Assembly (NCBI GenBank): GCA_964247295.1
Contig: CAXTTV010000003.1
Span: 8,681 to 69,445 of the forward strand
DNA from: an uncultured Ktedonobacteraceae bacterium
GTDB taxonomy: Bacteria; Chloroflexota; Ktedonobacteria; Ktedonobacterales; Ktedonobacteraceae
DNA length: 60,765 nucleotides
Direction of reading: 5' to 3'
In this document: in pieces, positions 1 through 60,765 of the stretch
How positions within the stretch are numbered: position 1 is the first letter of the stretch
How the letters are laid out: the number at the start of each line of letters is the position of its first letter
The notes under the pieces: model-generated
Told to the model about the DNA's origin: nothing
Database searches by the model: none
The model's input: only the letters and a program-made list of their open reading frames with translations
Position numbers and translations under genes: made by a program

Positions 1-608
1 TCTGCGCTGGGGACTCCAAGAAGCCTGCTCCACCGCAGAAGATGTTCGCTTGCCTGAGCATCAGGACCTGAGCGTGCCCAAAGAATGCCGTCATGAAAAT
101 GCTGAAGAACCGCTTGCTGACGCAGTAGGCTACAGATCAAGGAGGTTTTTCCAATACCAGGTAACCCATGGATTGCCTGAACTGTCGGTGACGGAGACGT
201 GCACATGGTTGTTGAGAGGTGTTGTAAAACTTCCTCTCGACCAACAAGCAAAAACTGGGAAGAAAGTGAAGGGATCATCGGATCAAAAATCGTCTGGGGG
301 GAACCAGGGTCAGGGTGTGTAATGGCCAACTCGTGAGTTTCTGCCACGCCCCTGGTGACGGGCGGGACGGAAATTTTTCGCGATGGGCGATTATGTTCTG
401 ATTGTGAATGGGCCACCATTAGATCAAGATCAATGGCCGAAAGATGAAAAAGATCGCATAGCTTTCCACGTATATAGAGCGTGGGAAAGGTCTCGTTACG
501 CTCCCAACGGCTTATAGTGTTTGGTGTTGTACCCAGAAGCTCCGCTAATTTGCTCTGGGAAAATCCACGTTGGAGACGCTCCTGGCGTAATCGATGACTA
601 AATGACAT
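1..608 (-). CDS. Partial (3' end beyond window) HTH-XRE + STAND/NB-ARC NTPase protein
   Basis: Manual reverse-complement translation from ATG at 608 gives MSFSHRLRQERLQRGFSQSKLAELLGTTPNTISRWERNETFPT..., a Cro/C1-type HTH. It continues without a stop to position 1 through ...LLVGREEVLQHL...IHGLPGIGKTSLI..., a P-loop of NB-ARC/STAND type. It is absent from the ORF track because no stop lies in the window. It makes the + ORF 50..322 a shadow ORF. Confidence 0.7.
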   Translation of the reverse strand, partial: MSFSHRLRQERLQRGFSQSKLAELLGTTPNTISRWERNETFPTLYIRGKLCDLFHLSAIDLDLMVAHSQSEHNRPSRKISVPPVTRGVAETHELAITHPDPGSPQTIFDPMIPSLSSQFLLVGREEVLQHLSTTMCTSPSPTVQAIHGLPGIGKTSLICSLLRQQAVLQHFHDGILWARSGPDAQASEHLLRWSRLLGVPSA

Positions 609-906
609 ATGTTTTCTCCCGAGAAATGGAAAGACATTGGCCTTTCTTTCTCTATAAACCTTCAGCTCTTATCACTTCTCCATACTTTTTGATTGACGTT
701 CAAGCACTTGATAGATAATCTAACAGATATATGTGGAAAATGTCAAATTGTATCAGTGCGTATAGGATTTTTGTGTGCATAACGTTGGATGATTTTAGAT
801 GGTATAATTCTACCAATTGAATACTCTGGTTGATTCCCCTTTACTGGTTTTCGCTGAGGCTACAAATGGGCAGTGCTGCCTGGCTGATCTTTGAAAGGTC
901 TGATCA

Positions 907-2514
907 ATGACGTATGAGTCTCGCCTCAATTCCCGTGATCCACTGTTTGCCGAGAACGCCCAATGGATGGGCCGGCTTGTGCAGGAGCTGGAGACCCGCC
1001 AGGCTCAGATCCGCGCCGGCGGGGGTGAACGTAACATCCAAAAGTTTCGAGCCAGAGGCAAATTGCTCCCTCGTGAACGTCTGGAGTTGCTGCTGGACCC
1101 CAATACCCCCTTCCTGGAACTTTCTCCTCTGGCAGCCTATGGCATGTATAATGATGAGTCGCCCGGTGCCTCACAAATTACCGGGATCGGTGTCGTCAGC
1201 GGGACCGAGTGCATGATCTTTGTAAATGATGCGACGGTTAAGGGAGGTTCGGTCTACCCGATGACCCTGGCAAAGTCTCTGCGTGCCCAGCGGATCGCCG
1301 AGGAAAACGCTCTGCCCTGCATTACGCTGGTGGAGTCGGCGGGTGCCAATCTGCTGTATCAGGCGGAGATCTTCGCGGACGAGGGTGGTCGAGGCTTTGC
1401 GAATCAGGCGCGGATGTCGGCGAAGGGCATTCCTCAGATTGCCCTGGTCTTTGGTTCTTCGACGGCTGGTGGGGCATATGTGCCGGGAATGAGCGATTAT
1501 GTGGTGATGGTCAGAAAACAGGCAAAGGTGTTTCTAGGCGGCCCACCTCTGGTAAAGATGGCGACCGGTGAGGATGTAGATGATGAGACGCTGGGTGGAG
1601 CCGAGATGCACGCCCATGAGTCCGGAGTTAGTGATTATACGGCTGAGGATGACGCCGATGCGATCCGCCTTGGTCGGCAGATTGTGGCTCAATTAAACCA
1701 TCGTAAGGTACTGGAAGGCCGTCGACAGCCCCCCAGGCCTCCCAGGTATGATCCTGACGAGCTGTTGGGAGTAATCTCGCCCGATCCCCGTATCCCCTTT
1801 GATAGTCGCGAGATTATTGTCAGAATTGTCGATGACTCTGACTTTTTTGAGTTTAAACGCGACTATGGCCCGACGTTGATTACGGGCCATGCCTACATCA
1901 ATGGCTATCCCGTGGGAATTCTGGGCAACAACGGTGTGCTTTTTGCCGAATGTGCCCTCAAGGCAGCACAATTTATCCAGCTCTGCAATCAGTCGCGAAC
2001 TCCTTTGATTTATCTTCAGAATATTACTGGCTTTATGGTTGGCACCAGATATGAGCGTGAAGGGATCATCAAGCACGGCTCAAAGATGGTGAACGCCGTG
2101 GCTACCTCGACGGTACCCCAGTTTACGATGATCGTTGGGGGCTCGTATGGCGCGGGTAACTATGGAATGTGTGGCCGAGCGTATGATCCCCGTTTCCTCT
2201 GGACGTGGCCCAATAGTCGGATCGCGGTGATGGGGGGTGAGCAGGCCTCTGGTGTGCTGAGAATTGTGCAGGAGGCGCAGGCGCGTTCGAGGGGTCTGGA
2301 ACCGGATCTGCAAAAAATTGAAATGATGCAGATGCTGACCCGTCAAAAATTTGAAGAAGAGTCCTCCGCCTACTACGCGACCGCCCGCCTCTGGGACGAC
2401 GGGATCATTGATCCCCGCGATACCCGCCGGGTGCTCAGTATCGGCCTTTCCATTGCGCATAATACCGATTTTGTCAGTGCTGGAGCACCAAACTACGGCG
2501 TCTTCCGCATGTAA
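907..2514 (+). CDS. Methylcrotonyl-CoA carboxylase beta subunit (acyl-CoA carboxyltransferase)
   Basis: 535 aa. Carboxyltransferase motifs (GGSVYPMTLAK, SAGANL, GGAYVPGMSD). Family-level similarity to MCC/PCC beta. AAAGG precedes the ATG. Confidence 0.9.
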   Translation: MTYESRLNSRDPLFAENAQWMGRLVQELETRQAQIRAGGGERNIQKFRARGKLLPRERLELLLDPNTPFLELSPLAAYGMYNDESPGASQITGIGVVSGTECMIFVNDATVKGGSVYPMTLAKSLRAQRIAEENALPCITLVESAGANLLYQAEIFADEGGRGFANQARMSAKGIPQIALVFGSSTAGGAYVPGMSDYVVMVRKQAKVFLGGPPLVKMATGEDVDDETLGGAEMHAHESGVSDYTAEDDADAIRLGRQIVAQLNHRKVLEGRRQPPRPPRYDPDELLGVISPDPRIPFDSREIIVRIVDDSDFFEFKRDYGPTLITGHAYINGYPVGILGNNGVLFAECALKAAQFIQLCNQSRTPLIYLQNITGFMVGTRYEREGIIKHGSKMVNAVATSTVPQFTMIVGGSYGAGNYGMCGRAYDPRFLWTWPNSRIAVMGGEQASGVLRIVQEAQARSRGLEPDLQKIEMMQMLTRQKFEEESSAYYATARLWDDGIIDPRDTRRVLSIGLSIAHNTDFVSAGAPNYGVFRM

Positions 2515-2539
2515 TCCCCTACCAACAAGGAGGTTAGCG

Positions 2540-3712
2540 ATGTCATCTGAGATGTATTTCAATGAAGAGCAGCATATGTTTCGGCAGACGGTTCGTCAGT
2601 TTGTCGAGAAAGAGATTGAGCCGCACGTTGAAGAGTGGGAGCAGGAGGGGATCTGGCCGGCGAGGCAGGTTTTACAGAAAATGGGGGCGCTGGGGATGCT
2701 TGGTCTGTCCTATCCCGAGGAGTACGGTGGTTCCGGTCTGGACTACTGGTATAACGTGGTCCTGGCCGAAGAACTGGGGAGGATCTCCTGTGGCGGTGTC
2801 CCTATGGGGATTACGGTCCACTCCGATATGGCGACTCCCGCTCTGGCCGAATTTGGCTCCGAGGAACTCAAGCAGAAATATCTGGTCCCGGCGATCGCTG
2901 GCGAGAAGGTGTTCTCAATTGGAGTAAGCGAGCCCGATGCTGGCTCGGACGTGGCCTCGATCCGCACCCGCGCCGTTGTGGACGGCGATGATTATATTAT
3001 CAATGGCAATAAGATGTGGATCACCAATGGCACTCAGGCCGATATCATTGTCACGCTGGTCCGAACCAGTGAGGGGAGTGGCTATCGAGGGATGTCGCTG
3101 ATTGTGGTACCGACGGAGACACCGGGCTTTAGTGTCAGTAAAAAGTTGGTGAAGCTGGGCATGCACAGCAGCGATACCGGGCTGCTAAACTTCGATAATG
3201 TTCGGGTCCCTCAGAGCAATCGGATTGGCGAGGAGGGGATGGGCTTTATCCTTCAGATGATGCAGTTCCAGAAGGAGCGTCTGATTGGTTCGGTCTCTTC
3301 ACTGGCAGGAGCCGAACAGATGATCGAGCTGACGGTGAAATATTGTCAGGAGCGTAGCACCTTTGGGCAGCCGCTCATTGATAACCAGTGGATTCACTTT
3401 AAGCTGAGCGAGCTGATGGCGCGCTGCGAGGCTCAGCGCCAGCTTAATTATCACTGTGCCCGGATAATGATAGCTGGCCAGGACGCTACCAAAGAGGTCT
3501 CGATGGCGAAGCTGCTGATGGGGCGGCTGGCGCGAGAGATCGCTGATACCTGCCTTCAGTTCCATGGTGGCATGGGCTATGTGGAAGAGTATCCAGTGGC
3601 TCGCTACTTTCGGGACTCGCGGCTGCTCTCCATTGGTGGTGGGGCCGACGAGATTATGCTGGGAATTATTGCCAAGTACGCCGGCATCCTGCCCAAAAAG
3701 AAGAAAGCGTAA
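2540..3712 (+). CDS. Acyl-CoA dehydrogenase (isovaleryl-CoA dehydrogenase-like)
   Basis: The track ORF 2351..3712 overlaps the upstream gene. An internal ATG at 2540 is preceded by GGAGG (2529-2533) and gives MSSEMYFNEEQHMFRQTV..., a typical ACAD N-terminus. ACAD motifs are present (GGMGY, EIMLGIIAKY). Confidence 0.85.
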   Translation: MSSEMYFNEEQHMFRQTVRQFVEKEIEPHVEEWEQEGIWPARQVLQKMGALGMLGLSYPEEYGGSGLDYWYNVVLAEELGRISCGGVPMGITVHSDMATPALAEFGSEELKQKYLVPAIAGEKVFSIGVSEPDAGSDVASIRTRAVVDGDDYIINGNKMWITNGTQADIIVTLVRTSEGSGYRGMSLIVVPTETPGFSVSKKLVKLGMHSSDTGLLNFDNVRVPQSNRIGEEGMGFILQMMQFQKERLIGSVSSLAGAEQMIELTVKYCQERSTFGQPLIDNQWIHFKLSELMARCEAQRQLNYHCARIMIAGQDATKEVSMAKLLMGRLAREIADTCLQFHGGMGYVEEYPVARYFRDSRLLSIGGGADEIMLGIIAKYAGILPKKKKA

Positions 3713-3720
3713 ACGCACGT

Positions 3721-5685
3721 ATGATAGGGACAGTATTGATCGCCAACCGGGGAGAGATCGCCTGTCGCGTCATCAGAACCTGCCGCCGCCTGGGTATCCG
3801 GGTGGTGGCGGTCTATTCAGATGTTGACGCCAATAGCCTGCACGTTCGGATGGCGGACGAGGCCATTTGGATTGGCCCGGCCCCCGCCTCTTCCTCATAT
3901 TTAAATATGGATGCGGTCCTTGGGGCTGCTACGCGTAGCGAGGCAGATGCGATCCATCCCGGCTTTGGCTTCCTTTCAGAGAACGCGGACTTCGCGCGCG
4001 CCACTTTAGCTACTGGCCTGACCTGGATTGGTCCATCGCCCGAAGCGATGGACTCGATGGGCAATAAAAGCGCCGCCCGACAACTGGTAGCTCAGCGTGG
4101 TGTCCCGACCGTTCCCGGCTACGATGGAGGGGATCAAACGGATGGTCGACTCGTGGAAGAGGCCCAAAGAATTGGTTTCCCATTGATGGTCAAGGCCGCC
4201 GCCGGAGGTGGTGGCAAGGGGATGCGGCTGGTCGCGCGGGCAGAAGATCTAGAAGAGGCGCTGGCGGCAGCTAGAAGAGAGTCGCTTCAGGCCTTTGGCT
4301 CAGATCAATTGCTGTTAGAAAGGGCGATTATTGAGCCGCGCCATATTGAGTTTCAGGTCTTTGGGGACAATACCGGGCAGATTATCCATCTGGGTGAGCG
4401 GGAATGCTCTGTTCAGAGGCGGCATCAGAAAGTCATAGAAGAGACGCCCTCGGTAGCTCTGGATAGCAGGTTACGTGAGGCTATGGGCAGAGCAGCGGTC
4501 AAGGCAGCCGGGAGCGTCAATTATACTAACGCTGGAACAGTGGAATTTCTACTGGATAAACAAAATGACTATTATTTTCTAGAAATGAATACTCGTCTCC
4601 AGGTTGAACATCCGGTGACCGAGCTGGTGACCGGTCTGGATCTGGTTGAATGGCAGATCTGTGTGGCTGAGGGTCAGCCTTTGCCGCTGCGTCAGGAAGA
4701 GGTTCGCTTTCGGGGGCATGCTGTCGAGGCTCGGCTCTATGCCGAGAATCCTTCCAACCAGTTTCTGCCGGTTACTGGAACTATCGTGTGTTGGCATTCC
4801 CCCGAGGGCGAGGGCATACGCGTCGAGAGTGGCATTAGCAGCGGTGATGAGATCTCCATCTACTATGATCCGATGTTGGCGAAAATTATCGGCTATGGCA
4901 GGGACCGTGCCGACGCAAATCGGCGTTTAAGCCGGGCACTGGAAGAAACGGTCTTGCTGGGATTGACCAGTAATCGCGGCTATCTTCACGCGATCCTCCG
5001 GCAGCAAGCCTATCAACGGGGAGAGCTCAGCACCGACTTTCTCGCCCGTTATTTGAGCGGTTGGCATGAGCAAGAGGGGGATCTGGTGCTGGCCCTTGTC
5101 GCCGCGACCGTCCGCCAGTGGGAGTCCCTCACCGCCTCTGGTAGTCCAGAGATCTCTGGTTACTGGCGCAACAATCCCAACAGCCCGACCCGTTATCGCT
5201 ACAACGATGGCTCCGATCGGCCATTAGAGGTCCTACTCACCTCTGCCAACCGAGGGGAAGGCTACCATCTTTCTATTGAAGGTCGAGAGCTGGATGTGCG
5301 ATTGAACGAGATCCAGGAGCATACCATGACGCTCACCCTGTTTGGTTATCGACAGACCGTGTGGTTAGCTCAGCAGGGATCGCAATGGTGGGTGCAGACC
5401 CGCAAGGGGGGTGTTCAGTTAAAGAGCCTCTCACTCTTACCAGAACCTCGGAGCGTGGCCGACGCCGGAGGATCATTGAGAGCCCCGATGCCTGGCTCGG
5501 TGATCCAGATCCTTGTTAAACAGGGCCAGCAGGTCCAGAAGGGTGATCCTTTGTTGAAGCTGGAGGCCATGAAGATGGAGCATACGATTCGGACCTCCGC
5601 TGATGGAATTGTCGAGGCCATTTATTATCGAGAGGGCGAGACCGTCCCGGCTGATGCGCTGCTGGTCAAGATTCGCGAAGAGTAA
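3721..5685 (+). CDS. Methylcrotonyl-CoA carboxylase alpha subunit (biotin carboxylase + biotinyl carrier domain)
   Basis: 654 aa. ATP-grasp biotin carboxylase N-terminus (LIANRGEIACRVIRT), C-terminal biotinyl domain with the EAMKMEH biotinylation motif. Confidence 0.9.
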   Translation: MIGTVLIANRGEIACRVIRTCRRLGIRVVAVYSDVDANSLHVRMADEAIWIGPAPASSSYLNMDAVLGAATRSEADAIHPGFGFLSENADFARATLATGLTWIGPSPEAMDSMGNKSAARQLVAQRGVPTVPGYDGGDQTDGRLVEEAQRIGFPLMVKAAAGGGGKGMRLVARAEDLEEALAAARRESLQAFGSDQLLLERAIIEPRHIEFQVFGDNTGQIIHLGERECSVQRRHQKVIEETPSVALDSRLREAMGRAAVKAAGSVNYTNAGTVEFLLDKQNDYYFLEMNTRLQVEHPVTELVTGLDLVEWQICVAEGQPLPLRQEEVRFRGHAVEARLYAENPSNQFLPVTGTIVCWHSPEGEGIRVESGISSGDEISIYYDPMLAKIIGYGRDRADANRRLSRALEETVLLGLTSNRGYLHAILRQQAYQRGELSTDFLARYLSGWHEQEGDLVLALVAATVRQWESLTASGSPEISGYWRNNPNSPTRYRYNDGSDRPLEVLLTSANRGEGYHLSIEGRELDVRLNEIQEHTMTLTLFGYRQTVWLAQQGSQWWVQTRKGGVQLKSLSLLPEPRSVADAGGSLRAPMPGSVIQILVKQGQQVQKGDPLLKLEAMKMEHTIRTSADGIVEAIYYREGETVPADALLVKIREE

Positions 5686-5697
5686 GGAGCAAATGTG

Positions 5698-6537
5698 ATG
5701 CGCTATCAATCAATCTTCCGACCGGACCTGTTTGAAAACCAGACGATTATTATCACCGGAGGCGGTAGTGGGATTGGCCGGGCTGCCGCTCATGAACTGG
5801 CCTCGCTGGGTGCCCATGTTGTGCTGGCAGCGCGTAAAGAGGAGCGACTTCAAAAGGTGCAGCAAGAGATCCAGAGCGCTGAAGGACAGGCCAGCTATTA
5901 TCTCTGTGATGTCCGCAAAGAAGATCAGGTTGCGAACCTTTTTGAGCAGGTCTTGAAAGAGCGTGGGGCCGTCCATGCCCTCTTCAACAATGGCGGAGGG
6001 CAGTATCTCAGCCCCGCCGACCAGATTCAGTTGAAGGGCTGGAACGCCGTGATTGAGACCAATCTCACCGGTACTTTCCTGATGTGTCGGCAGGCTTATC
6101 GCAGCTATATGGGAGAGCATGGGGGTGCCATCGTCACTATGCTGATGGAGAACTGGCGCGGCTATCCAGGGATGCTGCACTCTGGCGCAGCGCGGGCCGG
6201 CATTGAAAACATGGTCAAGACCCTGGCCGTGGAGTGGGCCAGCGTCGGTATTCGCATCAACGGAGTTGCTCCTGGTACCATCAACTCCAGTGGACTCCAG
6301 ACCTACGGTGAGGCCGCGCAACCTCTGATCCAGCGCAGCCGTCAGGATGTTCCTATGAAAAGACTTGGAAGCGAGAGCGAGATCGCCGCTGCTGTAACCT
6401 TCCTGCTCTCGCCTGCCGCCAGCTACATCAGCGGAGAGGTAATCAAGGCGGATGGAGCCAGCTCGCTCTGGCGCAAACCATGGGAGATAGAAGATCACAG
6501 CAACGCCCCCACCTATAATGGTTTTATAGAATCGTAG
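5698..6537 (+). CDS. SDR-family oxidoreductase, 2,4-dienoyl-CoA reductase / peroxisomal trans-2-enoyl-CoA reductase-like
   Basis: TGGGSGIGRAAA Rossmann motif. LHSGAARAGIENMVKTLAVEWASVGIRINGVAPG resembles the DECR/PECR SDR subgroup, where His replaces the catalytic Tyr. AAGGAG at 5684-5689. The track gives GTG 5695; ATG 5698 has the better spacing. Confidence 0.75.
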   Translation: MRYQSIFRPDLFENQTIIITGGGSGIGRAAAHELASLGAHVVLAARKEERLQKVQQEIQSAEGQASYYLCDVRKEDQVANLFEQVLKERGAVHALFNNGGGQYLSPADQIQLKGWNAVIETNLTGTFLMCRQAYRSYMGEHGGAIVTMLMENWRGYPGMLHSGAARAGIENMVKTLAVEWASVGIRINGVAPGTINSSGLQTYGEAAQPLIQRSRQDVPMKRLGSESEIAAAVTFLLSPAASYISGEVIKADGASSLWRKPWEIEDHSNAPTYNGFIES

Positions 6538-6698
6538 GTCAGTCGCAAACGACTCTGCTAGGAAAAGAAGAAGGTGTTCCTGTGCAGGGAGCGACCCGAT
6601 CTACGGGCGATGGCGAGGTGGGAGAATATCGTTCCTTTTTTTCCGGCGGGGTCGCAAACGCCAGCCCTACGAGACCTGTCCATAACTGAAAAGATAAA

Positions 6699-7514
6699 AT
6701 GAGGTACCTTATGCCCTATGCGGTAGGAGATTACTACGAGCGTATTGAAGATTACGACCTTGCCTACCAGGCGCAGTCGGAGCAAGATCTGCCATTTTGG
6801 CGCAGTCTGGTAGAGCGGTACGCGCCCGAAAGAATTCTAGAGCTGGCTTGTGGCAGCGGACGGATCGGTCTGGATCTGCTGCGCCTGCCCCTGAACTTCA
6901 AAATGGAAGGGCTGGATCTCTCAGAAGGGATGCTTAAAGCTTATCAGCGCAAGCTTAAACAAGAGTCAGCAGAAACTCAGCAGCGCGTCACTCTGCATCA
7001 GGAAGATATGACAGCTTTTGATCTGCCAAACAAAGGCCATTTTGATCTTATTTTCCTGCCTTTTAACTCGATTGCCCATCTACACGAAATCGAAGAACAG
7101 ATGGGCGCTTTCAAAAACGCCTATGAGCATCTGCGATCCGGTGGGCGCTTTGTCGTCGATATTCAATTGCCTGACCTGGATTATCTTAGCGATGCTCTGA
7201 ACCGCCCCTCGCACGTCTACCTGGAAGATGAGATCGAGGACCCGGATGGTGAATTTACCATGCTCAACTATAGCATCCGTAAATACGAGTCGATTGAGCA
7301 ACATCAGCGCATGACCTGGATTCATGAGCGCTTCTCTCAAACAAGCGGTGAGAACGAGCGCTATCTAACCCGGCTGGATATGCATATGTTTTTCCCACGC
7401 GAACTGCAACTGCTCTTTCTTGCCAGCAGCTTCAAGATTGAGAATATTTACGGCGGCTATAACTTTGAGCCCTATGGGAATGGTACTCGCCAGCTTGTAA
7501 TTGGTCATAAATAA
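6699..7514 (+). CDS. Class I SAM-dependent methyltransferase
   Basis: Motif I LELACGSGRIGLDLL. 271 aa. No substrate can be assigned. Confidence 0.7.
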   Translation: MRYLMPYAVGDYYERIEDYDLAYQAQSEQDLPFWRSLVERYAPERILELACGSGRIGLDLLRLPLNFKMEGLDLSEGMLKAYQRKLKQESAETQQRVTLHQEDMTAFDLPNKGHFDLIFLPFNSIAHLHEIEEQMGAFKNAYEHLRSGGRFVVDIQLPDLDYLSDALNRPSHVYLEDEIEDPDGEFTMLNYSIRKYESIEQHQRMTWIHERFSQTSGENERYLTRLDMHMFFPRELQLLFLASSFKIENIYGGYNFEPYGNGTRQLVIGHK

Positions 7515-7586
7515 TCTTGATCGCGCGAGATGGCGTACAATAGTTGGTAGAGATGTCGCACTGACGAGCAGGAGAGCAGGAGATTT

Positions 7587-9011
7587 TTGAAGATGCCATT
7601 ACCGTTTACTACAATCGCGGAGGCCGCGCAGGCGCTGCGTAATGGTCTGACCTCGCCCGGAGAACTGGTTGAGGAGGCCTTTAACCAGATTGAGGCCCGC
7701 GATGGCGAGATTAAGGCCTTTGTGACTTTGATGCGCGAACAGGCCCTGGCCGATGTTGAGATGATTGAGCGGGAGCAATTTACCGGCTTCTACCGCAGCC
7801 CCCTGCATGGGATTCCCGTCGCGATCAAAGATATTATCGCGGTCAAAGATGTACGGACCACTGCTGGTTCACGCGTGTTAGAGCAGCATATCTCGCGCGA
7901 GGACGCGATGGTCGTAGAGCAGTTGCGCAAGGCTGGCGCGATCATCATTGGCAAGACCAATACACACGAGTTTGCCTATGGGACCTTCACCCCTCCGACC
8001 CGCAATCCCTGGAACTTGAACCGTGTTCCCGGTGGTTCCAGCGGTGGATCAGCCGCTGCCCTCGCCGCCGGTATGGCGCTAGGTGCGGTCGGCAGCGATA
8101 CCGGCGGCTCTATTCGCATTCCCGCCGCCTGCTGCGGTGTTACTGGCCTCAAGCCAACCTATGGGCGTGTCAGTTGCTATGGAGTCATTCCCCTAAGCTG
8201 GTCGCTCGACCATGTTGGGCCGATGGCGAGGACCGCCGAGGATTGCGCGATCCTCTTCGACGCCATCGCCGGCTACGATCCCCGAGATCCCAATAGCACC
8301 TCTGGGCCACCGAGTCGGACCACTGCCAGCCTGATCAACGGGCCCGATGGGCGGCGAGATCAGATGTCGCTGCAAGGCCTGACCCTCGGTGTACCTTCAA
8401 ATGAGGCTGTCATTCCATTGGACCCCGAGGTTCGCGCCGCCTGGGCCGCCTCTCTGCTTGTAATGAAAGAAGAGGGGGCTCAGGTTAAGGAGGTAGAGAT
8501 CCCAACGGCCTCCCTTGAGCTTTACCGCACAATTCAACGGCCTGAAGCTACCCTCTCGCATCGCGATAAAGGCTGGTTGGAGCATCCTTCGCTCTACCAG
8601 GAAAGTACCCTTGAACATCTTATGAACGGCTTCCAGGTCAGCGCCGTCGACTATCTAGAGGCGCAACAGCGGCGGAGAGTCTTCGCCAGTGGAATGCGGA
8701 ATGTCCTGCAAAATCAGGGGATCGACGCCCTGGTCCTACCAACTATTCCCATTCCGGCAATCCCAGTAGAGCAGGCCGGTCACCTTATCGAAATCGACGG
8801 GATCAGCGAAGAGTCCGCGCCAGCGATGCTTCGGCTCACCATGCCCTTCAATCTCTCGGGGTTGCCAACCATCTCTTTCCCTTGTGGCTTCAGCAAAGAC
8901 AATCTGCCGATCGGACTTCAGATAGCGGGGCGACCCTTTGAAGAGTCCACTGTGCTGAGGATCGCCCATGCCTATCAACAATTAACCGACTGGCATACAC
9001 GCCAGCCTTAA
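7587..9011 (+). CDS. Amidase (amidase-signature family, GatA-like)
   Basis: [14 protein letters not shown]...[13 protein letters not shown] amidase signature with the Ser-cisSer-Lys context. TTG at 7587, alternative ATG at 7593. Confidence 0.85.
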
Positions 9012-9185
9012 TCTCACCAGACCAGGAAGCTTCTTTTCTACCAGAAAGCTCCTTCAAAATACTTTTTTATGGTACAATAATTCGCAACAGAGCTTTTTGC
9101 TGTTTGTGATAGGTGCTGGCCCGATTGTCTTACCTGTCATCCTCTTCGAGGGGCAATTCGTGTAAATGGTAATTATGGTTAACTG

Positions 9186-11174
9186 TTGTATATCAGGTTT
9201 CTACATGCCTGGAAAGAAGGGAGTCTTGACCTTTTGAGCGGGTTTACGCCTACAAAACGTTGCGTCTACTGTCATCGACTTTCTCCTGTGAATGCTCCAA
9301 TCTGTGTAGATTGTGGGCATTCCTTTGCTCAGTCACAGTCCCCGACGCCTTCTGAGGATCGTCTACCTGCGGTCATCTCTGCCCTTCCACCGCGCGCCGG
9401 ACATCATCCCGGTCTGCACCCTGAGGACCAGCCCTTCCAATCTAGTATGATGGAGGCTTTCCATCCTCATACTTCATCCCAATTGTCAGCATCATCCGCT
9501 GTGGATCAGATGCTGGAAGAAAAGATCACTCTCGCTCGGTCTGGAGGACCGGACACCGATGTTGAGGAATGGCCTGACGTTTCTGAACGTGGGGACCGTG
9601 AGGTTCAAGCGAACCTTCCTGTCCCGCTACTCTTATCAAAAGCGGCAAGCCTCTCGTCTCCTACGGATCGGACCCAGGCGATCCCGCGTGAAATCGTGTC
9701 CGCCTCGCATGCCCAACGATCTTCTCATCGAATGCTGTTCTTTGCTCTGGTGCTTTTCTGTCTGGCCTTGCTTTTCATTGGTAGTCTGGCTTCCTACATG
9801 TTTTTACATCATCAGAACGATCAGGCCAGCGCCGTCCCTCATCTGAGTATCTCATCTGATCAATTACCTGTGCGTTCGCGTTTAATCCTGCATGGATGGA
9901 ACTTTACCCCACAGGCTCCGATCAGTCTGATGCACGATGCCAGTGCATCACTCACTACAGAAGAGGGCCAGCCCCTGGCTGTTCAGGCCGACTCAAATGG
10001 TATCTTTGATGTCTCAGTGATCATACCCGATAGCTGGGCTCCTGGTACTCACCATATCTATGCGAACGATCTACGCCGTCAGATAGGCGCACAGGTGGTG
10101 CTCTCCGTTATTGCCGCCTCGACAACGCCAGCCGACAAAACACAATCTACCCCTGCATCTGCCAAAAAAAACGCCAGCGGCCTGACCTTCTCTTCTACCG
10201 CGCTCTCCTTTAGAGCCAGCCAGGGGCAGAATCCCGATGAGCAGGTTGTGACGGTTCAGAACGTAACTGATCAAGAGATTGCCTGGAGTAGTAGCGCGCA
10301 TACCGAGAATGCTGTCTCATGGCTGAGCGTCTCGCCTGAGAGCGGTCGTCTGGCTGTCGGCGCGCGTAAAGATCTCACCATTCATGTGCAATCTCAACAG
10401 TTGCAGATAAATAATTATCGGGGAAGTCTGGAGATTAAGGATACCAACGCCACTGAGAAGATTAAAGTGCGGCTTACTGTCGCGGATACCAGTACGCTGG
10501 TGGTCCCCAATGCGCTAACGCTTACCGCAACAACTGGTGAGGACAACACAAGCGGACAAAGTCTGCTTCTAAAAAATAGTGGAGCTGTCCCCCTGGATTG
10601 GAGTGTGAGCAGCAGCGAGGATTGGCTGAAGCTCTCGCCCGATAGTGGGCACCTGGAAGGAGCTAGCAGCGCTAGCGCTGAAGTTGAAATTAATGCAACA
10701 AATCTGAAGCCCGCTGCCTACCGGGGCACCCTGACCTTCTCCTATAATGGTACAACCAGAGTCACTCAGATCTATCTTACGGTCGGTACACAAGCCACAC
10801 CGGGGCTGAGCGTTACTCCTACCAGCCTCTCAGTATCAGTGCCTCAGGGAAGTTCGCCGGCCCAGCAGACGATAACATTGAACAATCCAGGCAATACCGC
10901 CTTGAATTGGAGCAGCGATGTAAGCTATCCTGGCGGTGGCTCACCCTTTGTAACGCTCTCGGAAAATAGTGGAAGTTTGGCGGCGGATGGATCTGTTCCG
11001 GTTCGCATCTCATTAGCGCTTGCCCAAGCCAAACCTGGTGTTTATACCGCTCGGATCACCTTCTCGGATCGCGATGGTAAAGCTTCGTCCCAGTCGGTAA
11101 GCATTACCGTCACTGTTACCGGTAGCAAAGCGGGCTCCGCTCAACCTGCTCCCACGGCCTCTGCCCAACCGTAA
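9186..11174 (+). CDS. Membrane protein: N-terminal zinc ribbon, single TM helix, extracellular BACON/Ig-like repeat domains
   Basis: CVYCHRL...CVDCGH (CxxC-x13-CxxC). TM MLFFALVLFCLALLFIGSLASYMF. At least four repeats with an L.L.N.G...L.W S/T...WL.VSP.SG motif. The likely true start is TTG 9235 (AAGGGAG at 9218-9224), not 9186. Paralogous to 50274..53369. Confidence 0.6.
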   Translation: MYIRFLHAWKEGSLDLLSGFTPTKRCVYCHRLSPVNAPICVDCGHSFAQSQSPTPSEDRLPAVISALPPRAGHHPGLHPEDQPFQSSMMEAFHPHTSSQLSASSAVDQMLEEKITLARSGGPDTDVEEWPDVSERGDREVQANLPVPLLLSKAASLSSPTDRTQAIPREIVSASHAQRSSHRMLFFALVLFCLALLFIGSLASYMFLHHQNDQASAVPHLSISSDQLPVRSRLILHGWNFTPQAPISLMHDASASLTTEEGQPLAVQADSNGIFDVSVIIPDSWAPGTHHIYANDLRRQIGAQVVLSVIAASTTPADKTQSTPASAKKNASGLTFSSTALSFRASQGQNPDEQVVTVQNVTDQEIAWSSSAHTENAVSWLSVSPESGRLAVGARKDLTIHVQSQQLQINNYRGSLEIKDTNATEKIKVRLTVADTSTLVVPNALTLTATTGEDNTSGQSLLLKNSGAVPLDWSVSSSEDWLKLSPDSGHLEGASSASAEVEINATNLKPAAYRGTLTFSYNGTTRVTQIYLTVGTQATPGLSVTPTSLSVSVPQGSSPAQQTITLNNPGNTALNWSSDVSYPGGGSPFVTLSENSGSLAADGSVPVRISLALAQAKPGVYTARITFSDRDGKASSQSVSITVTVTGSKAGSAQPAPTASAQP

Positions 11175-11413
11175 AGAACCAGGGTTTTCTCTCCATTTTT
11201 TCACCTAAATGCGCTACAATTACAATAGTTGTAAGGTCATTGCTTGCGGCTCTGATGGGAAATAGGGAAAATGTTCATGTTCAGAGATCGGCGGTCGAAT
11301 GGGGTAGATCGGGCGATGGCAAGGGAGGACAACACCCTTCCTTTCTTTTCCCAACAGAGTTGCGAAGCCGTTTCCCTACCGGGCCTGGGTACACTTTACG
11401 ATTTGAGGTATCG

Positions 11414-11443
11414 TTGACGCTCTTTAGTGGCTTATGCTACACT
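11414..11443 (+). promoter_or_regulatory. Putative sigma70-type promoter TTGACG-N18-TACACT
   Basis: Hexamers read directly about 75 nt upstream of the GTG at 11517. Confidence 0.3.
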
Positions 11444-11516
11444 TTAGGCCGTTAAGCTCAGATAGCGTCTTGGCTATTTTCAATTTTCAACTTTTATATA
11501 TCTGGAGGATAGAGTC

Positions 11517-11825
11517 GTGCCAACCATTAATTTTGTACGTGAAAATGTGTCTGTGGAAGTGCCTGCCGGCAATCATGTGCGCTATCCAGCACTTGAAAAC
11601 GATGTACTGGTCCATTGTGGTATGTGGAAGTTCGCCAATTGTCATGGGAACGGCCTTTGTGGTACAGATCGCGTCGCCGTCTCTCCCACAACCAACACCA
11701 GCGAGATGACCTTCATGGAGAAGTTCTGGCTGCGTAACGACCTCAAAAAAAATCCCGCAATGCGCCTGGCCTGTCAGGTTGAAGTCTATGGTGATGTCTC
11801 CGTAGACACGCAATGCGGGAAATAA
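11517..11825 (+). CDS. 2Fe-2S ferredoxin-like protein
   Basis: GTG start with GGAGGA RBS (11503-11508). MPTINF... N-terminus and C-terminal RLACQVEV motif are typical of 2Fe-2S ferredoxins. The Cys ligand spacing is unusual (C-x7-C-x5-C...C). Confidence 0.55.
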   Translation: MPTINFVRENVSVEVPAGNHVRYPALENDVLVHCGMWKFANCHGNGLCGTDRVAVSPTTNTSEMTFMEKFWLRNDLKKNPAMRLACQVEVYGDVSVDTQCGK

Positions 11826-11833
11826 ACGGTCAA

Positions 11834-13006
11834 TCAGTTGCGAACGGCAAAGAAGAGGCGTTCGGCAAGCTGATCATTCCAGTAGATCTCGACTTTCCCA
11901 TTTAACGGCTGAGGGAAGGTAGCATAATTGGCTCCATTATAGGTACCATCATTTGCCACCTCCTTCGGCGGTGTAATGTAGTACAACTGGTCGTTTGTGT
12001 ACCACTTAATGATCACATTGCCTTTCCCTTTGGGAGCACGAACCGTGTAGGCCACAAATACTTTATCCCCAGGCTTGAAGTTCTGGCCTGGAATGGCTAC
12101 CGTGTTGGCTGTAGTGATCGAGCTGGCGGTTGAAGCAGAATTAATAATATCTTTGGCTGGTCCGGTCTCCACTTTGGTCGGAGGATCGGTGACGGTCACG
12201 CCTTGCGCTGGAATCGTATTGGCTGGACGCGTCGTTCCTAACATCTTTCCTACAAAATCTAGTTTTCCTGTAGCCTTTGCGTAGTAGCCGCCTCCACCAC
12301 ATAACAGGAGCGTCATAATGACTACACTTAGAAATCCGCTGATGGCCCGGTAACGGGGAATGATGGGACGAGGTTTTGTATACATCGGTGGTACGTAGAT
12401 CGGGCCATTTTCCTCATCTGGCAGGGCCGGTAGCATCGAGCCATTAAAGCCATTGTTAATCTGAATATCCTGGTCTTGAGGCATGACCATAAGCTGTTGC
12501 CCATTGGGATCTCCTTGATAAGGGACTGGTAACATTGCGCCCCCCTGTACCGGTGCCTCATTCTGATTTCCTGGCATCTGACCCCAGGCTGCATTGTCAT
12601 TTAACGGAGCCTGCGCGAAACTATTTTGAATGTTCGCGCTCGAACCACCAGCCCAGCCATTTTGAGGATTACCACCGGCCTGTCCAGAACCATTCTGAAA
12701 GTTCATGGTTGGATCGTCCACCCACGAATGCTGGATCGGAAAATCCGTCTGCCCCTGTCCCTGCCCGTTGGTTCCATGCCCACCATCCCAGTATTTTGCC
12801 TGACCGGGAAAAGGAACCTGATTGTTGGAGAAGGCAGCGGCATTCTGATTTCCTGCTCCTCCCCAAGATGGAGCTGAGGCTCCCCATTGAGGGACTGAGG
12901 GAGAGCCATTAAAATCGGGCCTCCTTACAAGCGGTGAAGGAGCACCACAGTTTTGACAGGGAGCCTCATTCTCTAAGCGAGGCGCATTACAATATGTACA
13001 AAGCAT
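11834..13006 (-). CDS. Membrane protein: N-terminal zinc ribbon, Gly/Asn/Gln-rich low-complexity region, TM helix, C-terminal extracellular domain
   Basis: MLCTYCNAPRLENEAPCQNCG (CxxC-x11-CxxC). A long G/N/Q/P-rich segment. TM ISGFLSVVIMTLLLCGGGGYYA. A C-terminal domain of about 150 aa. Same architecture as the 9186 and 50274 proteins. Confidence 0.5.
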   Translation of the reverse strand: MLCTYCNAPRLENEAPCQNCGAPSPLVRRPDFNGSPSVPQWGASAPSWGGAGNQNAAAFSNNQVPFPGQAKYWDGGHGTNGQGQGQTDFPIQHSWVDDPTMNFQNGSGQAGGNPQNGWAGGSSANIQNSFAQAPLNDNAAWGQMPGNQNEAPVQGGAMLPVPYQGDPNGQQLMVMPQDQDIQINNGFNGSMLPALPDEENGPIYVPPMYTKPRPIIPRYRAISGFLSVVIMTLLLCGGGGYYAKATGKLDFVGKMLGTTRPANTIPAQGVTVTDPPTKVETGPAKDIINSASTASSITTANTVAIPGQNFKPGDKVFVAYTVRAPKGKGNVIIKWYTNDQLYYITPPKEVANDGTYNGANYATFPQPLNGKVEIYWNDQLAERLFFAVRN

Positions 13007-13175
13007 AAATGTTATTCCACCTTTTTGCCGCGACCTTGCGCATCAACCAACTGTATTTACTATCCTTCAAAGTAACATTGGATTCTTTAAAGGGTCAAGT
13101 TATCCCTTTGTCTGTAGTGCAAAAGGGCTATGCTCTTTTTGTATAAGCGTATATCAACGTGTGTCTTTTATCTCC

Positions 13176-13318
13176 TGCTCAAATGAGCAAGGAAGATGGG
13201 AGAGGAGGCGGGGCGCAGCCCCAGGCCCCAGTCAGGGGACGGCTGTCCCCTGCCCCCCTGCTGATGTCCGATCTGTTGCTCAAATGAGCAAGGAAGATGG
13301 GAGAGGAGGCGGGGCGCA
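13176..13318. repeat. Two perfect 42-bp direct repeats (13176-13217 and 13277-13318, period 101 bp), each with a TGCTCAAATGAGCA palindrome, flanking a GC hairpin (13233-13252)
   Basis: The identical string tgctcaaatgagcaaggaagatgggagaggaggcggggcgca is read twice. The hairpin between them is caggggac-ggct-gtcccctg. The region is a divergent intergenic space. Confidence 0.9.
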
Positions 13319-13436
13319 ATCCCAGTGCACTCTGAGTTTGGCTTGAAGAGGCAGGCGATCTCATGCTACCATTGAAATAGAACGAACGGATGCCTATAAC
13401 TTTTCATAGTTATCAACAATTGGGCAGGAAAAAGCT

Positions 13437-13652
13437 ATGGATGAGACGCAGGAACAATGGTATAACCGTCAGGCAATCGAGCATCTAGCTCAACATATTC
13501 CGTTTGAATGTGATCGAGACGCCAGGGCTGAGCAGATAGAGATGCTCCACGATCTGGTTCTTAAATATGGTCGCCAGATGGACCCCGATCTCTTCGGTTT
13601 TGAGGCAAAGACGGAGCTAATTCAGCAGGGGCTTTGGAGCCGCATTGGTTGA
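13437..13652 (+). CDS. Small hypothetical protein (71 aa)
   Basis: ORF only. Acidic, with no recognisable domain. Confidence 0.3.
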   Translation: MDETQEQWYNRQAIEHLAQHIPFECDRDARAEQIEMLHDLVLKYGRQMDPDLFGFEAKTELIQQGLWSRIG

Positions 13653-13811
13653 TCTTATGAGCAAAGGTGCGGTGGTAGATAAGGTTCGCTTCTCTATAAA
13701 ATGGTAACTATTTATGCATAGTTCCTGTTTGTGCTATTATACTAGCAAACGGAAAGAACACTCTACACAGCCTTGCTTTAACTCTACTATTCCACTTAGA
13801 GAGGTTCATCT

Positions 13812-14720
13812 ATGCTCAAGGATACACTGTTGTATCTAGCGCAAAATCGCATCGTTCGCGATTTCGTCATCAGTAATCGAGCAACCAGGAGAGTTTCGCA
13901 CCGCTTTGTGGCTGGTGAAACTCTCGACGAGGCGGTTCAGACCTGTCGATTCTTAAATCAGCGTGGCCTCCATGTCTCTCTCGACCTTCTCGGCGAGAAC
14001 GTGTCAGATGCACGCGAAGCAGAAGCTGCCGCTCAGAATTATATTACAATTCTCGACTGTATTAAACAGATAGGAGTAGATAGTAATATCTCGATTAAGT
14101 TGACCGCGCTAGGTCTTGATATATCGGAAGATCTTTGTGAGCAGAATGTGCGTACAATTCTGGAAACAGCCAGGCGGTACAATACGTTTGTTCGCATAGA
14201 TATGGAGGCATCCGCCTACAATCAACGCACTGTGAATATCGCTCTGAAAATGCATCAGGATTTTCCGCTGGTCGGGACAGTGATACAGTCCGCGCTTTAT
14301 TCTGCGGAAGAGCATGTAGAACAGTTAATCGCCCAGAATGTTCGGGTTCGTCTGGTTAAGGGTGCGTATAAAGAGCCTGAGAGCGTCGCCTATCAGCAGA
14401 AAGCTGATGTCGATAAAAACTATCTGAAGTTGATGAACCGTTTACTTGCTCAAGGGAATTATCCAGCGATCGCATCGCATGATCAGAAAATTATTGATGC
14501 CGCCTGCGCGTTTGCGCGCGATAATGGGATTAGCAAAGAGAAATTTGAATTTCAGCTTTTGTATGGTATTCGCAGAGATTTGCAGGACCGGTTGGTCTCA
14601 CAGGGGTATAATGTGCGCGTTTACGTTCCTTATGGCTCGCAGTGGTATCCCTATCTTATGAGGCGCATGGCGGAACGCCCGGCGAACTTGATGTTTGTGG
14701 TAAATAATCTTACTCGTTAA
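13812..14720 (+). CDS. Proline dehydrogenase (monofunctional PutA-like)
   Basis: 302 aa with proline dehydrogenase family motifs (RLVKGAYKEPE, YGIRRDLQ). GAGAGG RBS 9 nt upstream. Confidence 0.8.
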   Translation: MLKDTLLYLAQNRIVRDFVISNRATRRVSHRFVAGETLDEAVQTCRFLNQRGLHVSLDLLGENVSDAREAEAAAQNYITILDCIKQIGVDSNISIKLTALGLDISEDLCEQNVRTILETARRYNTFVRIDMEASAYNQRTVNIALKMHQDFPLVGTVIQSALYSAEEHVEQLIAQNVRVRLVKGAYKEPESVAYQQKADVDKNYLKLMNRLLAQGNYPAIASHDQKIIDAACAFARDNGISKEKFEFQLLYGIRRDLQDRLVSQGYNVRVYVPYGSQWYPYLMRRMAERPANLMFVVNNLTR

Positions 14721-14732
14721 GCTATTGGGTCA

Positions 14733-14762
14733 GGTGGTCTCCTGAGAGGCCACCTTTTTTAT
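14733..14762 (+). terminator. Rho-independent terminator
   Basis: GGTGGTCTC-CTGA-GAGAggCCACC hairpin followed by TTTTTTAT, 13 nt after the TAA stop. Confidence 0.7.
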
Positions 14763-14803
14763 GGAAAGATGAGGATCAATGGAAGATCTAGAAAGCCGTT
14801 CTT

Positions 14804-15652
14804 ATGACTGATACATTTATTGTGGCTGTCAGTGTTGCTGATATTCATCGGGAACCTGATGCTTCTTCCGAATTGGTTACTCAGGCCCTGATGAATACGC
14901 CGGCCCAGGCTGATGATGCGTTTGATCCTACCGGTCTCTGGACCCATATTACTTTGCCTGATTACAGTGGCTGGATTAAAAGTGACCAGTTGGATGAGCT
15001 GATCACGCGTGGTTTCTGCGAGGGGATTGGGACCTGTGGGGTGGCGCTACCGTTTTCTGTGGTTGTGATAGCCCCCTCGACCCCTCTTTATCGGGCCCAG
15101 AGCGGTGAAGAACGGCTGGGCGAGCTTTATCTATCGACTAGACTGCCGTATATAGATCTTGCGCATCCAGAGCGTTTACGCGTCGCCCTGCCAGGGGATG
15201 GCGAGGGCTGGGTTCCCCGAGGGGCGGTCGAGATCCGCGCAAACGATACTCTTTATCCTCGCCAGGAACTTTCTATCGTTACAGACTATGCGCGTGCTTT
15301 TCTCGATATCCCTTATTTTTGGGGTGGCACTACCTATCGGGGGATCGATTGCAGCGGTTTTGTGCAGCTTTGTTACCGTATGGGTGGGGATCAACTGCCT
15401 CGCGACGCCAATCAACAGCATGACTTTCTTTCGAAGAGCTTGGAACAGTCAGAATTGCGCGAGGGCGACCTTCTCTTTTTTGGGCGGCAAGAGATTACCC
15501 ATGTGGCGCTAGCCCTGACTCCCACCGAGTATATCCATGCCGAGGGGCAGCAGTTCAACAAAGTGACCATTACCAGCCTGGACCCGACTCATCAAGCATA
15601 CAACGCTTACTTAAAAGAATTGATTTGTGGGTATAAACGCGTAAGAACGTGA
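14804..15652 (+). CDS. NlpC/P60 (C40) family peptidoglycan peptidase with N-terminal SH3-like domain
   Basis: DIPYFWGGTTYRGIDCSGFVQLCY (catalytic Cys) and H in ITHVALAL. Confidence 0.8.
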   Translation: MTDTFIVAVSVADIHREPDASSELVTQALMNTPAQADDAFDPTGLWTHITLPDYSGWIKSDQLDELITRGFCEGIGTCGVALPFSVVVIAPSTPLYRAQSGEERLGELYLSTRLPYIDLAHPERLRVALPGDGEGWVPRGAVEIRANDTLYPRQELSIVTDYARAFLDIPYFWGGTTYRGIDCSGFVQLCYRMGGDQLPRDANQQHDFLSKSLEQSELREGDLLFFGRQEITHVALALTPTEYIHAEGQQFNKVTITSLDPTHQAYNAYLKELICGYKRVRT

Positions 15653-15667
15653 GAAAGGATACAATGT

Positions 15668-16195
15668 ATGCCTGTCCTTCCGTATAAAGGAAAATGGCCC
15701 ACCATCGCTGACAACGTATTTATCGCTCCAGGAGCGATGGTGATTGGAGATGTTACCATTCATGAGGGAGCCAGTATCTGGTATAACACCGTTGTGCGAG
15801 GGGATACCGCCGCGATTGTCATTGGCAAGAACACCAATATTCAAGATAATTGTACCTTGCACGTCGATCCTGGCGCGCCTCTGACTATTGGAGAGGAATG
15901 CACTATTGGGCATGGAGCGATCGTCCATGGAGCCACCATTAAAGATCAGGTGTTAATCGCTATGCACGCGACCGTTCTTTCGCATGCCCAGGTGGGAGCG
16001 CAGACCTTGATTGGAGCTAATGCTCTGGTTGGTGAGTATAAAGTAATGCCTGGGGGGGTGCTGGCTCTTGGTGTGCCCGCGAAGGTTGTCAGGGAGCTCT
16101 CCGAAGAGGAGGGGCAGCGGATTCGTCAGAGTGCCTCTGGTTACTGTCAGCGGGCCAGCGAACATCTTGAGTCCCTTAAAGCCATTGGAGACTAG
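15668..16195 (+). CDS. Gamma-carbonic anhydrase family / hexapeptide-repeat (LbH) protein
   Basis: Left-handed beta-helix hexapeptide repeats and a PaaY/YrdA-like pattern (HEGASIWYNTVVRGD..., HVDPGAPLTIG). Confidence 0.8.
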   Translation: MPVLPYKGKWPTIADNVFIAPGAMVIGDVTIHEGASIWYNTVVRGDTAAIVIGKNTNIQDNCTLHVDPGAPLTIGEECTIGHGAIVHGATIKDQVLIAMHATVLSHAQVGAQTLIGANALVGEYKVMPGGVLALGVPAKVVRELSEEEGQRIRQSASGYCQRASEHLESLKAIGD

Positions 16196-16231
16196 GCAAA
16201 GAGAAAGATTGGTCTGATTCTGCTAGTCCGT

Positions 16232-17335
16232 TTACATATGCAGAATCAAACGAGCGATAATGAAAAAACCTACCAGGAAGCAAACGATAAATGTCACGAG
16301 GCAGATTGCCCAGAGCAACGGTCCAGAGAAACGGGAAGGTTCTGGACTACTGTATGAAGCTTGTTGAGCCATTTGAAACCCGTTGTTGCTGGCAGAGGGC
16401 GTATCCTGCGGAGGATAGTTTCCAAGGTTTACACCGGAACTACCTGGTAGCGTAAGCTTGCCAGAGGGGGGGGCATACTGTTGTGAGGAGGCTCTTGCCA
16501 GCTCTTTTCTGCTCTGCGCGACCCCGACCGCGACTGGCTGCTCTGGTGGAGGATCGTAGGTATCAACCATGCCCTTTAACTCTGTTAGCAAGGTCTCGGG
16601 AGTCGAGATATGTTGAGGGTGCTGGCTGATCAGTGTCCGCGCGATAAGGTCACAAAGCTCCGCTGGATAGTTGCGTTGAAAACGCAGCCTCCCATCGGGT
16701 GATGGTTCAACCCCCGTACCCTCTGGATTTCTAGCGGCTACCAGTTGATAAAGCAGCAAGCCGACCGCTCGTGTATCGTCGGCCCGCCGTCCCTCTGTTT
16801 GCTGGCCCCAAGGAGTCCCAAAGTCCGAGATCGGCTCCAGTCGATTTCCTAACACGCTCCAGGCTTGAAAATAATATTGATCGCTGGGTAAAGCAAAATT
16901 ATTGACGCGTACAAGGCCGGTATGGTCACGCAGGACCGCTGCCGGCGTCAAGTCACCGTGGTTCACTTTGCGCGAAGAGCTGCCAGCGTACGCTAATGCC
17001 TGGCAAATCTGGTAGCCGAAATCCGCAACCTCGTAGGCTGAGAGGGAAACCTGCTGTAAAGCAGCTAGCTCGTCTCCATCCACGTACTCTTGAACAATGT
17101 AGAGCGCCTCCGGCTCAACAATCACATCATAGAGGCCAATAATATTAGGATGTGAGAATTGAGACGTTTGACGGATCGATGTTCTGTACATAGGTACCTG
17201 GGCTGGTGGCACGACTTTTACCGCCACGGTACGGTGCAATACCTGATCTACCCCTTGAAAGACAGTACAGACCTGTCCCTGCTTTATCAGGCGCTGTAAC
17301 AGATACCGCCTGTTAATCACCCGGCCTGTTTCCAC
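16232..17335 (-). CDS. Membrane-anchored Ser/Thr protein kinase-like protein, predicted pseudokinase
   Basis: Kinase fold landmarks are present (VAVKVV, IVQEYVDGDEL). The Gly loop is degenerate. HRDLKPxN is replaced by HGDLTPAA and DFG by NFA. The C-terminal TM helix is LLWAICLVTFIVCFLVGFFIIARLIL. Confidence 0.6.
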   Translation of the reverse strand: METGRVINRRYLLQRLIKQGQVCTVFQGVDQVLHRTVAVKVVPPAQVPMYRTSIRQTSQFSHPNIIGLYDVIVEPEALYIVQEYVDGDELAALQQVSLSAYEVADFGYQICQALAYAGSSSRKVNHGDLTPAAVLRDHTGLVRVNNFALPSDQYYFQAWSVLGNRLEPISDFGTPWGQQTEGRRADDTRAVGLLLYQLVAARNPEGTGVEPSPDGRLRFQRNYPAELCDLIARTLISQHPQHISTPETLLTELKGMVDTYDPPPEQPVAVGVAQSRKELARASSQQYAPPSGKLTLPGSSGVNLGNYPPQDTPSASNNGFQMAQQASYSSPEPSRFSGPLLWAICLVTFIVCFLVGFFIIARLILHM

Positions 17336-17459
17336 AATAAATGCCTCTTAAGTCTAAATATCAAAGCATGCTTCTGAAAGATAGCGGATTCAGTATATCA
17401 TATCGAGTTCATTCCGAAAAGTAAAATAGGTAGCTTATCTCATCAATGAGGAATTCCGG

Positions 17460-17488
17460 TTGCATTGGCCTATAGCTATTGCTACAAT
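17460..17488 (+). promoter_or_regulatory. Putative promoter TTGCAT-N17-TACAAT
   Basis: Read directly 55 nt upstream of the 17543 ATG. Confidence 0.35.
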
Positions 17489-17542
17489 AGTGACTAAAAG
17501 CCTAATGCTGGTCTCACTGAAGGATACTGGAGAAAGTTTTTT

Positions 17543-18037
17543 ATGGCTACATCTACCGATCAGGCTCTTGTTTTTATTGGACCGGGCCTTACTCCTTTCA
17601 AACGTATTGTGACGATACTGGGCGTGCTGGGCGTAACGCTCCTGGTGCTCTGGATCGCGCTCCACCAGGGGGGTTCAGCGATCGGCAGTACGATTGCCGC
17701 GCTCCTCTTTATTACTGGCTTTATTCTGTATTTACGAATTGTGGCACCTGTCCCTTTTACGATTTCGGTCTCTCCCACCGGAGTGGTCAAAAAGGCGAAC
17801 AATGGGGAGGAGATCGCGCTCGATTGGTCGGACATAACCAGGGTGAAAGAGGAATTCTTCCATAATGGGAAACGTATCAGCGTGGGGATTTATCGCGTCC
17901 CTCAGTTGCCTCAGCAGAAAGCTAGGGCCTGGGTGGTTTACCGTGATGATGTGAATGATCTGGATGGGCTGGCCCAGACGCTAAAATCTTTGAGACCTGA
18001 GACCTGTGAATGGATAAGTGAAAAGGTTCATGACTGA
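17543..18037 (+). CDS. Membrane protein with two TM helices and C-terminal bacterial PH-like domain (YdbS-like)
   Basis: Two hydrophobic helices followed by a domain of about 80 aa. Assignment is by architecture only. Confidence 0.45.
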   Translation: MATSTDQALVFIGPGLTPFKRIVTILGVLGVTLLVLWIALHQGGSAIGSTIAALLFITGFILYLRIVAPVPFTISVSPTGVVKKANNGEEIALDWSDITRVKEEFFHNGKRISVGIYRVPQLPQQKARAWVVYRDDVNDLDGLAQTLKSLRPETCEWISEKVHD

Positions 18038-18045
18038 TAGTGAGG

Positions 18046-19179
18046 CTAGAGATAGGCCCGAGCCTCGCTGGCTTTAAAGCTGGCATAGATGCTCTGGCCT
18101 TCCATCAGGTCCATTTCGGCGGCGGAGTTCGCGGTGATCTCAGCGGTGAGTTGTAACCCTCCTAATTCCTGAATCAGACTGACCCGGACGCGGCCCTGGT
18201 CCTGCTCAATTGGCAAGATCTGAAGGATTTTTCCCTGGAAGCTGTTTCGGGCCGAGCCCTCGGGTCCCTCTCGGTGCAGTGTAATACTTCGAGGATCAAC
18301 AACAACGCTGATCTGCTGCCCTGGTTGGCCCTGTTCCTCTTCTAGCATGGCCTGCACCTCAACCTCTCCAGCTTCCAATTCGATGCGAGCTAGTCGACTC
18401 TGGCGCTCATGGAGCTTCCCCTGAAAAAAGTTCATCCCGACCAGCTCGGCTACATAAGAGGATCTGGGATACCTCAGGAGATCCTGCTGACCTCCCTGCT
18501 GAAGAAGCCTCCCTTGCTCCAGGACGAGAATCTGCTCCCCGAAGACCAGCGCATCCAGATAGTTGTGTGTAACCATTACAGTGGTGATGCCCGTCTCACG
18601 CAGAAGCTGGCGCAGCTCTTGACGGATCTCCCTTCTGGTCTGAACATCCAGGGCCGCTAAGGGCTCATCCAGCAATAATAGTTCAGGCTTTAAAACCAGG
18701 GCTCGGGCGATCGCGACCCGTTGCTGCTGCCCACCTGAAAGCTGTGCTGGCCTTCGTTTCTCATATCCCGTCAAACGGACCTGCTCCAGCGCCTCTCCAA
18801 CTGTGCTCTTGATCTGCCCATTGGGTAGATGCTGAGATCTCAATCCGAAACAAATGTTCTCCCAGACGTTTAAATGAGGGAAGAGTGCGTAATCTTGAAA
18901 AACGTATCCGAAGGGCCTTTGCTGGGGCGAACGATAGATATTGTGCTCACTGTCAACATAGGTTATGCCATTGAGCACAATCAGCCCGCGCTGAGGTTTT
19001 GAGAGGCCAGCAAGGAGTTGGAGAACAGTACTTTTTCCGGCTCCACTTTCTCCCAGTAGGACCGTTGTTTTACCATTTTCAGCAGAAAAGCTCAGTTCCA
19101 GATGGAAAGATTGGAGCGTCATATCAAAAAAGCACTCTAGCATATTTCTAGTATAAACGAGCTTGAGGCTTCTTTGCAA
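18046..19179 (-). CDS. ABC transporter ATP-binding protein with C-terminal TOBE domain (ModC/CysA-like)
   Basis: Walker A GESGAGKST, ABC signature LSGGQQQRVAIARAL, Walker B LLLDEP. C-terminal TOBE-like region. The probable start is ATG 19143 (MLECFF...). No permease gene is adjacent. Confidence 0.85.
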   Translation of the reverse strand: MQRSLKLVYTRNMLECFFDMTLQSFHLELSFSAENGKTTVLLGESGAGKSTVLQLLAGLSKPQRGLIVLNGITYVDSEHNIYRSPQQRPFGYVFQDYALFPHLNVWENICFGLRSQHLPNGQIKSTVGEALEQVRLTGYEKRRPAQLSGGQQQRVAIARALVLKPELLLLDEPLAALDVQTRREIRQELRQLLRETGITTVMVTHNYLDALVFGEQILVLEQGRLLQQGGQQDLLRYPRSSYVAELVGMNFFQGKLHERQSRLARIELEAGEVEVQAMLEEEQGQPGQQISVVVDPRSITLHREGPEGSARNSFQGKILQILPIEQDQGRVRVSLIQELGGLQLTAEITANSAAEMDLMEGQSIYASFKASEARAYL

Positions 19180-19229
19180 TGAGTTGTGAGAGCCTCAGCA
19201 ATTTGCTTACTTTTACTTAGATACATAAC

Positions 19230-19258
19230 TTGCGTTAGAGCAGGTGTAATGGTATACT
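19230..19258 (+). promoter_or_regulatory. Putative promoter TTGCGT-N17-TATACT
   Basis: Read directly upstream of the HxlR-family gene. Confidence 0.35.
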
Positions 19259-19314
19259 ATGTTCGACAGTTTCTATCCTATTCTGGTTCATTGCAACTGG
19301 AAAGCAAAAAAGAT

Positions 19315-19677
19315 ATGATATCCAAATCAACAACATCTACAGAAAGAATTGCGAACGCGAAGCATATCTGTCCTCGATATGAATACGCGATTGGGATCCT
19401 TGGGAAGCGTTGGACGGGACTACTGCTGGAGGCCCTGATGGATGGGCCGCGCCGTTTCTGTGAGCTAACTGCTGCGGTTGAAGGGCTTTCCGACCGGGTA
19501 CTTAGTGATCGTCTGCGTGAATTAGAGACGCAGGAGATTGTCGAGCGCGTTGTTTATCCACATGTGCCGGTCCGCGTTGAGTACAGGCTGACTGAGAAGG
19601 GACAGGCTTTAAAGCCCGTGGTTGATCAGATCCACGTGTGGGCTGAGCAGTGGGGTCCCTGCACCGATTCCGAGTAG
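19315..19677 (+). CDS. HxlR-family (MarR-like winged helix) transcriptional regulator
   Basis: CPRYEYAIGILGKRWTGLLL...RVLSDRLRELE...VEYRLTEKG matches the HxlR signature. The track ORF start 19186 overlaps the ABC gene. ATG 19315 (MISKS...) is preferred. Confidence 0.8.
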   Translation: MISKSTTSTERIANAKHICPRYEYAIGILGKRWTGLLLEALMDGPRRFCELTAAVEGLSDRVLSDRLRELETQEIVERVVYPHVPVRVEYRLTEKGQALKPVVDQIHVWAEQWGPCTDSE

Positions 19678-19740
19678 CTTACTGCCCGGCCTCCTTTCTC
19701 CTTTGGGTATCGAACCAGGCGGTTATGATATACTGGGGAT

Positions 19741-20238
19741 ATGGAGAATTTATGGGCCCCCTGGCGTATGGCCTTTATTACGCCTAAAAAGGACCAGCCT
19801 GATGAGGGCTGCATTTTCTGCACAAAACCAGCGGCCAACAAGGATGACGAGAACTACATTGTCTACCGAGGGAAGCGCTGTTTTGTGATGCTCAACCTCT
19901 ATCCCTACAACAACGGCCACTTGATGGTCGCGCCCTACAAGCACAAAAGCACGATTGAGGACCTGGATGCTGAAGATCTGGGTGAGATGATGAGTCTGGC
20001 GCAGCTCATGCTCAAAGCGTTACGCGAGGTAATGAATCCACACGGCTTCAACATGGGAATCAATCAGGGGAAGATCGCGGGAGCGGGCTTCGCCGATCAC
20101 GTGCATTACCATGTTGTCCCCCGGTGGGATGGGGACACCAACTTTATGCCGGTGCTTGCCGACATCAAAGTTATTCCCGAGCACCTGGATACCGTTTATA
20201 AACATCTGAAAGAAGCGGTTGCGGATATCCAAACGTAG
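19741..20238 (+). CDS. HIT-family nucleotide hydrolase/transferase
   Basis: Histidine triad HVHYHVVPR, with N-terminal CIFC. Confidence 0.8.
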   Translation: MENLWAPWRMAFITPKKDQPDEGCIFCTKPAANKDDENYIVYRGKRCFVMLNLYPYNNGHLMVAPYKHKSTIEDLDAEDLGEMMSLAQLMLKALREVMNPHGFNMGINQGKIAGAGFADHVHYHVVPRWDGDTNFMPVLADIKVIPEHLDTVYKHLKEAVADIQT

Positions 20239-20489
20239 GAGAGCTGCCTGCGAGTCTGTTGAGAAAAGGGAACGCCCTTGAGGTGCGGTAGGAGCGCTTC
20301 GCGAAGCGTGCGCATCCTTTCGGGGTCGCAGGATCTCCCCGGAGGCATGGCGCGGTGCGCCAGATGCGGCACGTCATCGCGGCGCTCGACGGGCCGTCCT
20401 ACGCCGCGTCCACTCTCCGAGACCGTTTTATAACCTTTGATCTTTTAACGGTACTGTGAGCAACTTGCTTCTTAAATTGAAACCCCCTT

Positions 20490-21953
20490 CTATTTGCCGT
20501 AGGGGTACCACCACGGTTTGCTGCCACCCTCGAAGTCCCAGTGGACGTGCTTGGTCTCGCGAAACTCGTCAAGCCCCTCTTCTCCCAATTCCCTACCTAA
20601 TCCACTTTGTTTAAATCCCCCGAATGGGCCCGCATCGTTATCCGTCAATGGGTCATTGATCCAGAGGGTGCCAGCCTCGACCTCTTCAAAGAATCGCTTG
20701 GCCCGGATGGGATCATAAGTGTAGAGGTTGGCTCCCAATCCATAGGGACTATCGTTAGCTAATGCGATCGCTTCATCAAAGCTGCTATAGGTCATGATCG
20801 GGATGGTGGGCCCGAAGGTTTCCTCGCGCATGATGGGCATACCATGATTGACGTTGGTGAGGACCGTCGGCTCATAGAAGTAGCCTTTGTCTATCTTCTC
20901 TGGACGCCGACCTCCGGTCAGAATTCTGGCTCCCTGAGACCGGGCCTCGTCCACCTGGGCCTCGACTTTGGCTCGGTAGCGATCCCCGATCAGCGGCCCC
21001 ATATCGGTTTCGGGGTCCAGACCTGATCCCAGTTTGAGCTCACGAGCGTACGCGGTGATCCGCTCAATGAACTCGGGCGCAATCTTCTCGTGAACATAGA
21101 CACGTTCGGTCGAGGTGCAGACCTGTCCGCTATTGAGCAGGGCGGCCCAGGCCACGCCCGGAACGGCGATCTCTAAATTGGCGTCTTCCGCGACAATAAA
21201 GGCGTCCTTTCCCCCAAGTTCCAGATGGAGTTTTTTCATCTGGGGCGCGACCAGTCGGGCGATCTGCTGTCCGGTTGCCAATGAACCGGTAAATGCGATC
21301 ATGCGGACCCGTGGATCTACGACCAGCGGCTCGCCGGCCTCTTTGCCGGTCCCACTGATAATATTGACGATGCCTGGAGGCAGGTGCGCGAAAATTTCGG
21401 CGAAGATCAGAGTAGAGAGTGGGGTCATCTCGGATGGTTTTAAGACAACGGTGTTTCCAGCGGCCAGAGCCGGAGCGACCTTCCAAGCCATCAGAAGAAT
21501 GGGATAGTTCCAGGGGACGATCGCCGCGATCACACCGATTGGCTCTTTTAAGACCATTGCCAGTTGCGTCTCTTCTACAGAAGGGATCACTTTGCCCCTG
21601 CTGTGCCGACCGATCTCGGCATAGTATCGGAAGCAAGCCGCCGACCAGCTCATCTCGTCGCGGTTCTCGATCAGTGGTTTCCCACCCTCCAATGTGAGAA
21701 GGTGGGCGATCTCCTCTGTTCGGGCGGTCAACTGCTGAGCGATCTCGTGCAGCAGCTCAGCTTTCTGCCCGGCGGGGAGCCGTTTCCAGGCGGGAAAGGC
21801 CGCCTGGGCCGCACTGATCGCCTTATCAACATCGGCGGCGTTGGCCGCTGGGGCCGTATCAAGGATCTCTTCGGTGGCGGGGTTGCGCACCTCGATCACC
21901 TCTCCCGAGCTGCCTGAGGTATATTCGCCATTGATCCACATTCTGTACGACAT
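20490..21953 (-). CDS. NAD(P)-dependent aldehyde dehydrogenase
   Basis: ALDH motifs VVLKPSE, ELGGK, and the catalytic GQVCTSTER. Confidence 0.9.
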   Translation of the reverse strand: MSYRMWINGEYTSGSSGEVIEVRNPATEEILDTAPAANAADVDKAISAAQAAFPAWKRLPAGQKAELLHEIAQQLTARTEEIAHLLTLEGGKPLIENRDEMSWSAACFRYYAEIGRHSRGKVIPSVEETQLAMVLKEPIGVIAAIVPWNYPILLMAWKVAPALAAGNTVVLKPSEMTPLSTLIFAEIFAHLPPGIVNIISGTGKEAGEPLVVDPRVRMIAFTGSLATGQQIARLVAPQMKKLHLELGGKDAFIVAEDANLEIAVPGVAWAALLNSGQVCTSTERVYVHEKIAPEFIERITAYARELKLGSGLDPETDMGPLIGDRYRAKVEAQVDEARSQGARILTGGRRPEKIDKGYFYEPTVLTNVNHGMPIMREETFGPTIPIMTYSSFDEAIALANDSPYGLGANLYTYDPIRAKRFFEEVEAGTLWINDPLTDNDAGPFGGFKQSGLGRELGEEGLDEFRETKHVHWDFEGGSKPWWYPYGK

Positions 21954-21973
21954 ACGCTTTCCTTGTTCAAGAA

Positions 21974-23569
21974 CTAGTTACCGGCTTCAATCGGAGGCTT
22001 ACTCTTCCAACCGGAGCGGCTGACCTTCCCGGCATTTTTGCGGCTCGTAGTACCGAAATGGGCCTCCAGCAAGCTTGCTCGCTGATAAAGAATCTCTGAG
22101 GCGCGGCCAGCGTCAAAGCTGATACTGTCAATAAGTTCGGGGTCCTGGGAGATCTCTTCAAAGCGAGTCGCGATTGAACGGATCGTCTGGGGATCGGTGA
22201 TCCGTCCATCGCGGACAGAGTCATAAGCCTCGCTGAGCGCCTGAGCCTTCAAAGACTTCGCGGAGACCGGTTCCTGAGGTTGAGCAGGTTGGAGGGGAGC
22301 CTTCTTTAAGTCTGCCCCCTCGATCGCGACTGTCTTGAATTCTAGAGCTGGTACGGTCGCCGGATCATCTCGCTCGGCTTGAATGGGACGACTTGGGCGG
22401 CTGGGGCGACTCGGACGACTGGGTTTACTATGTAACTCAGGTTCAACTGGCTTGCTTAAGCGTGGGATCAGCGTAATATCTTGAATACGTACCCCATTAA
22501 TTAACACGCCCCACGCGATAATCCTGTCTTGCAATCGCTGGGCCAGCCGCATCTCAATCCCTTCCCAGCGGGTCTCATAGGCTGCCAGATCCAGATCAAA
22601 GGCCTGATATTCCGTTGTTGAGCTAAGCTTACGGGAGACCGAACTATGTTGCCAGGCGAGAAAATCTTCGGGATGGAGCTCGTGGACAACGCTTTGTAGC
22701 GTTCCTCGAAATAGCTCATGCAAGCTTTCTTCCCAGTTATTTACCTCGGTCAGCACCAGATGAGCATCTTCCGGCTCCAATTGGTAGCTCAGGACCGCCG
22801 AGAGCTGGATATCCTCATCGCGCGAAACCTGAACCTTTTGGGGTGGACACTGCCAATGCGTCTCACGAGTATTCAACGAGTAGAGGATTTTCTCCCAGGG
22901 GAGCCGAAAGTTCAGGCCAGGGAAAAGTGTGCGATTATACCGTCCGAACGCGAACGCGATATCCACCCGGCCATCGGGCACCGGGTGAAAGGTAAAACGC
23001 CCAATCACCACCGCCAGCGCCACCACAATTGCCAGGAGAACAATACTGATAAACGGGCCGAAGATGGCGAAACAGCCTAGAATTAAAAAAAAGACAAAGC
23101 CAAACGAGAAACCCATTAACCAGAAGGTATCGTTCTCGCCAGCATAATAAAGCACAATCCCTTGAATGATCGCCACCGCGAGCAAGACCAGCCCGAAAGG
23201 TAACAGGCCCGGCGGTGTGAGATATGCCGTACCATTCAAAGAAAAAACGCAGGCTAAAAGAAAAATGAGTCCGCTAATAATTAAAGGGACCAGGATTGGG
23301 GAGGACTGACGTACCATAGAGAGCGCCTGCCGGCCCCGGTTCGCGAGAACCTTTTTGAGATCCTTCTCTTTTGCTCGTGTCTGGTTCCCTTGTGGGATGT
23401 CTTCGTCTAGAGCGTCAGGATCGGGCAGATCATCCTCAAAAGGCGCAAGCTCAGATTGCGCCAGGCTGGCTTCCCCACGCAAGGGCTGACTTGTCTTCTC
23501 GGGACCCTTCCAGTCTGAAGTCATAGGTTTTCTTTTTACCCTCTCATCCGTAAAATCAGCCGACCACAC
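21974..23569 (-). CDS. SPFH/band-7 domain membrane protein with acidic N-terminus and PSR repeat
   Basis: Multiple TM segments. The segment FGRYNRTLFPGLNFRLPWEKI...QVSRDEDIQLSAVLSYQLEPEDAHLVL fits an SPFH domain. A (PSR)4 repeat follows. Confidence 0.55.
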   Translation of the reverse strand: MWSADFTDERVKRKPMTSDWKGPEKTSQPLRGEASLAQSELAPFEDDLPDPDALDEDIPQGNQTRAKEKDLKKVLANRGRQALSMVRQSSPILVPLIISGLIFLLACVFSLNGTAYLTPPGLLPFGLVLLAVAIIQGIVLYYAGENDTFWLMGFSFGFVFFLILGCFAIFGPFISIVLLAIVVALAVVIGRFTFHPVPDGRVDIAFAFGRYNRTLFPGLNFRLPWEKILYSLNTRETHWQCPPQKVQVSRDEDIQLSAVLSYQLEPEDAHLVLTEVNNWEESLHELFRGTLQSVVHELHPEDFLAWQHSSVSRKLSSTTEYQAFDLDLAAYETRWEGIEMRLAQRLQDRIIAWGVLINGVRIQDITLIPRLSKPVEPELHSKPSRPSRPSRPSRPIQAERDDPATVPALEFKTVAIEGADLKKAPLQPAQPQEPVSAKSLKAQALSEAYDSVRDGRITDPQTIRSIATRFEEISQDPELIDSISFDAGRASEILYQRASLLEAHFGTTSRKNAGKVSRSGWKSKPPIEAGN

Positions 23570-23729
23570 TATTTTTCAAACAGGTTTTTACTGGCTGTAA
23601 GCCTTCGTTAAAAAAAGGCTCTACAAGAGGAACGTGCTAAGACTGTCTTGGGAAACTTTGAAGCTATTCTACCTATGTTCACCATACACAGACATCCTAT
23701 TGACAGACAGGTACATTCAGGGACGGACC

Positions 23730-24674
23730 CTATTTTTTCAGGCTACAACCGCCGCAGCCACCGCCACTTCCACAACCGCCACTCTTCCCGGTTCCACAGC
23801 TTCCACAACCGCCGGTTCCACAACTGCCGCAGCCACCCTTAGATTGCGGTTCCTCTACACGCAGTTCTTTCACAGGGACATTAATCGTCACACCGCTCTC
23901 CAGCATAACCTCGACAGCCTCCAGCGGGACATTCACTGAAACAACCTTACCGGGTCCACTTGCTGTATTAAGAATCATCCCCATCTGCGGCATTGTTTGC
24001 TTGGCCTGAATATAATTATCGTTTTCATAAGAAAGGCAGCACATCAGTCGGCCACAAACGCCAGAGATCTTAGTAGGATTAAGGGGGAGGCCCTGCTCTT
24101 TCGCCATCTTGATGGAGACCACACCAAAATCGGTAATCCAGGAGCTGCAACAAAGCGTCTTCCCGCAGGGGCCGATCCCCCCTTGTAGCTTAGCCTGGTC
24201 GCGCGCGCCAATCTGGCGCAACTCTATTCTGGTACGGAAGGTGGCCGCGAGATCTCGCACCAGCAAGCGGAAATCCACCCGCTTGTCCGCAGTAAAATAA
24301 AAGGTCAGACGGCTACCATCAAAGGTATATTCCGCCTCGACCAGTTTCATCGGCAGTTTGTGGGCTGTCACGCGTTCGGCACATTGGACCAGCGCATCCT
24401 TTTCCTTGTTTTTAAAGGAAAGCATCATGCGCAGATCTTCTTCCGCTGCTATCCGCAGAATCGGCTTTAGAGGGTCGGTCAGTTCGCCAGGGAGGATACG
24501 TTTAGAGGCGATGACGATCCGTCCGGCCTCTACACCCCTGCCCGTCTCCACAACCACAAACTGCCCGTTTGTATAACTTTGATCCTCAGGATCAAAGTAG
24601 TAAATGCGTCCGGCAGGTCGAAAACGAATACCGACGACCGAGATGAGAGTCTCTACATGTGTTGCTGGCGACAT
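23730..24674 (-). CDS. PSP1 C-terminal domain protein (RicT/YaaT-like) with Cys/Gly-repeat C-terminal tail
   Basis: The N-terminal 250 aa match the PSP1/RicT family (GIRFRPAGRIYYFDPED...). The tail GGCGSCGTGGCGSCGTGKSGGCGSGGGCGGCS has 11 Cys. Confidence 0.7.
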   Translation of the reverse strand: MSPATHVETLISVVGIRFRPAGRIYYFDPEDQSYTNGQFVVVETGRGVEAGRIVIASKRILPGELTDPLKPILRIAAEEDLRMMLSFKNKEKDALVQCAERVTAHKLPMKLVEAEYTFDGSRLTFYFTADKRVDFRLLVRDLAATFRTRIELRQIGARDQAKLQGGIGPCGKTLCCSSWITDFGVVSIKMAKEQGLPLNPTKISGVCGRLMCCLSYENDNYIQAKQTMPQMGMILNTASGPGKVVSVNVPLEAVEVMLESGVTINVPVKELRVEEPQSKGGCGSCGTGGCGSCGTGKSGGCGSGGGCGGCSLKK

Positions 24675-24739
24675 AGTTGTTATCTTCGCTAGCTAGTAAG
24701 ATGTAAAAGAAAAAGGAGTGGTTTCCCTACCTTCCTTTT

Positions 24740-25312
24740 CTACATCTCATTGGTTAACAGGATCGCTTCCGCTACTTCCCGCATAGATTTGCGGTTATTC
24801 ATACTGGCCTTCTGGATCTTCCGAAACGCTTCGGCCTCGGATAGGCCCTGTTTTTCCATCAACAGACCCTTGGCCCTCTCTACAACTTTGCGGGTCTCCA
24901 GTTGCTCAGACAGGGTTCTGGCCTTCTCTTCCATCGAGCGAAACTCCGCGTAACGGGCCAGCGCCACTTCGATCGCGGGAGCGACCTCGCTCTCGCGCAA
25001 CGGCTTTACAATGTAGTTGACAACACCAGCCTCTTTCGCGCGTTCCACAAGCTGCTGGTCCCCAAAGGCCGTTAGTAATAGAACGGGAGCGACCTTCTCC
25101 TGCGTTAGAATCTCGGCGGCGGCGATCCCATCGACATCCGGCATCCGAATATCCATAATCACCAGATCGGGGCGCAGCTCTCGTGCCAGATTGACCGCGC
25201 TCTGGCCGTCACCAGCCTCACCAACTACCAGATATCCCTGCTTCGTCAGGATATCGCGCAGATCCATGCGTTGAATCGTCTCATCATCGGCAATAATTAT
25301 CCGTGTTGGCAT
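24740..25312 (-). CDS. ANTAR-domain response regulator (REC + ANTAR; AmiR/NasT/PdtaR-like)
   Basis: REC domain with the acceptor Asp in LVIMDIRMPDVDG. C-terminal ANTAR (VVERAKGLLMEKQGLSEAEAFRKIQKASMNNRKSMREVAEAIL). Confidence 0.9.
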   Translation of the reverse strand: MPTRIIIADDETIQRMDLRDILTKQGYLVVGEAGDGQSAVNLARELRPDLVIMDIRMPDVDGIAAAEILTQEKVAPVLLLTAFGDQQLVERAKEAGVVNYIVKPLRESEVAPAIEVALARYAEFRSMEEKARTLSEQLETRKVVERAKGLLMEKQGLSEAEAFRKIQKASMNNRKSMREVAEAILLTNEM

Positions 25313-25536
25313 GGAAATACCTCATCTACAATAGAGATATACGTTCGTGACTATATGCCTTCTTCGACCGCTTATGGGTGGAAGACTCTATAGTCAGGGA
25401 AAATATCATGATTTTGTGGTGGTAATCACACAGAGTATACCATAACTGGGACCAATGAGTCGAGAAAAATTTTTGATGATGTAATATAGAAAGGAACAGC
25501 ACTTTTCTCTTTATAGATACCGCTCCTTCCCAGGTC

Positions 25537-26595
25537 TTAAGCAACGTAGGTTAATAACCCGGTTTCGCTTAAAACTCTATTCAAGAGAAGAGCTTCATGA
25601 ATAATTACTTCTAGCTGCTGCGGGGTAATTGACTGCCGACCATCGCAGAGCGCATGCTCGGGGTCGATATGCGTCTCTAAAATAATCCCGGCTGCGCCGG
25701 CCACTACCGCTGCTCGCGACATCGCCGGGACCAGTTCCCGCTTCCCCGTGGCATGACTGGGATCTACCACCACGGGCAGATGCGTCAGTCCTTCTAACAA
25801 AGGGATACAGGCAAGATCGAGCATGTTGCGCGTGTGGGGCTCAAAGCTGCGCACACCTCGCTCGCAGAGGATTACATTGGGATTGCCCGTTGCCAGAATG
25901 TATTCCGCAGCCAGCAACCATTCGTCGATCGTTGTAGAGAAGCCACGCTTTAACATAATTGGGCGTTTAAGGCTATTGCGCCCGGCAGCCTTGAGCAGGC
26001 TGAAATTCTGGACATTGCGTGCCCCGATCTGAAGGATATCGGCATACTCGGCTACAACCTCTACCGTCTCTGTATCCAGCACCTCAGTAATCACCGGTAG
26101 ACCAGTAATCTCGCGGGCCTCGGCCAGAATTTTCAGGCCCTCGATTTGTAAACCCTGAAACTGGTAAGGGGAGGTGCGTGGTTTGTACGCGCCACCGCGT
26201 AAAATGTTTGCTCCCGCCTTCTTGACGGCTAGAGCCGTGTCCAGAAGTTGATCTCGGCTCTCAACGGCGCAGGGGCCAGCAATAATTATCGGTTGATCTC
26301 CACCGATCTCAACAACCTGTCGGTCCTCGCCGACAGGTACGATCGTCTTCTGTTTGAATGCTTTGCTCGCCAGCTTATAGGGAGTCGTGATCGGGATAAT
26401 CCGGTTGACCGCCGCCTCGTGGGTCAGCGTCTCAAGGGCCAATGGGGGAAGGGCTTTCCCGTCTAGAACGATCACCTCAGTTTTTTCTAATTGGACAGTA
26501 GTGATCGGCGAGAGGTTCCTGATCATCTTATGAAGAAGCGAGAGTAATTGAGCGCGTTCCTCTGTAGTCGCATCATCTTGTAGTTGAATAATCAT
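25537..26595 (-). CDS. 3-deoxy-7-phosphoheptulonate (DAHP) synthase, type I-beta with N-terminal ferredoxin-like regulatory domain
   Basis: The catalytic core PCAVESRDQ...[16 protein letters not shown] resembles KDO8PS/DAHPS I-beta. The N-terminal extension of about 90 aa resembles the T. maritima regulatory domain. AAGGA RBS 9 nt upstream. Confidence 0.85.
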
Positions 26596-26622
26596 AGCCG
26601 TATCCTTAGTCTTTCAGGTAAA

Positions 26623-26649
26623 CAAAAAAGCAGAGGTAAATTCCTCTGC
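26623..26649 (-). terminator. Intrinsic terminator/attenuator about 27 nt upstream of the DAHP synthase start
   Basis: On the minus strand: GCAGAGG-AAUUUA-CCUCUGC followed by UUUUUUG. Confidence 0.6.
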
Positions 26650-26698
26650 TTGTCCGACATGTAAGTGTTTTTTTTGGCTCAGCACAAAGAACCCACCA

Positions 26699-26761
26699 TC
26701 ATGTCGGAGGGCTAAACCAGTAATAATAGCTAAATTTTATGAAAGTTTGTGTGCTGAGCAT
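26699..26761 (-). CDS. Candidate leader peptide MLSTQTFIKFSYYYWFSPPT rich in aromatic codons
   Basis: Read directly on the minus strand: atg ctc agc aca caa act ttc ata aaa ttt agc tat tat tac tgg ttt agc cct ccg aca tga. Seven of 20 codons are Phe/Tyr/Trp. It sits between the upstream gene and the terminator hairpin in front of DAHP synthase. Confidence 0.45.
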   Translation of the reverse strand: MLSTQTFIKFSYYYWFSPPT

Positions 26762-26887
26762 ACCTGTATCCGTTTTCTTAATAGAATAGCAAGAATCGAA
26801 ACGACAAAGCGGTCGATAGATCCTTATTAGGATTATAAGCGGCCATGCAAATTTCTGTCAAGCTTGATAGGACTGCTTCAAGCCTTT

Positions 26888-27727
26888 TTACTTTTTCTTA
26901 TCGCGTCTCTGGCGCTGGCGATACTCTGTGTAGAGGTTATCATGCTCGCCCGGTACCCCTTCACGCACTGTTGGTGGTATCACCCGTTCGCCTGGTGTTC
27001 CCCGACTTGGGGTTGAGCCGCGCGGCGTCCCTGCTGACGAGAAGGTTCGGGGAATCATATCAAGCCTCGCCAGTACGATCAGCAAAACCACCAGGAAGAC
27101 TAGGTAGATGACCGTTGATAGGCTAATGGGAACCTGTCCCCCGAAAAGATTTAGCGAGACGAGCAGTGGATCGAGATCCTTGGATTTCAGGTACTGTGTC
27201 AGGAAAACCCCAACAAATTGGGCAGCAATCAGATAGATCAACATTCCCAAAATGTATTTAAGTTTGAACGGATTGGCGGGTCGGGCTGGCCGAGCTGAAT
27301 TTGTGCGCGCGGTGGCCGGTTTGCTCTCCAGTTTTTCCTGCTCAACGGGCTGCTTTTTCTCGTTGACTTTTTCCTCAGTACCTTTGCGAGATCGCTCAGC
27401 CCGAGCGAGACGAGCGGCAGCGGCTTTGGAGGAGCGTGCCTCTTCAGATTTCTCACTTTTATCGGCACTAGAAAAAAAGCTCGCTCGCCTCGCGACCCTG
27501 GGTACCACTGGCATAATTGGAATCTGGCCAGTATCTTTACTTTGACCCGTAGTCGTATCAGAGGTCTCGATCACCTCATTCGTAGGTTCCATTTGCTCTG
27601 ATGGCTCTGATGGCGTAGACGCTTCTGCCGCAAGCTCTTTCGCGCTGGTTATCAGGATGGGGCGGTTACGATCTGTTTTTGGGCGTTTGGAAGATGGAGA
27701 TTGCCTGCGGCTATTCTCCTGGGTCAT
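26888..27727 (-). CDS. Hypothetical membrane protein with charged low-complexity cytoplasmic regions
   Basis: Two TM helices and K/E/R/S-rich segments. ATGA start/stop overlap with the upstream GlcG-like gene. Confidence 0.4.
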   Translation of the reverse strand: MTQENSRRQSPSSKRPKTDRNRPILITSAKELAAEASTPSEPSEQMEPTNEVIETSDTTTGQSKDTGQIPIMPVVPRVARRASFFSSADKSEKSEEARSSKAAAARLARAERSRKGTEEKVNEKKQPVEQEKLESKPATARTNSARPARPANPFKLKYILGMLIYLIAAQFVGVFLTQYLKSKDLDPLLVSLNLFGGQVPISLSTVIYLVFLVVLLIVLARLDMIPRTFSSAGTPRGSTPSRGTPGERVIPPTVREGVPGEHDNLYTEYRQRQRRDKKK

Positions 27728-28515
27728 GGTCGGCCTCCGGGACGGTTCTCACTGGATGAAAAAGACGACTCATCATTTTTTTCTTGCTTATTCTCCTCCT
27801 CGGGAGTCAGGTAGCGCGAGCTAGCCTGAATATCGGGCGAAGAGGGTCGGTCTGTCGGTACATCTCCCTGATCGCTTGATGGTAGCGGCTGGAATTCAGG
27901 GGTTGTTCCCTGATAAACTGAGTAGCCCGTCTGCTGCGATGGCGATTGGGGAGATGGATATTCTGGTGCTGACACCGAGGGCGGTGAGGGATACCCCATA
28001 GAGATGTCTTGAGGAGTCGATAACGGGTACTGTGCTGACGGTGATTGTCTGGGAGTCTGAGCTGGATAAGCCAGTGGAGGAGTAGAAGACTGTGCTGGTA
28101 CATTCTGCTGCATCTCCAGAACCGCAATGCCCGCTCGGGCGATCTCATCATCGCGTCCAGGCGCATTTCCACCGCTCACGCCAATCCCCCCGATTGTTGC
28201 CCCACCCGTACGGATCGGCCAACCACCGGCGGCCATAATAAACTTTCCATGGGACATCGTTGCCATACTGGCGGCAAAGCCCGGAATACCCGGAGCCCAT
28301 TGTGCTACCGCGTCGGTCGGCTGATTAAACATAACCGCTGTAGCGGCTTTAGCGATACTGATATCGACCGTGGCCCATCCATAGGGTGACATCATGCGCT
28401 CAAACAGTACCAGATGCCCACCTGCATCAACGATAGCGATGCTGATCGGGCTGCGTAATTCCTTTGCGCGTTGCTTGCTGGCCTCTAAAATTCGACGCGC
28501 TAAATCGATCGACAT
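27724..28515 (-). CDS. GlcG/HbpS-like (DUF336) heme-binding protein with Pro/Ser/Gln/Tyr-rich C-terminal tail
   Basis: The core IAIVDAGGHLVLFERM...GGWPI...GGIGVSGG matches the GlcG/HbpS family. AAGGAG RBS before ATG 28515. The track start 28590 is probably too long. Confidence 0.7.
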   Translation of the reverse strand: MSIDLARRILEASKQRAKELRSPISIAIVDAGGHLVLFERMMSPYGWATVDISIAKAATAVMFNQPTDAVAQWAPGIPGFAASMATMSHGKFIMAAGGWPIRTGGATIGGIGVSGGNAPGRDDEIARAGIAVLEMQQNVPAQSSTPPLAYPAQTPRQSPSAQYPLSTPQDISMGYPSPPSVSAPEYPSPQSPSQQTGYSVYQGTTPEFQPLPSSDQGDVPTDRPSSPDIQASSRYLTPEEENKQEKNDESSFSSSENRPGGRP

Positions 28516-28759
28516 ACTCACGCGTGCTGCTCCTTCTTTGACGTTCCAGTCTATGTAGCGGAACATCTTTGATTTCCAGAAGGAAACCATCTTTCTTCTA
28601 TCAATATTGGCTTCAGTATATCATAACTAGCTCGGCTGCAATAGAGAAATGTGATTCTTCTGTCATGGCGAATTTGGATATAAATGAGGAGATATTCGCA
28701 AGTAAATGAGAAAGTGCTTTCACATAAATGAGGGGATACCCGCACATAAATGAGCGGTC

Positions 28760-29578
28760 CTACACGATCTGTACCCGCTCCTGTTGCCAGATCAAGCGGG
28801 AATACTTTTCTTTAACAAGCTTTTCCGCCAGACGCCACTCAGCCTCGCTTACTTCAGCCGGCTCAAACGGATGTTGTAACATGCTACTAAAGCCCCGCTG
28901 AAAAGCTTCCGCCACCTGATTCCAATCCGGCTCTGGAATAAAGGTTGAGAGCGCGGTACTTTTCTCAAGGTACTCGGTCAGCGCTTTTTCCCGCTGCTCC
29001 TGGCTCTTAAAGGCAATCAGCTCAAAAAAGTCGGCGGCCCGATCCCTCAAGGGAATTGAACCCTGCTGCAATAACACGTCATCACGCCAGACTTGCGCGC
29101 TTCCAACTAGCTTATAACCCTCACAGACTAGATCGGCCTGGGTGGTGGAGGCGAAACAGGCAGCCGAGGGGTTTTTACTTACATGCTCATTGCTAATCTC
29201 ACAGGGGAGCCCTAACCCCTTTAAGGCTTCCATCAAGCCTCGCAACAGGTAGGCATAGGCGGAGACAACTCCACCCGGTACGCCATATTGTTTGCCAATC
29301 ACAATGCTATAGGTAAAGTCGTCGGGATGATAGACGGCTCGCCCTCCGGTCGGCCTTCTAACAAGCGCGACACCGCGTTTCTCGCACTCCTCGATCCGCA
29401 TTTCGCGCTCGGCATTCTGAAAACGCCCCAATGAGATCGACGGTTGCTCCCAACGAAAGACGCGGAGTGTTGGTGGCACCTCTCCCCGGAGATGTGAAAT
29501 CAAAATCGCCTCGTCAAGCGCCATATTCATCGGTGCACTCAATGGAGGTGTGTTTAGGAAACGGTAGCTTTCACCCAT
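28760..29578 (-). CDS. Lipoate-protein ligase / octanoyltransferase family protein (BPL/LPL catalytic domain)
   Basis: RVFRWEQPSISLGRFQ...RRPTGGRAVYH is a LplA/LipM-like catalytic region. 272 aa. Confidence 0.7.
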   Translation of the reverse strand: MGESYRFLNTPPLSAPMNMALDEAILISHLRGEVPPTLRVFRWEQPSISLGRFQNAEREMRIEECEKRGVALVRRPTGGRAVYHPDDFTYSIVIGKQYGVPGGVVSAYAYLLRGLMEALKGLGLPCEISNEHVSKNPSAACFASTTQADLVCEGYKLVGSAQVWRDDVLLQQGSIPLRDRAADFFELIAFKSQEQREKALTEYLEKSTALSTFIPEPDWNQVAEAFQRGFSSMLQHPFEPAEVSEAEWRLAEKLVKEKYSRLIWQQERVQIV

Positions 29579-29596
29579 GATGCTTTTTCCTGCCTG

Positions 29597-30808
29597 CTAA
29601 CTACGACTTTTCGCGCGGGCCGCCTGCCACTTTTCTCGCTGACTTTGACGTACCTGTTCCGAAGCGGGTTGATATTCCATTAAGAATGCGTCCCGAAATT
29701 GGGGATATTCTCCATCTAAAATCGACTTTCTTAGATCCGCCGCCAGCCTTAGCATAAAGCGCAGATTATGAATTGTCGCTAAACGATAGTAGAGTTGCTC
29801 TTCCGCTCTCGCTAAATGATGTATGTAAGCTGCACTATAGTTACGACACGTAGAACAATCGCAACCTACTTCCACAGGCCCCTTCTCCGTACGGAAGCGA
29901 GCAGATTTAATAGTAACTCGCCCCTGGCGTGTGAAAAGCGCGCCATGGCGCGCCACCCTGGTTGGGAGCACGCAATCAAACATATCCATACCCAAGCCAA
30001 CACCGATAACCAGGTCCTCGGGCGATCCCACACCCAGAAGATGACGAGGTTTAGCGCGTGGGAGGGAAGGAGTAGTCGCCTGGAGCATCTCCCACATCAG
30101 CTCTTTGGGCTCGCCCACGGATAAGCCGCCGATTGAGAGGCCGGGAAAAGGTAGGTTCCCAATGTACTCGGCGCTCTGTTGCCGCAGTTCAGGTTCAAAT
30201 GCCCCCTGCACAATCCCAAAGAGTGTCTGCTCCGGCTTATAATGATCTTTGACCGCGAGCGCGCGTTCTTCCCAGCGATGCGTACGCTCCATCGCTGCTC
30301 TGGCCTCATCTTTACCACATGGATAAGCGGCGCAGATATCCAGGGGAAGAACAATATCGGCCCCAATCTCCGCCTCGATCTGCATCACGCTTTCGGGCGT
30401 TATCAAGTGGCGCGAGCCGTCCAGATGGGATTGAAAGTGGGCCCCTTGCTCACTTAATTTGCGGAGGTGACCGAGGCTAAATACTTGAAAGCCTCCGCTA
30501 TCGGTGAGGATCGGACCATCCCATCGCATGAAATTATGCAGACCTCCGAACTCATTGATCAGTCCGGTCCCTGGCCGCAGCATCAGATGGTAGGTGTTAG
30601 ACAGGATAATTTGCGCGCCGACCTCACTCAATTCCTGGGGAGAAACACTTTTGACCGTGGCCTGGGTGCCGACCGGCATAAAAATTGGTGTCTGAATCTG
30701 GCCGTGGGGAGTGGTAATCGTCCCGGCTCGTGCCCATGTATCGGGACATTCCGCCTCAATTGTATAGGAAAATGCTGGCATGCGTTCCTCTGTGCAAGTA
30801 AAAGCCAA
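29597..30808 (-). CDS. tgt: Queuine tRNA-ribosyltransferase (tRNA-guanine transglycosylase)
   Basis: Tgt family motifs (PVGTQATVK, LDICAAYPC, Zn site CDCSTCRNYSAAYIHHL). Confidence 0.9.
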   Translation of the reverse strand: MAFTCTEERMPAFSYTIEAECPDTWARAGTITTPHGQIQTPIFMPVGTQATVKSVSPQELSEVGAQIILSNTYHLMLRPGTGLINEFGGLHNFMRWDGPILTDSGGFQVFSLGHLRKLSEQGAHFQSHLDGSRHLITPESVMQIEAEIGADIVLPLDICAAYPCGKDEARAAMERTHRWEERALAVKDHYKPEQTLFGIVQGAFEPELRQQSAEYIGNLPFPGLSIGGLSVGEPKELMWEMLQATTPSLPRAKPRHLLGVGSPEDLVIGVGLGMDMFDCVLPTRVARHGALFTRQGRVTIKSARFRTEKGPVEVGCDCSTCRNYSAAYIHHLARAEEQLYYRLATIHNLRFMLRLAADLRKSILDGEYPQFRDAFLMEYQPASEQVRQSQREKWQAARAKSRS

Positions 30809-31355
30809 TGGCTATAATACTCTCCATTCTCTCACAAGGGTCAAGTAAAGCTTCATACATTGGGAAATGTATATGAGGTCCCTCAAATGGTCGGTCTCTC
30901 TCTAACACCCTTTCAAGCAATGTTCCATCGGAATCGCGAAGCGTCCCCTTGCCGCTATATGTAGGCGAGAAAATTTATACATGAAGTTAACCAACATTAT
31001 TCTTCAGGTTAAAATAGTCGTGTTGGGAAAAGAATATAAAGAATCACCGAACTACAACGTGAGTCACTACACAATCTAACTACTAAATCAAACTTATTAT
31101 AAATTTTCGATGCTATAATCAGCACATATAAAAAAAGTGTAAAGATACGCTGAAAATATACAATTTGGCGAAAAAACTCTTGAAAATTAGGGTGAGATCG
31201 TGTATGCTTCAAACGGTATCCGATATCGGTCACGTATAAAGCTAGTCCAGAACGCTGGTGATCCCGCTGGTTGGGTCGTAGTCAATCAGGCTGGTAGTAG
31301 CTGCCAGGAAGTGGGCCCTGAGGAATACCAACTTATCACATTAGGAGGTCCCTAG

Positions 31356-31664
31356 TTGAGCTTCGTCGACAAAACTCTGAAGTGCCGCGAGTGCGGAAAC
31401 GATTTTGCTTTCACCGCCGGTGAGCAAGAATTCTACCAGCAAAAAGGCCTGATGAATCAGCCGGGTCGATGCCCAGACTGCCGGGCCGCCCGCCGTGCTT
31501 CTGCGGGTGGTATGGGAACCCGCTCCGAGCGTGCTCCTCGCGAAATGCATACAGTTATTTGTGCTGAATGTGGTAACGAGACGCAGGTCCCATTCTTGCC
31601 CAAGAATGACCGCCCGGTTTATTGCAGCCCCTGCTACGATAAGGTGCGCGTCGCCCGCAGCTAA
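31356..31664 (+). CDS. Small duplicated CxxC zinc-ribbon protein
   Basis: TTG start with AGGAGG RBS (31343-31348). Two modules, each CxxC-x~20-CxxC (CRECG...CPDC; CAECG...CSPC). Confidence 0.55.
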   Translation: MSFVDKTLKCRECGNDFAFTAGEQEFYQQKGLMNQPGRCPDCRAARRASAGGMGTRSERAPREMHTVICAECGNETQVPFLPKNDRPVYCSPCYDKVRVARS

Positions 31665-32512
31665 CCTGACTATTTTCTCCCCTCTTTGACCGGCTTCAGT
31701 CAGTCTGGCTCTGCGGGGAAAAGATAGGGATGGTCGGGATAGTCTTTCCCCGAGAGCTTTTCCAAATCTACCTTAACCATTTTACCTTGCACCTTTATGC
31801 AAAAAAACAGCGAACGCTTGCTCTTTTTAATGAAGAGGTAAGCGTTTCGCTCCTCCAGGCTCTTTCTCTGGTCCCACGGTCTTTTCATTCTAGAAAGAAG
31901 TGGGGTCCAGGGGTGTCAACCCCTTGACGGGGGCGGAGCGTCTCCGCGCACCTTCTCCCCCTCCTCGCTGCCGAAGGCGGCAGAAGAAGAGAATGAAACA
32001 GCCTTGCTCTAGTCCCACGCTGGTTGACTCTCCCTTCTTCTAAACATATACTTACTATTAGTAGTGTTTTTCTTTTATCTAGAACTGCCGATTATCCTTT
32101 TCCAGGTGCCCACAACTAATGGTGTCGCGCGTATCTAGAAAAAGTGAGCTAATCCACTATTATATTTCCTCTATACAGGTTTGTAGATAGGCGCAGAGAA
32201 CAAAATCTGGCTTTTTTTTGTTATCAATTATAAAGAGCTTGATATTCTCGTTGTCAGATAAAAATTGGCTATTTTATAAATGTTCTGGAGCTGGAATGTT
32301 ACATCTTCCAGTCCTTGTGCGTTTCTTTTGCATATAGATCCACTTTTTATTCTTTAGTTGAAGGAAGCAGGGAGGGGGGAATTGGGGCTCTGCCCCAGCC
32401 CCCGGCAGGAGGGAATAGAGCCCTCCCGTGCCTCCCGTTTTTGTCTCATTTTACTATTCGTTACTGTTCTCAATCTTTTTCGTAGAACGATGGCGAGGAT
32501 TTCAGGGGTATC

Positions 32513-34855
32513 TTGATGATGGCTATTAATTCCGGTGAATCCCTTGCACCTGCCCAGGTTACATTGCAGCTTCTCTTAAAGGAGACGCGTACATATCTCT
32601 CCGATGGCGATCTGGAGAAAATTCTGCGCGCCTATGATCTGGCTGAAAATGCTCATCGTGGCGTCTTCCGTCGATCTGGCGAGCCGTATATATTGCATCC
32701 TTTAGAGGTGGCGTTGCTACTCGCGGATATGCGTATTGACGCGGATGGGATTGTAGCCGCGCTTCTGCATGATGTTGTTGAAGATACAGACTCTTCCCTT
32801 AACGATCTTCGTGAGCAGTTCGGTGAGGCGGTGGCTCGTATCGTTGACGGAGTAACAAAATTTGATGCCCTGGCTAATCTCCCATCTTCGCCTCTGTCAT
32901 CCGACACTTCCCATATCACGGAAACTCCCGAGCCGATCGACCTGGAGCAGCGTCAACGCCAGGAGCGCGAGATCAAAAATCGTTTGAAGTCGGAGACGGT
33001 CCGCAAGATGATGCTGGCGATGGTGGAAGATCCGCGCGTGGTGGTGTTGAAGCTGGCCGACCGCATCCATAATATGCGTACACTTGGTGCGATGAAGCCC
33101 TCCCAACAGCAGAACAAGGCTCGCGAGACTGCGGAGATCTATGCTCCCCTGGCTCGACGCCTGGGTATGGTTCTGGCTCAGGCTGAATTGGAAGATCTCT
33201 CCCTCCGCTATCTGGAACCTGAGCGTTACGCGACTCTGGCCCGCCAGGTAGAGGAGGAGCGGCGTAAACGCAAGCCATATGTGGAACAGGTCACAAAAAT
33301 GCTTCAGGAGGAGATGGATCGTGCGAATATTAAAGCACAGGTTCACCCCTGGCAGAAACATCTGGCTAGCATCAACCGTAAACTTTTTCAGGGGGGGATG
33401 GATGATGTAAGCCAGCTTCACGATCTGGTTTCCTTCCGGATTCTGGTGGACTCAGAATATGAATGTTACGTGGCTCTGGGTCATATTCACGCTCTCTGGC
33501 ATCCAAAGGATGGCCGGATTAAAGACTTTATCGCGACGCCCAAGCTGAATGGCTATCAATCGCTGCACACTACCGTGTTTTGTCTGGAGAACCGCCTCGC
33601 GGAAATCCAGATCCGTACAGAGGATATGCAGCACATCGCGGACTACGGGATCGCCAGTTACTGGTCGACCAGAAATCAAGAGGGTCAGTCTCATCTTTCG
33701 TACCGCGAGATGGTAGCCTGGATTGAGCAATTACGTGATTGGCAGCGCGAGCTTCCACAAAACGCGGATGAGTTTGTTGAGGCGGTGAAAGGTGATATCT
33801 TTGATGAGCAGATCTTTGTGTTTACTCCAAAAGGAGAGGTGAAGGATCTACCGCGCGGCTCAACGCCGCTAGATATGGCCTACCGCATCCATTCAGATAT
33901 TGGCGATCATTGTGCCGGCGCTCGCATTATTACCAATGTGGCCGATACCGAACGCCTGGTAACTCGTCTGGTTCCGCTGGATTATGAGCTGAAGAACGGT
34001 GAGATTGTCGATATCGTGACCAATCGAAGCGCTCATCCTACCAGCGATTGGCTTTCTTTCGCGCGCACAACTTCCGCCCGAGCCAAGATTCGGCGCTATC
34101 TGAAGACGTATGAGCGCGAGATAAATCTCCAGCTCGGTCAGGAGCGCTTGAACCAGGCTTTGAAGGCTGCCGGCGCTTCAGGTATAGATGCAGTGGAAGA
34201 GCGGGACTTTACGTCCTTTGGCGCGGCTAAAAAGCTCAACTCTCCCGAGGATGTCTATGTCGCACTTGGACGTGAAGATCTGCCGATCGAGCTGGTGATG
34301 GAGAATGTTCTTCCTCACCTGGAGATCCGTGGGGCACTTCAGCCGTTGCCAAAGGCAATGCAGGAGTCACCCACAGCGAAAAATGAGATCTATACTTGTG
34401 AGGAAGGTGACGCGACAGCTCGCACAGCGTCTCTGGCGCACTGCTGCTGCCCGATCCCACCAGATCCCATTGTGGGTTTTCTTCATCCCAATCGGGGAGT
34501 GATGGTCCACCATAATGATTGTAGTGCCCTCCAACGCTCTCGTAAAGGGGCGAAAGAACGGATCATTGGAATAAACTGGGATCAGATTGAGGCTGAGCAC
34601 TACCTGGCTCCAATCGTGATTATCGCCCACGATCGCGCGGGCCTGCTTCGAGATGTGGCTGCGGTAGTCGCGGATGCCGGTATCAATATGACGACAGTCG
34701 CTTCTACAACCCATCCATCTTTACATAAGGCAGTTATTAACGCGACGTTAGAGATTGAGACCGTGGATCAGATTGAGCGGGTCTCGAAACGCTTGCTACA
34801 GATCAGAAATGTAGTGAGTGTGGGCCGTGATCTTGGACGGCGCGCGGCCAGTTAA
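32513..34855 (+). CDS. rel: Bifunctional (p)ppGpp synthetase/hydrolase (Rel/SpoT homologue, intact HD site)
   Basis: The HD domain has HRGVFRRSGEPYILHPLEVA...LLHDVVEDT and LADRIHNMRTL. The synthetase domain has GRIKDFIATPKLNGYQSLHTTV and EIQIRT. TGS and ACT C-terminal domains are present. An insertion of about 30 aa lies within the HD domain. Confidence 0.9.
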   Translation: MMMAINSGESLAPAQVTLQLLLKETRTYLSDGDLEKILRAYDLAENAHRGVFRRSGEPYILHPLEVALLLADMRIDADGIVAALLHDVVEDTDSSLNDLREQFGEAVARIVDGVTKFDALANLPSSPLSSDTSHITETPEPIDLEQRQRQEREIKNRLKSETVRKMMLAMVEDPRVVVLKLADRIHNMRTLGAMKPSQQQNKARETAEIYAPLARRLGMVLAQAELEDLSLRYLEPERYATLARQVEEERRKRKPYVEQVTKMLQEEMDRANIKAQVHPWQKHLASINRKLFQGGMDDVSQLHDLVSFRILVDSEYECYVALGHIHALWHPKDGRIKDFIATPKLNGYQSLHTTVFCLENRLAEIQIRTEDMQHIADYGIASYWSTRNQEGQSHLSYREMVAWIEQLRDWQRELPQNADEFVEAVKGDIFDEQIFVFTPKGEVKDLPRGSTPLDMAYRIHSDIGDHCAGARIITNVADTERLVTRLVPLDYELKNGEIVDIVTNRSAHPTSDWLSFARTTSARAKIRRYLKTYEREINLQLGQERLNQALKAAGASGIDAVEERDFTSFGAAKKLNSPEDVYVALGREDLPIELVMENVLPHLEIRGALQPLPKAMQESPTAKNEIYTCEEGDATARTASLAHCCCPIPPDPIVGFLHPNRGVMVHHNDCSALQRSRKGAKERIIGINWDQIEAEHYLAPIVIIAHDRAGLLRDVAAVVADAGINMTTVASTTHPSLHKAVINATLEIETVDQIERVSKRLLQIRNVVSVGRDLGRRAAS

Positions 34856-34935
34856 CGAGATCCTCACACTATATGGTGGTTAAAAAAGCACGTATCATCG
34901 GCGTTTCAAAACGTCATGGGTTAAAATAGATAAAC

Positions 34936-37347
34936 ATGGTTTATACTTTTGTAGAACAAGATTCTTCGCCACGCGATGCCGCCGAGCGCTCCGCCCAGCA
35001 CCTGCTTGCGCTGGTTCGGAAATATATGTCTTCCGTTGAGATAGAGCTTGTTACACGGGCCCTCCAACTGGCTCAAGAGGTGACCCAGGGAGTAAGAGGC
35101 TTTCGCACTCTTCCTCCTTTTGAGCATGCTCTGGCGATCTCGACGATCCTTGCCGAGATGCATATTGATGCGATTGGGATTGCCTCTGGTCTGGTCTTTG
35201 AGGCCATTGATGCTTCGTTGCTCTCAATTGAAAGGATCGAGGGTGAGCTGGGCCACGCGGTCGCTCGTGTGGTTGAAAGTATATCCCGCTTGAATATTCT
35301 AGAGCGCAAAAAGCAGAGCATGGAGATGGAGCGCGCATCCTCTCAAGCAGATGTTAGCGTTGGGCGCGATGCGAAAAAGCGTCGAGTGCGCGAAGCGATG
35401 CATCAGCAACAGGCAGAGACCGTTCGTAAAATGTTTATGGGGATGGCTGATGATCCACGGGTGGTTCTGCTCAAGCTAGCATACCGTCTGTACGCGATGC
35501 GTCATCTCCGTGCCTCCCTAAGGGAGGGGCAGCCCGCCGATGCCGAGCAGATCAAGATGGCCCAGGAGACGCGAGATATCTATTCGCCTCTGGCTGGTCG
35601 CCTGGGGATGTCGCGCGCCGAATGCGAGCTGGATGATCTCTCGTTCGCGGTCCTTGAGCCTGATACCAGCGATTGGCTTCGCGATCAGATTGAGGCTGAG
35701 AGCATTCACTGGCGTTCGTATGTGAACCGCATCTGTGGCATCCTGCGGGAGGAGATGGCGAAACTAGGGATCAAAGCCGAAGTTTCGGGTCGTATGAAGC
35801 ATCTCTATAGTTTCTACAAAAAGCTGAAGCGTAACGCTGGCAATGTAGAAACGCTAGAAGGCCTCAAGGCCGCCGCTGACTTTAGCCAGATCCACGATCT
35901 TATTGCCTTCCGTATTCTGGTAAATACCACGTCAGATTGCTATGTAGCCCTTGGGCATGTGCATAGCCTCTGGCGACCAAAAGACGGTCGGATCAAAGAC
36001 TTTGTAGCCAATCCCAAACCCAATGGGTATCGTGCCCTGCATACCACTGTTTTCTGCATGGATAACCAGCTTGTTGAGATCCAGATTCGCACCTTTGAGA
36101 TGCATGAAATGGCGGAGTATGGTGTGGCGATGCACTGGCATTATAAAGATGTCGGTGACACCGCTTCGTCCTCAGCGAAAGAACTGCTCTCCTGGTTACG
36201 TCAGCTTGCCGATTGGCAAAAAGAGCTTCGTAGCTCGAATGGCAACGAAAGCGAGATTGTCGAGAGTATTCGGGAAGATATTTTTGATGAGCAGATCTAT
36301 GTATTTACGCCTCGGGGTGAGGTGAGGGATCTTCCTGTCGGCTCGACACCGTTGGATTTTGCTTACCGCATTCATTCCGAAGTTGGCGATAAATGCGCGG
36401 GAGCGCGGGTAACGGTGAGCAGCGGTTCTGGCGAGGCCGATCGCCTGACAACTCGTATGGTACCGCTCGACTACGAACTGAAAAACGGCGATATCATTGA
36501 TATTGTTACCAACCGCACCGCTCATCCCACCCGTGACTGGCTCCACTTTGCCCGGACCGCCAACGCCCGTAGCAAGATCCGACGCTACCTGAAGATTCAT
36601 GAGCGCGATATCAATATTCAGATCGGGCGGGAGCGCCTGGATCGCGAGAGCAAGCTCAGAGTTGGTCGTGGTCTGGAGGTACTGACAGAGGATAGCCAGA
36701 ACTGGCTGGCAGCCGAGTTTAAAGAGGAAACCTTTGAAGACCTGCTCTCCGCCATCGGAACGGATAAGCTGCGCCCGCACGCTGTCGCGGTCAGGCTTAG
36801 CGAGTATCTTCCACAGCCACGAGATCCCAGGGAGGAAGCGGGAGACGAGATCACGATCCCCTCAACGCGATCTTCCGCCAGTTCGGCAACCCTGGAGGTA
36901 GCTGGCGTCAGTGGCCTGCTGACACGGCTGGCGAACTGCTGTTGCCCTCTTCCAGGCGACGACATTGTTGGATTTATTAGTCGGGGGAAAGGTGTGATTA
37001 TTCATAGAACCGATTGTCGAAATATCAAACGCTACCATACCGAGCAGAGCGAGCGTCTGGTGGCGGTGACCTGGACAACTATGAACAATCAGCGGTATCT
37101 TGCCTCGATTGTGATTGTGGCGCAAGACCGCCCTGGTCTGATCCGTGATGTCGCCACCGTAGTCTCTGATGCCGGCGTGAATATGAACACCGTTACCACC
37201 TCAGTCACTAAAGGCCAGGCGATTATCAGCACGCAGATAAACGTTGACAGTATAGAGCAGATGGAGCAGCTTTTCCACAAGATCCAGCGGATCAAAGGAG
37301 TCAGCCATGTTGCCCGAGATCTTGGCCGCAAGCCCAGCGCTCTGTAG
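34936..37347 (+). CDS. relA: RelA-like (p)ppGpp synthetase with degenerate hydrolase domain
   Basis: The synthetase motifs are canonical (GRMKHLYSFYKKL, GRIKDFVANPKPNGYRALHTTV, EIQIRT). The HD motifs are lost (LLHDVVEDT to LVFEAIDAS; LADRIHNMRTL to LAYRLYAMRHL). TGS and ACT domains are present. Confidence 0.85.
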   Translation: MVYTFVEQDSSPRDAAERSAQHLLALVRKYMSSVEIELVTRALQLAQEVTQGVRGFRTLPPFEHALAISTILAEMHIDAIGIASGLVFEAIDASLLSIERIEGELGHAVARVVESISRLNILERKKQSMEMERASSQADVSVGRDAKKRRVREAMHQQQAETVRKMFMGMADDPRVVLLKLAYRLYAMRHLRASLREGQPADAEQIKMAQETRDIYSPLAGRLGMSRAECELDDLSFAVLEPDTSDWLRDQIEAESIHWRSYVNRICGILREEMAKLGIKAEVSGRMKHLYSFYKKLKRNAGNVETLEGLKAAADFSQIHDLIAFRILVNTTSDCYVALGHVHSLWRPKDGRIKDFVANPKPNGYRALHTTVFCMDNQLVEIQIRTFEMHEMAEYGVAMHWHYKDVGDTASSSAKELLSWLRQLADWQKELRSSNGNESEIVESIREDIFDEQIYVFTPRGEVRDLPVGSTPLDFAYRIHSEVGDKCAGARVTVSSGSGEADRLTTRMVPLDYELKNGDIIDIVTNRTAHPTRDWLHFARTANARSKIRRYLKIHERDINIQIGRERLDRESKLRVGRGLEVLTEDSQNWLAAEFKEETFEDLLSAIGTDKLRPHAVAVRLSEYLPQPRDPREEAGDEITIPSTRSSASSATLEVAGVSGLLTRLANCCCPLPGDDIVGFISRGKGVIIHRTDCRNIKRYHTEQSERLVAVTWTTMNNQRYLASIVIVAQDRPGLIRDVATVVSDAGVNMNTVTTSVTKGQAIISTQINVDSIEQMEQLFHKIQRIKGVSHVARDLGRKPSAL

Positions 37348-37350
37348 ATA

Positions 37351-37400
37351 ATAGACGATAAAAAAGGTTCTCAATACTGGGAACCTTTTTTATCGTCTAT
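37351..37400. terminator. Bidirectional rho-independent terminator (perfect 20-bp inverted repeat)
   Basis: ATAGACGATAAAAAAGGTTC-tcaatactgg-GAACCTTTTTTATCGTCTAT between convergent relA-like and rpoD. The A/T tracts suit termination in both directions. Confidence 0.75.
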
Positions 37401-37430
37401 TCGCCTTTGTGTATAGTCAGAAGAGGGAGT

Positions 37431-38672
37431 TTAGCCGCGTAGCCGCTCTAACACAGGTGGCTGACGAAGTTTCGCCAGAGCCCCGGCCTCGATCTGTCTG
37501 ACCCGCTCACGAGTAATACCCAGCTCACGTCCCACCTGTTCCAGGGGATGCGCCTGCCCATTGCCCAGGCCAAAGCGAAGCTGAAGGACCAGGCGTTCTC
37601 GGGGTGTAAGAACCGACTCAAGAACTCGCTGAACTTCATCCTTCAGAGTCTGAGTTGTCGCAATCTCTTCTGGCGAGGCCGACTCGGTATCCGCCAGAAC
37701 ATCGCCCAGCTCCTGCTCCTCATCCTCACCGACGGGTAGCTCCAGCGAAACTGGAGCGCCGGGGGCGGCCTGAAGCTCCATCATGCGAACCGGATCGAGT
37801 CCAGTTGCCTCAGCCAGCTCCTGCTCCGTAGGTTCGCGACCAAGCTCCTGAAGCAGGCGCTGACGCTCACGTCGGATGCGGTTAAGAGCGGTATTCACAT
37901 AGACAGGGAGTCGGATCGTGCGGCCCTTATCGGCGACCGCCCGGCTAATCGCCTGACGAATCCACCAGGTCGCGTGGGTTGAGAAACGATGGCCGCGTCG
38001 CCAGTCGTAGCGCTGGACCGCCCGGATCAGCCCAATATTGCCCTCCTGAATCAAGTCCAGAAGAGTCAATCCACGTCCAACGTATCGTTTAGCGATACTC
38101 ACAACCAGGCGCAGGTTGGCGAGAATAAACTGCTTCATCGCATCTCGGTCACCCTGCTCGATCCGTTTCGCCAGCTCAATCTCGCGCTCATGAGTAATCA
38201 TCGGGACCCGGCCAATTTCACGTAGATATGTCATTACGGCATCGGATTCACCCGCATCGGACTCATTCGTTGAGTTCTCATCCTGATCCTCAGACCGGCG
38301 ACGGCGCATAGGAGTGCGACGAAGCGTGGAGGCTTCCTCGTGAGGGACAGTTGGCAGATTAAGCATAGAAACCGCTTCCGCCAGCTCGGGCGCGCCTTCT
38401 AGTTGAGTCAGTTCATCATGCATTTGAGACATTTCTTCCAACTCAATAGGGGCTGGTTCCAGAGTTGTTAGGTCTTCCTCCAGCTCCTGATCTTCCTTTT
38501 CTAACTCGTCCACCTCTTCAATCACATCGTCCGTTGGTGTATAATCGAGATCCTTACCCAGCAATTGCTCGATATCAAACTGCTGGTCCAGATCAGGGAT
38601 TTTCTTTTCATTCTTGTCTAAAAGAAGCGCATTTCCCGTCATGGCACGCTCACGCTGTTGCAGTTCAATCAT
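37431..38672 (-). CDS. rpoD: RNA polymerase primary sigma factor (sigma-70, RpoD/SigA)
   Basis: Regions 1.2-4 are present, including the rpoD box MTYLREIGRVPMITHEREIELAKRIE. Acidic N-terminal region 1.1. Confidence 0.9.
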   Translation of the reverse strand: MIELQQRERAMTGNALLLDKNEKKIPDLDQQFDIEQLLGKDLDYTPTDDVIEEVDELEKEDQELEEDLTTLEPAPIELEEMSQMHDELTQLEGAPELAEAVSMLNLPTVPHEEASTLRRTPMRRRRSEDQDENSTNESDAGESDAVMTYLREIGRVPMITHEREIELAKRIEQGDRDAMKQFILANLRLVVSIAKRYVGRGLTLLDLIQEGNIGLIRAVQRYDWRRGHRFSTHATWWIRQAISRAVADKGRTIRLPVYVNTALNRIRRERQRLLQELGREPTEQELAEATGLDPVRMMELQAAPGAPVSLELPVGEDEEQELGDVLADTESASPEEIATTQTLKDEVQRVLESVLTPRERLVLQLRFGLGNGQAHPLEQVGRELGITRERVRQIEAGALAKLRQPPVLERLRG

Positions 38673-38985
38673 TCTACGCCCTCCATGAAACGTAATATCT
38701 TAAGCAGCAAGATAGCCGTCTATCATTAACACTTTTTCAGTTCCTCACCCAGGGGAATTATCCAATCAACAGGAGATCCTGGTCTGAGCGCCGGTGGGAG
38801 GAGTCAAAAACGTGCTTTCTCTATTTATCTCTTTTAAAAAGCAAACAGAGCCGGACTGGAATTTATTCCTTCGCCATCTTAATTATAACGCATGAACCCC
38901 CGACCTTCTAGTCCTATTTGAGTTTCCATAGAAGCTCGCCAATAAAATGAGTATAGTACTATGTACGTTTGAGTCTTTTTTTAAG

Positions 38986-39666
38986 TCACAATGTCTCGCT
39001 CACAGTTCTGGCTTCCTCCTCGGCCTGTCCTTTCTTCAGGGCTTTGGATCGTACACGAATTCTTCGGAGAATGTTGATACACTGCCACGCCAAAACCAAA
39101 AATATACCGAGGGCCAGAATAAATCCAGAGAAGGCTCCTAAAATATCTCCAACGGTCTCCCAACTAGCGTTGAAAATATAGCCGAGCGTTAAAGGGATAG
39201 CAGCGCCAATGGCTTCTCCAAACAGATCGTACAAAACAAATTTCTTGTACGTGTAGCGGTCCGCGCCCGCGACGATGTTGATCACTCCTCCCAGCCCTGA
39301 CACCAGAAACCGACTAAAAAAGACAGCCCAGCCTCCATGGCGTTGAAAGTACAGACGCGATCGCGAGACAGAATTGGGAGAGATCCATTTGTGCTTTCCC
39401 GGCTTCTCAATGCGATCCAGAAGTTGCCCACCCCAGCGCTTCCCAATCCAGTACCCTACGTTATCTCCACAGCAGGAGGCAGTAACGGTGATAATCTCCA
39501 GCACAAAAATGTTGAAATCTCCGACAACGGCAAATGCTGCCGCAGCCAGCAGCATCAGGCTTATTGGCAGAGGCAATCCAATAGCGGCAATAAAGATGGT
39601 GACCCAGAGCACGGGATAGCCGTACAACTGTACCCAGGTTATCAATACCGGTAGAATCGCGCTCAC
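38986..39666 (-). CDS. DedA/TVP38 (VTT domain) family membrane protein
   Basis: DedA motifs (GDNVGYWIGKRWG, FFSRF). Confidence 0.8.
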   Translation of the reverse strand: MSAILPVLITWVQLYGYPVLWVTIFIAAIGLPLPISLMLLAAAAFAVVGDFNIFVLEIITVTASCCGDNVGYWIGKRWGGQLLDRIEKPGKHKWISPNSVSRSRLYFQRHGGWAVFFSRFLVSGLGGVINIVAGADRYTYKKFVLYDLFGEAIGAAIPLTLGYIFNASWETVGDILGAFSGFILALGIFLVLAWQCINILRRIRVRSKALKKGQAEEEARTVSETL

Positions 39667-40148
39667 CGATCTCCCCCAAAATCTATTCTACATTCCTGAC
39701 GGCCAGGAGCGTTCAGTCTTGTTTGAATCTGCGTTGGCTTTGCGCGCTGTGGATGCTGCCGATGATACTCCTCAATTGCCTGCTGAGTATTTTCGATCAC
39801 TTTGTTCACATCCTGTTTGTTGGTGGTCGCGATCCGCATGAGGGTCAGATGGCGCTGTTCAAAGGGGGTGATCTTTTTTTTGTTAATACGCAACTCCAGG
39901 TATAGATAATTCTCGGGGACATGGTAATGGTGGGCGATATATGGGACCGTCATCCATGGCCGAACTGTCCGCACATCCCCCTTATTCGCGAGCGTGTTCT
40001 GCTGCTGCAAGTGTTGAAGGGCCTGAATCGTGGTTGTCGCTGCTACTGCTGTGATGAGCAGTGCCAGGACAGCAAACAAAGAGATCAGGGTCAGCCGCAC
40101 ACGATCTTTTTTGAGGTTGAGATATCTTGACGAGTTATTCACTAACAA
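39663..40148 (-). CDS. Hypothetical membrane-anchored protein
   Basis: N-terminal TM helix LTLISLFAVLALLITAV. No recognisable domain. 4-nt overlap with the DedA start. Confidence 0.35.
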   Translation of the reverse strand: MLVNNSSRYLNLKKDRVRLTLISLFAVLALLITAVAATTTIQALQHLQQQNTLANKGDVRTVRPWMTVPYIAHHYHVPENYLYLELRINKKKITPFEQRHLTLMRIATTNKQDVNKVIENTQQAIEEYHRQHPQRAKPTQIQTRLNAPGRQECRIDFGGDR

Positions 40149-40621
40149 CTAGAATAGCACTCATGGATGCATTTCCGCAAGGCAAAAAAATTGATGTCAA
40201 GATCGGGCGGGTCGATGCTTCTCTGCCTCTACCAACATATGCTACTTCTGGCTCCGTTGGGTTCGATCTTTTCTGTCGTATAGATACGGAGGTTCCGCCT
40301 CGCTCGCTGGGTATGATACCTGGCAATGTAATTGTGCAGACACCTTCCGGTTATATGCTATTGTTGACGCTGCGCAGTAGTACGCCGCGCCGCAAGGGGC
40401 TACTGGCCCCTCATGGAGTTGGAATTATCGACCAGGATTACTGTGGTGAGGGTGATGAGCTGATGATCCAGGTGTATAATTTTCTAGATACGCCGGCTCT
40501 GGTTCAGCGCGGAGAGCGGATCGCTCAAGGAATATTTGTCCCGATCGCGCAAGCTCATTGGCAAGACATGGACGAGATTGGTCATGGTCGTGGTGGGTTT
40601 GGAAGTACCGGGGAGTTTTAA
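40127..40621 (+). CDS. dut: dUTP diphosphatase (dUTPase)
   Basis: ATSGSVGFDL, RSS..KG and GIIDQDYCGE dUTPase motifs. Start ambiguous (TTG 40127 or ATG 40163). Confidence 0.8.
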   Translation: MTSYSLTTRIALMDAFPQGKKIDVKIGRVDASLPLPTYATSGSVGFDLFCRIDTEVPPRSLGMIPGNVIVQTPSGYMLLLTLRSSTPRRKGLLAPHGVGIIDQDYCGEGDELMIQVYNFLDTPALVQRGERIAQGIFVPIAQAHWQDMDEIGHGRGGFGSTGEF

Positions 40622-40623
40622 CG

Positions 40624-40917
40624 ATGCCAGAGAATTATTATACGCTGCTGCATATCGCCCGTACTGCCTCACTGGAGGAGGTCCGCCGGGCCTACTATCA
40701 ACAGGTTCGCCTTCATCATCCCGATGTAAACCAACAGCAGAACGATCTCACGATTAAACGCCTGAACGAGGCCTATACTGTTCTGCGCGATCCCACGCGT
40801 CGAGCGGCGTACGATAAACAGCTTCGGACCTCGTATCGCTCCTCCGAAGAGAAAATGACTTGGGTGCAGGGGATGTTTGGGTTTGTGCGCGAGCTCAAGA
40901 AAAACATGCGCGACTGA
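40624..40917 (+). CDS. J-domain (DnaJ-like) protein
   Basis: ATG at 40624 immediately after the dut stop. YYTLLHIARTASLEEVRRAYYQQVRLHHPDVN carries the HPD motif. The track ORF 40558 is an N-terminal over-extension into dut. Confidence 0.75.
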   Translation: MPENYYTLLHIARTASLEEVRRAYYQQVRLHHPDVNQQQNDLTIKRLNEAYTVLRDPTRRAAYDKQLRTSYRSSEEKMTWVQGMFGFVRELKKNMRD

Positions 40918-41340
40918 AAATCTGTTACTCGTTGGATGTGGTGCAGGACGATCCAAGGAATAGTATGCTCCCACCTCGCCAAGGCTGATAGATCGGACCG
41001 CGTGCGTGGCGACGCGTGCCGCATCTGGCGCACCGCGCAAGGCATCGGGTACCCTACCTGATTGGACCCGATGGCATGCCCACGCTTACCGAAGCGCTAC
41101 AACCACACGTAGGGGGCGTCCTTCCTTTGCCAGCCTTTGACATTTTCCAACAGAATCGCTTGCGACTCCCCTATATGGCTTGGGTGCTCTCCATATCACC
41201 TTCCCTTTTCTCACATTTCAATAGAACTGCATATGCCCTAATTGGAACGGTAATCCGAGTAGTTTTCAACCAGGTCTATGAAACAAACGTTTTGCCTGGA
41301 ACGTGCCTTTATGAGAAAAGTAAAGGAAATAGGTGATGAT

Positions 41341-41712
41341 ATGGATGCGAATACCTTTTCTCAGAATGAAACTCCCGATGATTCCTGGCAACAGCCCGCG
41401 AGCGCGGAACAGCGTCAACGCGTGAACGCTCCCTACCAGGCTCCGACGGCCCAGCCAAATCAGCCTCAGAGCCTACCACATCCCAGTGTGATTGCGGCCA
41501 GATTCAACAGCAGGTTGATCAGGCTATCGACCATCTGGCAAGCCAGGTTCCCGGTGGGGATCGCTTCTCCCAGCAAGCGAAAGAGGCAGCCTCAGGCGCG
41601 ATCGATGGTCTGGAGCAGCAACTTCAGGCCGAGCTACAACGGCGTCTGGGGAGCACGGGGGCGGGTTTCCTTGATGGGGGCAACAATAACAACAGTGGTG
41701 GCAGTCTGTAGG
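41341..41712 (+). pseudogene. Gln/Pro-rich hypothetical protein with apparent frame discontinuity (possible frameshifted gene)
   Basis: Frame 1 from ATG 41341 gives MDANTFSQNETPDDSWQQPASAEQRQRVNAPYQAPTAQPNQPQSLPHPS. Past about 41485 frame 1 turns Arg-rich and junk-like. The +2 frame reads CDCGQIQQQVDQAIDHLASQVPGGDRFSQQAKEAASGAIDGLEQQLQAELQRRLGSTGAGFLDGGNNNNSGGSL with a stop at 41710-41712. Confidence 0.3.
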
Positions 41713-41767
41713 AAAGCACGTTCAGATGCGTTGGTGAAAGACCAACAGCGCACGTAAACGTGCTATC

Positions 41768-42631
41768 CTATTTATAGGCGACCACACCAAAGGCCTCGGG
41801 CCGCCGGATAATGCGTGAAAAACCAGCCTCCTGAAGGCGTTTCAAGGACCCCTTGGTGATGGCGCTTCCTGATTTACTGTTGAGATCCCCAATATAATGG
41901 AAGAGCCGGCCTCTGGGCTTTAAGACTCTGAATAGTTGCCGGTAGAACTCACCTGAGTAGAGCTGACCGGCCCGACTAAAAGCTGGTGGATCATGGATAA
42001 TCCGGTCAAAAGAGTTATTCTCTAGCTCGGGGACCAGTTCATAGGCATCCCCGAGCAGTTGCTGCACTTTGGGATTTGTGAGTAACGGCTGCGACCACGG
42101 GTTTTCTCGAAGGATCGCCTGAGCTCCAGGGTCAAATTCAATGGTTACCACCTCGGAGGCGGTGCGAGCGGCCTCGATCGCAGTATAGCCTAGGCCAGTG
42201 GCGGTGTCGAGGACGCGACCGACAAGGGGCTGGATCGTCGTAACCTTTTTCAGCGTATCCTGCCAGGGATCGATATCTTTGATCCGGTGCATAATAAAGC
42301 CGGAGAGCAGCATACTGGGCGCGCCAGCGGTGGGGTAGAGGCTACAGATCAACCCGGTCTTCTCGGAATAGACCTGAATAGCCCCAACACTGTTATTGTC
42401 ATCGACGCGAAAGCAGCGGGAGTCGGCCTCTGCAATCTTCCTGGCATCCTCCCAGCGTAGCAGCTCACCAGTAGGGAAACGCGCTCCCGACCCCTCGATT
42501 CTTACCTCAACCTGTGTTCTACCAAGATCCGGCGAGATTTCCATGGTAGAAGCACCTGTTCGCTGAGCATGTAAGAGGGGCCTGATCTGGTATAACGACA
42601 GGACGATTGACATAACTTTACTTCCTTTCAA
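41768..42631 (-). CDS. Class I SAM-dependent methyltransferase (DPPF-motif, probable RNA/N-methyltransferase)
   Basis: TATGLGYTAIEAA (motif I-like) and IHDPPAF (motif IV of N-methyltransferases). Confidence 0.6.
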   Translation of the reverse strand: MKGSKVMSIVLSLYQIRPLLHAQRTGASTMEISPDLGRTQVEVRIEGSGARFPTGELLRWEDARKIAEADSRCFRVDDNNSVGAIQVYSEKTGLICSLYPTAGAPSMLLSGFIMHRIKDIDPWQDTLKKVTTIQPLVGRVLDTATGLGYTAIEAARTASEVVTIEFDPGAQAILRENPWSQPLLTNPKVQQLLGDAYELVPELENNSFDRIIHDPPAFSRAGQLYSGEFYRQLFRVLKPRGRLFHYIGDLNSKSGSAITKGSLKRLQEAGFSRIIRRPEAFGVVAYK

Positions 42632-42705
42632 CCCAATAGTACGTCTGCCATTATAGCATTTGATGCGCGAGTAACGACCTCGTTTATCCTGTCAAGGTAT
42701 GAAAG

Positions 42706-42732
42706 GTGGACCCATGATTTTCATGGGTCCAC
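42706..42732. promoter_or_regulatory. Perfect 12-bp-stem hairpin/palindrome GTGGACCCATGA-TTT-TCATGGGTCCAC in divergent intergenic region
   Basis: Read directly. No adjacent U-tract on either strand, so it is not a canonical terminator. Confidence 0.4.
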
Positions 42733-42883
42733 TCGCGTAGAGAGAGTTTTAGGTACAAATGCGGATGGACATCTGAGTAATCCATAGTAATTACTAAATC
42801 GTGATAGTAATAGAGACATCCATCAAATAATCCTTTTTGGTGGATGTCCTATCCTGGCAGTCGTTGTTGAAAGGGGCCTTCTA

Positions 42884-43603
42884 TTGTTTGAGTTATTAAG
42901 TGCCATTGGTGGTATTATTCTTGTAGATCTGGTTTTAAGTGGAGATAATGCTCTGGTGATTGGGGCCGCCGCATCTAGCTTACCCCGCAAACAACGTCTC
43001 CTGGCGATCACAGCAGGTGGGAGCGCGGCGATTGTGCTCCGGATCATTTTCGCGATTATCGCTACCTTGCTGCTTCGACTTCCACTACTTCAAGCTATAG
43101 GAGCAGTATTACTTATTTTTATTGCGATCAAGTTGCTCTCTGAGCGCGACACTCAAGAAAGCATGCACTCACAGGCGAGCGAGATCAATACTCCTAAGGA
43201 GATAAAATCCGTCAGTTTTTTATCAGCCTTTGTCACAATTTTGATCGCGGATGTCACGATGAGTTTGGATAATGTGCTGGCGGTTGGCGCGATTGCGAAT
43301 GGAAATATTACCACTCTTGCTCTTGGGATAGTGGTGAGTATTCTTTTGATCCTGGTTGGTAGTACGCTGGTGGCAGAGGTTATCAGTAAGGTGCCCTGGT
43401 TGATGGATATAGCGTCTCTGGTACTGGCCTGGACGGCGGCGCAGATGATGTTAAATGATCTGCGTCTGGGTCCGATTCTGGCGAATTATTCCTGGTCTTC
43501 CTATGTATTGTCCGCTCTGGCGTTATCAACAGTTTTGATCGCGGATATCTTATTGCGTCGCCGGGATACTCGTCGTGCGAAAGAGGCGATCGTCAAACAA
43601 TAA
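42884..43603 (+). CDS. TerC-family integral membrane protein
   Basis: VDLVLSGDNALVIGAAAS and a second DNVLAVGAIA repeat are typical of TerC/UPF0053. TTG start. Confidence 0.8.
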   Translation: MFELLSAIGGIILVDLVLSGDNALVIGAAASSLPRKQRLLAITAGGSAAIVLRIIFAIIATLLLRLPLLQAIGAVLLIFIAIKLLSERDTQESMHSQASEINTPKEIKSVSFLSAFVTILIADVTMSLDNVLAVGAIANGNITTLALGIVVSILLILVGSTLVAEVISKVPWLMDIASLVLAWTAAQMMLNDLRLGPILANYSWSSYVLSALALSTVLIADILLRRRDTRRAKEAIVKQ

Positions 43604-43786
43604 GGTCTCAAGTGTTGTTGGATGGGCTTCGCGTGTGCGCCCCTGGGACCACATTGTACCATCAAAAAACATTTTCGTGGCAAGTATGAGGGTGCCCCCT
43701 GGCTGGCCGTATCCAGTTTGATCCTCTTCCACCTCTATGCTACTATTTTACAAGGACGAATTTTTAGCGATATATAGAGGTTCAGC

Positions 43787-44836
43787 ATGCTTTTCTCTTT
43801 TGTTCTCGCTGTGACGGTAAATGTAAGGCCGGCCACAATCTCCCAATATTTGTTTACAGCCGCACTTTTAACACTGGTGCTGATGACCTGGGCCTATATT
43901 TTGTACACAGTGGGTTCGGCCCGGTTGGCGAAGCAATTGGATGGAACGGCAGAGGTTGCCGCAAGTTCTTCTAACCATAGCTTGCTGGCCTCGGCTGCCA
44001 GTGGAGTAGCGACAATGGCCCGTGACCATGTGATTCTTCATGAGCAGCCTGATGGCGAGCGACCAATTCCCCTTAATCCCCGGTTGATCTCTTTAGGGCG
44101 CGCGGGCAGCATGTTAGGCTGGCTCACACTCGCTCTGCTAATTTTTTCGCAAGTGCTGCGAACGATTGTAACCCAGCATGCCCCCTGGAGCGATCTCTAC
44201 GAGTTCAGTTTAAGCTTTACAGCGGCTCTGCTGCTGGCCTATCTGGTATTTGAGGTACGCTTTCATGAGCGGGTTAAAGCCTGGGGCTTGTACGTTTGCC
44301 TGCTGGCCCTGATTACCCTGGTGGTGGCCCTCTACATTGGGGTGAGCTACAATATTGTCACAGCCAGTTCTCAGTTAATTCCGGCGCTCCAGGATAAAAC
44401 CATTCTGACAATCCATGTCGCGATGGCGGTTTTTGCCTATGCGATGTTCAGCGTGGCGTTTGGCGCGGGCCTGATTATGCTGGTCCAGGGAGGAGAGGGA
44501 CAGCGCTATCGCTGGTTGCCCTCGGCTGAGGCAGCCGATGAGCTCTCGTACAAGGCCGTAATTGTAGGCTTCCCATTGCTGGCCCTGAACCTGATTCTTG
44601 GGGCTTACTGGGCGAATTATGCCTGGGGCCATTATTGGAGTTGGGACCCGAAAGAGACCTCCGCCCTGATTACCTGGCTGATCTATGCCGTCTATCTCCA
44701 TGCGCGGGGTATTCGTGGCTGGCGCGGTCAGCGGATCGGCTGGATTTTGACGATCGGTTTTCTGGCGACATTATTCACCTATTATGGTGTCAGTTTCTTT
44801 GTTCCCAGTCTGCATAGTTATGCAACTCCTAAATAA
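43787..44836 (+). CDS. ccsA: Cytochrome c-type biogenesis protein CcsA/ResC (System II)
   Basis: WWD domain ANYAWGHYWSWDPKETSALITWLIYAVYLH, with multiple TM helices. Confidence 0.8.
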   Translation: MLFSFVLAVTVNVRPATISQYLFTAALLTLVLMTWAYILYTVGSARLAKQLDGTAEVAASSSNHSLLASAASGVATMARDHVILHEQPDGERPIPLNPRLISLGRAGSMLGWLTLALLIFSQVLRTIVTQHAPWSDLYEFSLSFTAALLLAYLVFEVRFHERVKAWGLYVCLLALITLVVALYIGVSYNIVTASSQLIPALQDKTILTIHVAMAVFAYAMFSVAFGAGLIMLVQGGEGQRYRWLPSAEAADELSYKAVIVGFPLLALNLILGAYWANYAWGHYWSWDPKETSALITWLIYAVYLHARGIRGWRGQRIGWILTIGFLATLFTYYGVSFFVPSLHSYATPK

Positions 44837-44961
44837 CCCCTGAGGAGAAGGCCCCTGAGAAGCCTGTCAATCTACTTGACACCCTGGAACGCGAGGGATA
44901 AGATAATGAAATGTAAACAAGACGTTCCGGGTAGCCTTCCTCCTCAAGAAGGGGTCCATTT

Positions 44962-45447
44962 ATGTCTTTTCAGATCTGTATCAAGACAAATAAAACGCTT
45001 CAACAGCTTGCCACAGAGATCCAGCGCCTATGTTCGCTTCCTCCTTTTTCCGAAAATGCTTTCTCAGGCGAGCCCTATTGCCAGTTCGAGATGCTCGGCA
45101 TGCTCATTCTGATCCAACGTTCCGATGAGGAGGAGCGTGATCCCGAGGTTCGCGATTTCCCCTTTAGCTTTAATCTACAGATGTCTTTTACTGATCATAA
45201 TCTGGATACGGATGAGATGGAGTATCATCTCCAGCCGTATTATGCCCAACTTCTCTCTTTTAATCTAGGACTGGATACCGCCTATCCTGAGAAAAAACAG
45301 GTGGATCAGAACTGGCAGGTCCGCTATCGCTTCTGTCGTAAAAATCCCGAATGGCGGTCCGATTTGCTTTTTGGGGAGAAAGGCTGGCAGCCAGCAATTA
45401 TTGAGAACCCTCCCAGTACCTGGCGCGCTCTATTTCCGATGTTTTGA
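44962..45447 (+). CDS. Hypothetical protein
   Basis: ORF only. Confidence 0.3.
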   Translation: MSFQICIKTNKTLQQLATEIQRLCSLPPFSENAFSGEPYCQFEMLGMLILIQRSDEEERDPEVRDFPFSFNLQMSFTDHNLDTDEMEYHLQPYYAQLLSFNLGLDTAYPEKKQVDQNWQVRYRFCRKNPEWRSDLLFGEKGWQPAIIENPPSTWRALFPMF

Positions 45448-45545
45448 TTGTGCCTTTTTACCTTGTTGCATTCCTTCTTCAATGCCACCTTTTACCGTTC
45501 CGCTGTTCCACATGTTTTGTGTAACAACTTTGGAGGTAACACCTG

Positions 45546-47180
45546 ATGGACAACGTTCAGTCTGGCTCGGGCGCGCCGGGTGGTCGCCCTGTAATCACCA
45601 AGCAGGATATGCGTGTACTCTCCGATCTTTCTCGCTACAATTGTGCCGCCTTTGAGCCGTTTGTGGCTTTTATTTATGAGAGCCCCACAGGTGATGACCC
45701 CCTCCTTTATTCCAACGTAGAGCTGGCACGTGAAGCCTCTCAACTTGCAGCCGGTCTGCAAGGGATCGGGATTGAGAAGGGCGATCGTGTAATTGTGATG
45801 ATGTTTAATGGTCCTCAGGTGGTTATTGCCTATCAGGCGATCGCGCGCGCGGGCGCGATCATTATTCCTGTGCTGCCTCTGCTCAAGGGGCCAGAGGTGC
45901 GCTTTATCGTGGAGAACTCGGGCGCGAAGGCGATTTTTACCAACAATCTTTTTCTGCCGACTCTGCAACAGGCGATCGGGACTCTATCCACAATGCAGGC
46001 TTTCATCGGGGTAGGAGATCTCAGCAACTTTAGCGATTTTCAGTCGAAGGGGCAGCTTTACGCTTACCCAGATCTGGTCGAGCGGGGTCAGGATCACGCC
46101 GAGGATTATTTGACGAGCAGTGCTCTGGTCGATATCGAGCCAGATGATGCGGCGGCGATCCTCTATACCTCGGGAACCACGGGCCAGCCCAAAGGCGTGG
46201 TTTTAACGCATCGCAACCTGGTTGCCAATGCGTTGAGCGGCTTTACGAATATCTCTAAAGATGGAGTTCAAGAGACGCAGCTCTCGATCCTTCCGTTGGC
46301 CCATGCCTATGGGATCATCTCATCCAATGTGAGTTTTCTGAATGGGGCTCAATCGGTAATGCAGCCTCGCTTCGATCCTACGGCTGTTCTTAAAGCGATC
46401 GAGCGGTATAAAATCAGTTCATTCGCGGGTGTGCCAGCGATGTTTGTGGCCTTGCTGTACGCGCCTGATGCCGATAAGTATGATACCAGTAGTTTAACGT
46501 ATTGTGTCTCAGGATCAGCACCGCTCCCCCTGGCGATTCTGACGGCCTTTGAGCAGAAGTTTCACTGTAAGATTCTTGAGGGGTATGGACTCTCCGAGGC
46601 CAGCGCGATGCTGACGGGGCATTCCATCACTATGCTTCAAAAGCCGGGCTCGGTTGGGAAGGCTGTTGAGGGCGTGGATCTTCGGATTGTCGACGATAAT
46701 GACCAGTCCCTGCCAAAGGGGGAGGTTGGAGAGATTATCGCGCGTGGTTCTAACATTATGCAAGGCTATTATCAATTACCGGCTGAGACGAGTCTTACGA
46801 TGCGCAATGGCTGGTTGCATACCGGTGATATGGGCTATCTCGATGAAGATGATTATCTCTACATTGTGGAGCGCAAAAAGGATCTGATCATTCGAGGGGG
46901 CTTTAATGTTTACCCTCGCGATATTGAGGAGGTTCTTAATAACCATCCAGCGGTCCTGGAGTCGGCTGTCATTGGCGTTCCCTCAGAGCTTATGGGAGAA
47001 GAGGTCAAGGCCTTTGTTGTGCGTCGTAACCCTGTAGATGCCGAGGAACTGATGGCATACAGTCGTCAGTTGCTTGCCAACTATAAGACTCCAAGTCGGA
47101 TCACCTTTGTGGATGAACTACCCCGAAACGCGATTGGCAAGATTGACAAAAAGATTTTGCGACAGCAGCATAATTTGTAA
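45546..47180 (+). CDS. AMP-dependent acyl-CoA synthetase/ligase (fatty-acid-CoA ligase family)
   Basis: AMP-binding motif LYTSGTTGQPKGVVLTHRNL, plus GYGLSE and the C-terminal conserved Lys region. Confidence 0.9.
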   Translation: MDNVQSGSGAPGGRPVITKQDMRVLSDLSRYNCAAFEPFVAFIYESPTGDDPLLYSNVELAREASQLAAGLQGIGIEKGDRVIVMMFNGPQVVIAYQAIARAGAIIIPVLPLLKGPEVRFIVENSGAKAIFTNNLFLPTLQQAIGTLSTMQAFIGVGDLSNFSDFQSKGQLYAYPDLVERGQDHAEDYLTSSALVDIEPDDAAAILYTSGTTGQPKGVVLTHRNLVANALSGFTNISKDGVQETQLSILPLAHAYGIISSNVSFLNGAQSVMQPRFDPTAVLKAIERYKISSFAGVPAMFVALLYAPDADKYDTSSLTYCVSGSAPLPLAILTAFEQKFHCKILEGYGLSEASAMLTGHSITMLQKPGSVGKAVEGVDLRIVDDNDQSLPKGEVGEIIARGSNIMQGYYQLPAETSLTMRNGWLHTGDMGYLDEDDYLYIVERKKDLIIRGGFNVYPRDIEEVLNNHPAVLESAVIGVPSELMGEEVKAFVVRRNPVDAEELMAYSRQLLANYKTPSRITFVDELPRNAIGKIDKKILRQQHNL

Positions 47181-47212
47181 AGCAGAGCTGCTTTATCAAG
47201 AGGAGATTTTTT

Positions 47213-47491
47213 ATGGTAACCGCTTTAGTCTTGATCAACGTACAGCGTGGTCAGGTAGATGAGACGGCTCAGGCTCTATTAGAGATCGAAGGGGTGGCTG
47301 AAGTTTACTCCGTTACGGGCGAGTATGATCTGGTTGTTCAGCTTCGCCTGCCAGAATATGAGGCCCTGGCCGGTGCTGTCACAAGTCACATGCTGAAGAT
47401 CTCCTCGATTACCAAAACCCATACCTTGATGGCCTTTCAACGTTTCTCAAAAGCTGATCTTCAGCAGGCCTGGGATCTGGGGATCGAGTAG
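47213..47491 (+). CDS. Stand-alone Lrp/AsnC-type ligand-binding (RAM) domain protein
   Basis: 92 aa. LVLINVQRGQVDETAQALLEIEGVAEVYSVTGEYDLVVQLRL matches the AsnC C-terminal domain pattern. Confidence 0.7.
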   Translation: MVTALVLINVQRGQVDETAQALLEIEGVAEVYSVTGEYDLVVQLRLPEYEALAGAVTSHMLKISSITKTHTLMAFQRFSKADLQQAWDLGIE

Positions 47492-47534
47492 CCTGATCTT
47501 TCTTAAAAAGATCGGGGAAGATGAGGAGTCTGCG

Positions 47535-49181
47535 ATGTCGATGACACATGGTGGCTGGTTGGTCGCGAAGATCTTGAAACGCGAGGGGATCGAAGTTGTT
47601 TTTACTCTGAGTGGCGGCCATATTGCCGCGATCTACGATGGGTGCCTTCGCGAGGGAATCCGAGTGATTGACACTCGCCATGAGCAGGCGGCGGTCCATG
47701 CCGCCGAAGGCTGGGCCAAAGTTACCCGTAAGCCAGGAGTGGCCCTGCTAACGGCGGGGCCGGGGGTGACCGATGGGATTACTGGAGTGGCAAACGCCTT
47801 TCTAGCGAACAGCCCTGTGCTGGTAATCGGTGGCGCGGCTCCTCTCAGTTTATGGGATCGTGGGGCGCTGCAAGAGATGAACCAGATCGATCTGCTGCGC
47901 CCGGTCACGAAATGGGCCAGGACGGTTCATGAGACCAGCCGGATCTCTGAGTATACCGCCTCAGCTTTTCGTCAGATGCTGGGTGGGCGTCCAGGGCCAG
48001 CCTTTCTAGAGATGCCGATGGACGTTCTCAATAATTTCGCGGATACAGATACCGCGATCGATCCCGGTGAGCCCTCAATGTATCGTTCGCGGAGCCGACT
48101 CTTTCCGGACGCCGACCAGATCCTACGAGCCGCCGCGCTACTGGAAGGGGCTCAGCGCCCGGTCATCATGGCTGGGACGGCGACCTGGTGGTGTGATGCG
48201 TCAAAGCCCCTGCGTCAACTGGCGGCCCGCCTTCAGGCCCCGGTCTTTCTCAATGGCGCGGCTCGTGGGAGCCTGCCACCGGATGATCCCTATTTTTTCT
48301 CGGCCTCTCGCCGCAAAGCTCTGGAGGACGGCGACCTGATTATCGCGGTTGGAACCAGAATGGACTTTCGTTTGAACCATGGGCAGGCCCCGTTGATTCC
48401 CGAGCGCGCGAAGATGATCTGGTTGGACCTTTCGCCGGAAGATATTGGGCTGAACCGTGGGGTGGACGTTGGGCTGCCTGGAGATGTGGGAGTCAGTTTA
48501 ACGCAACTTGCCGAAGCCATCAAACAGCGGCAGGGTACCGACTGGCTTCGGCAAATCCGCGACCTTGAGATTGCCTCGCAGGCTCGCGACAAGGCGGCCC
48601 TGAATTCTGACTCCACACCAATTCATCCAATGCGCTTCTGCCGCGAGATCCGAGACTTCATCGACGAAAACACCACCGTGATTGGCGATGGGGGAGACAT
48701 CGTGAGCTATGCGGGTCGGGTGATCAATGTCTCCAGGCCTGGCTACTGGCTTGATCCCGGCCCTATGGGTTGTCTGGGGACCGGGACCGGCTTTGCCATA
48801 GCAGCCCAACTGGCTCGCCCGGACGAAAAGGTATTGATTATCCATGGGGATGGTGCGTTTGGCCTCAATGGGATGGAGTTTGAAAGCATGGTGCGGCAGA
48901 ATTTGCCGGTGGTCTCGATCATTGGGAACGACGGAGCTTGGGGGCAGATCAAACACCCGCAGCAGGCAATGATCGGGCATTCGACCGCCGCAGATCTGGC
49001 ACCAGGCATTCGTTACGACAAGATGGTCGAGGCTCTGGGGGGCCATGGTGAACTGGTAGAGCGGCCAGAAGAGATCCGCCCGGCCCTGGAGCGCGCCTTT
49101 GCCTCGGGTAAGCCCGCCTGCGTCAATGTCTTGTTAGATCCCAATAAACCATATAGCCGCTCTACCAACGTCGCCGTCTGA
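47535..49181 (+). CDS. Thiamine-diphosphate-dependent enzyme, oxalyl-CoA decarboxylase / 2-hydroxyacyl-CoA lyase / acetolactate-synthase family
   Basis: RHEQAAVHAAEGWA...GPGVTDG and the ThDP motif GDGAFGLNGMEFE...IGNDGAWG. The LVIGGAAP segment resembles OXC/HACL rather than the ALS TGQV. Confidence 0.8.
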   Translation: MSMTHGGWLVAKILKREGIEVVFTLSGGHIAAIYDGCLREGIRVIDTRHEQAAVHAAEGWAKVTRKPGVALLTAGPGVTDGITGVANAFLANSPVLVIGGAAPLSLWDRGALQEMNQIDLLRPVTKWARTVHETSRISEYTASAFRQMLGGRPGPAFLEMPMDVLNNFADTDTAIDPGEPSMYRSRSRLFPDADQILRAAALLEGAQRPVIMAGTATWWCDASKPLRQLAARLQAPVFLNGAARGSLPPDDPYFFSASRRKALEDGDLIIAVGTRMDFRLNHGQAPLIPERAKMIWLDLSPEDIGLNRGVDVGLPGDVGVSLTQLAEAIKQRQGTDWLRQIRDLEIASQARDKAALNSDSTPIHPMRFCREIRDFIDENTTVIGDGGDIVSYAGRVINVSRPGYWLDPGPMGCLGTGTGFAIAAQLARPDEKVLIIHGDGAFGLNGMEFESMVRQNLPVVSIIGNDGAWGQIKHPQQAMIGHSTAADLAPGIRYDKMVEALGGHGELVERPEEIRPALERAFASGKPACVNVLLDPNKPYSRSTNVAV

Positions 49182-49221
49182 TATCTGTAAGGGCCATCGC
49201 CGGGATACAAAGTGATGGCCT

Positions 49222-49869
49222 TTATCCGGCGTCTTCAGTAAACTCAACTTCTACACGGCTCCCATCCGGCAGATCGCGGATCTGCTGAGCCACCTCCGCC
49301 CGAACCTGCATCCCTTTAACCGCATCCAGTGCTACCAGATTCTCTAAATCAAAGTCTCCACCAAACACAAACAATTGGCGGGGAATCAATCTTTTCTCCG
49401 GGTCCAGCGGCCCTTGCAGGTACTCCCAATCGTTAGCGAACAGGCTCCCAACCTCTACCTGATCATCGTCGAGGATCTTGTAGGCCCACTCATTCAGATC
49501 AGCGGCATGCTCTTCCTGTTCCCCTGTTTCAGGATCGAAGCGCCAGATCTGCCCCTCACGGATCAAAAACTGCTCGCCAAAGATATCTTCAGCGAAACAG
49601 AGCCCATCCATAAGCAGATCGCTGTAGTGATTGCGCCAGAGCTCCTGACTATTCCAGCGTTCCAGATCGTATCCCTGAGTTTGTTTTCCCAGAGGGAAAA
49701 GATGGAGCGCTCTCTCAAAAGCGAAAAAGCCGTTTTTTGTCCGCAGTAACGTCTCCAGAGGATCGGCCAGGTCGCCGGCCACCCTCCTTATCTTTTCAGG
49801 GAGGCGCTCAATAGGATTGCCAAGGGGCTCACTCGCCAGTTGAAGTAAGGCCTCCAAATCTTCTGCCAT
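49222..49869 (-). CDS. Hypothetical acidic protein, possibly SMI1/KNR4 (SUKH-1) family
   Basis: 215 aa. The weak pattern match (WRNHYSD...FAEDIFGEQF) is tentative. Confidence 0.35.
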   Translation of the reverse strand: MAEDLEALLQLASEPLGNPIERLPEKIRRVAGDLADPLETLLRTKNGFFAFERALHLFPLGKQTQGYDLERWNSQELWRNHYSDLLMDGLCFAEDIFGEQFLIREGQIWRFDPETGEQEEHAADLNEWAYKILDDDQVEVGSLFANDWEYLQGPLDPEKRLIPRQLFVFGGDFDLENLVALDAVKGMQVRAEVAQQIRDLPDGSRVEVEFTEDAG

Positions 49870-50273
49870 AACTTTTCCCTTTCTTTACTCTTTTTGTCTT
49901 TCCTATTATCAGCAAACATGTCTAATTCTATGAGATTTTGCAAATGCAGTGGGCACTTTTAGACAGAAGTCCTTTTTACGTTTTTTAGTCATAATCTGTG
50001 CATAATCAGAATATTTTATTGCCTAATAGCTCAAAGAGAGTCATTGTGACAAAATATGAAGATGTGTACGTTTATATACTATAGACGGTCATGTATTCGC
50101 ACGACTGCATATGGAAACTTTGTAACGGCTTTCGGATCTGTCACCACTATTTTTGTAGCTTTGACAGAATAGGATAGGACGTTAATTAGTACTTTTAAGT
50201 TGACAAAATCTTTTATAGTCACGTACACTTGCTTTCGTATCAGAAATTTTATGTATAGAGGGGTAACCGAACG

Positions 50274-53200
50274 GTGCCTTACTGTCAAGATTGCGGAAAA
50301 CCAATCTCCTCCAGCAGTTCCGGGTGCGAATGTTCTTCCAAATACAATACAATCCCATCGGTTGCCTCTCCAACAAATAAATTGGAACAAGTTGAGGCTT
50401 CCTCTGCTGCGAGTGATGCTGCTGATATACAAAACCAATTAAATAGCAGTTTTGCGTTGACTAAAGAGAAGAAGATCGATAGAGTGGAACCTGATTCTTT
50501 TGGCAAGGACAACCATGAGGTTCCCAACATTCCTCTCAGACCGCTTCGCTCGACCGGTTATCCTACTATTTTGAGGCGGCTTCCTCTAAAAACCCTTTTA
50601 CGTGTTGGTCTAGGAGGGGCGATCCTTTTGGCATTTCTTTTGGCTGGCATCCTTAATGCTATAAACTCATTTGGTGATGGCCGTGCCCATTCAAACAATT
50701 CTCAAAGCCCTACTATTTCAGTTTTCCCAACGATTGTCGCTCACGGAGCTCTGGTACGTGTGCGTGGCAACCGGTTTCAGACTGAAACGGCGATCAGTCT
50801 GACGCTTGATAATAACATGCCTCTAATGGACACCGCCAGAACGGCTCTGATCCATTCTGATTATCAGGGAAATTTCAGCGATACGTTTGTGGTTCAGCCG
50901 GATTGGGTTGACGGTCCCCATACCGTGCATGCTGAGGACGCGGTTCTGCATAAGATTGCTAGCTATTCGATTACCGTGACTGGTCATGGTAGAGCGCAGC
51001 GTCCCGCGCACCTTCAGGTTTCCACCAATACATTGGATATGGGGGCGGGCGATCCCACAACCAGTAAGACGCAGGTACTTGTGCTCTCGAATATCGGTGG
51101 GGGGCAGATCAATTGGCAGACGGCGGTTACTCAATCCTGGCTTCAGGTTGGTCCGCAGCAGGGGACGTTTTTCAGCGGCCAGAATGTTCAAGTGGCGATC
51201 GCGGTCAGCCGGGCGCAACTGGCTCCCGGCACGTATGAGGGTCAGATTGTCTTTTTGTCTGATGCCGGTGAAGTCTCGGTAACTATAAAAATGAGTGTGA
51301 CCCCGCTGCTGGTAGTCGCGGCCACCACCCACCAGGCCACGCTTCAGATTGATCCACCGATACTTACATTTGTGGGTAAAGACGGCAGTGGAGATCCCGC
51401 TACTCAAAGATTGACGCTTACGAATCCGGGGCAGGCCGCGCTTCGCTGGCAGGCTCAGACTAATACAAGTGATGGACAGAACTGGCTTCAAATCTCACAA
51501 AATAATAATACGCTTGAGTCAGGAGGGGTTCAGGCCCTGATGGTGATGGTTGATACCAGTCGACTACTGCCGGGCACCTATACTGGCCGTGTTCACATCC
51601 TGGCTCAGGGCGATCAACCGGTCTTGAATGGTGATCAGAGCGTGTATGTGAGCCTGACGATTCAGCCGCAGTGCATGTTGAACGTGACTCCTGGAACCCT
51701 GTCATTTATGGGAGCCTATCAGCATGCCAATCCGCCTGAGCAAACGTTTGAGGTTACTACTGATGCCTCCTGTACTGGCAGTCAGAACTGGACGGCGGAG
51801 ACCAGCACTCAAGATGGTCATCCATGGCTTCGCATTTCAACTGGTCTGGGAGTAACCCCTTCCAGGTTACGTGTTTCGGCCTCAACCTCTGGAATGGGTC
51901 AGGGCATATATAATGGTCAGATCACGCTGCATACCGACGCGAATACCTTGATCCTGCCAGTCTCATTGCAGGTTGCACCACCGAATGTGCCGATTCTTCA
52001 AAGCAACAGTAATGCTATGAACTTTAATGCCATATTGGGCTCGGGAGCGTCACAGATACCAGGGTCAGTTGTCTTGAGCAATTCGGGCACCGCCCAATTA
52101 AATTGGCAGGCTGCGGCGATTACCAGTAGCGGTGGAGATTGGCTGCATCTTAGCAATCAGGATGGGCAGCTTACCCCTGGTCAATCAAAGGAGATTGCGA
52201 TCTCCGCCCAAACGCTGCCTGAGATGGTTCCAGGCGACTATAACGGACAGATCGCATTTAGCGCTACGGACTCGTCAGGTAAGCCTCTGGCAACGGTTCC
52301 GCCGCCGATCTCAATCTCGTTCTCAGTCCAGCTTCCCTGTGGTTTCTCTGTCTCTCCAAAACATCTGAGTTTTACCGACATCATTGGCGGTCCTAATCCG
52401 TCCAATCAGATGGTTGTGCTGGCAACCAGTGGTAACTGTACGCAACCGCTGAATTGGAGTACTATGGGTAATCCAGACTGGTTGATTGTAACACCAGATC
52501 ATGGCACGCTCACTCCTGGTGAACCTTTGAATGTGCGGATCGGGATCTCCGCCGCTGGTCTGAGTGACCCAAGCTATGTGGGACAGATGGTCTTTAAAGC
52601 TACCGATAGTGGCACAGGGAGACCGATTGGTCGTCCACAACCCTTAACGGTGGATCTGACGGTCCAGCCACAATGTACTTTACAGTCGCCTTCTTCTCTT
52701 CATTCCTTTGAGGCGACGCAGGGTACGAACCCGGCAAACCAGACGTTTAGCATTGGGCTCTCAGGTACCTGCTCGGGCCAGGTGACGCTTACAACAAAAC
52801 CGTTGTTGCCAGCTAATCAACGGTGGCTGACAATTACCCCTTCGGGTCAGGTAACATCTGATGGGAGTACCATCTTTATCGTCTCGATCTCTTCCGCCAG
52901 TTTGCCAGCCGGAACCTATGACGGGCAGATCCAGGTGAATGCGAATGCTGTGGATGGTCATACGCTTGCTGGTAGCCCTCAAGTATTGCAGGTTGGGTTA
53001 AAGGTTAACGCGGCTCACAGTATTCCACCGACGCCAGTTCCTCCGACAGTGGTTCCACCGACGCCAGTTCCGCCGACAGCGGTGCCACCGACGCCAGTGC
53101 CACCGACGCCAGTGCCACCGACAGTGGTTCCACCGACAGTGGTTCCACCGACACCAGTGCCTACCCCAACGCATGGGCCACAGGTGAATTCATCACAAAA

Positions 53201-53369
53201 AAAGGGGGCGCAAGCCGATATGACGCCTGTGCCCACCCCAACTGAGCCGATACAAGTGATCCCGACTCCCCACCCAACTCCGACTTCAACACCTGCGGCA
53301 AAACCAACAAAACCTACAACATTTATAATGGCTAATGCTTTAACGAACGAAGGACTTCACGAGATCTAA
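50274..53369 (+). CDS. Large membrane protein: N-terminal zinc ribbon, TM helix, about seven extracellular BACON/Ig-like repeats, C-terminal Pro-rich repeat
   Basis: GTG start with GAGGGG RBS. CQDCGKPISSSSSGCEC. TM LLRVGLGGAILLAFLLAGIL. Repeats carry ...L.L.N.G...L.W...WL.I. motifs. The (PPTPV) tract is at the C-terminus. The 3' end overlaps convergent nfo by 30 nt. Confidence 0.65.
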   Translation: MPYCQDCGKPISSSSSGCECSSKYNTIPSVASPTNKLEQVEASSAASDAADIQNQLNSSFALTKEKKIDRVEPDSFGKDNHEVPNIPLRPLRSTGYPTILRRLPLKTLLRVGLGGAILLAFLLAGILNAINSFGDGRAHSNNSQSPTISVFPTIVAHGALVRVRGNRFQTETAISLTLDNNMPLMDTARTALIHSDYQGNFSDTFVVQPDWVDGPHTVHAEDAVLHKIASYSITVTGHGRAQRPAHLQVSTNTLDMGAGDPTTSKTQVLVLSNIGGGQINWQTAVTQSWLQVGPQQGTFFSGQNVQVAIAVSRAQLAPGTYEGQIVFLSDAGEVSVTIKMSVTPLLVVAATTHQATLQIDPPILTFVGKDGSGDPATQRLTLTNPGQAALRWQAQTNTSDGQNWLQISQNNNTLESGGVQALMVMVDTSRLLPGTYTGRVHILAQGDQPVLNGDQSVYVSLTIQPQCMLNVTPGTLSFMGAYQHANPPEQTFEVTTDASCTGSQNWTAETSTQDGHPWLRISTGLGVTPSRLRVSASTSGMGQGIYNGQITLHTDANTLILPVSLQVAPPNVPILQSNSNAMNFNAILGSGASQIPGSVVLSNSGTAQLNWQAAAITSSGGDWLHLSNQDGQLTPGQSKEIAISAQTLPEMVPGDYNGQIAFSATDSSGKPLATVPPPISISFSVQLPCGFSVSPKHLSFTDIIGGPNPSNQMVVLATSGNCTQPLNWSTMGNPDWLIVTPDHGTLTPGEPLNVRIGISAAGLSDPSYVGQMVFKATDSGTGRPIGRPQPLTVDLTVQPQCTLQSPSSLHSFEATQGTNPANQTFSIGLSGTCSGQVTLTTKPLLPANQRWLTITPSGQVTSDGSTIFIVSISSASLPAGTYDGQIQVNANAVDGHTLAGSPQVLQVGLKVNAAHSIPPTPVPPTVVPPTPVPPTAVPPTPVPPTPVPPTVVPPTVVPPTPVPTPTHGPQVNSSQKKGAQADMTPVPTPTEPIQVIPTPHPTPTSTPAAKPTKPTTFIMANALTNEGLHEI
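53022..53170 (+). repeat. Tandem repeats (15-bp ccaccgac-rcc-agtk unit, about 8 copies) encoding (PPT[P/V/A]V)n within the 50274 gene
   Basis: Read directly: ccaccgacgccagttcct ccgacagtggtt ccaccgacgccagttccg ... Confidence 0.8.
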
Positions 53370-54203
53370 TTGTAGTTTGTCCTGGTCCCAGTCCTCTTTT
53401 TTATTATCCGTCTGCTTGATTGGAGTTTCCATCAGGACGGAGACATGCTGCATGCGGGGATCATTCAGGAGTGTGCGCAGACCGGCGGTCCCGATCATTC
53501 CCTCGCCCCAGCGAGCGTGAACATCCTTTTGACTGCCCAACGCTTTCGCGGAGTCATTGAGGTGCAACACCTGTAAGCGATCCAATCCAATGATCTCATC
53601 AAAGGAGTTCAGCATTTCCAGTGTCCCCCCAGGTGTGGAGATATCAAAACCTGCTCCCCAGAGATGGGCGGTGTCCAGACAGACTCCCAGCCCTTTCGCG
53701 TAAGCTATACCAGTGTCCAGTACCTGCCGAATCTCTTCAAATCGTCCTCCGAGCAGGTTTCCGTTTCCAACACTGTTCTCCAACAGCAACATCACCTCAG
53801 GCGGCGTTTGAGAGAGAACTACTGCGAGCGAGTCCCCAAAGCGCTTCACGCCCTCGTCCAGTCCTTCGCCCTTATGGCTTCCCATATGCACGACCACGTG
53901 CTTTGCGCCTAGCAGAGCCCCGCGTTTTAGCGTCCACTCCAGAAGCGTGCGCGATCTCGACATATTCGCCTCATTCGAGGAAGCCAGATTAATGAGATAG
54001 GGTGCATGCAGCACCACAGGATCGAGATTCAGTCTGGCCGCCGCCTGAGCAAAGGTCTGGCAGCCCTCGGCATCGTCATTGGGGGACTGCCAGGCAGTAG
54101 GGTTACTGGCAAAAATCTGAATCGCGTTACAGCCTATCTCATGAGCTATTTCTGCCGCCTGAACCCGTCGCGAGTTTGTGGGCATATGCCGACCGATACG
54201 CAT
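53340..54203 (-). CDS. nfo: Endonuclease IV (AP endonuclease family 2)
   Basis: TIM-barrel AP endonuclease 2 motifs (VHAPYLINLAS, HMGSH, LLENSVG, LDTAHL, LHLNDS). Confidence 0.85.
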   Translation of the reverse strand: MRIGRHMPTNSRRVQAAEIAHEIGCNAIQIFASNPTAWQSPNDDAEGCQTFAQAAARLNLDPVVLHAPYLINLASSNEANMSRSRTLLEWTLKRGALLGAKHVVVHMGSHKGEGLDEGVKRFGDSLAVVLSQTPPEVMLLLENSVGNGNLLGGRFEEIRQVLDTGIAYAKGLGVCLDTAHLWGAGFDISTPGGTLEMLNSFDEIIGLDRLQVLHLNDSAKALGSQKDVHARWGEGMIGTAGLRTLLNDPRMQHVSVLMETPIKQTDNKKEDWDQDKLQLDLVKSFVR

Positions 54204-54233
54204 AGTTTATTCCTTCCATCCTTATGAGGATCT

Positions 54234-54845
54234 TCAAACTTCCGCGAATGGGTCTTCTTCAGCCTCTTCCAGAGTTTGAAGTTCCTGAGGATCTATTCTG
54301 GGTAGTTGATCCAGGCTGGTTAAGCCGAACTGTTGAAGAAATTCCGGAGTAGTCGCGAATAAGGCTGGGCGACCAACGGTCTGAGCCCGTCCAATCTCTG
54401 TTACCAACCCATGCTGCAGTAAACTTGCCAGCGCACGATCGCTATTGACGCCCCTGACAGCCTCAATCTGTGCTCTAGTTAGTGGCTGACGATAGGAAAC
54501 TACCGCCAGTGTCTCCATGGCGGCTGTGGTCAGGCGTGCGCTCATTGGGAGGCCGAGCAGGGCCGCGACATACGGCGCATTTTCTGGGGCCGTTACTATC
54601 TGAACCTGCTGACCAATCTGCTGCACACGGATACCACGCTTCTGCCCTTCTAGCGTCTCCTGCAAAGCTTTGATGGCCTCTTCCAATGAGCCATCATCTA
54701 CATTCAACAATTTTCGCATCTCACTATATTCAAGAGCGCGCCCGGAAACAAACAATAAACTTTCCAGCGCTCCAGCCAATTGCCTGATCTGTTGCTCTCT
54801 TTCGGTAAGATGCTCTTTTTCATACCATGGAACTGTCTCTTGCAT
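54234..54845 (-). CDS. scpB: Segregation and condensation protein B
   Basis: LESLLFVSGRALEYSEM and a second winged-helix repeat. The start is chosen at ATG 54845 (MQETVPWYEK) with an AAGGAAG RBS, not the track start 54884. Confidence 0.8.
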   Translation of the reverse strand: MQETVPWYEKEHLTEREQQIRQLAGALESLLFVSGRALEYSEMRKLLNVDDGSLEEAIKALQETLEGQKRGIRVQQIGQQVQIVTAPENAPYVAALLGLPMSARLTTAAMETLAVVSYRQPLTRAQIEAVRGVNSDRALASLLQHGLVTEIGRAQTVGRPALFATTPEFLQQFGLTSLDQLPRIDPQELQTLEEAEEDPFAEV

Positions 54846-54964
54846 AGTCTTCCTTTTCATGATGACGGATGCCAGGAGTCCCATGGTTCGTAAATCGGGT
54901 CACGTGTGGACCCGCAGGAAGGGGACTCATCAACCTTTGTCGGAAGCGAAAACATCGAAGGATG

Positions 54965-55043
54965 CGTAGACCCACCCACGTGTGTGGCAGTGGTGAGGGG
55001 ATCAATTCCTGTTGCCACGGGTCCACGCGTGGGCGGGTCTACG
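54965..55043. promoter_or_regulatory. Long imperfect inverted repeat (20-nt arms, 2 mismatches) in the scpB/clpB divergent intergenic region
   Basis: CGTAGACCCACCCACGTGTG ...39 nt... CACGCGTGGGCGGGTCTACG. Confidence 0.4.
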
Positions 55044-55355
55044 AAACCTCACCTCCTTCGGTTTGTCTCTGGTTCATTTGAAATTTTCCAACAGGGTCGC
55101 CTGCTTGCTCTCCAGAAGTATGAGAGGCTTCGGTTCCCTTTTCCCATACGGAAAGTTCTGACACATCTGGCGATTTTTACTACCCTTAATTGCAAAGGAT
55201 TATAGCATGGCGTTTCTATGTTGTCATTTATGGTCAATTTAAAAAGTTTGATAGTAATGGGCTCAATCTTTCTTGCAATCTAAGGCTCAAAATGATATAC
55301 TTTGGTATCATTAAGGCTAAGCAGTTTTCGGAAATGGTAAGGGAGGGATTTTTAT

Positions 55356-57959
55356 ATGAATATTGATCGCTTCACTGAAAAGGCACGCCTTGCACTGAAT
55401 GACGCTATTGATCTGGCGAAGCAGCGCCAGCATGGATCTATCGAGGTTGAGCATCTGCTTGCAGCCCTCTTAAAGCAAGAAGACGGGGTTGTTCAACAAG
55501 TTATTGGGAAAACCGATGGCAATCTTCTGATCGCGCAGCAGATTGTCGAGGATGGTTTAAAGAGTCTCCCCCGTATATATGGCGGTAGCGATCCCAATCT
55601 TTCGCCGCGTATGCGTGATCTGATTGAGAACGCCTGGCGTGAGATGGAGAACTTTCAGGATGAGTATCTGAGCGTTGAACATCTCCTCCTGGCCGTTTTC
55701 TCAAGCGGCAATAGCGAGGCTTTACGAGCCCTTGAGGCAGCGGGGCTTTCTCGAAGCGTCGTTCTGACCGCCCTGACTTTAATCCGAGGAGCGCAGCGCG
55801 TTACTGATCCCAACCCTGAGAACAAGTATCAGGCTCTAGAGCGTTACGGACGCGATCTTACGAAGCTAGCTGAGCAGGGAAAACTTGATCCCGTGATTGG
55901 TCGAGACGAGGAGGTTCGTCGGGTGATCCAGGTGTTGAGCCGACGCACAAAAAATAATCCTGTGTTGATTGGAGAGCCTGGGGTTGGTAAGACCGCCATT
56001 GTCGAGGGGCTGGCCCAGAGGATTGTGCGGGGCGACGTGCCTAAATCGCTGACAGATAAAATCGTTGTGACGCTGGATTTAGGGGCGCTGGTCGCCGGCG
56101 CAAAGTTCCGGGGTGAATTTGAGGAGCGCTTGAAAGCCGTACTCAAAGAGGTTACCAGTTCCGAGGGTGGAGTAATCCTCTTTGTTGACGAGCTGCATAC
56201 CCTTGTTGGAGCTGGAGCCGCCGATGGCGCGATGGACGCCTCCAATATGCTGAAGCCGATGCTGGCGAGGGGCGAACTGCACTGTATTGGGGCTACCACC
56301 CTTAATGAGTATCGCCAGTATATCGAGAAGGATGCTGCATTAGAGCGCCGCTTCCAGCCCGTCCTGGTGGATCAACCCTCGGTTGAAGATACAATCAGCA
56401 TTCTGCGCGGCCTCAAGCAGCGATACGAGATCCATCATGGGGTCCGTATTCAAGACAGCGCTCTGGTCGCCGCTGCCTTGCTTTCCAGTCGTTATATTCC
56501 TGATCGCTTCCTGCCGGATAAAGCGATTGATCTGATTGACGAGGCCGCCAGTCATCGCAGAGTCGAGCTGGATAGCACTCCCAGTGAGGTAGATAGCCTG
56601 GATCGTCGGGTGCGTCAGCTTCAGGTTGAGGATGAAGCCTTAAAGAAAGAGACTGACGCTGCCAGCAAGAATCGTCGTGCGAAAGTTCAGCAGGAGATCG
56701 CCAATCTTCAGGAGTATCTCCATACCCTTAAACTAACTTTGGCCAGCGAGCGAGAGCCGGTTGAAGCGATTCGCCGTTTGAAAACAGATCTGGAGCAGGC
56801 TCAGGTAGATCTGGAGCGCGCCGAACGCGAGTATCGGCTGGAGGATATGGCCCGGCTGCGCTATGGCAGTATCCCTGAACTTGAGCAGCACATCTCTGAG
56901 ATGGAGGCGCGCCTCTCTAATCTGAAAAGCGCCCGGATGCTCAAAGAAGAGGTGGATGCTGAAGACGTGGCCGAGATTGTCTCCCGTTGGACACATGTCC
57001 CGGTCTCCAAACTGATGGAGGCTGAGGTTCAAAAGTTGTTGACAATGGAGGATCGCCTGCATGAGCGCGTTGTCGGTCAAGAGCAGGCCATTGTCACGGT
57101 CTCGGATGCCATCCGCCGATCCCGTGCTGGCCTGCAAGATCCTAATCGACCGCTTGCCAGCTTTCTGTTTCTCGGGCCTACTGGTGTCGGTAAAACCGAG
57201 CTTGCTCGTGCTCTTGCCGGCTTCCTTTTCGATAACGAACAGGCCCTCATCAGAATTGACATGTCGGAGTACATGGAGAAGCACAGCGTCTCCCGGCTGA
57301 TCGGGGCTCCTCCCGGCTATGTGGGGTATGAAGAGGGGGGACAGCTCACTGAAGCGGTCCGGCGGCATCCCTATAGCGTTGTGTTGTTTGATGAGATTGA
57401 GAAAGCTGCGCCTGAGATCTTCAACGCGCTGCTTCAATTGCTGGATGATGGTCGTTTGACCGATGGTCAGGGGCGGACCGTAGATTTCAAAAACACCGTG
57501 ATTATCATGACCAGCAACGTTGGTTATCAATGGTTGTCCGAGTATCACGGGATGCCAGAGGATGATATTCAGCGAACGGTTCGTCAAAGACTGCGCGAAG
57601 AGGGCTTCCGACCGGAATTTATCAACCGGATCGACGAAGTCATTGTCTTCCATCAGCTTTCGCGTGAGCAGATCAAAGATATAGTGGATATTCAGATTCA
57701 GCGGCTTCAGCCGCGTCTGGCTGAGCGTCACATTGAGATCCACCTGACCGAGGAGGCACGTGATCTTCTGGCCTCAGAGGGTTATGATCCTCAGTTTGGA
57801 GCGCGTCCGTTAAAACGCGTAATTCAGAAATCTGTTGAGAATAGTATCGCCCGAGCGCTGCTAAATGGTACAATCAAAGATGGAGAGACTATTGAGATTA
57901 GCGTCCGTGACGGCAAAATCAACGTGACCACAACTGGGGTTCCGGTCAGCCCGATATAG
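55356..57959 (+). CDS. clpB: ATP-dependent chaperone ClpB
   Basis: 867 aa. Clp N domain, two AAA+ modules ([16 protein letters not shown]) and the coiled-coil M-domain. Confidence 0.95.
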
Positions 57960-57973
57960 AAACGAGGAAGGCG

Positions 57974-59302
57974 ATGCAGACCAGCAGTTCAACCATATCA
58001 CATCAGGAGCAGATCCTTGTGTTTGAGCCCGTAACCCCAGAATGCCTTGTCCAGGATCTCGCTGAGGCGCTGGAAGGGATTGAACTGCTGGAGCGGCTCG
58101 CCGTTGATCCCGATCTATCGATATCCCGGCTTCAGACCGGACTGAATAAGGTAAAGCAGCAACTGCTCTCAACGCGGCAGAAGCTGCAAACTTCTTTTGA
58201 GAAGGGGAGCTTTAATCTGGTCGAAGCCCTTTCGCAGGCTGTGGAGCAGACCGCTGAAAGGCTCGGACTGTTCAGTCGAGTCTCCATTTCCGGTGAGGAA
58301 CGCTCACTGCCTGCTAGCAGTCAGCATCTGCTGTATCGGATCACCCAGCTTGCCCTCTACAAGATCTCGCGGCACACCGGAACCCGCCGGCTACGTCTGG
58401 CCCTGACCTATGGTGTGGCAGGAATCGAGCTTGGCCTCGAAGACGACGGATTTATGCCTCAGACCGGGACAGATCTCCCTCCCTTTCTCACACCAAACAC
58501 AGAGATGTTCGGCCACCTGCATGATCTGCAACGCCATATCGAATACCTGGGCGGCACGCTAGAGATGCACAGCAACGAAGAGCAGGGAAGTGAGATTCAC
58601 GTTCAACTTCCGTATGAAATCTCTGGGGGGCCAATCGAAAACCAATTGGGGCAAGCCCTTAATCGGGTTCGCATCTTGATTGTCGACAACCAAAGCGTCA
58701 CTAGAGCCGGGTTAAGGCATCTTTTGGAGGCTTACCCAGATCTTCAAGTTATTGGAGAGGCCAGTGAGGGCACCCAGGCCGTCAGCGAGACCCTGGAACT
58801 GGGACCACAGATTGTCCTTTTAGATCTGCAACTTCCCGCTGGCCAGAGCCTGGAAGCCTTGAGGCAGATCAAGCAGCTTAACCTGGAGACGCGCATCCTG
58901 CTGCTTGTAGGCAAGGGCCAGGATGAAGCCCTCTACAACGGCGTACGCGCCGGCGCTGACGGCTATCTACTCAAAGAGAGCAGCGCCCGCGAACTGGCCG
59001 AGGGTATCCGAGCCGTCGCTCGGGGTGAAGTGCTGCTTCAGCCGCAGCTTGTGGGCCAGCTTATCTCGCGCCTGGGTCGCCCGGAAGCGCCGGGTGCGAC
59101 CCTCACCACGCGCGAACGAGAAGTTTTGCAACTGCTGGCGCGGGGATTGCGCAACAAAGAGATCGCCGGCAGCCTCTCTGTCAGTGAACGGACAGTCAAC
59201 TTCCATCTCGCCAACATCTATCAAAAGCTTCAGGTCTCGGGGCGAACCGAAGCCATTAGCAAAGCGTTAGATCAGGGCCTGATTGGGCGGCGGAACGCAT
59301 AA
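57974..59302 (+). CDS. LuxR/NarL-family response regulator fused to an N-terminal histidine-kinase-like ATPase region lacking the conserved His
   Basis: The C-terminus is REC (ILIVDN...LLDLQLP...K) plus a LuxR HTH (REREVLQLLARGLRNKEIAGSLSVSERTVNFHLANIYQKL). Residues 100-220 resemble a HisKA_3-type HATPase_c (LLYRITQLALYKISRHTG...LGLEDDGFM). No ELHD-type H-box is found. Confidence 0.7.
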   Translation: MQTSSSTISHQEQILVFEPVTPECLVQDLAEALEGIELLERLAVDPDLSISRLQTGLNKVKQQLLSTRQKLQTSFEKGSFNLVEALSQAVEQTAERLGLFSRVSISGEERSLPASSQHLLYRITQLALYKISRHTGTRRLRLALTYGVAGIELGLEDDGFMPQTGTDLPPFLTPNTEMFGHLHDLQRHIEYLGGTLEMHSNEEQGSEIHVQLPYEISGGPIENQLGQALNRVRILIVDNQSVTRAGLRHLLEAYPDLQVIGEASEGTQAVSETLELGPQIVLLDLQLPAGQSLEALRQIKQLNLETRILLLVGKGQDEALYNGVRAGADGYLLKESSARELAEGIRAVARGEVLLQPQLVGQLISRLGRPEAPGATLTTREREVLQLLARGLRNKEIAGSLSVSERTVNFHLANIYQKLQVSGRTEAISKALDQGLIGRRNA

Positions 59303-59355
59303 AAAAGCCACTTGTGGGTATACTTCACAAGTGGCCGTCTGTCTGGCTCAACCGG

Positions 59356-60327
59356 TTAATTCACCACAAGCTCGCCAGAATGCCAGATATCGAGAGAATG
59401 CTTTAGAGAATCGATATAGGCCTTCTCATCGTTATTATCTGCCTGAGGGGCGTAGGTTGGAATAATCGTCTCGAACGTCGTCTTATCTAACTGAGCAACA
59501 TAAAGATTGCGTATCAGCTTATACCACTCTTCAAAGCCAACCTCCCAGCTAGGATAATGTGAATAGCCATCAGGGCAGGGGAAATCTTTTGTACAGCGGA
59601 TATTCCCAAGAGAGAACGTCACACGGGCCTCGCCCTGGGTACCCATTGTACTCTCATGCAAAAAGAAAGCCAGCGCCACTGCTGGATCAATTTCGTATTT
59701 CACACCCAGATCGTAGAGCGTTTTACCTTTACCCGCAGCCGGCGAATGATAAGCATCGAGCACCTTATTGATAAAATCAACCGTCACCGTCGGCTTATTC
59801 AGAACCGCATAGGCACCACCTTTAGATACTGGTGGAGCATCCTTTTTTATCGGCAACGGCTTATCGCTTTTCTGCCATGTACTCACCTTATCCACCGATC
59901 CACCCACCTGAACTGAATAGGCACCGCCGCCGGAGAACGTCACAATCTGGGGAGAGTCCGAGGGGCGTTGGAAAGCGGAAGCCATCAATAAAACACTACC
60001 GCCCAATACTACGAGCAGCATACAGATCAGTAGTGGTCGTAACCAGCTTCCATGACGCTGAAACTCACGAGTCAGCTCATGCCTATCGGGGATCTCCACC
60101 ACCCGGTTCGGACGGTTACGCGCGGACTCGGAAAGCATCATTGGAGTCTCTGGTAGAACCTCCGTCACATAGGCATCGCCCAGAAAGCGAGTAGTGCGAC
60201 CGGAAGGATCGGTCTGCTGGATCTGTATACTCTCCTCCAAAGCCCTGGTGCGGCGCGCCACTGGCTCAAAAAGAGGCTCATCTGGCTCAAGGGACCTGTT
60301 TCCATATCTACCACCAGCCATAAGCAA
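59356..60327 (-). CDS. Membrane-anchored protein with extracellular glucosaminidase-like (FlgJ/LytD-type) domain
   Basis: TM LLICMLLVVLGGSVLLMASAF. PAVALAFFLHESTMGTQGEA resembles the glucosaminidase ESxxG motif. Tentative. Confidence 0.45.
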   Translation of the reverse strand: MLMAGGRYGNRSLEPDEPLFEPVARRTRALEESIQIQQTDPSGRTTRFLGDAYVTEVLPETPMMLSESARNRPNRVVEIPDRHELTREFQRHGSWLRPLLICMLLVVLGGSVLLMASAFQRPSDSPQIVTFSGGGAYSVQVGGSVDKVSTWQKSDKPLPIKKDAPPVSKGGAYAVLNKPTVTVDFINKVLDAYHSPAAGKGKTLYDLGVKYEIDPAVALAFFLHESTMGTQGEARVTFSLGNIRCTKDFPCPDGYSHYPSWEVGFEEWYKLIRNLYVAQLDKTTFETIIPTYAPQADNNDEKAYIDSLKHSLDIWHSGELVVN

Positions 60328-60765
60328 CCTCCTTTAGTATAAGCATATATGTCACCTTTTAGACCCTCCCAGCAATCCTGATTGGGCGAGGAAACTGCGT
60401 AATGGCTAACACCTGAGATCTCTCCTATCAGCAATAATCTCTACCAGTCATATACGTATTACGAACGATACATCAAAAAGGTGCAAATTTGTAGGCCGTT
60501 AAAGCTGTAGTACAGAAGGCCGGACACAATCCAGATGTTCTTTTCTTTTTCCCGCCTTTTAGAGAAACAGCATCCTGATATATAGAAACATACCAGATCA
60601 CTTAATAATGATGGTAGCATCTAGTGAGCTCAAGTGTCAAACATACTTATATTTAACTGAACAGTAGAAACTCTGTTTTTCCTCACTTTTGAAGAGTCTA
60701 ATTTATAAATTCACTAAGATTGCACTTTTCCAACCGAAACGATCTAGGCAGAGAGCAAGGCACAG

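Follow-up and report, generated by a model that had tools for sequence, protein, structure and literature searches.

Does the short, aromatic-rich open reading frame ahead of a DAHP synthase (DAHPS) gene in this Ktedonobacteraceae contig form part of an amino-acid-sensing switch and, if so, how would the position of a ribosome on it be passed on to the terminator that separates it from the gene? The window, i.e., the whole stretch of 60,765 nucleotides analysed here, carries on its minus strand a promoter, the leader ORF, a set of complementary segments, an intrinsic terminator and the DAHPS gene (Table 1). An earlier note on this DNA had read the locus as an attenuator of the classic ribosome-mediated design, and we find the leader ORF, the inverted repeats, the terminator, the AAGGA motif and the DAHPS AUG all at the positions it gave; the perfect promoter was absent from that note. 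Our analysis suggests that the element is likely a ribosome-dependent leader-peptide transcription attenuator, which would tune DAHPS expression to the availability of charged tRNAs for Phe, Tyr and Trp, and that its wiring, in the folding models used here, departs from the textbook attenuator scheme.

Architecture of the leader region

Judging from the promoter sequence, transcription is predicted to start ~60 to 65 nt before the leader AUG and would run through the leader ORF and helix C:D to the terminator, which separates the leader ORF from the structural gene and is located 24 nt 5' of the DAHPS AUG, and from there to the DAHPS ribosome-binding site. The 235-nt leader has a folding z score of −2.8 versus shuffled sequences, and the chance of at least seven aromatic residues in 20 is low (P = 2e-4, against a background of 6.8% aromatic residues in eight neighbouring ORFs). 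Segment C spans the final codons of the leader together with its UGA stop and runs on into GGUGG, with GGUG:CACU as a possible extra extension of the C:D pairing. D ends 1 nt short of the terminator stem in its extended form (26651) and 3 nt short of the GCAGAGG core. The best upstream complement of the terminator 5' arm (T5) is segment X (X:T5 = −7.9 kcal/mol), which in relatives belongs to a small hairpin, P_X. The closest relatives of the DAHPS protein itself are 61 to 66% identical and derive from Ktedonobacteraceae MAGs, with an N-terminal FXD domain (DAHP_snth_FXD, PF18152) being recorded for the Limnocylindria-type DAHPS relatives.

Table 1. Features of the DAHPS leader region, in window positions
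Feature	Position	Strand	Remark
Sigma-70 promoter TTGACA-18-TATAAT	26861-26832	-	12/12 consensus match; 70 nt 5' of leader AUG
Leader ORF MLSTQTFIKFSYYYWFSPPT*, 20 codons + UGA	26761..26699	-	ATG...TGA; 7/20 residues aromatic
Aromatic codon run UAU UAU UAC UGG UUU (Y12-F16)	26714..26728	-	Within leader ORF
Additional leader Phe codons	26743-26741 and 26734-26732	-	
Segment A (UGCUCAGCACA)	26760-26750	-	Overlaps leader start codon, codons 2-4; pairs with B
Segment B (UGUGCUGAGC(C) = UGUGCUGAGCC)	26686-26676	-	3' partner of A; inside C:D loop
Segment C (UCCGACAUG core, 26708-26700)	26689..26708	-	5' strand of helix C:D
Segment D (CAUGUCGGA core, 26661-26653)	26653..26667	-	3' strand of helix C:D
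Segment X (UUCUUUGU), pyrimidine stretch	26684..26691	-	Begins 8 nt past stop codon
Intrinsic terminator AAGCAGAGG-AAUUUA-CCUCUGCUU, then UUUUUUGUUU	26651-26620	-	9 pairs (5 G-C), U6 tail (U6GUUU)
AAGGA Shine-Dalgarno of DAHPS	26607-26603	-	
DAHP synthase gene, 352 aa	26595-25537	-	Pfam DAHP_synth_1 PF00793, E = 6.3e-80

Conservation across Chloroflexota

The element is found before every close DAHPS homologue retrieved, in 21 distinct loci that comprise Ktedonobacteria-type loci, one intermediate locus and GC-rich Limnocylindria-type Chloroflexota, the comparison data being sequence alone, mostly from MAGs and metagenomes. Carriers are all DAHPS loci of at least ~59% identity, plus L032, L053, L066 and L099-L101 (L numbers denote related loci). 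When contigs were searched with one DAHPS protein, the matches were all Bacteroidota genes of ~35% identity. Downstream of the element, we observe DAHPS alone, a tyrA-DAHPS operon (L010, L017, and L021) or DAHPS-aroA (L053 and L099-L101). The remaining intergenic regions of L010 and L017 were searched for further aromatic leaders and yielded none.

Leaders are aromatic-rich in all 21 loci, with changes that are synonymous (UAU/UAC) or aromatic to aromatic (UAU/UUU) and a sole exception within the aromatic run (YYYSV in L019). The aromatic residues differ in number, order and identity among loci (FYYWF, YAYWFYF, FFYF, YFYFY), leader codons 4-10 drift freely, and the C-terminus [S/D/R/C]-P-(P)-[A/T/V]-UGA is kept throughout. 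The comparison shows the leader to be under codon-level selection for aromatic codons. Of the 18 loci scanned, 17 have a promoter of the form TTGACN-N16-19-TANNNT 5' of their leader, L024 having just 60 nt of upstream sequence; three more loci were retrieved later, outside the scan. In six loci only 7 to 12 nt separate the −10 box and the leader AUG, an arrangement of the leaderless type in which the position of the AUG is fixed relative to the promoter.

The earlier note had named three ways in which its attenuator reading could fall, namely, a lack of conservation, a transcription start downstream of the leader, and a hairpin that does no more than terminate the gene ending at 26888. We observe instead that the aromatic codons and hairpins are conserved in related loci, with synonymous and compensatory changes; that a sigma-70-type promoter predicted from sequence lies 5' of the ORF wherever upstream sequence suffices, which would place the start ahead of the leader; and that the hairpin, being 3' of that promoter and accompanying the leader in nonsyntenic contexts, is not merely the terminator of the upstream gene. 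Its core reading, an aromatic leader plus terminator forming a DAHPS attenuator, survives on all three counts. These data also bear on the view that nothing is regulated here, the small ORF having arisen by chance and the hairpin being just a common terminator or else a stabilising element within a lengthy 5' untranslated region. The leader of window-type loci has no good Shine-Dalgarno sequence, which fits such a view and counts against the attenuator reading. Across 21 loci from two classes and in three gene contexts, however, ORF and aromatic codons are kept together with both helices and the terminator, the leader has a promoter 5' of it and the changes are codon-aware and compensatory, making the view extremely unlikely. 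The recurrence in 21 distinct loci decisively places the arrangement beyond chance, and conservation of the arrangement in all of them across Chloroflexota indicates that the element is very probably a classical amino-acid-sensing switch.

Covarying helices and an invariant terminator stem

Segments A and B form a duplex of −20.3 kcal/mol in the window locus (z = −4.4), which covaries as GUUCAGC:GCUGAAC in L016 and is replaced by an entirely different pair, UUGCGAACCC:GGGUUGCGCAA, in L010, L017, and L021. Helix C:D reaches −19.4 kcal/mol in the window locus and −27 to −39 kcal/mol elsewhere (z of −3 to −7), with compensatory changes at three pairs, while P_X covaries between loci (GCCC-UUU-GGGC versus GCCU-UUUU-AGGC). 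RNAalifold recovers C:D, P_X and the terminator independently. In the helix alignment, 99% of cells are paired and double changes occur at four pairs, a score reached by 0 of 500 shuffles, and a covariance model built from window-type loci recovers divergent members with E values of 1e-13 to 6e-7. The helices A:B and C:D are interleaved in the order A-C-B-D, and both include leader codons that a ribosome would cover. Because B sits within the loop of C:D, A:B and C:D cross each other and could not readily form at the same time, so the mutual exclusivity that had been read from this interleaving stands as far as the two helices are concerned; it does not extend to the terminator, with which neither A:B nor C:D shares any nucleotide.

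The terminator stem GCAGAGG/CCUCUGC is identical in 21 of 21 loci, with a loop of 5 to 7 nt. GCAGAGG follows D after 0 to 3 nt in the 18 loci measured, and the C:D and terminator helices are flush in the minimum free energy folds of three Limnocylindria-type loci (L099-L101). One reading of this invariance is that a trans-acting protein or RNA recognises the hairpin, with the leader ORF and the C:D/A:B switch merely modulating access or timing. The stem is the same in AT-rich and GC-rich loci while the other helices covary and the loop varies, no cis partner explains its constancy, and a gene for an ANTAR RNA-binding response regulator lies directly 3' of DAHPS in the window, L015 and L016. 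That gene is, however, missing in the L010, L012, L013, L018, and L053 types, and no candidate factor gene is kept beside the element in all contexts. ANTAR-regulated terminators consist of two tandem hairpins with hexanucleotide loops, the second of which overlaps the terminator; by inspection, this dual architecture is absent here, where a single hairpin with a loop of 5 to 7 nt is seen across loci. With the aromatic codons already providing a sensor, we hold a factor of this kind to be quite improbable.

Folding with the ribosome at different leader codons

The textbook scheme calls for an antiterminator that shares nucleotides with the terminator 5' arm and takes shape upon a ribosome stall at the regulatory codons. 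By complementarity and folding, none is found in the window locus or in the relatives analysed, and on this point the design is not the classic one that had been proposed. When the leader is folded thermodynamically with a ribosome mask at each codon, the pair probability of the terminator is 1.00 throughout, a result that is not diagnostic, since an antiterminator of the classical type is likewise the less stable structure when set against its terminator. In a kinetic-style test, only the RNA 3' of the ribosome was folded, with the transcript cut ahead of the terminator 3' arm. Three other DAHPS leader families show the canonical pattern in this test, their 5' arm being paired at 0.77 to 0.87 with the ribosome on aromatic codons and at 0.15 to 0.3 with the ribosome at the stop. 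The window-type element shows the opposite, with the 5' arm 0.00 to 0.03 paired when the ribosome is on the W/F codons adjoining C:D and 0.3 to 0.8 paired when it is on SPPx or the stop. At earlier aromatic codons, the arm is 0.2 to 0.6 paired via weak incidental contacts. The opposite polarity is robust to the assumed ribosome footprint, save at the last aromatic codon.

Several other partners for the terminator were considered and not adopted. Segment A could pair with the 5' arm over 5 to 6 bp with one mismatch, a pairing that we reject, as it is absent or weaker in L010-type loci and would have to span the stalled ribosome. Segment C could act as a mimic of the 3' arm (C:5' arm of −10.7 kcal/mol in L010, L017, and L032, −6.2 kcal/mol in the window locus and weak in Limnocylindria-type loci), but D is transcribed earlier and pairs with C far better. 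Pairing of D with the terminator 3' arm, of the A-rich linker with the U-tract, and of the C:D loop with the 5' arm as a pseudoknot are all geometrically or kinetically implausible in view of helix and linker lengths. A read-through or +1 frameshift ORF over the terminator was also dismissed: by sequence inspection, the +1 frame runs across the terminator without a stop in the window locus, L012 and L013, but it is closed in L010, and its register to the terminator differs by type. T-box-like UGGUGG/CCACCA mimicry is not conserved in L010-type loci and has no Rfam match.

A further possibility is a trp-like wiring with a topological lock. Here, the antiterminator would consist of X (CCUUUG, after the stop) and CAGAGG of the terminator 5' arm; C:D would hold X in its loop, a stall at the last aromatic codons or a Pro-Pro pause would open C:D and free X, and a ribosome on UGA would mask it. 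In most members, X ranks first or second among the upstream complements of the 5' arm (−5 to −8 kcal/mol; −14 kcal/mol in the distant L085), and in the Ktedonobacteria-type loci inspected and L032 it lies, by reading, ~7 nt past the stop, at the edge of a terminating ribosome's footprint. With assumed footprints of +16 to +19 nt, sequestration is 0.3 to 0.8 at the last one or two aromatic codons versus 0.07 to 0.45 at the stop. The pairing is nevertheless weak, with 5 to 8 bp including G-U pairs closing a loop of ~40 nt; L021 has a poor version of it and Limnocylindria-type loci have none despite the identical terminator, and a C-G to U-A change that keeps P_X weakens X:T5. Stalls at most aromatic codons (Y12-Y14 and F10) would, moreover, leave C:D closed and lead to termination. 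We consider this wiring unlikely.

The kinetic-style test could be taken to favour a nascent-peptide arrest or ligand sensor in the TnaC or RAPP-type manner. Conserved aromatic residues with Ser-Pro-Pro-Ala-UGA behind them would then bring about a stall at Pro-Pro or UGA, which would respond to EF-P (elongation factor P) or to aromatic amino acids in free form and not to tRNA charging. The simple model sequesters the terminator arm only with the ribosome held on these C-terminal codons, and Pro-(Ala/Thr/Val)-UGA, with Ser, Asp, Arg or Cys before it and often a second Pro, is invariant in 21 leaders, the stop always being UGA. Yet these codons double as the 5' strand of C:D, in covariation with D, and RNA constraints therefore account for their conservation, and the variable number, order and identity of the aromatic residues fits codon counting, not a tunnel-contact motif. 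Arrest leading to read-through would also induce a biosynthetic gene amid plentiful amino acids. Such a sensor is, to our judgment, very unlikely.

A possible route from ribosome position to termination

For the attenuator that we favour, we infer the coupling of ribosome position to termination as follows. A ribosome stalled on hungry aromatic codons would halt just short of C, allowing C:D to form. A ribosome reaching Ser-Pro-Pro-X-UGA would instead cover C and melt C:D, upon which A would be free to pair with B and lock C:D out. C:D would be the read-through (antiterminator) conformation despite having no nucleotide in common with the terminator: lying directly against the terminator stem and held in place by the stalled ribosome, it may keep the lower terminator pairs from being drawn into the RNA-exit channel of the polymerase. 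With C:D open or swapped for A:B, D would be single-stranded and the terminator could complete.

Provided that the element is an attenuator, coupling by abutment is the mechanism we tentatively prefer, giving it somewhat less than an even chance. We know of no experimental precedent for it. The invariance of the terminator stem is left unexplained by the abutment model. It is possible, if doubtful, that coupling follows a principle undescribed for attenuators, in which a nonoverlapping, ribosome-controlled helix blocks termination by an abutment of 0 to 3 nt, whether through steric exclusion in the RNA-exit channel or through a clash of the stalled ribosome with the polymerase, or else that the invariant terminator hairpin is read by an unknown Chloroflexota factor.

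Comparison with known systems

No Rfam 15 family matches the element, with the window region showing no match at E ≤ 10, and none of the Rfam amino-acid leader families (Trp_leader, Phe_leader, His_leader, Leu_leader, Thr_leader, and others) is found at gathering score in 32 related loci. T-box riboswitches, which sense tRNA, stand in the leaders of aromatic amino-acid genes in Firmicutes and in part of the Chloroflexota. They regulate similar genes via a terminator in the 5' leader, whereas the window element has no specifier or T-box sequence and has a translated ORF, and T-box RF00230 gives no match in the window region even at E = 10.

With Escherichia coli trpL and pheL, the element shares a leader ORF enriched in regulatory codons, a stop beside a switching segment, an intrinsic terminator directly ahead of the structural gene and a helix (A:B in the window, 1:2 in theirs) able to enforce termination when the leader is untranslated. 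It differs in that their antiterminator 2:3 shares segment 3 with the terminator, unlike A:B and C:D, and in that the window helices are interleaved in the pseudoknot-type order A-C-B-D, whereas theirs are arranged in series. Other DAHPS leader families (the L044/L047/L052/L082/L089/L091 type, the L043 type and the L072/L087 type) precede homologous DAHPS that are ~47 to 55% identical. They likewise have aromatic-rich upstream ORFs (uORFs) of 15 to 30 codons, a terminator immediately 5' of the gene and no Rfam match, but their sequences are unrelated to the window element, their leader 3' ends pair directly with the terminator 5' arm, and their polarity is canonical.

The aroR/aroF attenuator of Corynebacterium glutamicum reportedly goes back to Neshat et al. 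2014. By analogy, we take aroR-aroF to be the closest precedent for the element. In PMC11802643, a Phe-Tyr-Phe leader peptide is described upstream of the DAHP synthase operon, where ribosome stalling at these codons raises transcription, so that a DAHPS attenuator had already been reported outside Proteobacteria, the group in which the earlier note had seen the design as mainly documented. Compared by description only, both systems have a short aromatic leader peptide ahead of DAHP synthase. C. glutamicum belongs to Actinomycetota and the window element to Chloroflexota, and the window leader differs from aroR in mixing Phe, Tyr and Trp, in ending in SPPx-UGA and in having no terminator-overlapping antiterminator.

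Significance

To our knowledge, documented cases of leader-peptide attenuation come just from Proteobacteria and Actinomycetota, and a search for a DAHPS leader in Chloroflexota or Ktedonobacteria found none among the papers covered. The element would bring Chloroflexota, with both Ktedonobacteria and Limnocylindria, as well as the enzyme at the entry to the shikimate pathway, into the range of leader-peptide attenuation, and its covariance model is ready for the annotation of MAGs. Aromatic-rich uORFs precede such DAHPS in many uncultured lineages, with at least four unrelated RNA architectures, none of which is in Rfam, indicating that this regulatory theme is far more widespread than annotations suggest. 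With its flush but nonoverlapping helices, invariant stem and apparent inverse polarity, the element may serve as a test case for the control of termination without strand competition.

Architecture of the leader region

On the minus strand of the window, we observe that the 20-codon leader ORF, the inverted repeats A/B and C/D and the terminator stem-loop claimed in the earlier note are all present at the positions it gave, and that the gene downstream is indeed a DAHP synthase (DAHPS). The leader (ATG CTC AGC ACA CAA ACT TTC ATA AAA TTT AGC TAT TAT TAC TGG TTT AGC CCT CCG ACA TGA) encodes 7 aromatic residues out of 20, against a background of 6.8% in neighbouring proteins (P = 2e-4), and the 235-nt leader fold beats 200/200 shuffles (z = -2.8). 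In addition, a 12/12 promoter that the earlier note had not reported sits between the end of the upstream gene (26888) and the leader. The centroid fold of the window further pairs CAGGUA (26761..26766, minus), whose last nucleotide is the A of the leader AUG, with UACCUG (26612..26617, minus), just 3' of the U-tract of the terminator; L013, the single relative checked, did not show this 6-bp pairing.

Features of the leader element, its surroundings and related loci (window coordinates unless a locus is named)
Feature	Position	Strand	Description
Leader ORF	26761-26699	minus	20 codons, MLSTQTFIKFSYYYWFSPPT (strand reading of 26400-27100 and ORF listing)
Segment A	26760-26750	minus	UGCUCAGCACA, pairs with B
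Segment B	26686-26676	minus	UGUGCUGAGCC, pairs with A
Segment C	26708-26700	minus	UCCGACAUG, pairs with D
Segment D	26661-26653	minus	CAUGUCGGA, pairs with C
Terminator	26651-26620	minus	AAGCAGAGG-AAUUUA-CCUCUGCUU then U6GUUU; 9 pairs, 5 G-C (consensus scan)
Promoter	26861-26832	minus	TTGACA-18-TATAAT, perfect (consensus scan)
DAHPS ORF	26595-25537	minus	downstream of leader; PF00793, E = 6e-80
ANTAR-domain response regulator gene	24740..25312	minus	directly downstream of DAHPS after a 224-nt gap
279-aa ORF	26888..27727	minus	upstream of promoter; no Pfam family
L032 (metagenomic locus), M-box (Mg2+) riboswitch and selenocysteine tRNA	426-595 and 1966-2059	minus	upstream of the DAHPS leader
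L085, distant relative	1602-1740		covariance model E = 7e-4
Leaders of relatives			MLSELIKQQNSFYYWFSPPA, MLSKHKNAQFSFYYWFSPPA, MLSYKQPVQQNSFYYWFSPPA, MLSDQRQFTYSYWFSFSPPA, MLSRQTHRQFSYYYSVSPPA, MNTDLRTQLKQTYAYWFYFSPPA, MNIDLQTQPNITFAFYFTWSPPV; other relatives have similar variants
L044, other aromatic uORF	2285-2500		within L025-L098
L043, other aromatic uORF	2326-2500		within L025-L098
L072, other aromatic uORF	587-782		within L025-L098
L047, L052, L082, L083, L089, L091, L087, other aromatic uORFs			within L025-L098

Extent and conservation of the family

The nearest DAHPS proteins show 61-66% identity, the named ones belonging to Ktedonobacteraceae MAGs. We compared the DNA around nine of them and 80 further loci from a metagenome scan with DAHPS alignment, and found the element wherever DAHPS identity was about 59% or higher. 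L015 and L016 are two loci of this group that share synteny with the window (LplA, HbpS-like, hypothetical gene, DAHPS, ANTAR response regulator, PSP1, Band-7 protein), and others have unrelated neighbours; in L010, L017 and L021 the element stands before a tyrA-DAHPS operon within an aromatic-biosynthesis cluster. The ANTAR response regulator is thus the same neighbour in L015 and L016, which also carry counterparts of the 279-aa ORF in the same position (272-275 aa, likewise without family); the DAHPS terminator does not resemble an ANTAR dual-hexaloop site.

A covariance model built from 12 window-type sequences recovers members of greater divergence: L010, L017 and L021 (E about 1e-13), L032 (leader ...SYFWFWRCPPA, E = 3e-11), L053 (MTRFYWFTDPA, E = 6e-7) and L066 (MATSFWYRSPA, E = 9e-3). 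Proteins related to that of L053 are labelled Chloroflexota or Candidatus Limnocylindrales, and three further loci among them have the element before DAHPS-aroA (leaders MSRFFYFLSPA, MNHYFYFYRPA and MSRFYFYRRPA). Judged by sequence, the family covers at least two classes of Chloroflexota in 21 distinct sequences, across which the aromatic codons and hairpins are kept, a conservation that the proposed alignment of orthologous upstream regions was meant to test. Rfam 15 gave no match for the window at E <= 10, and at gathering score the 32 related loci gave none either. In L085 the layout is the same, with a leader-embedded helix ending 1-2 nt ahead of a different terminator (AAAGGAGCGGUCCG/CGGACCGCUCCUUU) and a leader ORF running nine codons past the helix strand.

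Leader codons 4-10 are free to drift, and changes in the aromatic run are synonymous (UAU/UAC) or aromatic-to-aromatic (UAU/UUU), with L019 (YYYSV) as the sole exception. A promoter lies upstream of the leader AUG in 17/18 loci scanned (for the remaining one, L024, the upstream sequence is just 60 nt long), so that a transcription start downstream of the leader is not indicated. In six loci (L010, 1415-1450; L017, 1385-1420; L021, L032, L053 and L066) the -10 box is 7-12 nt from the AUG, placing the ORF at the extreme 5' end of the transcript, and its translation would be from a leaderless or nearly leaderless end. Window-type loci instead have a 48-164 nt 5' UTR that contains a hairpin lacking conservation and shows no clear Shine-Dalgarno sequence for the leader.

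Helix A:B is present in Ktedonobacteria-type members, with a compensatory pair in L016 (GUUCAGC:GCUGAAC) and a wholly different yet complementary UUGCGAACCC:GGGUUGCGCAA in L010, L017 and L021, to which L017 adds a G-C to A-U change. Helix C:D occurs in all members (-19 to -39 kcal/mol, z from -3 to -7), changes three pairs on both sides in the window-type alignment and is predicted independently by RNAalifold; its 5' strand is built from the final three or four leader codons together with UGA. The small apical hairpin P_X covaries as well (GCCC-UUU-GGGC versus GCCU-UUUU-AGGC). Over the whole window-type alignment 99% of cells pair, compared with 30-52% in shifted-register controls, four pairs show double changes, and 0/500 shuffles score as high.

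Across 21/21 loci, AT-rich Ktedonobacteria-type and GC-rich Limnocylindria-type alike, the terminator stem has one sequence, GCAGAGG/CCUCUGC; its loop varies in sequence and length (5-7 nt), all other helices vary too, and only its flanking A-U pair is altered, to G-C in L099. A trans factor reading this invariant hairpin is one rival to the coupling step proposed below; neither a factor nor an alternative pairing partner was identified for the stem. The distance from the end of D to GCAGAGG is 0-3 nt in the 18 members measured, and in the minimal Limnocylindria-type elements (L099-L101) both hairpins are flush in the MFE fold.

Ribosome-position tests

We looked for an antiterminator competing for the 5' arm of the terminator and found none. 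With a 28-nt ribosome mask at every codon, terminator pair probability was 1.00 in all sequences. Such a mask asks too much, since in classical attenuators, too, the antiterminator is the less stable of the two structures. We therefore turned to a kinetic-style test, folding just the stretch of RNA beyond the ribosome's 3' edge, with the transcript cut before the 3' arm, and scored 5'-arm occupancy, taking three other DAHPS leader families of the metagenome set (L044, L043, L072) as positive controls. The controls were canonical, with the 5' arm 0.77-0.87 paired when the ribosome was on aromatic codons and 0.15-0.3 at the stop. In the window's family, a ribosome on the W/F codons beside C:D lets the helix form and leaves the 5' arm 0.00-0.03 paired, earlier aromatic codons give 0.2-0.6 through weak incidental contacts, and Ser-Pro-Pro-X or UGA melts C:D and gives 0.3-0.8. 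The modelled polarity is thus opposite to that of the controls, and raising the assumed footprint to +16 or +19 nt alters the outcome at no codons but the final one or two aromatic ones.

In the C:D-melted state the partner of the 5' arm is mainly X, a CCUUUG stretch that begins 8 nt past the stop, and a trp-like wiring, with X:5'-arm as antiterminator and C:D as topological lock, is a rival built on this contact. Another is nascent-peptide arrest at Pro-Pro/UGA. A ribosome-dependent attenuator that senses Phe-, Tyr- and Trp-tRNA is the sole reading that covers all features.

Many DAHPS genes of unrelated uncultured lineages (about 47-55% identical) follow other aromatic-rich uORFs (ending, for example, in ...NNWYWFYYFYAPVCPMLRRT, ...FCFGWYFYRPRSGAF or ...FGFFGYFYFTEVRSGALT), which carry canonical terminator/antiterminator pairs and form at least three structurally distinct families, 0 with an Rfam match.

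Mechanism and comparison with known systems

Leader, promoter, terminator, gene context and codon-aware conservation together point to the element probably being a ribosome-dependent attenuator of DAHPS; this much of the earlier interpretation stands, and its classic wiring does not. Starvation has to induce a biosynthetic gene, which would make C:D the read-through state, acting on the terminator by means outside nearest-neighbour folding. Steric exclusion is suggested by the conserved 0-3 nt abutment: to enter the polymerase exit channel, the lowest terminator pairs need to bring their 5' flank along, and a flank held as a stable helix anchored to the stalled ribosome would be blocked from entry. 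A:B would act as anti-antiterminator, forming when the ribosome has moved off the start region with C either covered or let go; leaders left untranslated or translated to the end would be kept in the terminating conformation by it. Granted an attenuator, this coupling step is tentative, and we place it somewhat short of an even call.

The archetypal leader-peptide attenuators are trpL and pheL of E. coli. Compared with these, the window's family has no overlapping antiterminator of canonical polarity, and because this one defining feature is lacking we regard it as functioning in the manner of a leader-peptide attenuator, a variant rather than a plain member. DAHPS attenuation is not unprecedented: in C. 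glutamicum, the aroF (DAHPS) operon is preceded by the aroR leader (Phe-Tyr-Phe), where stalling raises transcription (PMC11802643). For Phe and Tyr genes, a 2005 survey of Actinobacteria detected no RNA elements (PMC1262725), a survey of premature terminators makes no mention of aro genes or Chloroflexi (PMC2965389), and our search on leader peptides in Ktedonobacteria/Chloroflexi returned nothing relevant. The family is therefore undescribed in the literature searched, while the kind of attenuator is known. The non-overlapping flush helices, the invariant terminator stem and the inverse polarity in a validated model could have a new coupling principle behind them, and the element represents a regulatory RNA of known type, conserved widely and unannotated.

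Follow-up and report, generated by a model that had tools for sequence, protein, structure and literature searches.

The window analysed here, a stretch of 60,765 nucleotides from an uncultured Ktedonobacteraceae bacterium (contig CAXTTV010000003.1), contains two adjacent long RelA/SpoT homologue (RSH) genes, members of the enzyme family that synthesises and degrades the stress signal (p)ppGpp, of which the downstream copy (RSH-2) has lost the hydrolase residues and the upstream copy (RSH-1) carries fixed changes in the synthetase domain. We consider it probable, at roughly 75%, that a tandem-duplicated Rel has split into a RelA-like RSH-2 and a SpoT-like RSH-1 with an altered synthetase. This reading draws on observed sequence states, their conservation, phylogeny and synteny.

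For subfunctionalisation in bacterial signalling, the RelA/SpoT split is the textbook example, yet it has essentially been studied as something that happened once, in Proteobacteria. The split in Chloroflexota would be a second, independent and ancient one, and a natural replicate of RelA/SpoT in which the hydrolase site was lost through the same steps (H77F, E81D and D82A in both cases), the pseudo-HD domain was again kept under constraint and the hydrolase-specialised partner again modified its synthetase, by another route. Such a system would make it testable how predictable the split is, how pseudo-domains regulate and for what reason a synthetase persists in the hydrolase partner. Ktedonobacteria are mycelial, spore-forming soil bacteria with large genomes, and the RSH pair may also serve as a handle on their physiology, given that in actinomycetes, their analogues, both development and the production of antibiotics are under (p)ppGpp control. 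A literature search on alarmone signalling and RSH enzymes in Ktedonobacteria, which did not extend to the supplementary census tables of Jimmy et al. 2020, returned no earlier description.

The tandem locus and its distribution

The earlier note described two full-length RSH genes 80 nt apart on the same strand, and the open reading frames lie exactly so. The features of the locus are as follows.

32513..34855, + strand: RSH-1, a SpoT-like long RSH of 780 aa (open reading frame, Pfam, TIGR00691)
32630..33169, + strand: RSH-1 HD (hydrolase) domain, aa 40-219
32864..32983, + strand: insertion in the alpha6-alpha7 loop of the RSH-1 HD domain, about aa 118-157
33353..33676, + strand: RSH-1 synthetase (SYN) domain, aa 281-388 (Pfam)
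33929..33958, + strand: RSH-1 TGS insertion, about aa 473-482, after the GARI strand
34856..34935, no strand: intergenic spacer of 80 nt between RSH-1 and RSH-2
34936..37347, + strand: RSH-2, a RelA-like long RSH of 803 aa (open reading frame, Pfam, TIGR00691)
35059..35610, + strand: RSH-2 pseudo-HD domain, aa 42-225
35314-35397, + strand: RSH-2 HD insertion of 28 aa, aa 127-154, between RelSeq residues 115 and 116
35788..36150, + strand: RSH-2 SYN domain, aa 285-405
36412..36447, + strand: RSH-2 TGS insertion, about aa 493-504, at the same position as that of RSH-1 and alignable with it

RSH-1 starts with TTG, followed by two ATG codons, and RSH-2 starts with ATG. The proteins share 42% identity along the whole sequence, and both have the complete long-RSH architecture in Pfam (HD_4, RelA_SpoT, TGS, AH-RIS and ACT as ACT_4). 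With TIGR00691 (spoT_relA) scores of 636.3 bits for RSH-1 and 557.5 bits for RSH-2, both exceed the cut-off of 499.2 and thus belong to the long RSH family. At the protein-family level, the two are ordinary long RSH enzymes. A scan of the spacer found no terminator-like or promoter-like site on the + strand, and an Rfam scan of the 850-nt region 5' of RSH-1 gave no significant match.

The tandem was present at 73 of the 80 Ktedonobacteria (Chloroflexota) genome loci, in genera including Dictyobacter, Tengunoibacter, Thermogemmatispora, Ktedonosporobacter, Ktedonospora and Thermosporothrix. It holds in a deep-branching relative too, where the gene 5' of the RSH copy (P0123) ends in RSH-type ZFD and ACT domains. 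Located in a housekeeping gene context class-wide, the tandem is conserved throughout the class Ktedonobacteria and is no local oddity of the window.

Active sites of the two copies

In the HD domain of RSH-1, residues H62, H86-D87, E90-D91, D183 and N187 correspond to H53, H77-D78, E81-D82, D144 and N148 of the B. subtilis and RelSeq enzymes. All 13 scored sites match the outgroup consensus in the set of 68 orthologues, and 1 of 48 outgroup-conserved positions is changed. The metal and catalytic residues that the earlier note saw in the first gene are intact in the alignments and in 68/68 orthologues. RSH-1 resembles SpoT[HS] in having an intact hydrolase site next to a synthetase-only paralogue, and we infer that it is the main (p)ppGpp hydrolase of the cell.

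Residues of RSH-2 were matched in ungapped HMMER blocks to RelSeq (1VJ7), T. thermophilus Rel (6S2T), M. smegmatis Rel and B. subtilis Rel. Here F88-E89 takes the place of H77-D78, D92-A93-S94 that of E81-D82-T83, and Y183, Y186 and A187 those of D144, H147 and N148. The hydrolase Mn2+ and catalytic residues are lost in 74/74 orthologues (H77F, D78E, E81D, D82A, D144Y and N148A), and alignment to RelSeq and the three other Rels found no retained set of Mn2+ ligands, in agreement with the loss of hydrolysis predicted in the earlier note. Although 17 of the 48 conserved HD positions are changed, the domain is 71% identical across the class.

The synthetase motifs of RSH-2, also as first described, are canonical: GRxKHLYSFYKK, D..R, GRIKD (of the RxKD type), the G-loop NGY, EIQIRT and MHEMAEYGVAMHWHYK. 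All scored catalytic SYN sites are in the consensus state among the 74 orthologues, with R295 an Arg in 74/74 and K297 a Lys in 71/74, and the changes at 4 of 41 conserved positions are all conservative. A dead-but-retained HD domain combined with an intact synthetase site in 74 orthologues is the pattern of RelA[hS] and supports the prediction of RSH-2 as a hydrolase-dead, synthetase-intact long RSH.

The first gene had been taken for an intact bifunctional Rel, a description that does not extend to its SYN domain. In the window, W280 (=R241), A285 (=Y246), Q373 (=H333), D377 (=E337), S382 (=A342), Y383 (=H343) and T386 (=Y346) are changed, and K282, S286, K290, D304, R309, Y348, H352, E364 and Q366 are kept; the W280 and K282 contacts are at the N-terminal motif, by the start of the Pfam-defined domain (aa 281-388). 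Class-wide, 7 of 41 conserved positions have fixed changes (R241W, Y299F, H333Q, E337D, A342S, H343Y and Y346L), with Trp at the R241 position in 61/68 orthologues and reversion of W241 to Arg in one subclade. The outgroup states at the substituted positions are Arg at R241 in 141/142, His at H343 in 140/142 and Tyr in 140/142. With a canonical HD and these changes in SYN, RSH-1 falls outside bifunctional Rel[HS], in which both sites are in the consensus state. Since the SYN domain of RSH-1 has class-wide fixed substitutions, the degeneration of the two copies appears reciprocal but asymmetric.

Much of the RSH-1 synthetase site is nonetheless retained. D264 is kept in 68/68 orthologues, Q326 in 67/68, R269 in 66/68 and Y308 in 68/68, and the range of 66-68/68 also holds for H312 and E324, for the phosphate-binding K243/S247/K251 and for the G-loop. 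SYN identity across the class is 83.8% for RSH-1 and 0.847 for RSH-2, so that the domains are equally conserved. In the RelCt-APCPP complex, R245 and R273 stack the adenine and R245, K247, S251 and K255 hold the triphosphate (PMC13376610). In SaRelP-AMPCPP, R78 and R112 stack the adenine, H190 hydrogen-bonds the ribose and D107 and E174 bind Mg2+ (PMC5794853); H190 was equated with B. subtilis H343 by motif spacing, with no structural superposition. Taken together, we infer that the RSH-1 synthetase is altered and probably weak, like that of SpoT, but not dead.

RSH-1 could instead be synthetase-dead despite its kept catalytic residues, because R241 touches both adenine and triphosphate and H343 is near-invariant, and conservation would also be expected of a pseudo-domain that had kept GDP/GTP binding for regulation. 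It would then be a hydrolase-only enzyme of the SpoT[Hs] type with a purely regulatory SYN domain, and RSH-2 the sole long-RSH source of (p)ppGpp, as in Moraxellaceae; we regard this as possible but somewhat doubtful. Consistent with it, the adenosine contacts R241 and probably H343 are replaced, along with Y246, E337 and Y346, and the adenine-coordinating RelTt R249 (=R241) is among the residues substituted in SpoT[Hs] of A. baumannii (PDB 7QPR; PMC9974481). Dispersed RSH-1-derived copies (P0139 from K. robiniae, and P0256) have moreover gone on to lose R269, E324, Q326 and K251. These losses also count for the favoured reading, as an example of true synthetase decay in Ktedonobacteria. The A. 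baumannii protein, however, also lacks equivalents of the catalytic D272 and Q347, of R277 and of the G-loop Tyr, and does not bind GDP (PMC9974481), whereas RSH-1 keeps all of these (D264, Q326, R269 and Y308) across order-level divergence and has only the R249 equivalent replaced, which sets it apart from SpoT[Hs]. The reversion to Arg in one subclade is likewise hard to explain if the pocket is irrelevant.

At the other extreme, RSH-1 would be a normal Rel with both activities in full, beside which RSH-2 was added as a synthetase-only paralogue, without reciprocal specialisation. The retained Mg2+ and catalytic residues, R269, K243/S247/K251 and G-loop would agree with this, as would a SYN domain as constrained as that of RSH-2, and in principle a Trp may stack on adenine and a Tyr hydrogen-bond the ribose. 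What makes it unlikely is the class-wide fixation of changes at positions as invariant as R241 and H343. The Arg equivalent to R241 also binds the ATP triphosphate (PMC13376610), which Trp cannot do, and E. coli SpoT, a weak synthetase, is off consensus at only one of the positions changed in RSH-1 (H333D).

A more speculative idea, to which we attach little weight, is that the RSH-1 SYN domain has been re-specified, as opposed to having become a weak or inactive ppGpp synthetase; this would fit a pocket rebuilt once, under constraint equal to that on RSH-2 and with the Mg2+ site and G-loop intact. If so, it might use a new pyrophosphate donor, make a new product or sense nucleotides and thereby gate the hydrolase, and together with a convergent RelA-like partner it would represent a second, mechanistically distinct split of synthesis and hydrolysis.

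Origin of the pair and comparison with known systems

In neighbour-joining trees with Kimura distances (not maximum likelihood), RSH-1 and RSH-2 formed one clade with bootstrap values of 84 (700 columns) and 99 (511 non-HD columns), to the exclusion of both E. coli enzymes (RelA and SpoT) and of every other outgroup representative. The tree of the HD domain only did not resolve the grouping (42% bootstrap) and placed the RSH-2 HD on a long branch with its own relatives only. Both copies score below the NCBIfam equivalog cut-offs for RelA and SpoT, with 461.2 bits for RSH-2 and 432 for RSH-1 against NF008124 (RelA; cut-off 728) and 522.6 bits for RSH-1 against NF008303 (SpoT; cut-off 947), and E. 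coli SpoT is outside the Ktedonobacteria clade.

The insertions are common to both copies. The HD insertion of about 30 residues reported earlier for RSH-1 is present but is not a peculiarity of this copy, since RSH-2 has 28 residues there. The RSH-1 loop is variable in both sequence and length, with 31-68 residues across orthologues versus 16 in most outgroups and a mean within-class identity of the insertion of only 32%. The TGS segment has 25 residues in RSH-1 and 27 in RSH-2 versus 15 in the references, an insertion of 10-12 residues that was found in 68/68 RSH-1, 74/74 RSH-2 and 6/6 in-group sequences but in 0/142 outgroup long RSHs.

On this evidence the pair is best described as a lineage-specific duplication, as the phylogeny proposed in the earlier note was to examine, and the H77F, E81D and D82A changes common to RSH-2 and E. 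coli RelA as convergent. These three changes, and a score against the RelA model slightly above that of RSH-1, are what could suggest that RSH-2 is a proteobacterial RelA acquired horizontally and inserted by chance beside a resident rel. Such an origin is highly improbable and effectively refuted: RSH-2 stays far below the RelA cut-off, groups with RSH-1 and not within the RelA clade, shares the TGS insertion and enlarged HD loop, carries RxKD and not ExDD, and has an HD domain 41% identical to that of RSH-1 versus 27% to that of E. coli RelA, and a tandem conserved class-wide in a housekeeping context argues against chance insertion. The independence of the RelA-like split, which had been suggested earlier, is upheld by the same trees, insertion, motif and HD identities. 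The probability that RSH-2 is a pseudogene in decay or a product of misassembly is negligible, and this reading was rejected for the window. Some MAG loci do have frameshifted copies, and in the isolate Dictyobacter kobayashii RSH-2 appears to be both frameshifted and cut short, but in the window the 803-aa reading frame is intact, the synthetase motifs are invariant in 74 near-full-length orthologues, domain-wise identity across the class is 56-85% and an identity of only 42% between the copies precludes an assembly duplication.

The closest parallel is E. coli RelA[hS]/SpoT[HS], likewise a duplicated long RSH of the same six-domain architecture in which one copy has a dead-but-retained HD domain (with identical replacements) and an intact synthetase, and the other an intact hydrolase and a synthetase off the Rel consensus. 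The systems differ in that relA and spoT are about 0.9 Mb apart in E. coli and the Ktedonobacteria genes are in tandem, in a clade of their own marked by the TGS insertion, which points to an independent origin. The RSH-1 changes R241W, H343Y and Y346L are also not those of E. coli SpoT. Both Ktedonobacteria copies have RxKD (GRIKD in RSH-2), in contrast to the ExDD motif (DEFDD) of E. coli RelA; this charge reversal in the RelA synthetase domain was reportedly described in work by Sajish et al.

The RshA-RshD proteins, lineage-specific second Rel copies that include the Bacteroidetes RshB with an HD divergence "similar to that for RelA" (PMC3153485), resemble the pair as lineage-restricted duplicates nested in or beside the Rel of their own phylum. 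They occur in other phyla; in the Ktedonobacteria both copies are specialised, stand in tandem and are conserved class-wide. In the survey of Atkinson et al. 2011, the sampled Chloroflexi classes had a single Rel[HS], and Ktedonobacteria were absent from the sample (PMC3153485). The best-scoring solved homologues are Rel[HS] enzymes (RelSeq 1VJ7, B. subtilis 6YXA and T. thermophilus 6S2T), which the HD domain of RSH-1 and the SYN domain of RSH-2 match motif for motif; unlike in these, no Ktedonobacteria copy has both sites canonical and both have the TGS and HD-loop insertions.

Proposed division of labour

In the favoured scenario, the gene for an ancestral bifunctional Rel that had already acquired the TGS insertion and the enlarged alpha6-alpha7 loop would have been duplicated in tandem in the stem Ktedonobacteria, after which the two copies partitioned its activities. 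The downstream RSH-2 would have given up (p)ppGpp hydrolysis and, like RelA, kept its HD domain under constraint as a pseudo-domain without catalysis, presumably for regulation. The upstream RSH-1 would have kept the canonical hydrolase and become the main enzyme of (p)ppGpp breakdown. Its SYN domain would have retained the Mg2+ and catalytic residues, the second adenine-stacking Arg, the phosphate-binding Lys and Ser residues and the G-loop, and the adenosine side of the ATP pocket would have been rebuilt (R241W, H343Y, Y346L, E337D, A342S and Y246A), after which selection would have held it fixed.

Enzyme activities, ribosome dependence and co-transcription are predictions within this scenario. 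Because the synthetase, the tRNA-CCA-sensing His of the TGS domain and the ZFD and ACT domains are intact, RSH-2 is a candidate stress-activated (p)ppGpp synthetase, probably dependent on the ribosome and deacylated tRNA. The TGS His (B. subtilis H420, E. coli RelA H432) and the ZFD motif CCxPxPGD are conserved in both copies, with the TGS His and ZFD CC at or above 95% in RSH-2; as both keep the tRNA-sensing His, the sequence does not distinguish the copies in this respect, and either or neither may work on the ribosome.

A hydrolase gene directly 5' of a synthetase-only gene, at a distance of 80 nt without a terminator, would couple their expression and so guard against toxic, unopposed (p)ppGpp synthesis. 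The spacer ranges from about 3 to 636 nt across 68 genomes (median about 145). In Thermogemmatispora and some other genera it reaches about 600 nt, so that co-transcription is not universal. The conservation of the tandem itself suggests selection for coupled expression.

Hydrolase and synthetase sites of the tandem genes

The window contains two long RelA/SpoT-homologue (RSH) genes, RSH-1 and RSH-2, located 80 nt apart on one strand, exactly where the earlier note had placed them:

32513-34855, + strand: RSH-1, 780 aa; TTG start directly followed by two ATG codons
34936-37347, + strand: RSH-2, 803 aa

Both contain the complete long-RSH architecture (HD_4, RelA_SpoT, TGS, AH-RIS and ACT) and exceeded the curated RelA/SpoT family threshold, and neither reached the equivalog thresholds for E. 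coli-type RelA and SpoT. They are bona fide long RSHs that fall outside the RelA and SpoT subfamilies though they would work like them. The proteins are 42% identical end to end and are therefore old paralogues; the same value rules out an assembly duplication.

We aligned RSH-2 with HMMER to M. smegmatis Rel and E. coli RelA, and its hydrolase domain (HD) alone to RelSeq (1VJ7), 7OIW and T. thermophilus Rel, in ungapped blocks. F88-E89 aligned with H77-D78 (B. subtilis Rel/RelSeq numbering), D92-A93-S94 with E81-D82-T83, and Y183, Y186 and A187 with D144, H147 and N148, so that RSH-2, even with correct gapping, lacks both the Mn2+ ligands and the catalytic ED pair, as expected from the dead hydrolase of the earlier note; H53 is the sole hydrolase-site residue left. 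RSH-1 contains counterparts of all residues lost in RSH-2. These states are essentially fixed: the 74 RSH-2 orthologues contain H77F/Y, D78E (74/74), E81D (74/74), D82A (69/74), D144Y (74/74), N148A (66/74) and R44G (59/74), and every such site is canonical in 67-68 of the 68 RSH-1 orthologues. Of the conserved HD positions, 17/48 were altered in RSH-2 versus 1/48 in RSH-1.

The description of RSH-1 as an intact bifunctional Rel did not hold for the synthetase domain (SYN), where motifs are noncanonical and 7 of 41 conserved positions are changed, compared with 4 of 41, all conservative, in RSH-2. With HD changes mainly in RSH-2 and SYN changes mainly in RSH-1, the degeneration is thus reciprocal and asymmetric. 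RSH-1 contains HPWQKHLASINRKL at the Rel motif sGRpKHiYSIyrKM and MQHIADYGIASYWSTR at MHeiAEyGvAAHWaYK. The outgroups, in which four of the positions below are near-invariant and position 246 is conserved in character, were 142 long RSHs from an exhaustive profile search over 1.84 billion representatives.

Residues at five synthetase positions (outgroups; RSH-1 orthologues)
241: R in 141/142; W in 61/68
246: aromatic (Y, W or F) in 134/142; A/S in 66/68
337: E in 136/142; D in 67/68
343: H in 140/142; Y in 68/68
346: Y in 140/142; L/M in 66/68

K243, S247, K251, D264, R269, RxKD, Y308, H312, E324 and Q326 are kept in 65-68 of the 68 RSH-1 orthologues. The occurrence of W241 in Thermogemmatispora and in Ktedonobacterales genera alike marks it as ancestral. 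A single-base reversion probably explains the R found at this position in one MAG subgroup, in which all remaining RSH-1 SYN changes persist.

In the long RSH RelCt with bound APCPP, R245 and R273 stack the adenine between them, while R245, K247, S251 and K255 contact the triphosphate (PMC13376610). By their R-x-K-x3-S-x3-K spacing, R245, R273, K247, S251 and K255 equal R241, R269, K243, S247 and K251. In S. aureus RelP with AMPCPP, R78 and R112 stack the adenine, H190 hydrogen-bonds the adenosine ribose, and D107 and E174 bind Mg2+ (PMC5794853); H190 is most probably H343, a match based on motif spacing rather than superposition. The fixed RSH-1 changes therefore cluster where the ATP pocket receives the adenosine, and they touch neither the catalytic centre nor the acceptor (G-loop) side. 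A. baumannii SpoT, hydrolase-only by experiment, is without equivalents of R241, R269, Y308, D264 and Q326 and does not bind GDP (PMC9974481). RSH-1 is far less degenerate than this enzyme. E. coli SpoT departs from the consensus at one such site only (H333D) and is altered less than RSH-1.

As a measure of constraint we used mean pairwise identity over 62 genome-matched orthologue pairs. The SYN values were 0.838 for RSH-1 and 0.847 for RSH-2, and the remodelled domain is thus constrained as tightly as an active one. The HD values were 0.825 for RSH-1 and 0.709 for the RSH-2 pseudo-HD, which evolved about 1.7 times faster and is clearly not free of constraint, like the regulatory pseudo-HD of RelA. 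Among extra, dispersed RSH-1-like long RSHs, P0139 (WP_201375448, Ktedonobacter robiniae, 609 aa) and P0256 (HEX8732049, Ktedonobacterales MAG, 739 aa) have intact HD motifs and lost R269, Q326 and R328 or E324, Q326, K251 and H343, so SYN catalytic residues do decay in this lineage once the synthetase is truly dispensable. Their sequences suggest that large Ktedonobacteria genomes contain further hydrolase-only paralogues. A third such protein, P0124 (L084, 857-3010), kept the RSH-1-type SYN motifs; it is followed by an SDR-type gene rather than RSH-2, and so is a dispersed copy.

Origin of the pair and likeness to RelA

We inferred neighbour-joining trees (Kimura distances, 100 bootstraps) from 34 Ktedonobacteria sequences, 148 representatives and E. 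coli RelA and SpoT. RSH-1, RSH-2 and five unnamed representatives formed one clade, with 84% bootstrap support from 700 columns and 99% from 511 non-HD columns; each orthogroup had 100% support, and E. coli RelA and SpoT were placed outside. An insertion of 10-12 residues after the GARI strand of the TGS domain was present in 68/68 RSH-1, 74/74 RSH-2 and 6/6 additional in-group sequences, and was found in none of the 142 outgroups nor in the references from E. coli and B. subtilis:

33929-33958: TGS insertion of RSH-1
36412-36447: TGS insertion of RSH-2

As a rare genomic change, it supports a common origin of the two genes independently of the tree. The HD alpha6-alpha7 loop is also enlarged (31-68 residues in RSH-1 and 44-61 in RSH-2, versus 16 in most outgroups), but is less exclusive, since loops of >30 residues occur in 14 of the 148 representatives. 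At least three of these (P0121-P0123) lie inside the clade, and another, P0129, is the outgroup that stands closest to it in the non-HD tree. In the hydrolase-active state of A. baumannii SpoT, the TGS beta-hairpin contacts the alpha6/alpha7 motif (PMC9974481), and by analogy there might be a functional link between the two insertions.

The RSH-2 HD is 41% identical to that of RSH-1 and 27% to that of E. coli RelA, and both copies contain RxKD, not ExDD. Together with the clade and the TGS insertion, this speaks clearly against RSH-2 being a horizontally acquired proteobacterial RelA and bears out the independent, RelA-like split outside Gamma- and Betaproteobacteria put forward earlier. H77F, E81D and D82A are the same replacements in RSH-2 (35197-35214, aa 88-93) and E. 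coli RelA (L081), which in this comparison with one RelA sequence looks like molecular convergence. Of the 17 conserved HD positions altered in RSH-2, 14 are altered in that RelA sequence too.

Proposed division of labour

In the model that we propose, RSH-2 resembles RelA in synthesising (p)ppGpp as its sole activity, and its pseudo-HD would be an allosteric module. RSH-2 could also sense deacylated tRNA on the ribosome, a role compatible with its TGS His and its ZFD and ACT/RRM domains. Hydrolase activity would be supplied by the SpoT-like RSH-1, whose constrained, remodelled synthetase site is probably weak or altered. Alarmone synthesis is toxic where SpoT does not balance RelA (PMC7229694), and a hydrolase gene directly upstream of a synthetase-only gene would help avert unopposed synthesis.

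Atkinson et al. (2011; PMC3153485) reported a single Rel[HS] for the sampled Chloroflexi classes, Ktedonobacteria being absent from the sample, as well as lineage-specific Rel duplicates RshA-D, with an RshB HD diverged 'similar to that for RelA'. For Moraxellaceae they described complete subfunctionalisation. Jimmy et al. (2020) distinguished 13 long-RSH subfamilies, and Chloroflexi are unmentioned in their main text. Our literature search found no paper connecting Ktedonobacteria with RSH enzymes. The pair repeats a known evolutionary outcome independently, in tandem and across a whole class, and is distinguished by the remodelled ATP pocket of the hydrolase partner. Its interest for stringent-response specialists is moderate, and at the protein-family level it is ordinary.

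Genomic context and gene order

The pair is surrounded by ordinary chromosomal genes (tgt, lipoate-protein ligase, DAHP synthase, a VTT/DedA membrane protein and others), and no signs of mobile elements were seen among the neighbours. Near it lie:

31356-31664, + strand: small treble-clef zinc-finger protein with two such domains (zf_Tbcl, zf_Tbcl_2), upstream of the pair
32363-32452, + strand: nested, GC-rich hairpin followed by a U-run, some 60-150 nt before the start of RSH-1
37431-38672, - strand: sigma-70-family factor (regions 1.2, 2, 3 and 4), convergent to RSH-2

The sigma factor gene lies 84 nt downstream of the RSH-2 stop codon, and its product has an acidic, low-complexity N-terminal extension of ~140 aa. 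The hairpin (-48 kcal/mol, z = -2.3 against shuffles) sits within an 850-nt stretch without a convincing ORF and had no match in Rfam. It resembles a terminator or an attenuator: it could terminate an upstream transcript or be a leader of the RSH operon. We found no + strand terminator-like sites between or inside the two genes and no promoter-like sites in the 80-nt spacer; co-transcription in the window is therefore plausible.

The nearest relatives carry Ktedonobacteraceae annotation. A scan of one genome per species yielded 80 loci, each of which belongs to Ktedonobacteria or to a MAG labelled only broadly as Chloroflexota; among them are isolates from Dictyobacter, Tengunoibacter, Thermogemmatispora, Ktedonosporobacter, Ktedonospora and Thermosporothrix. 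RSH-1 was followed by RSH-2 on the same strand in 73 loci; in six of the other seven the contig ends before the upstream gene, and in L030 RSH-1 was not detected in the ~2.1 kb upstream of RSH-2. The spacers were approximately 3 to 636 nt (median ~145; <=150 nt in 35/68). A gene ending in an RSH-type ZFD+ACT lies 7 nt upstream of that for P0123, a deep-branching RSH-2-like metagenomic protein. In the isolate Dictyobacter kobayashii Uno11 (L080, 7493-9354), RSH-2 is apparently frameshifted near 8710, with similarity ending at about residue 614, and may represent a pseudogene or a sequence error. Frameshifts at four MFD long-read MAG loci (L009, L067, L074 and L079) resemble assembly errors.
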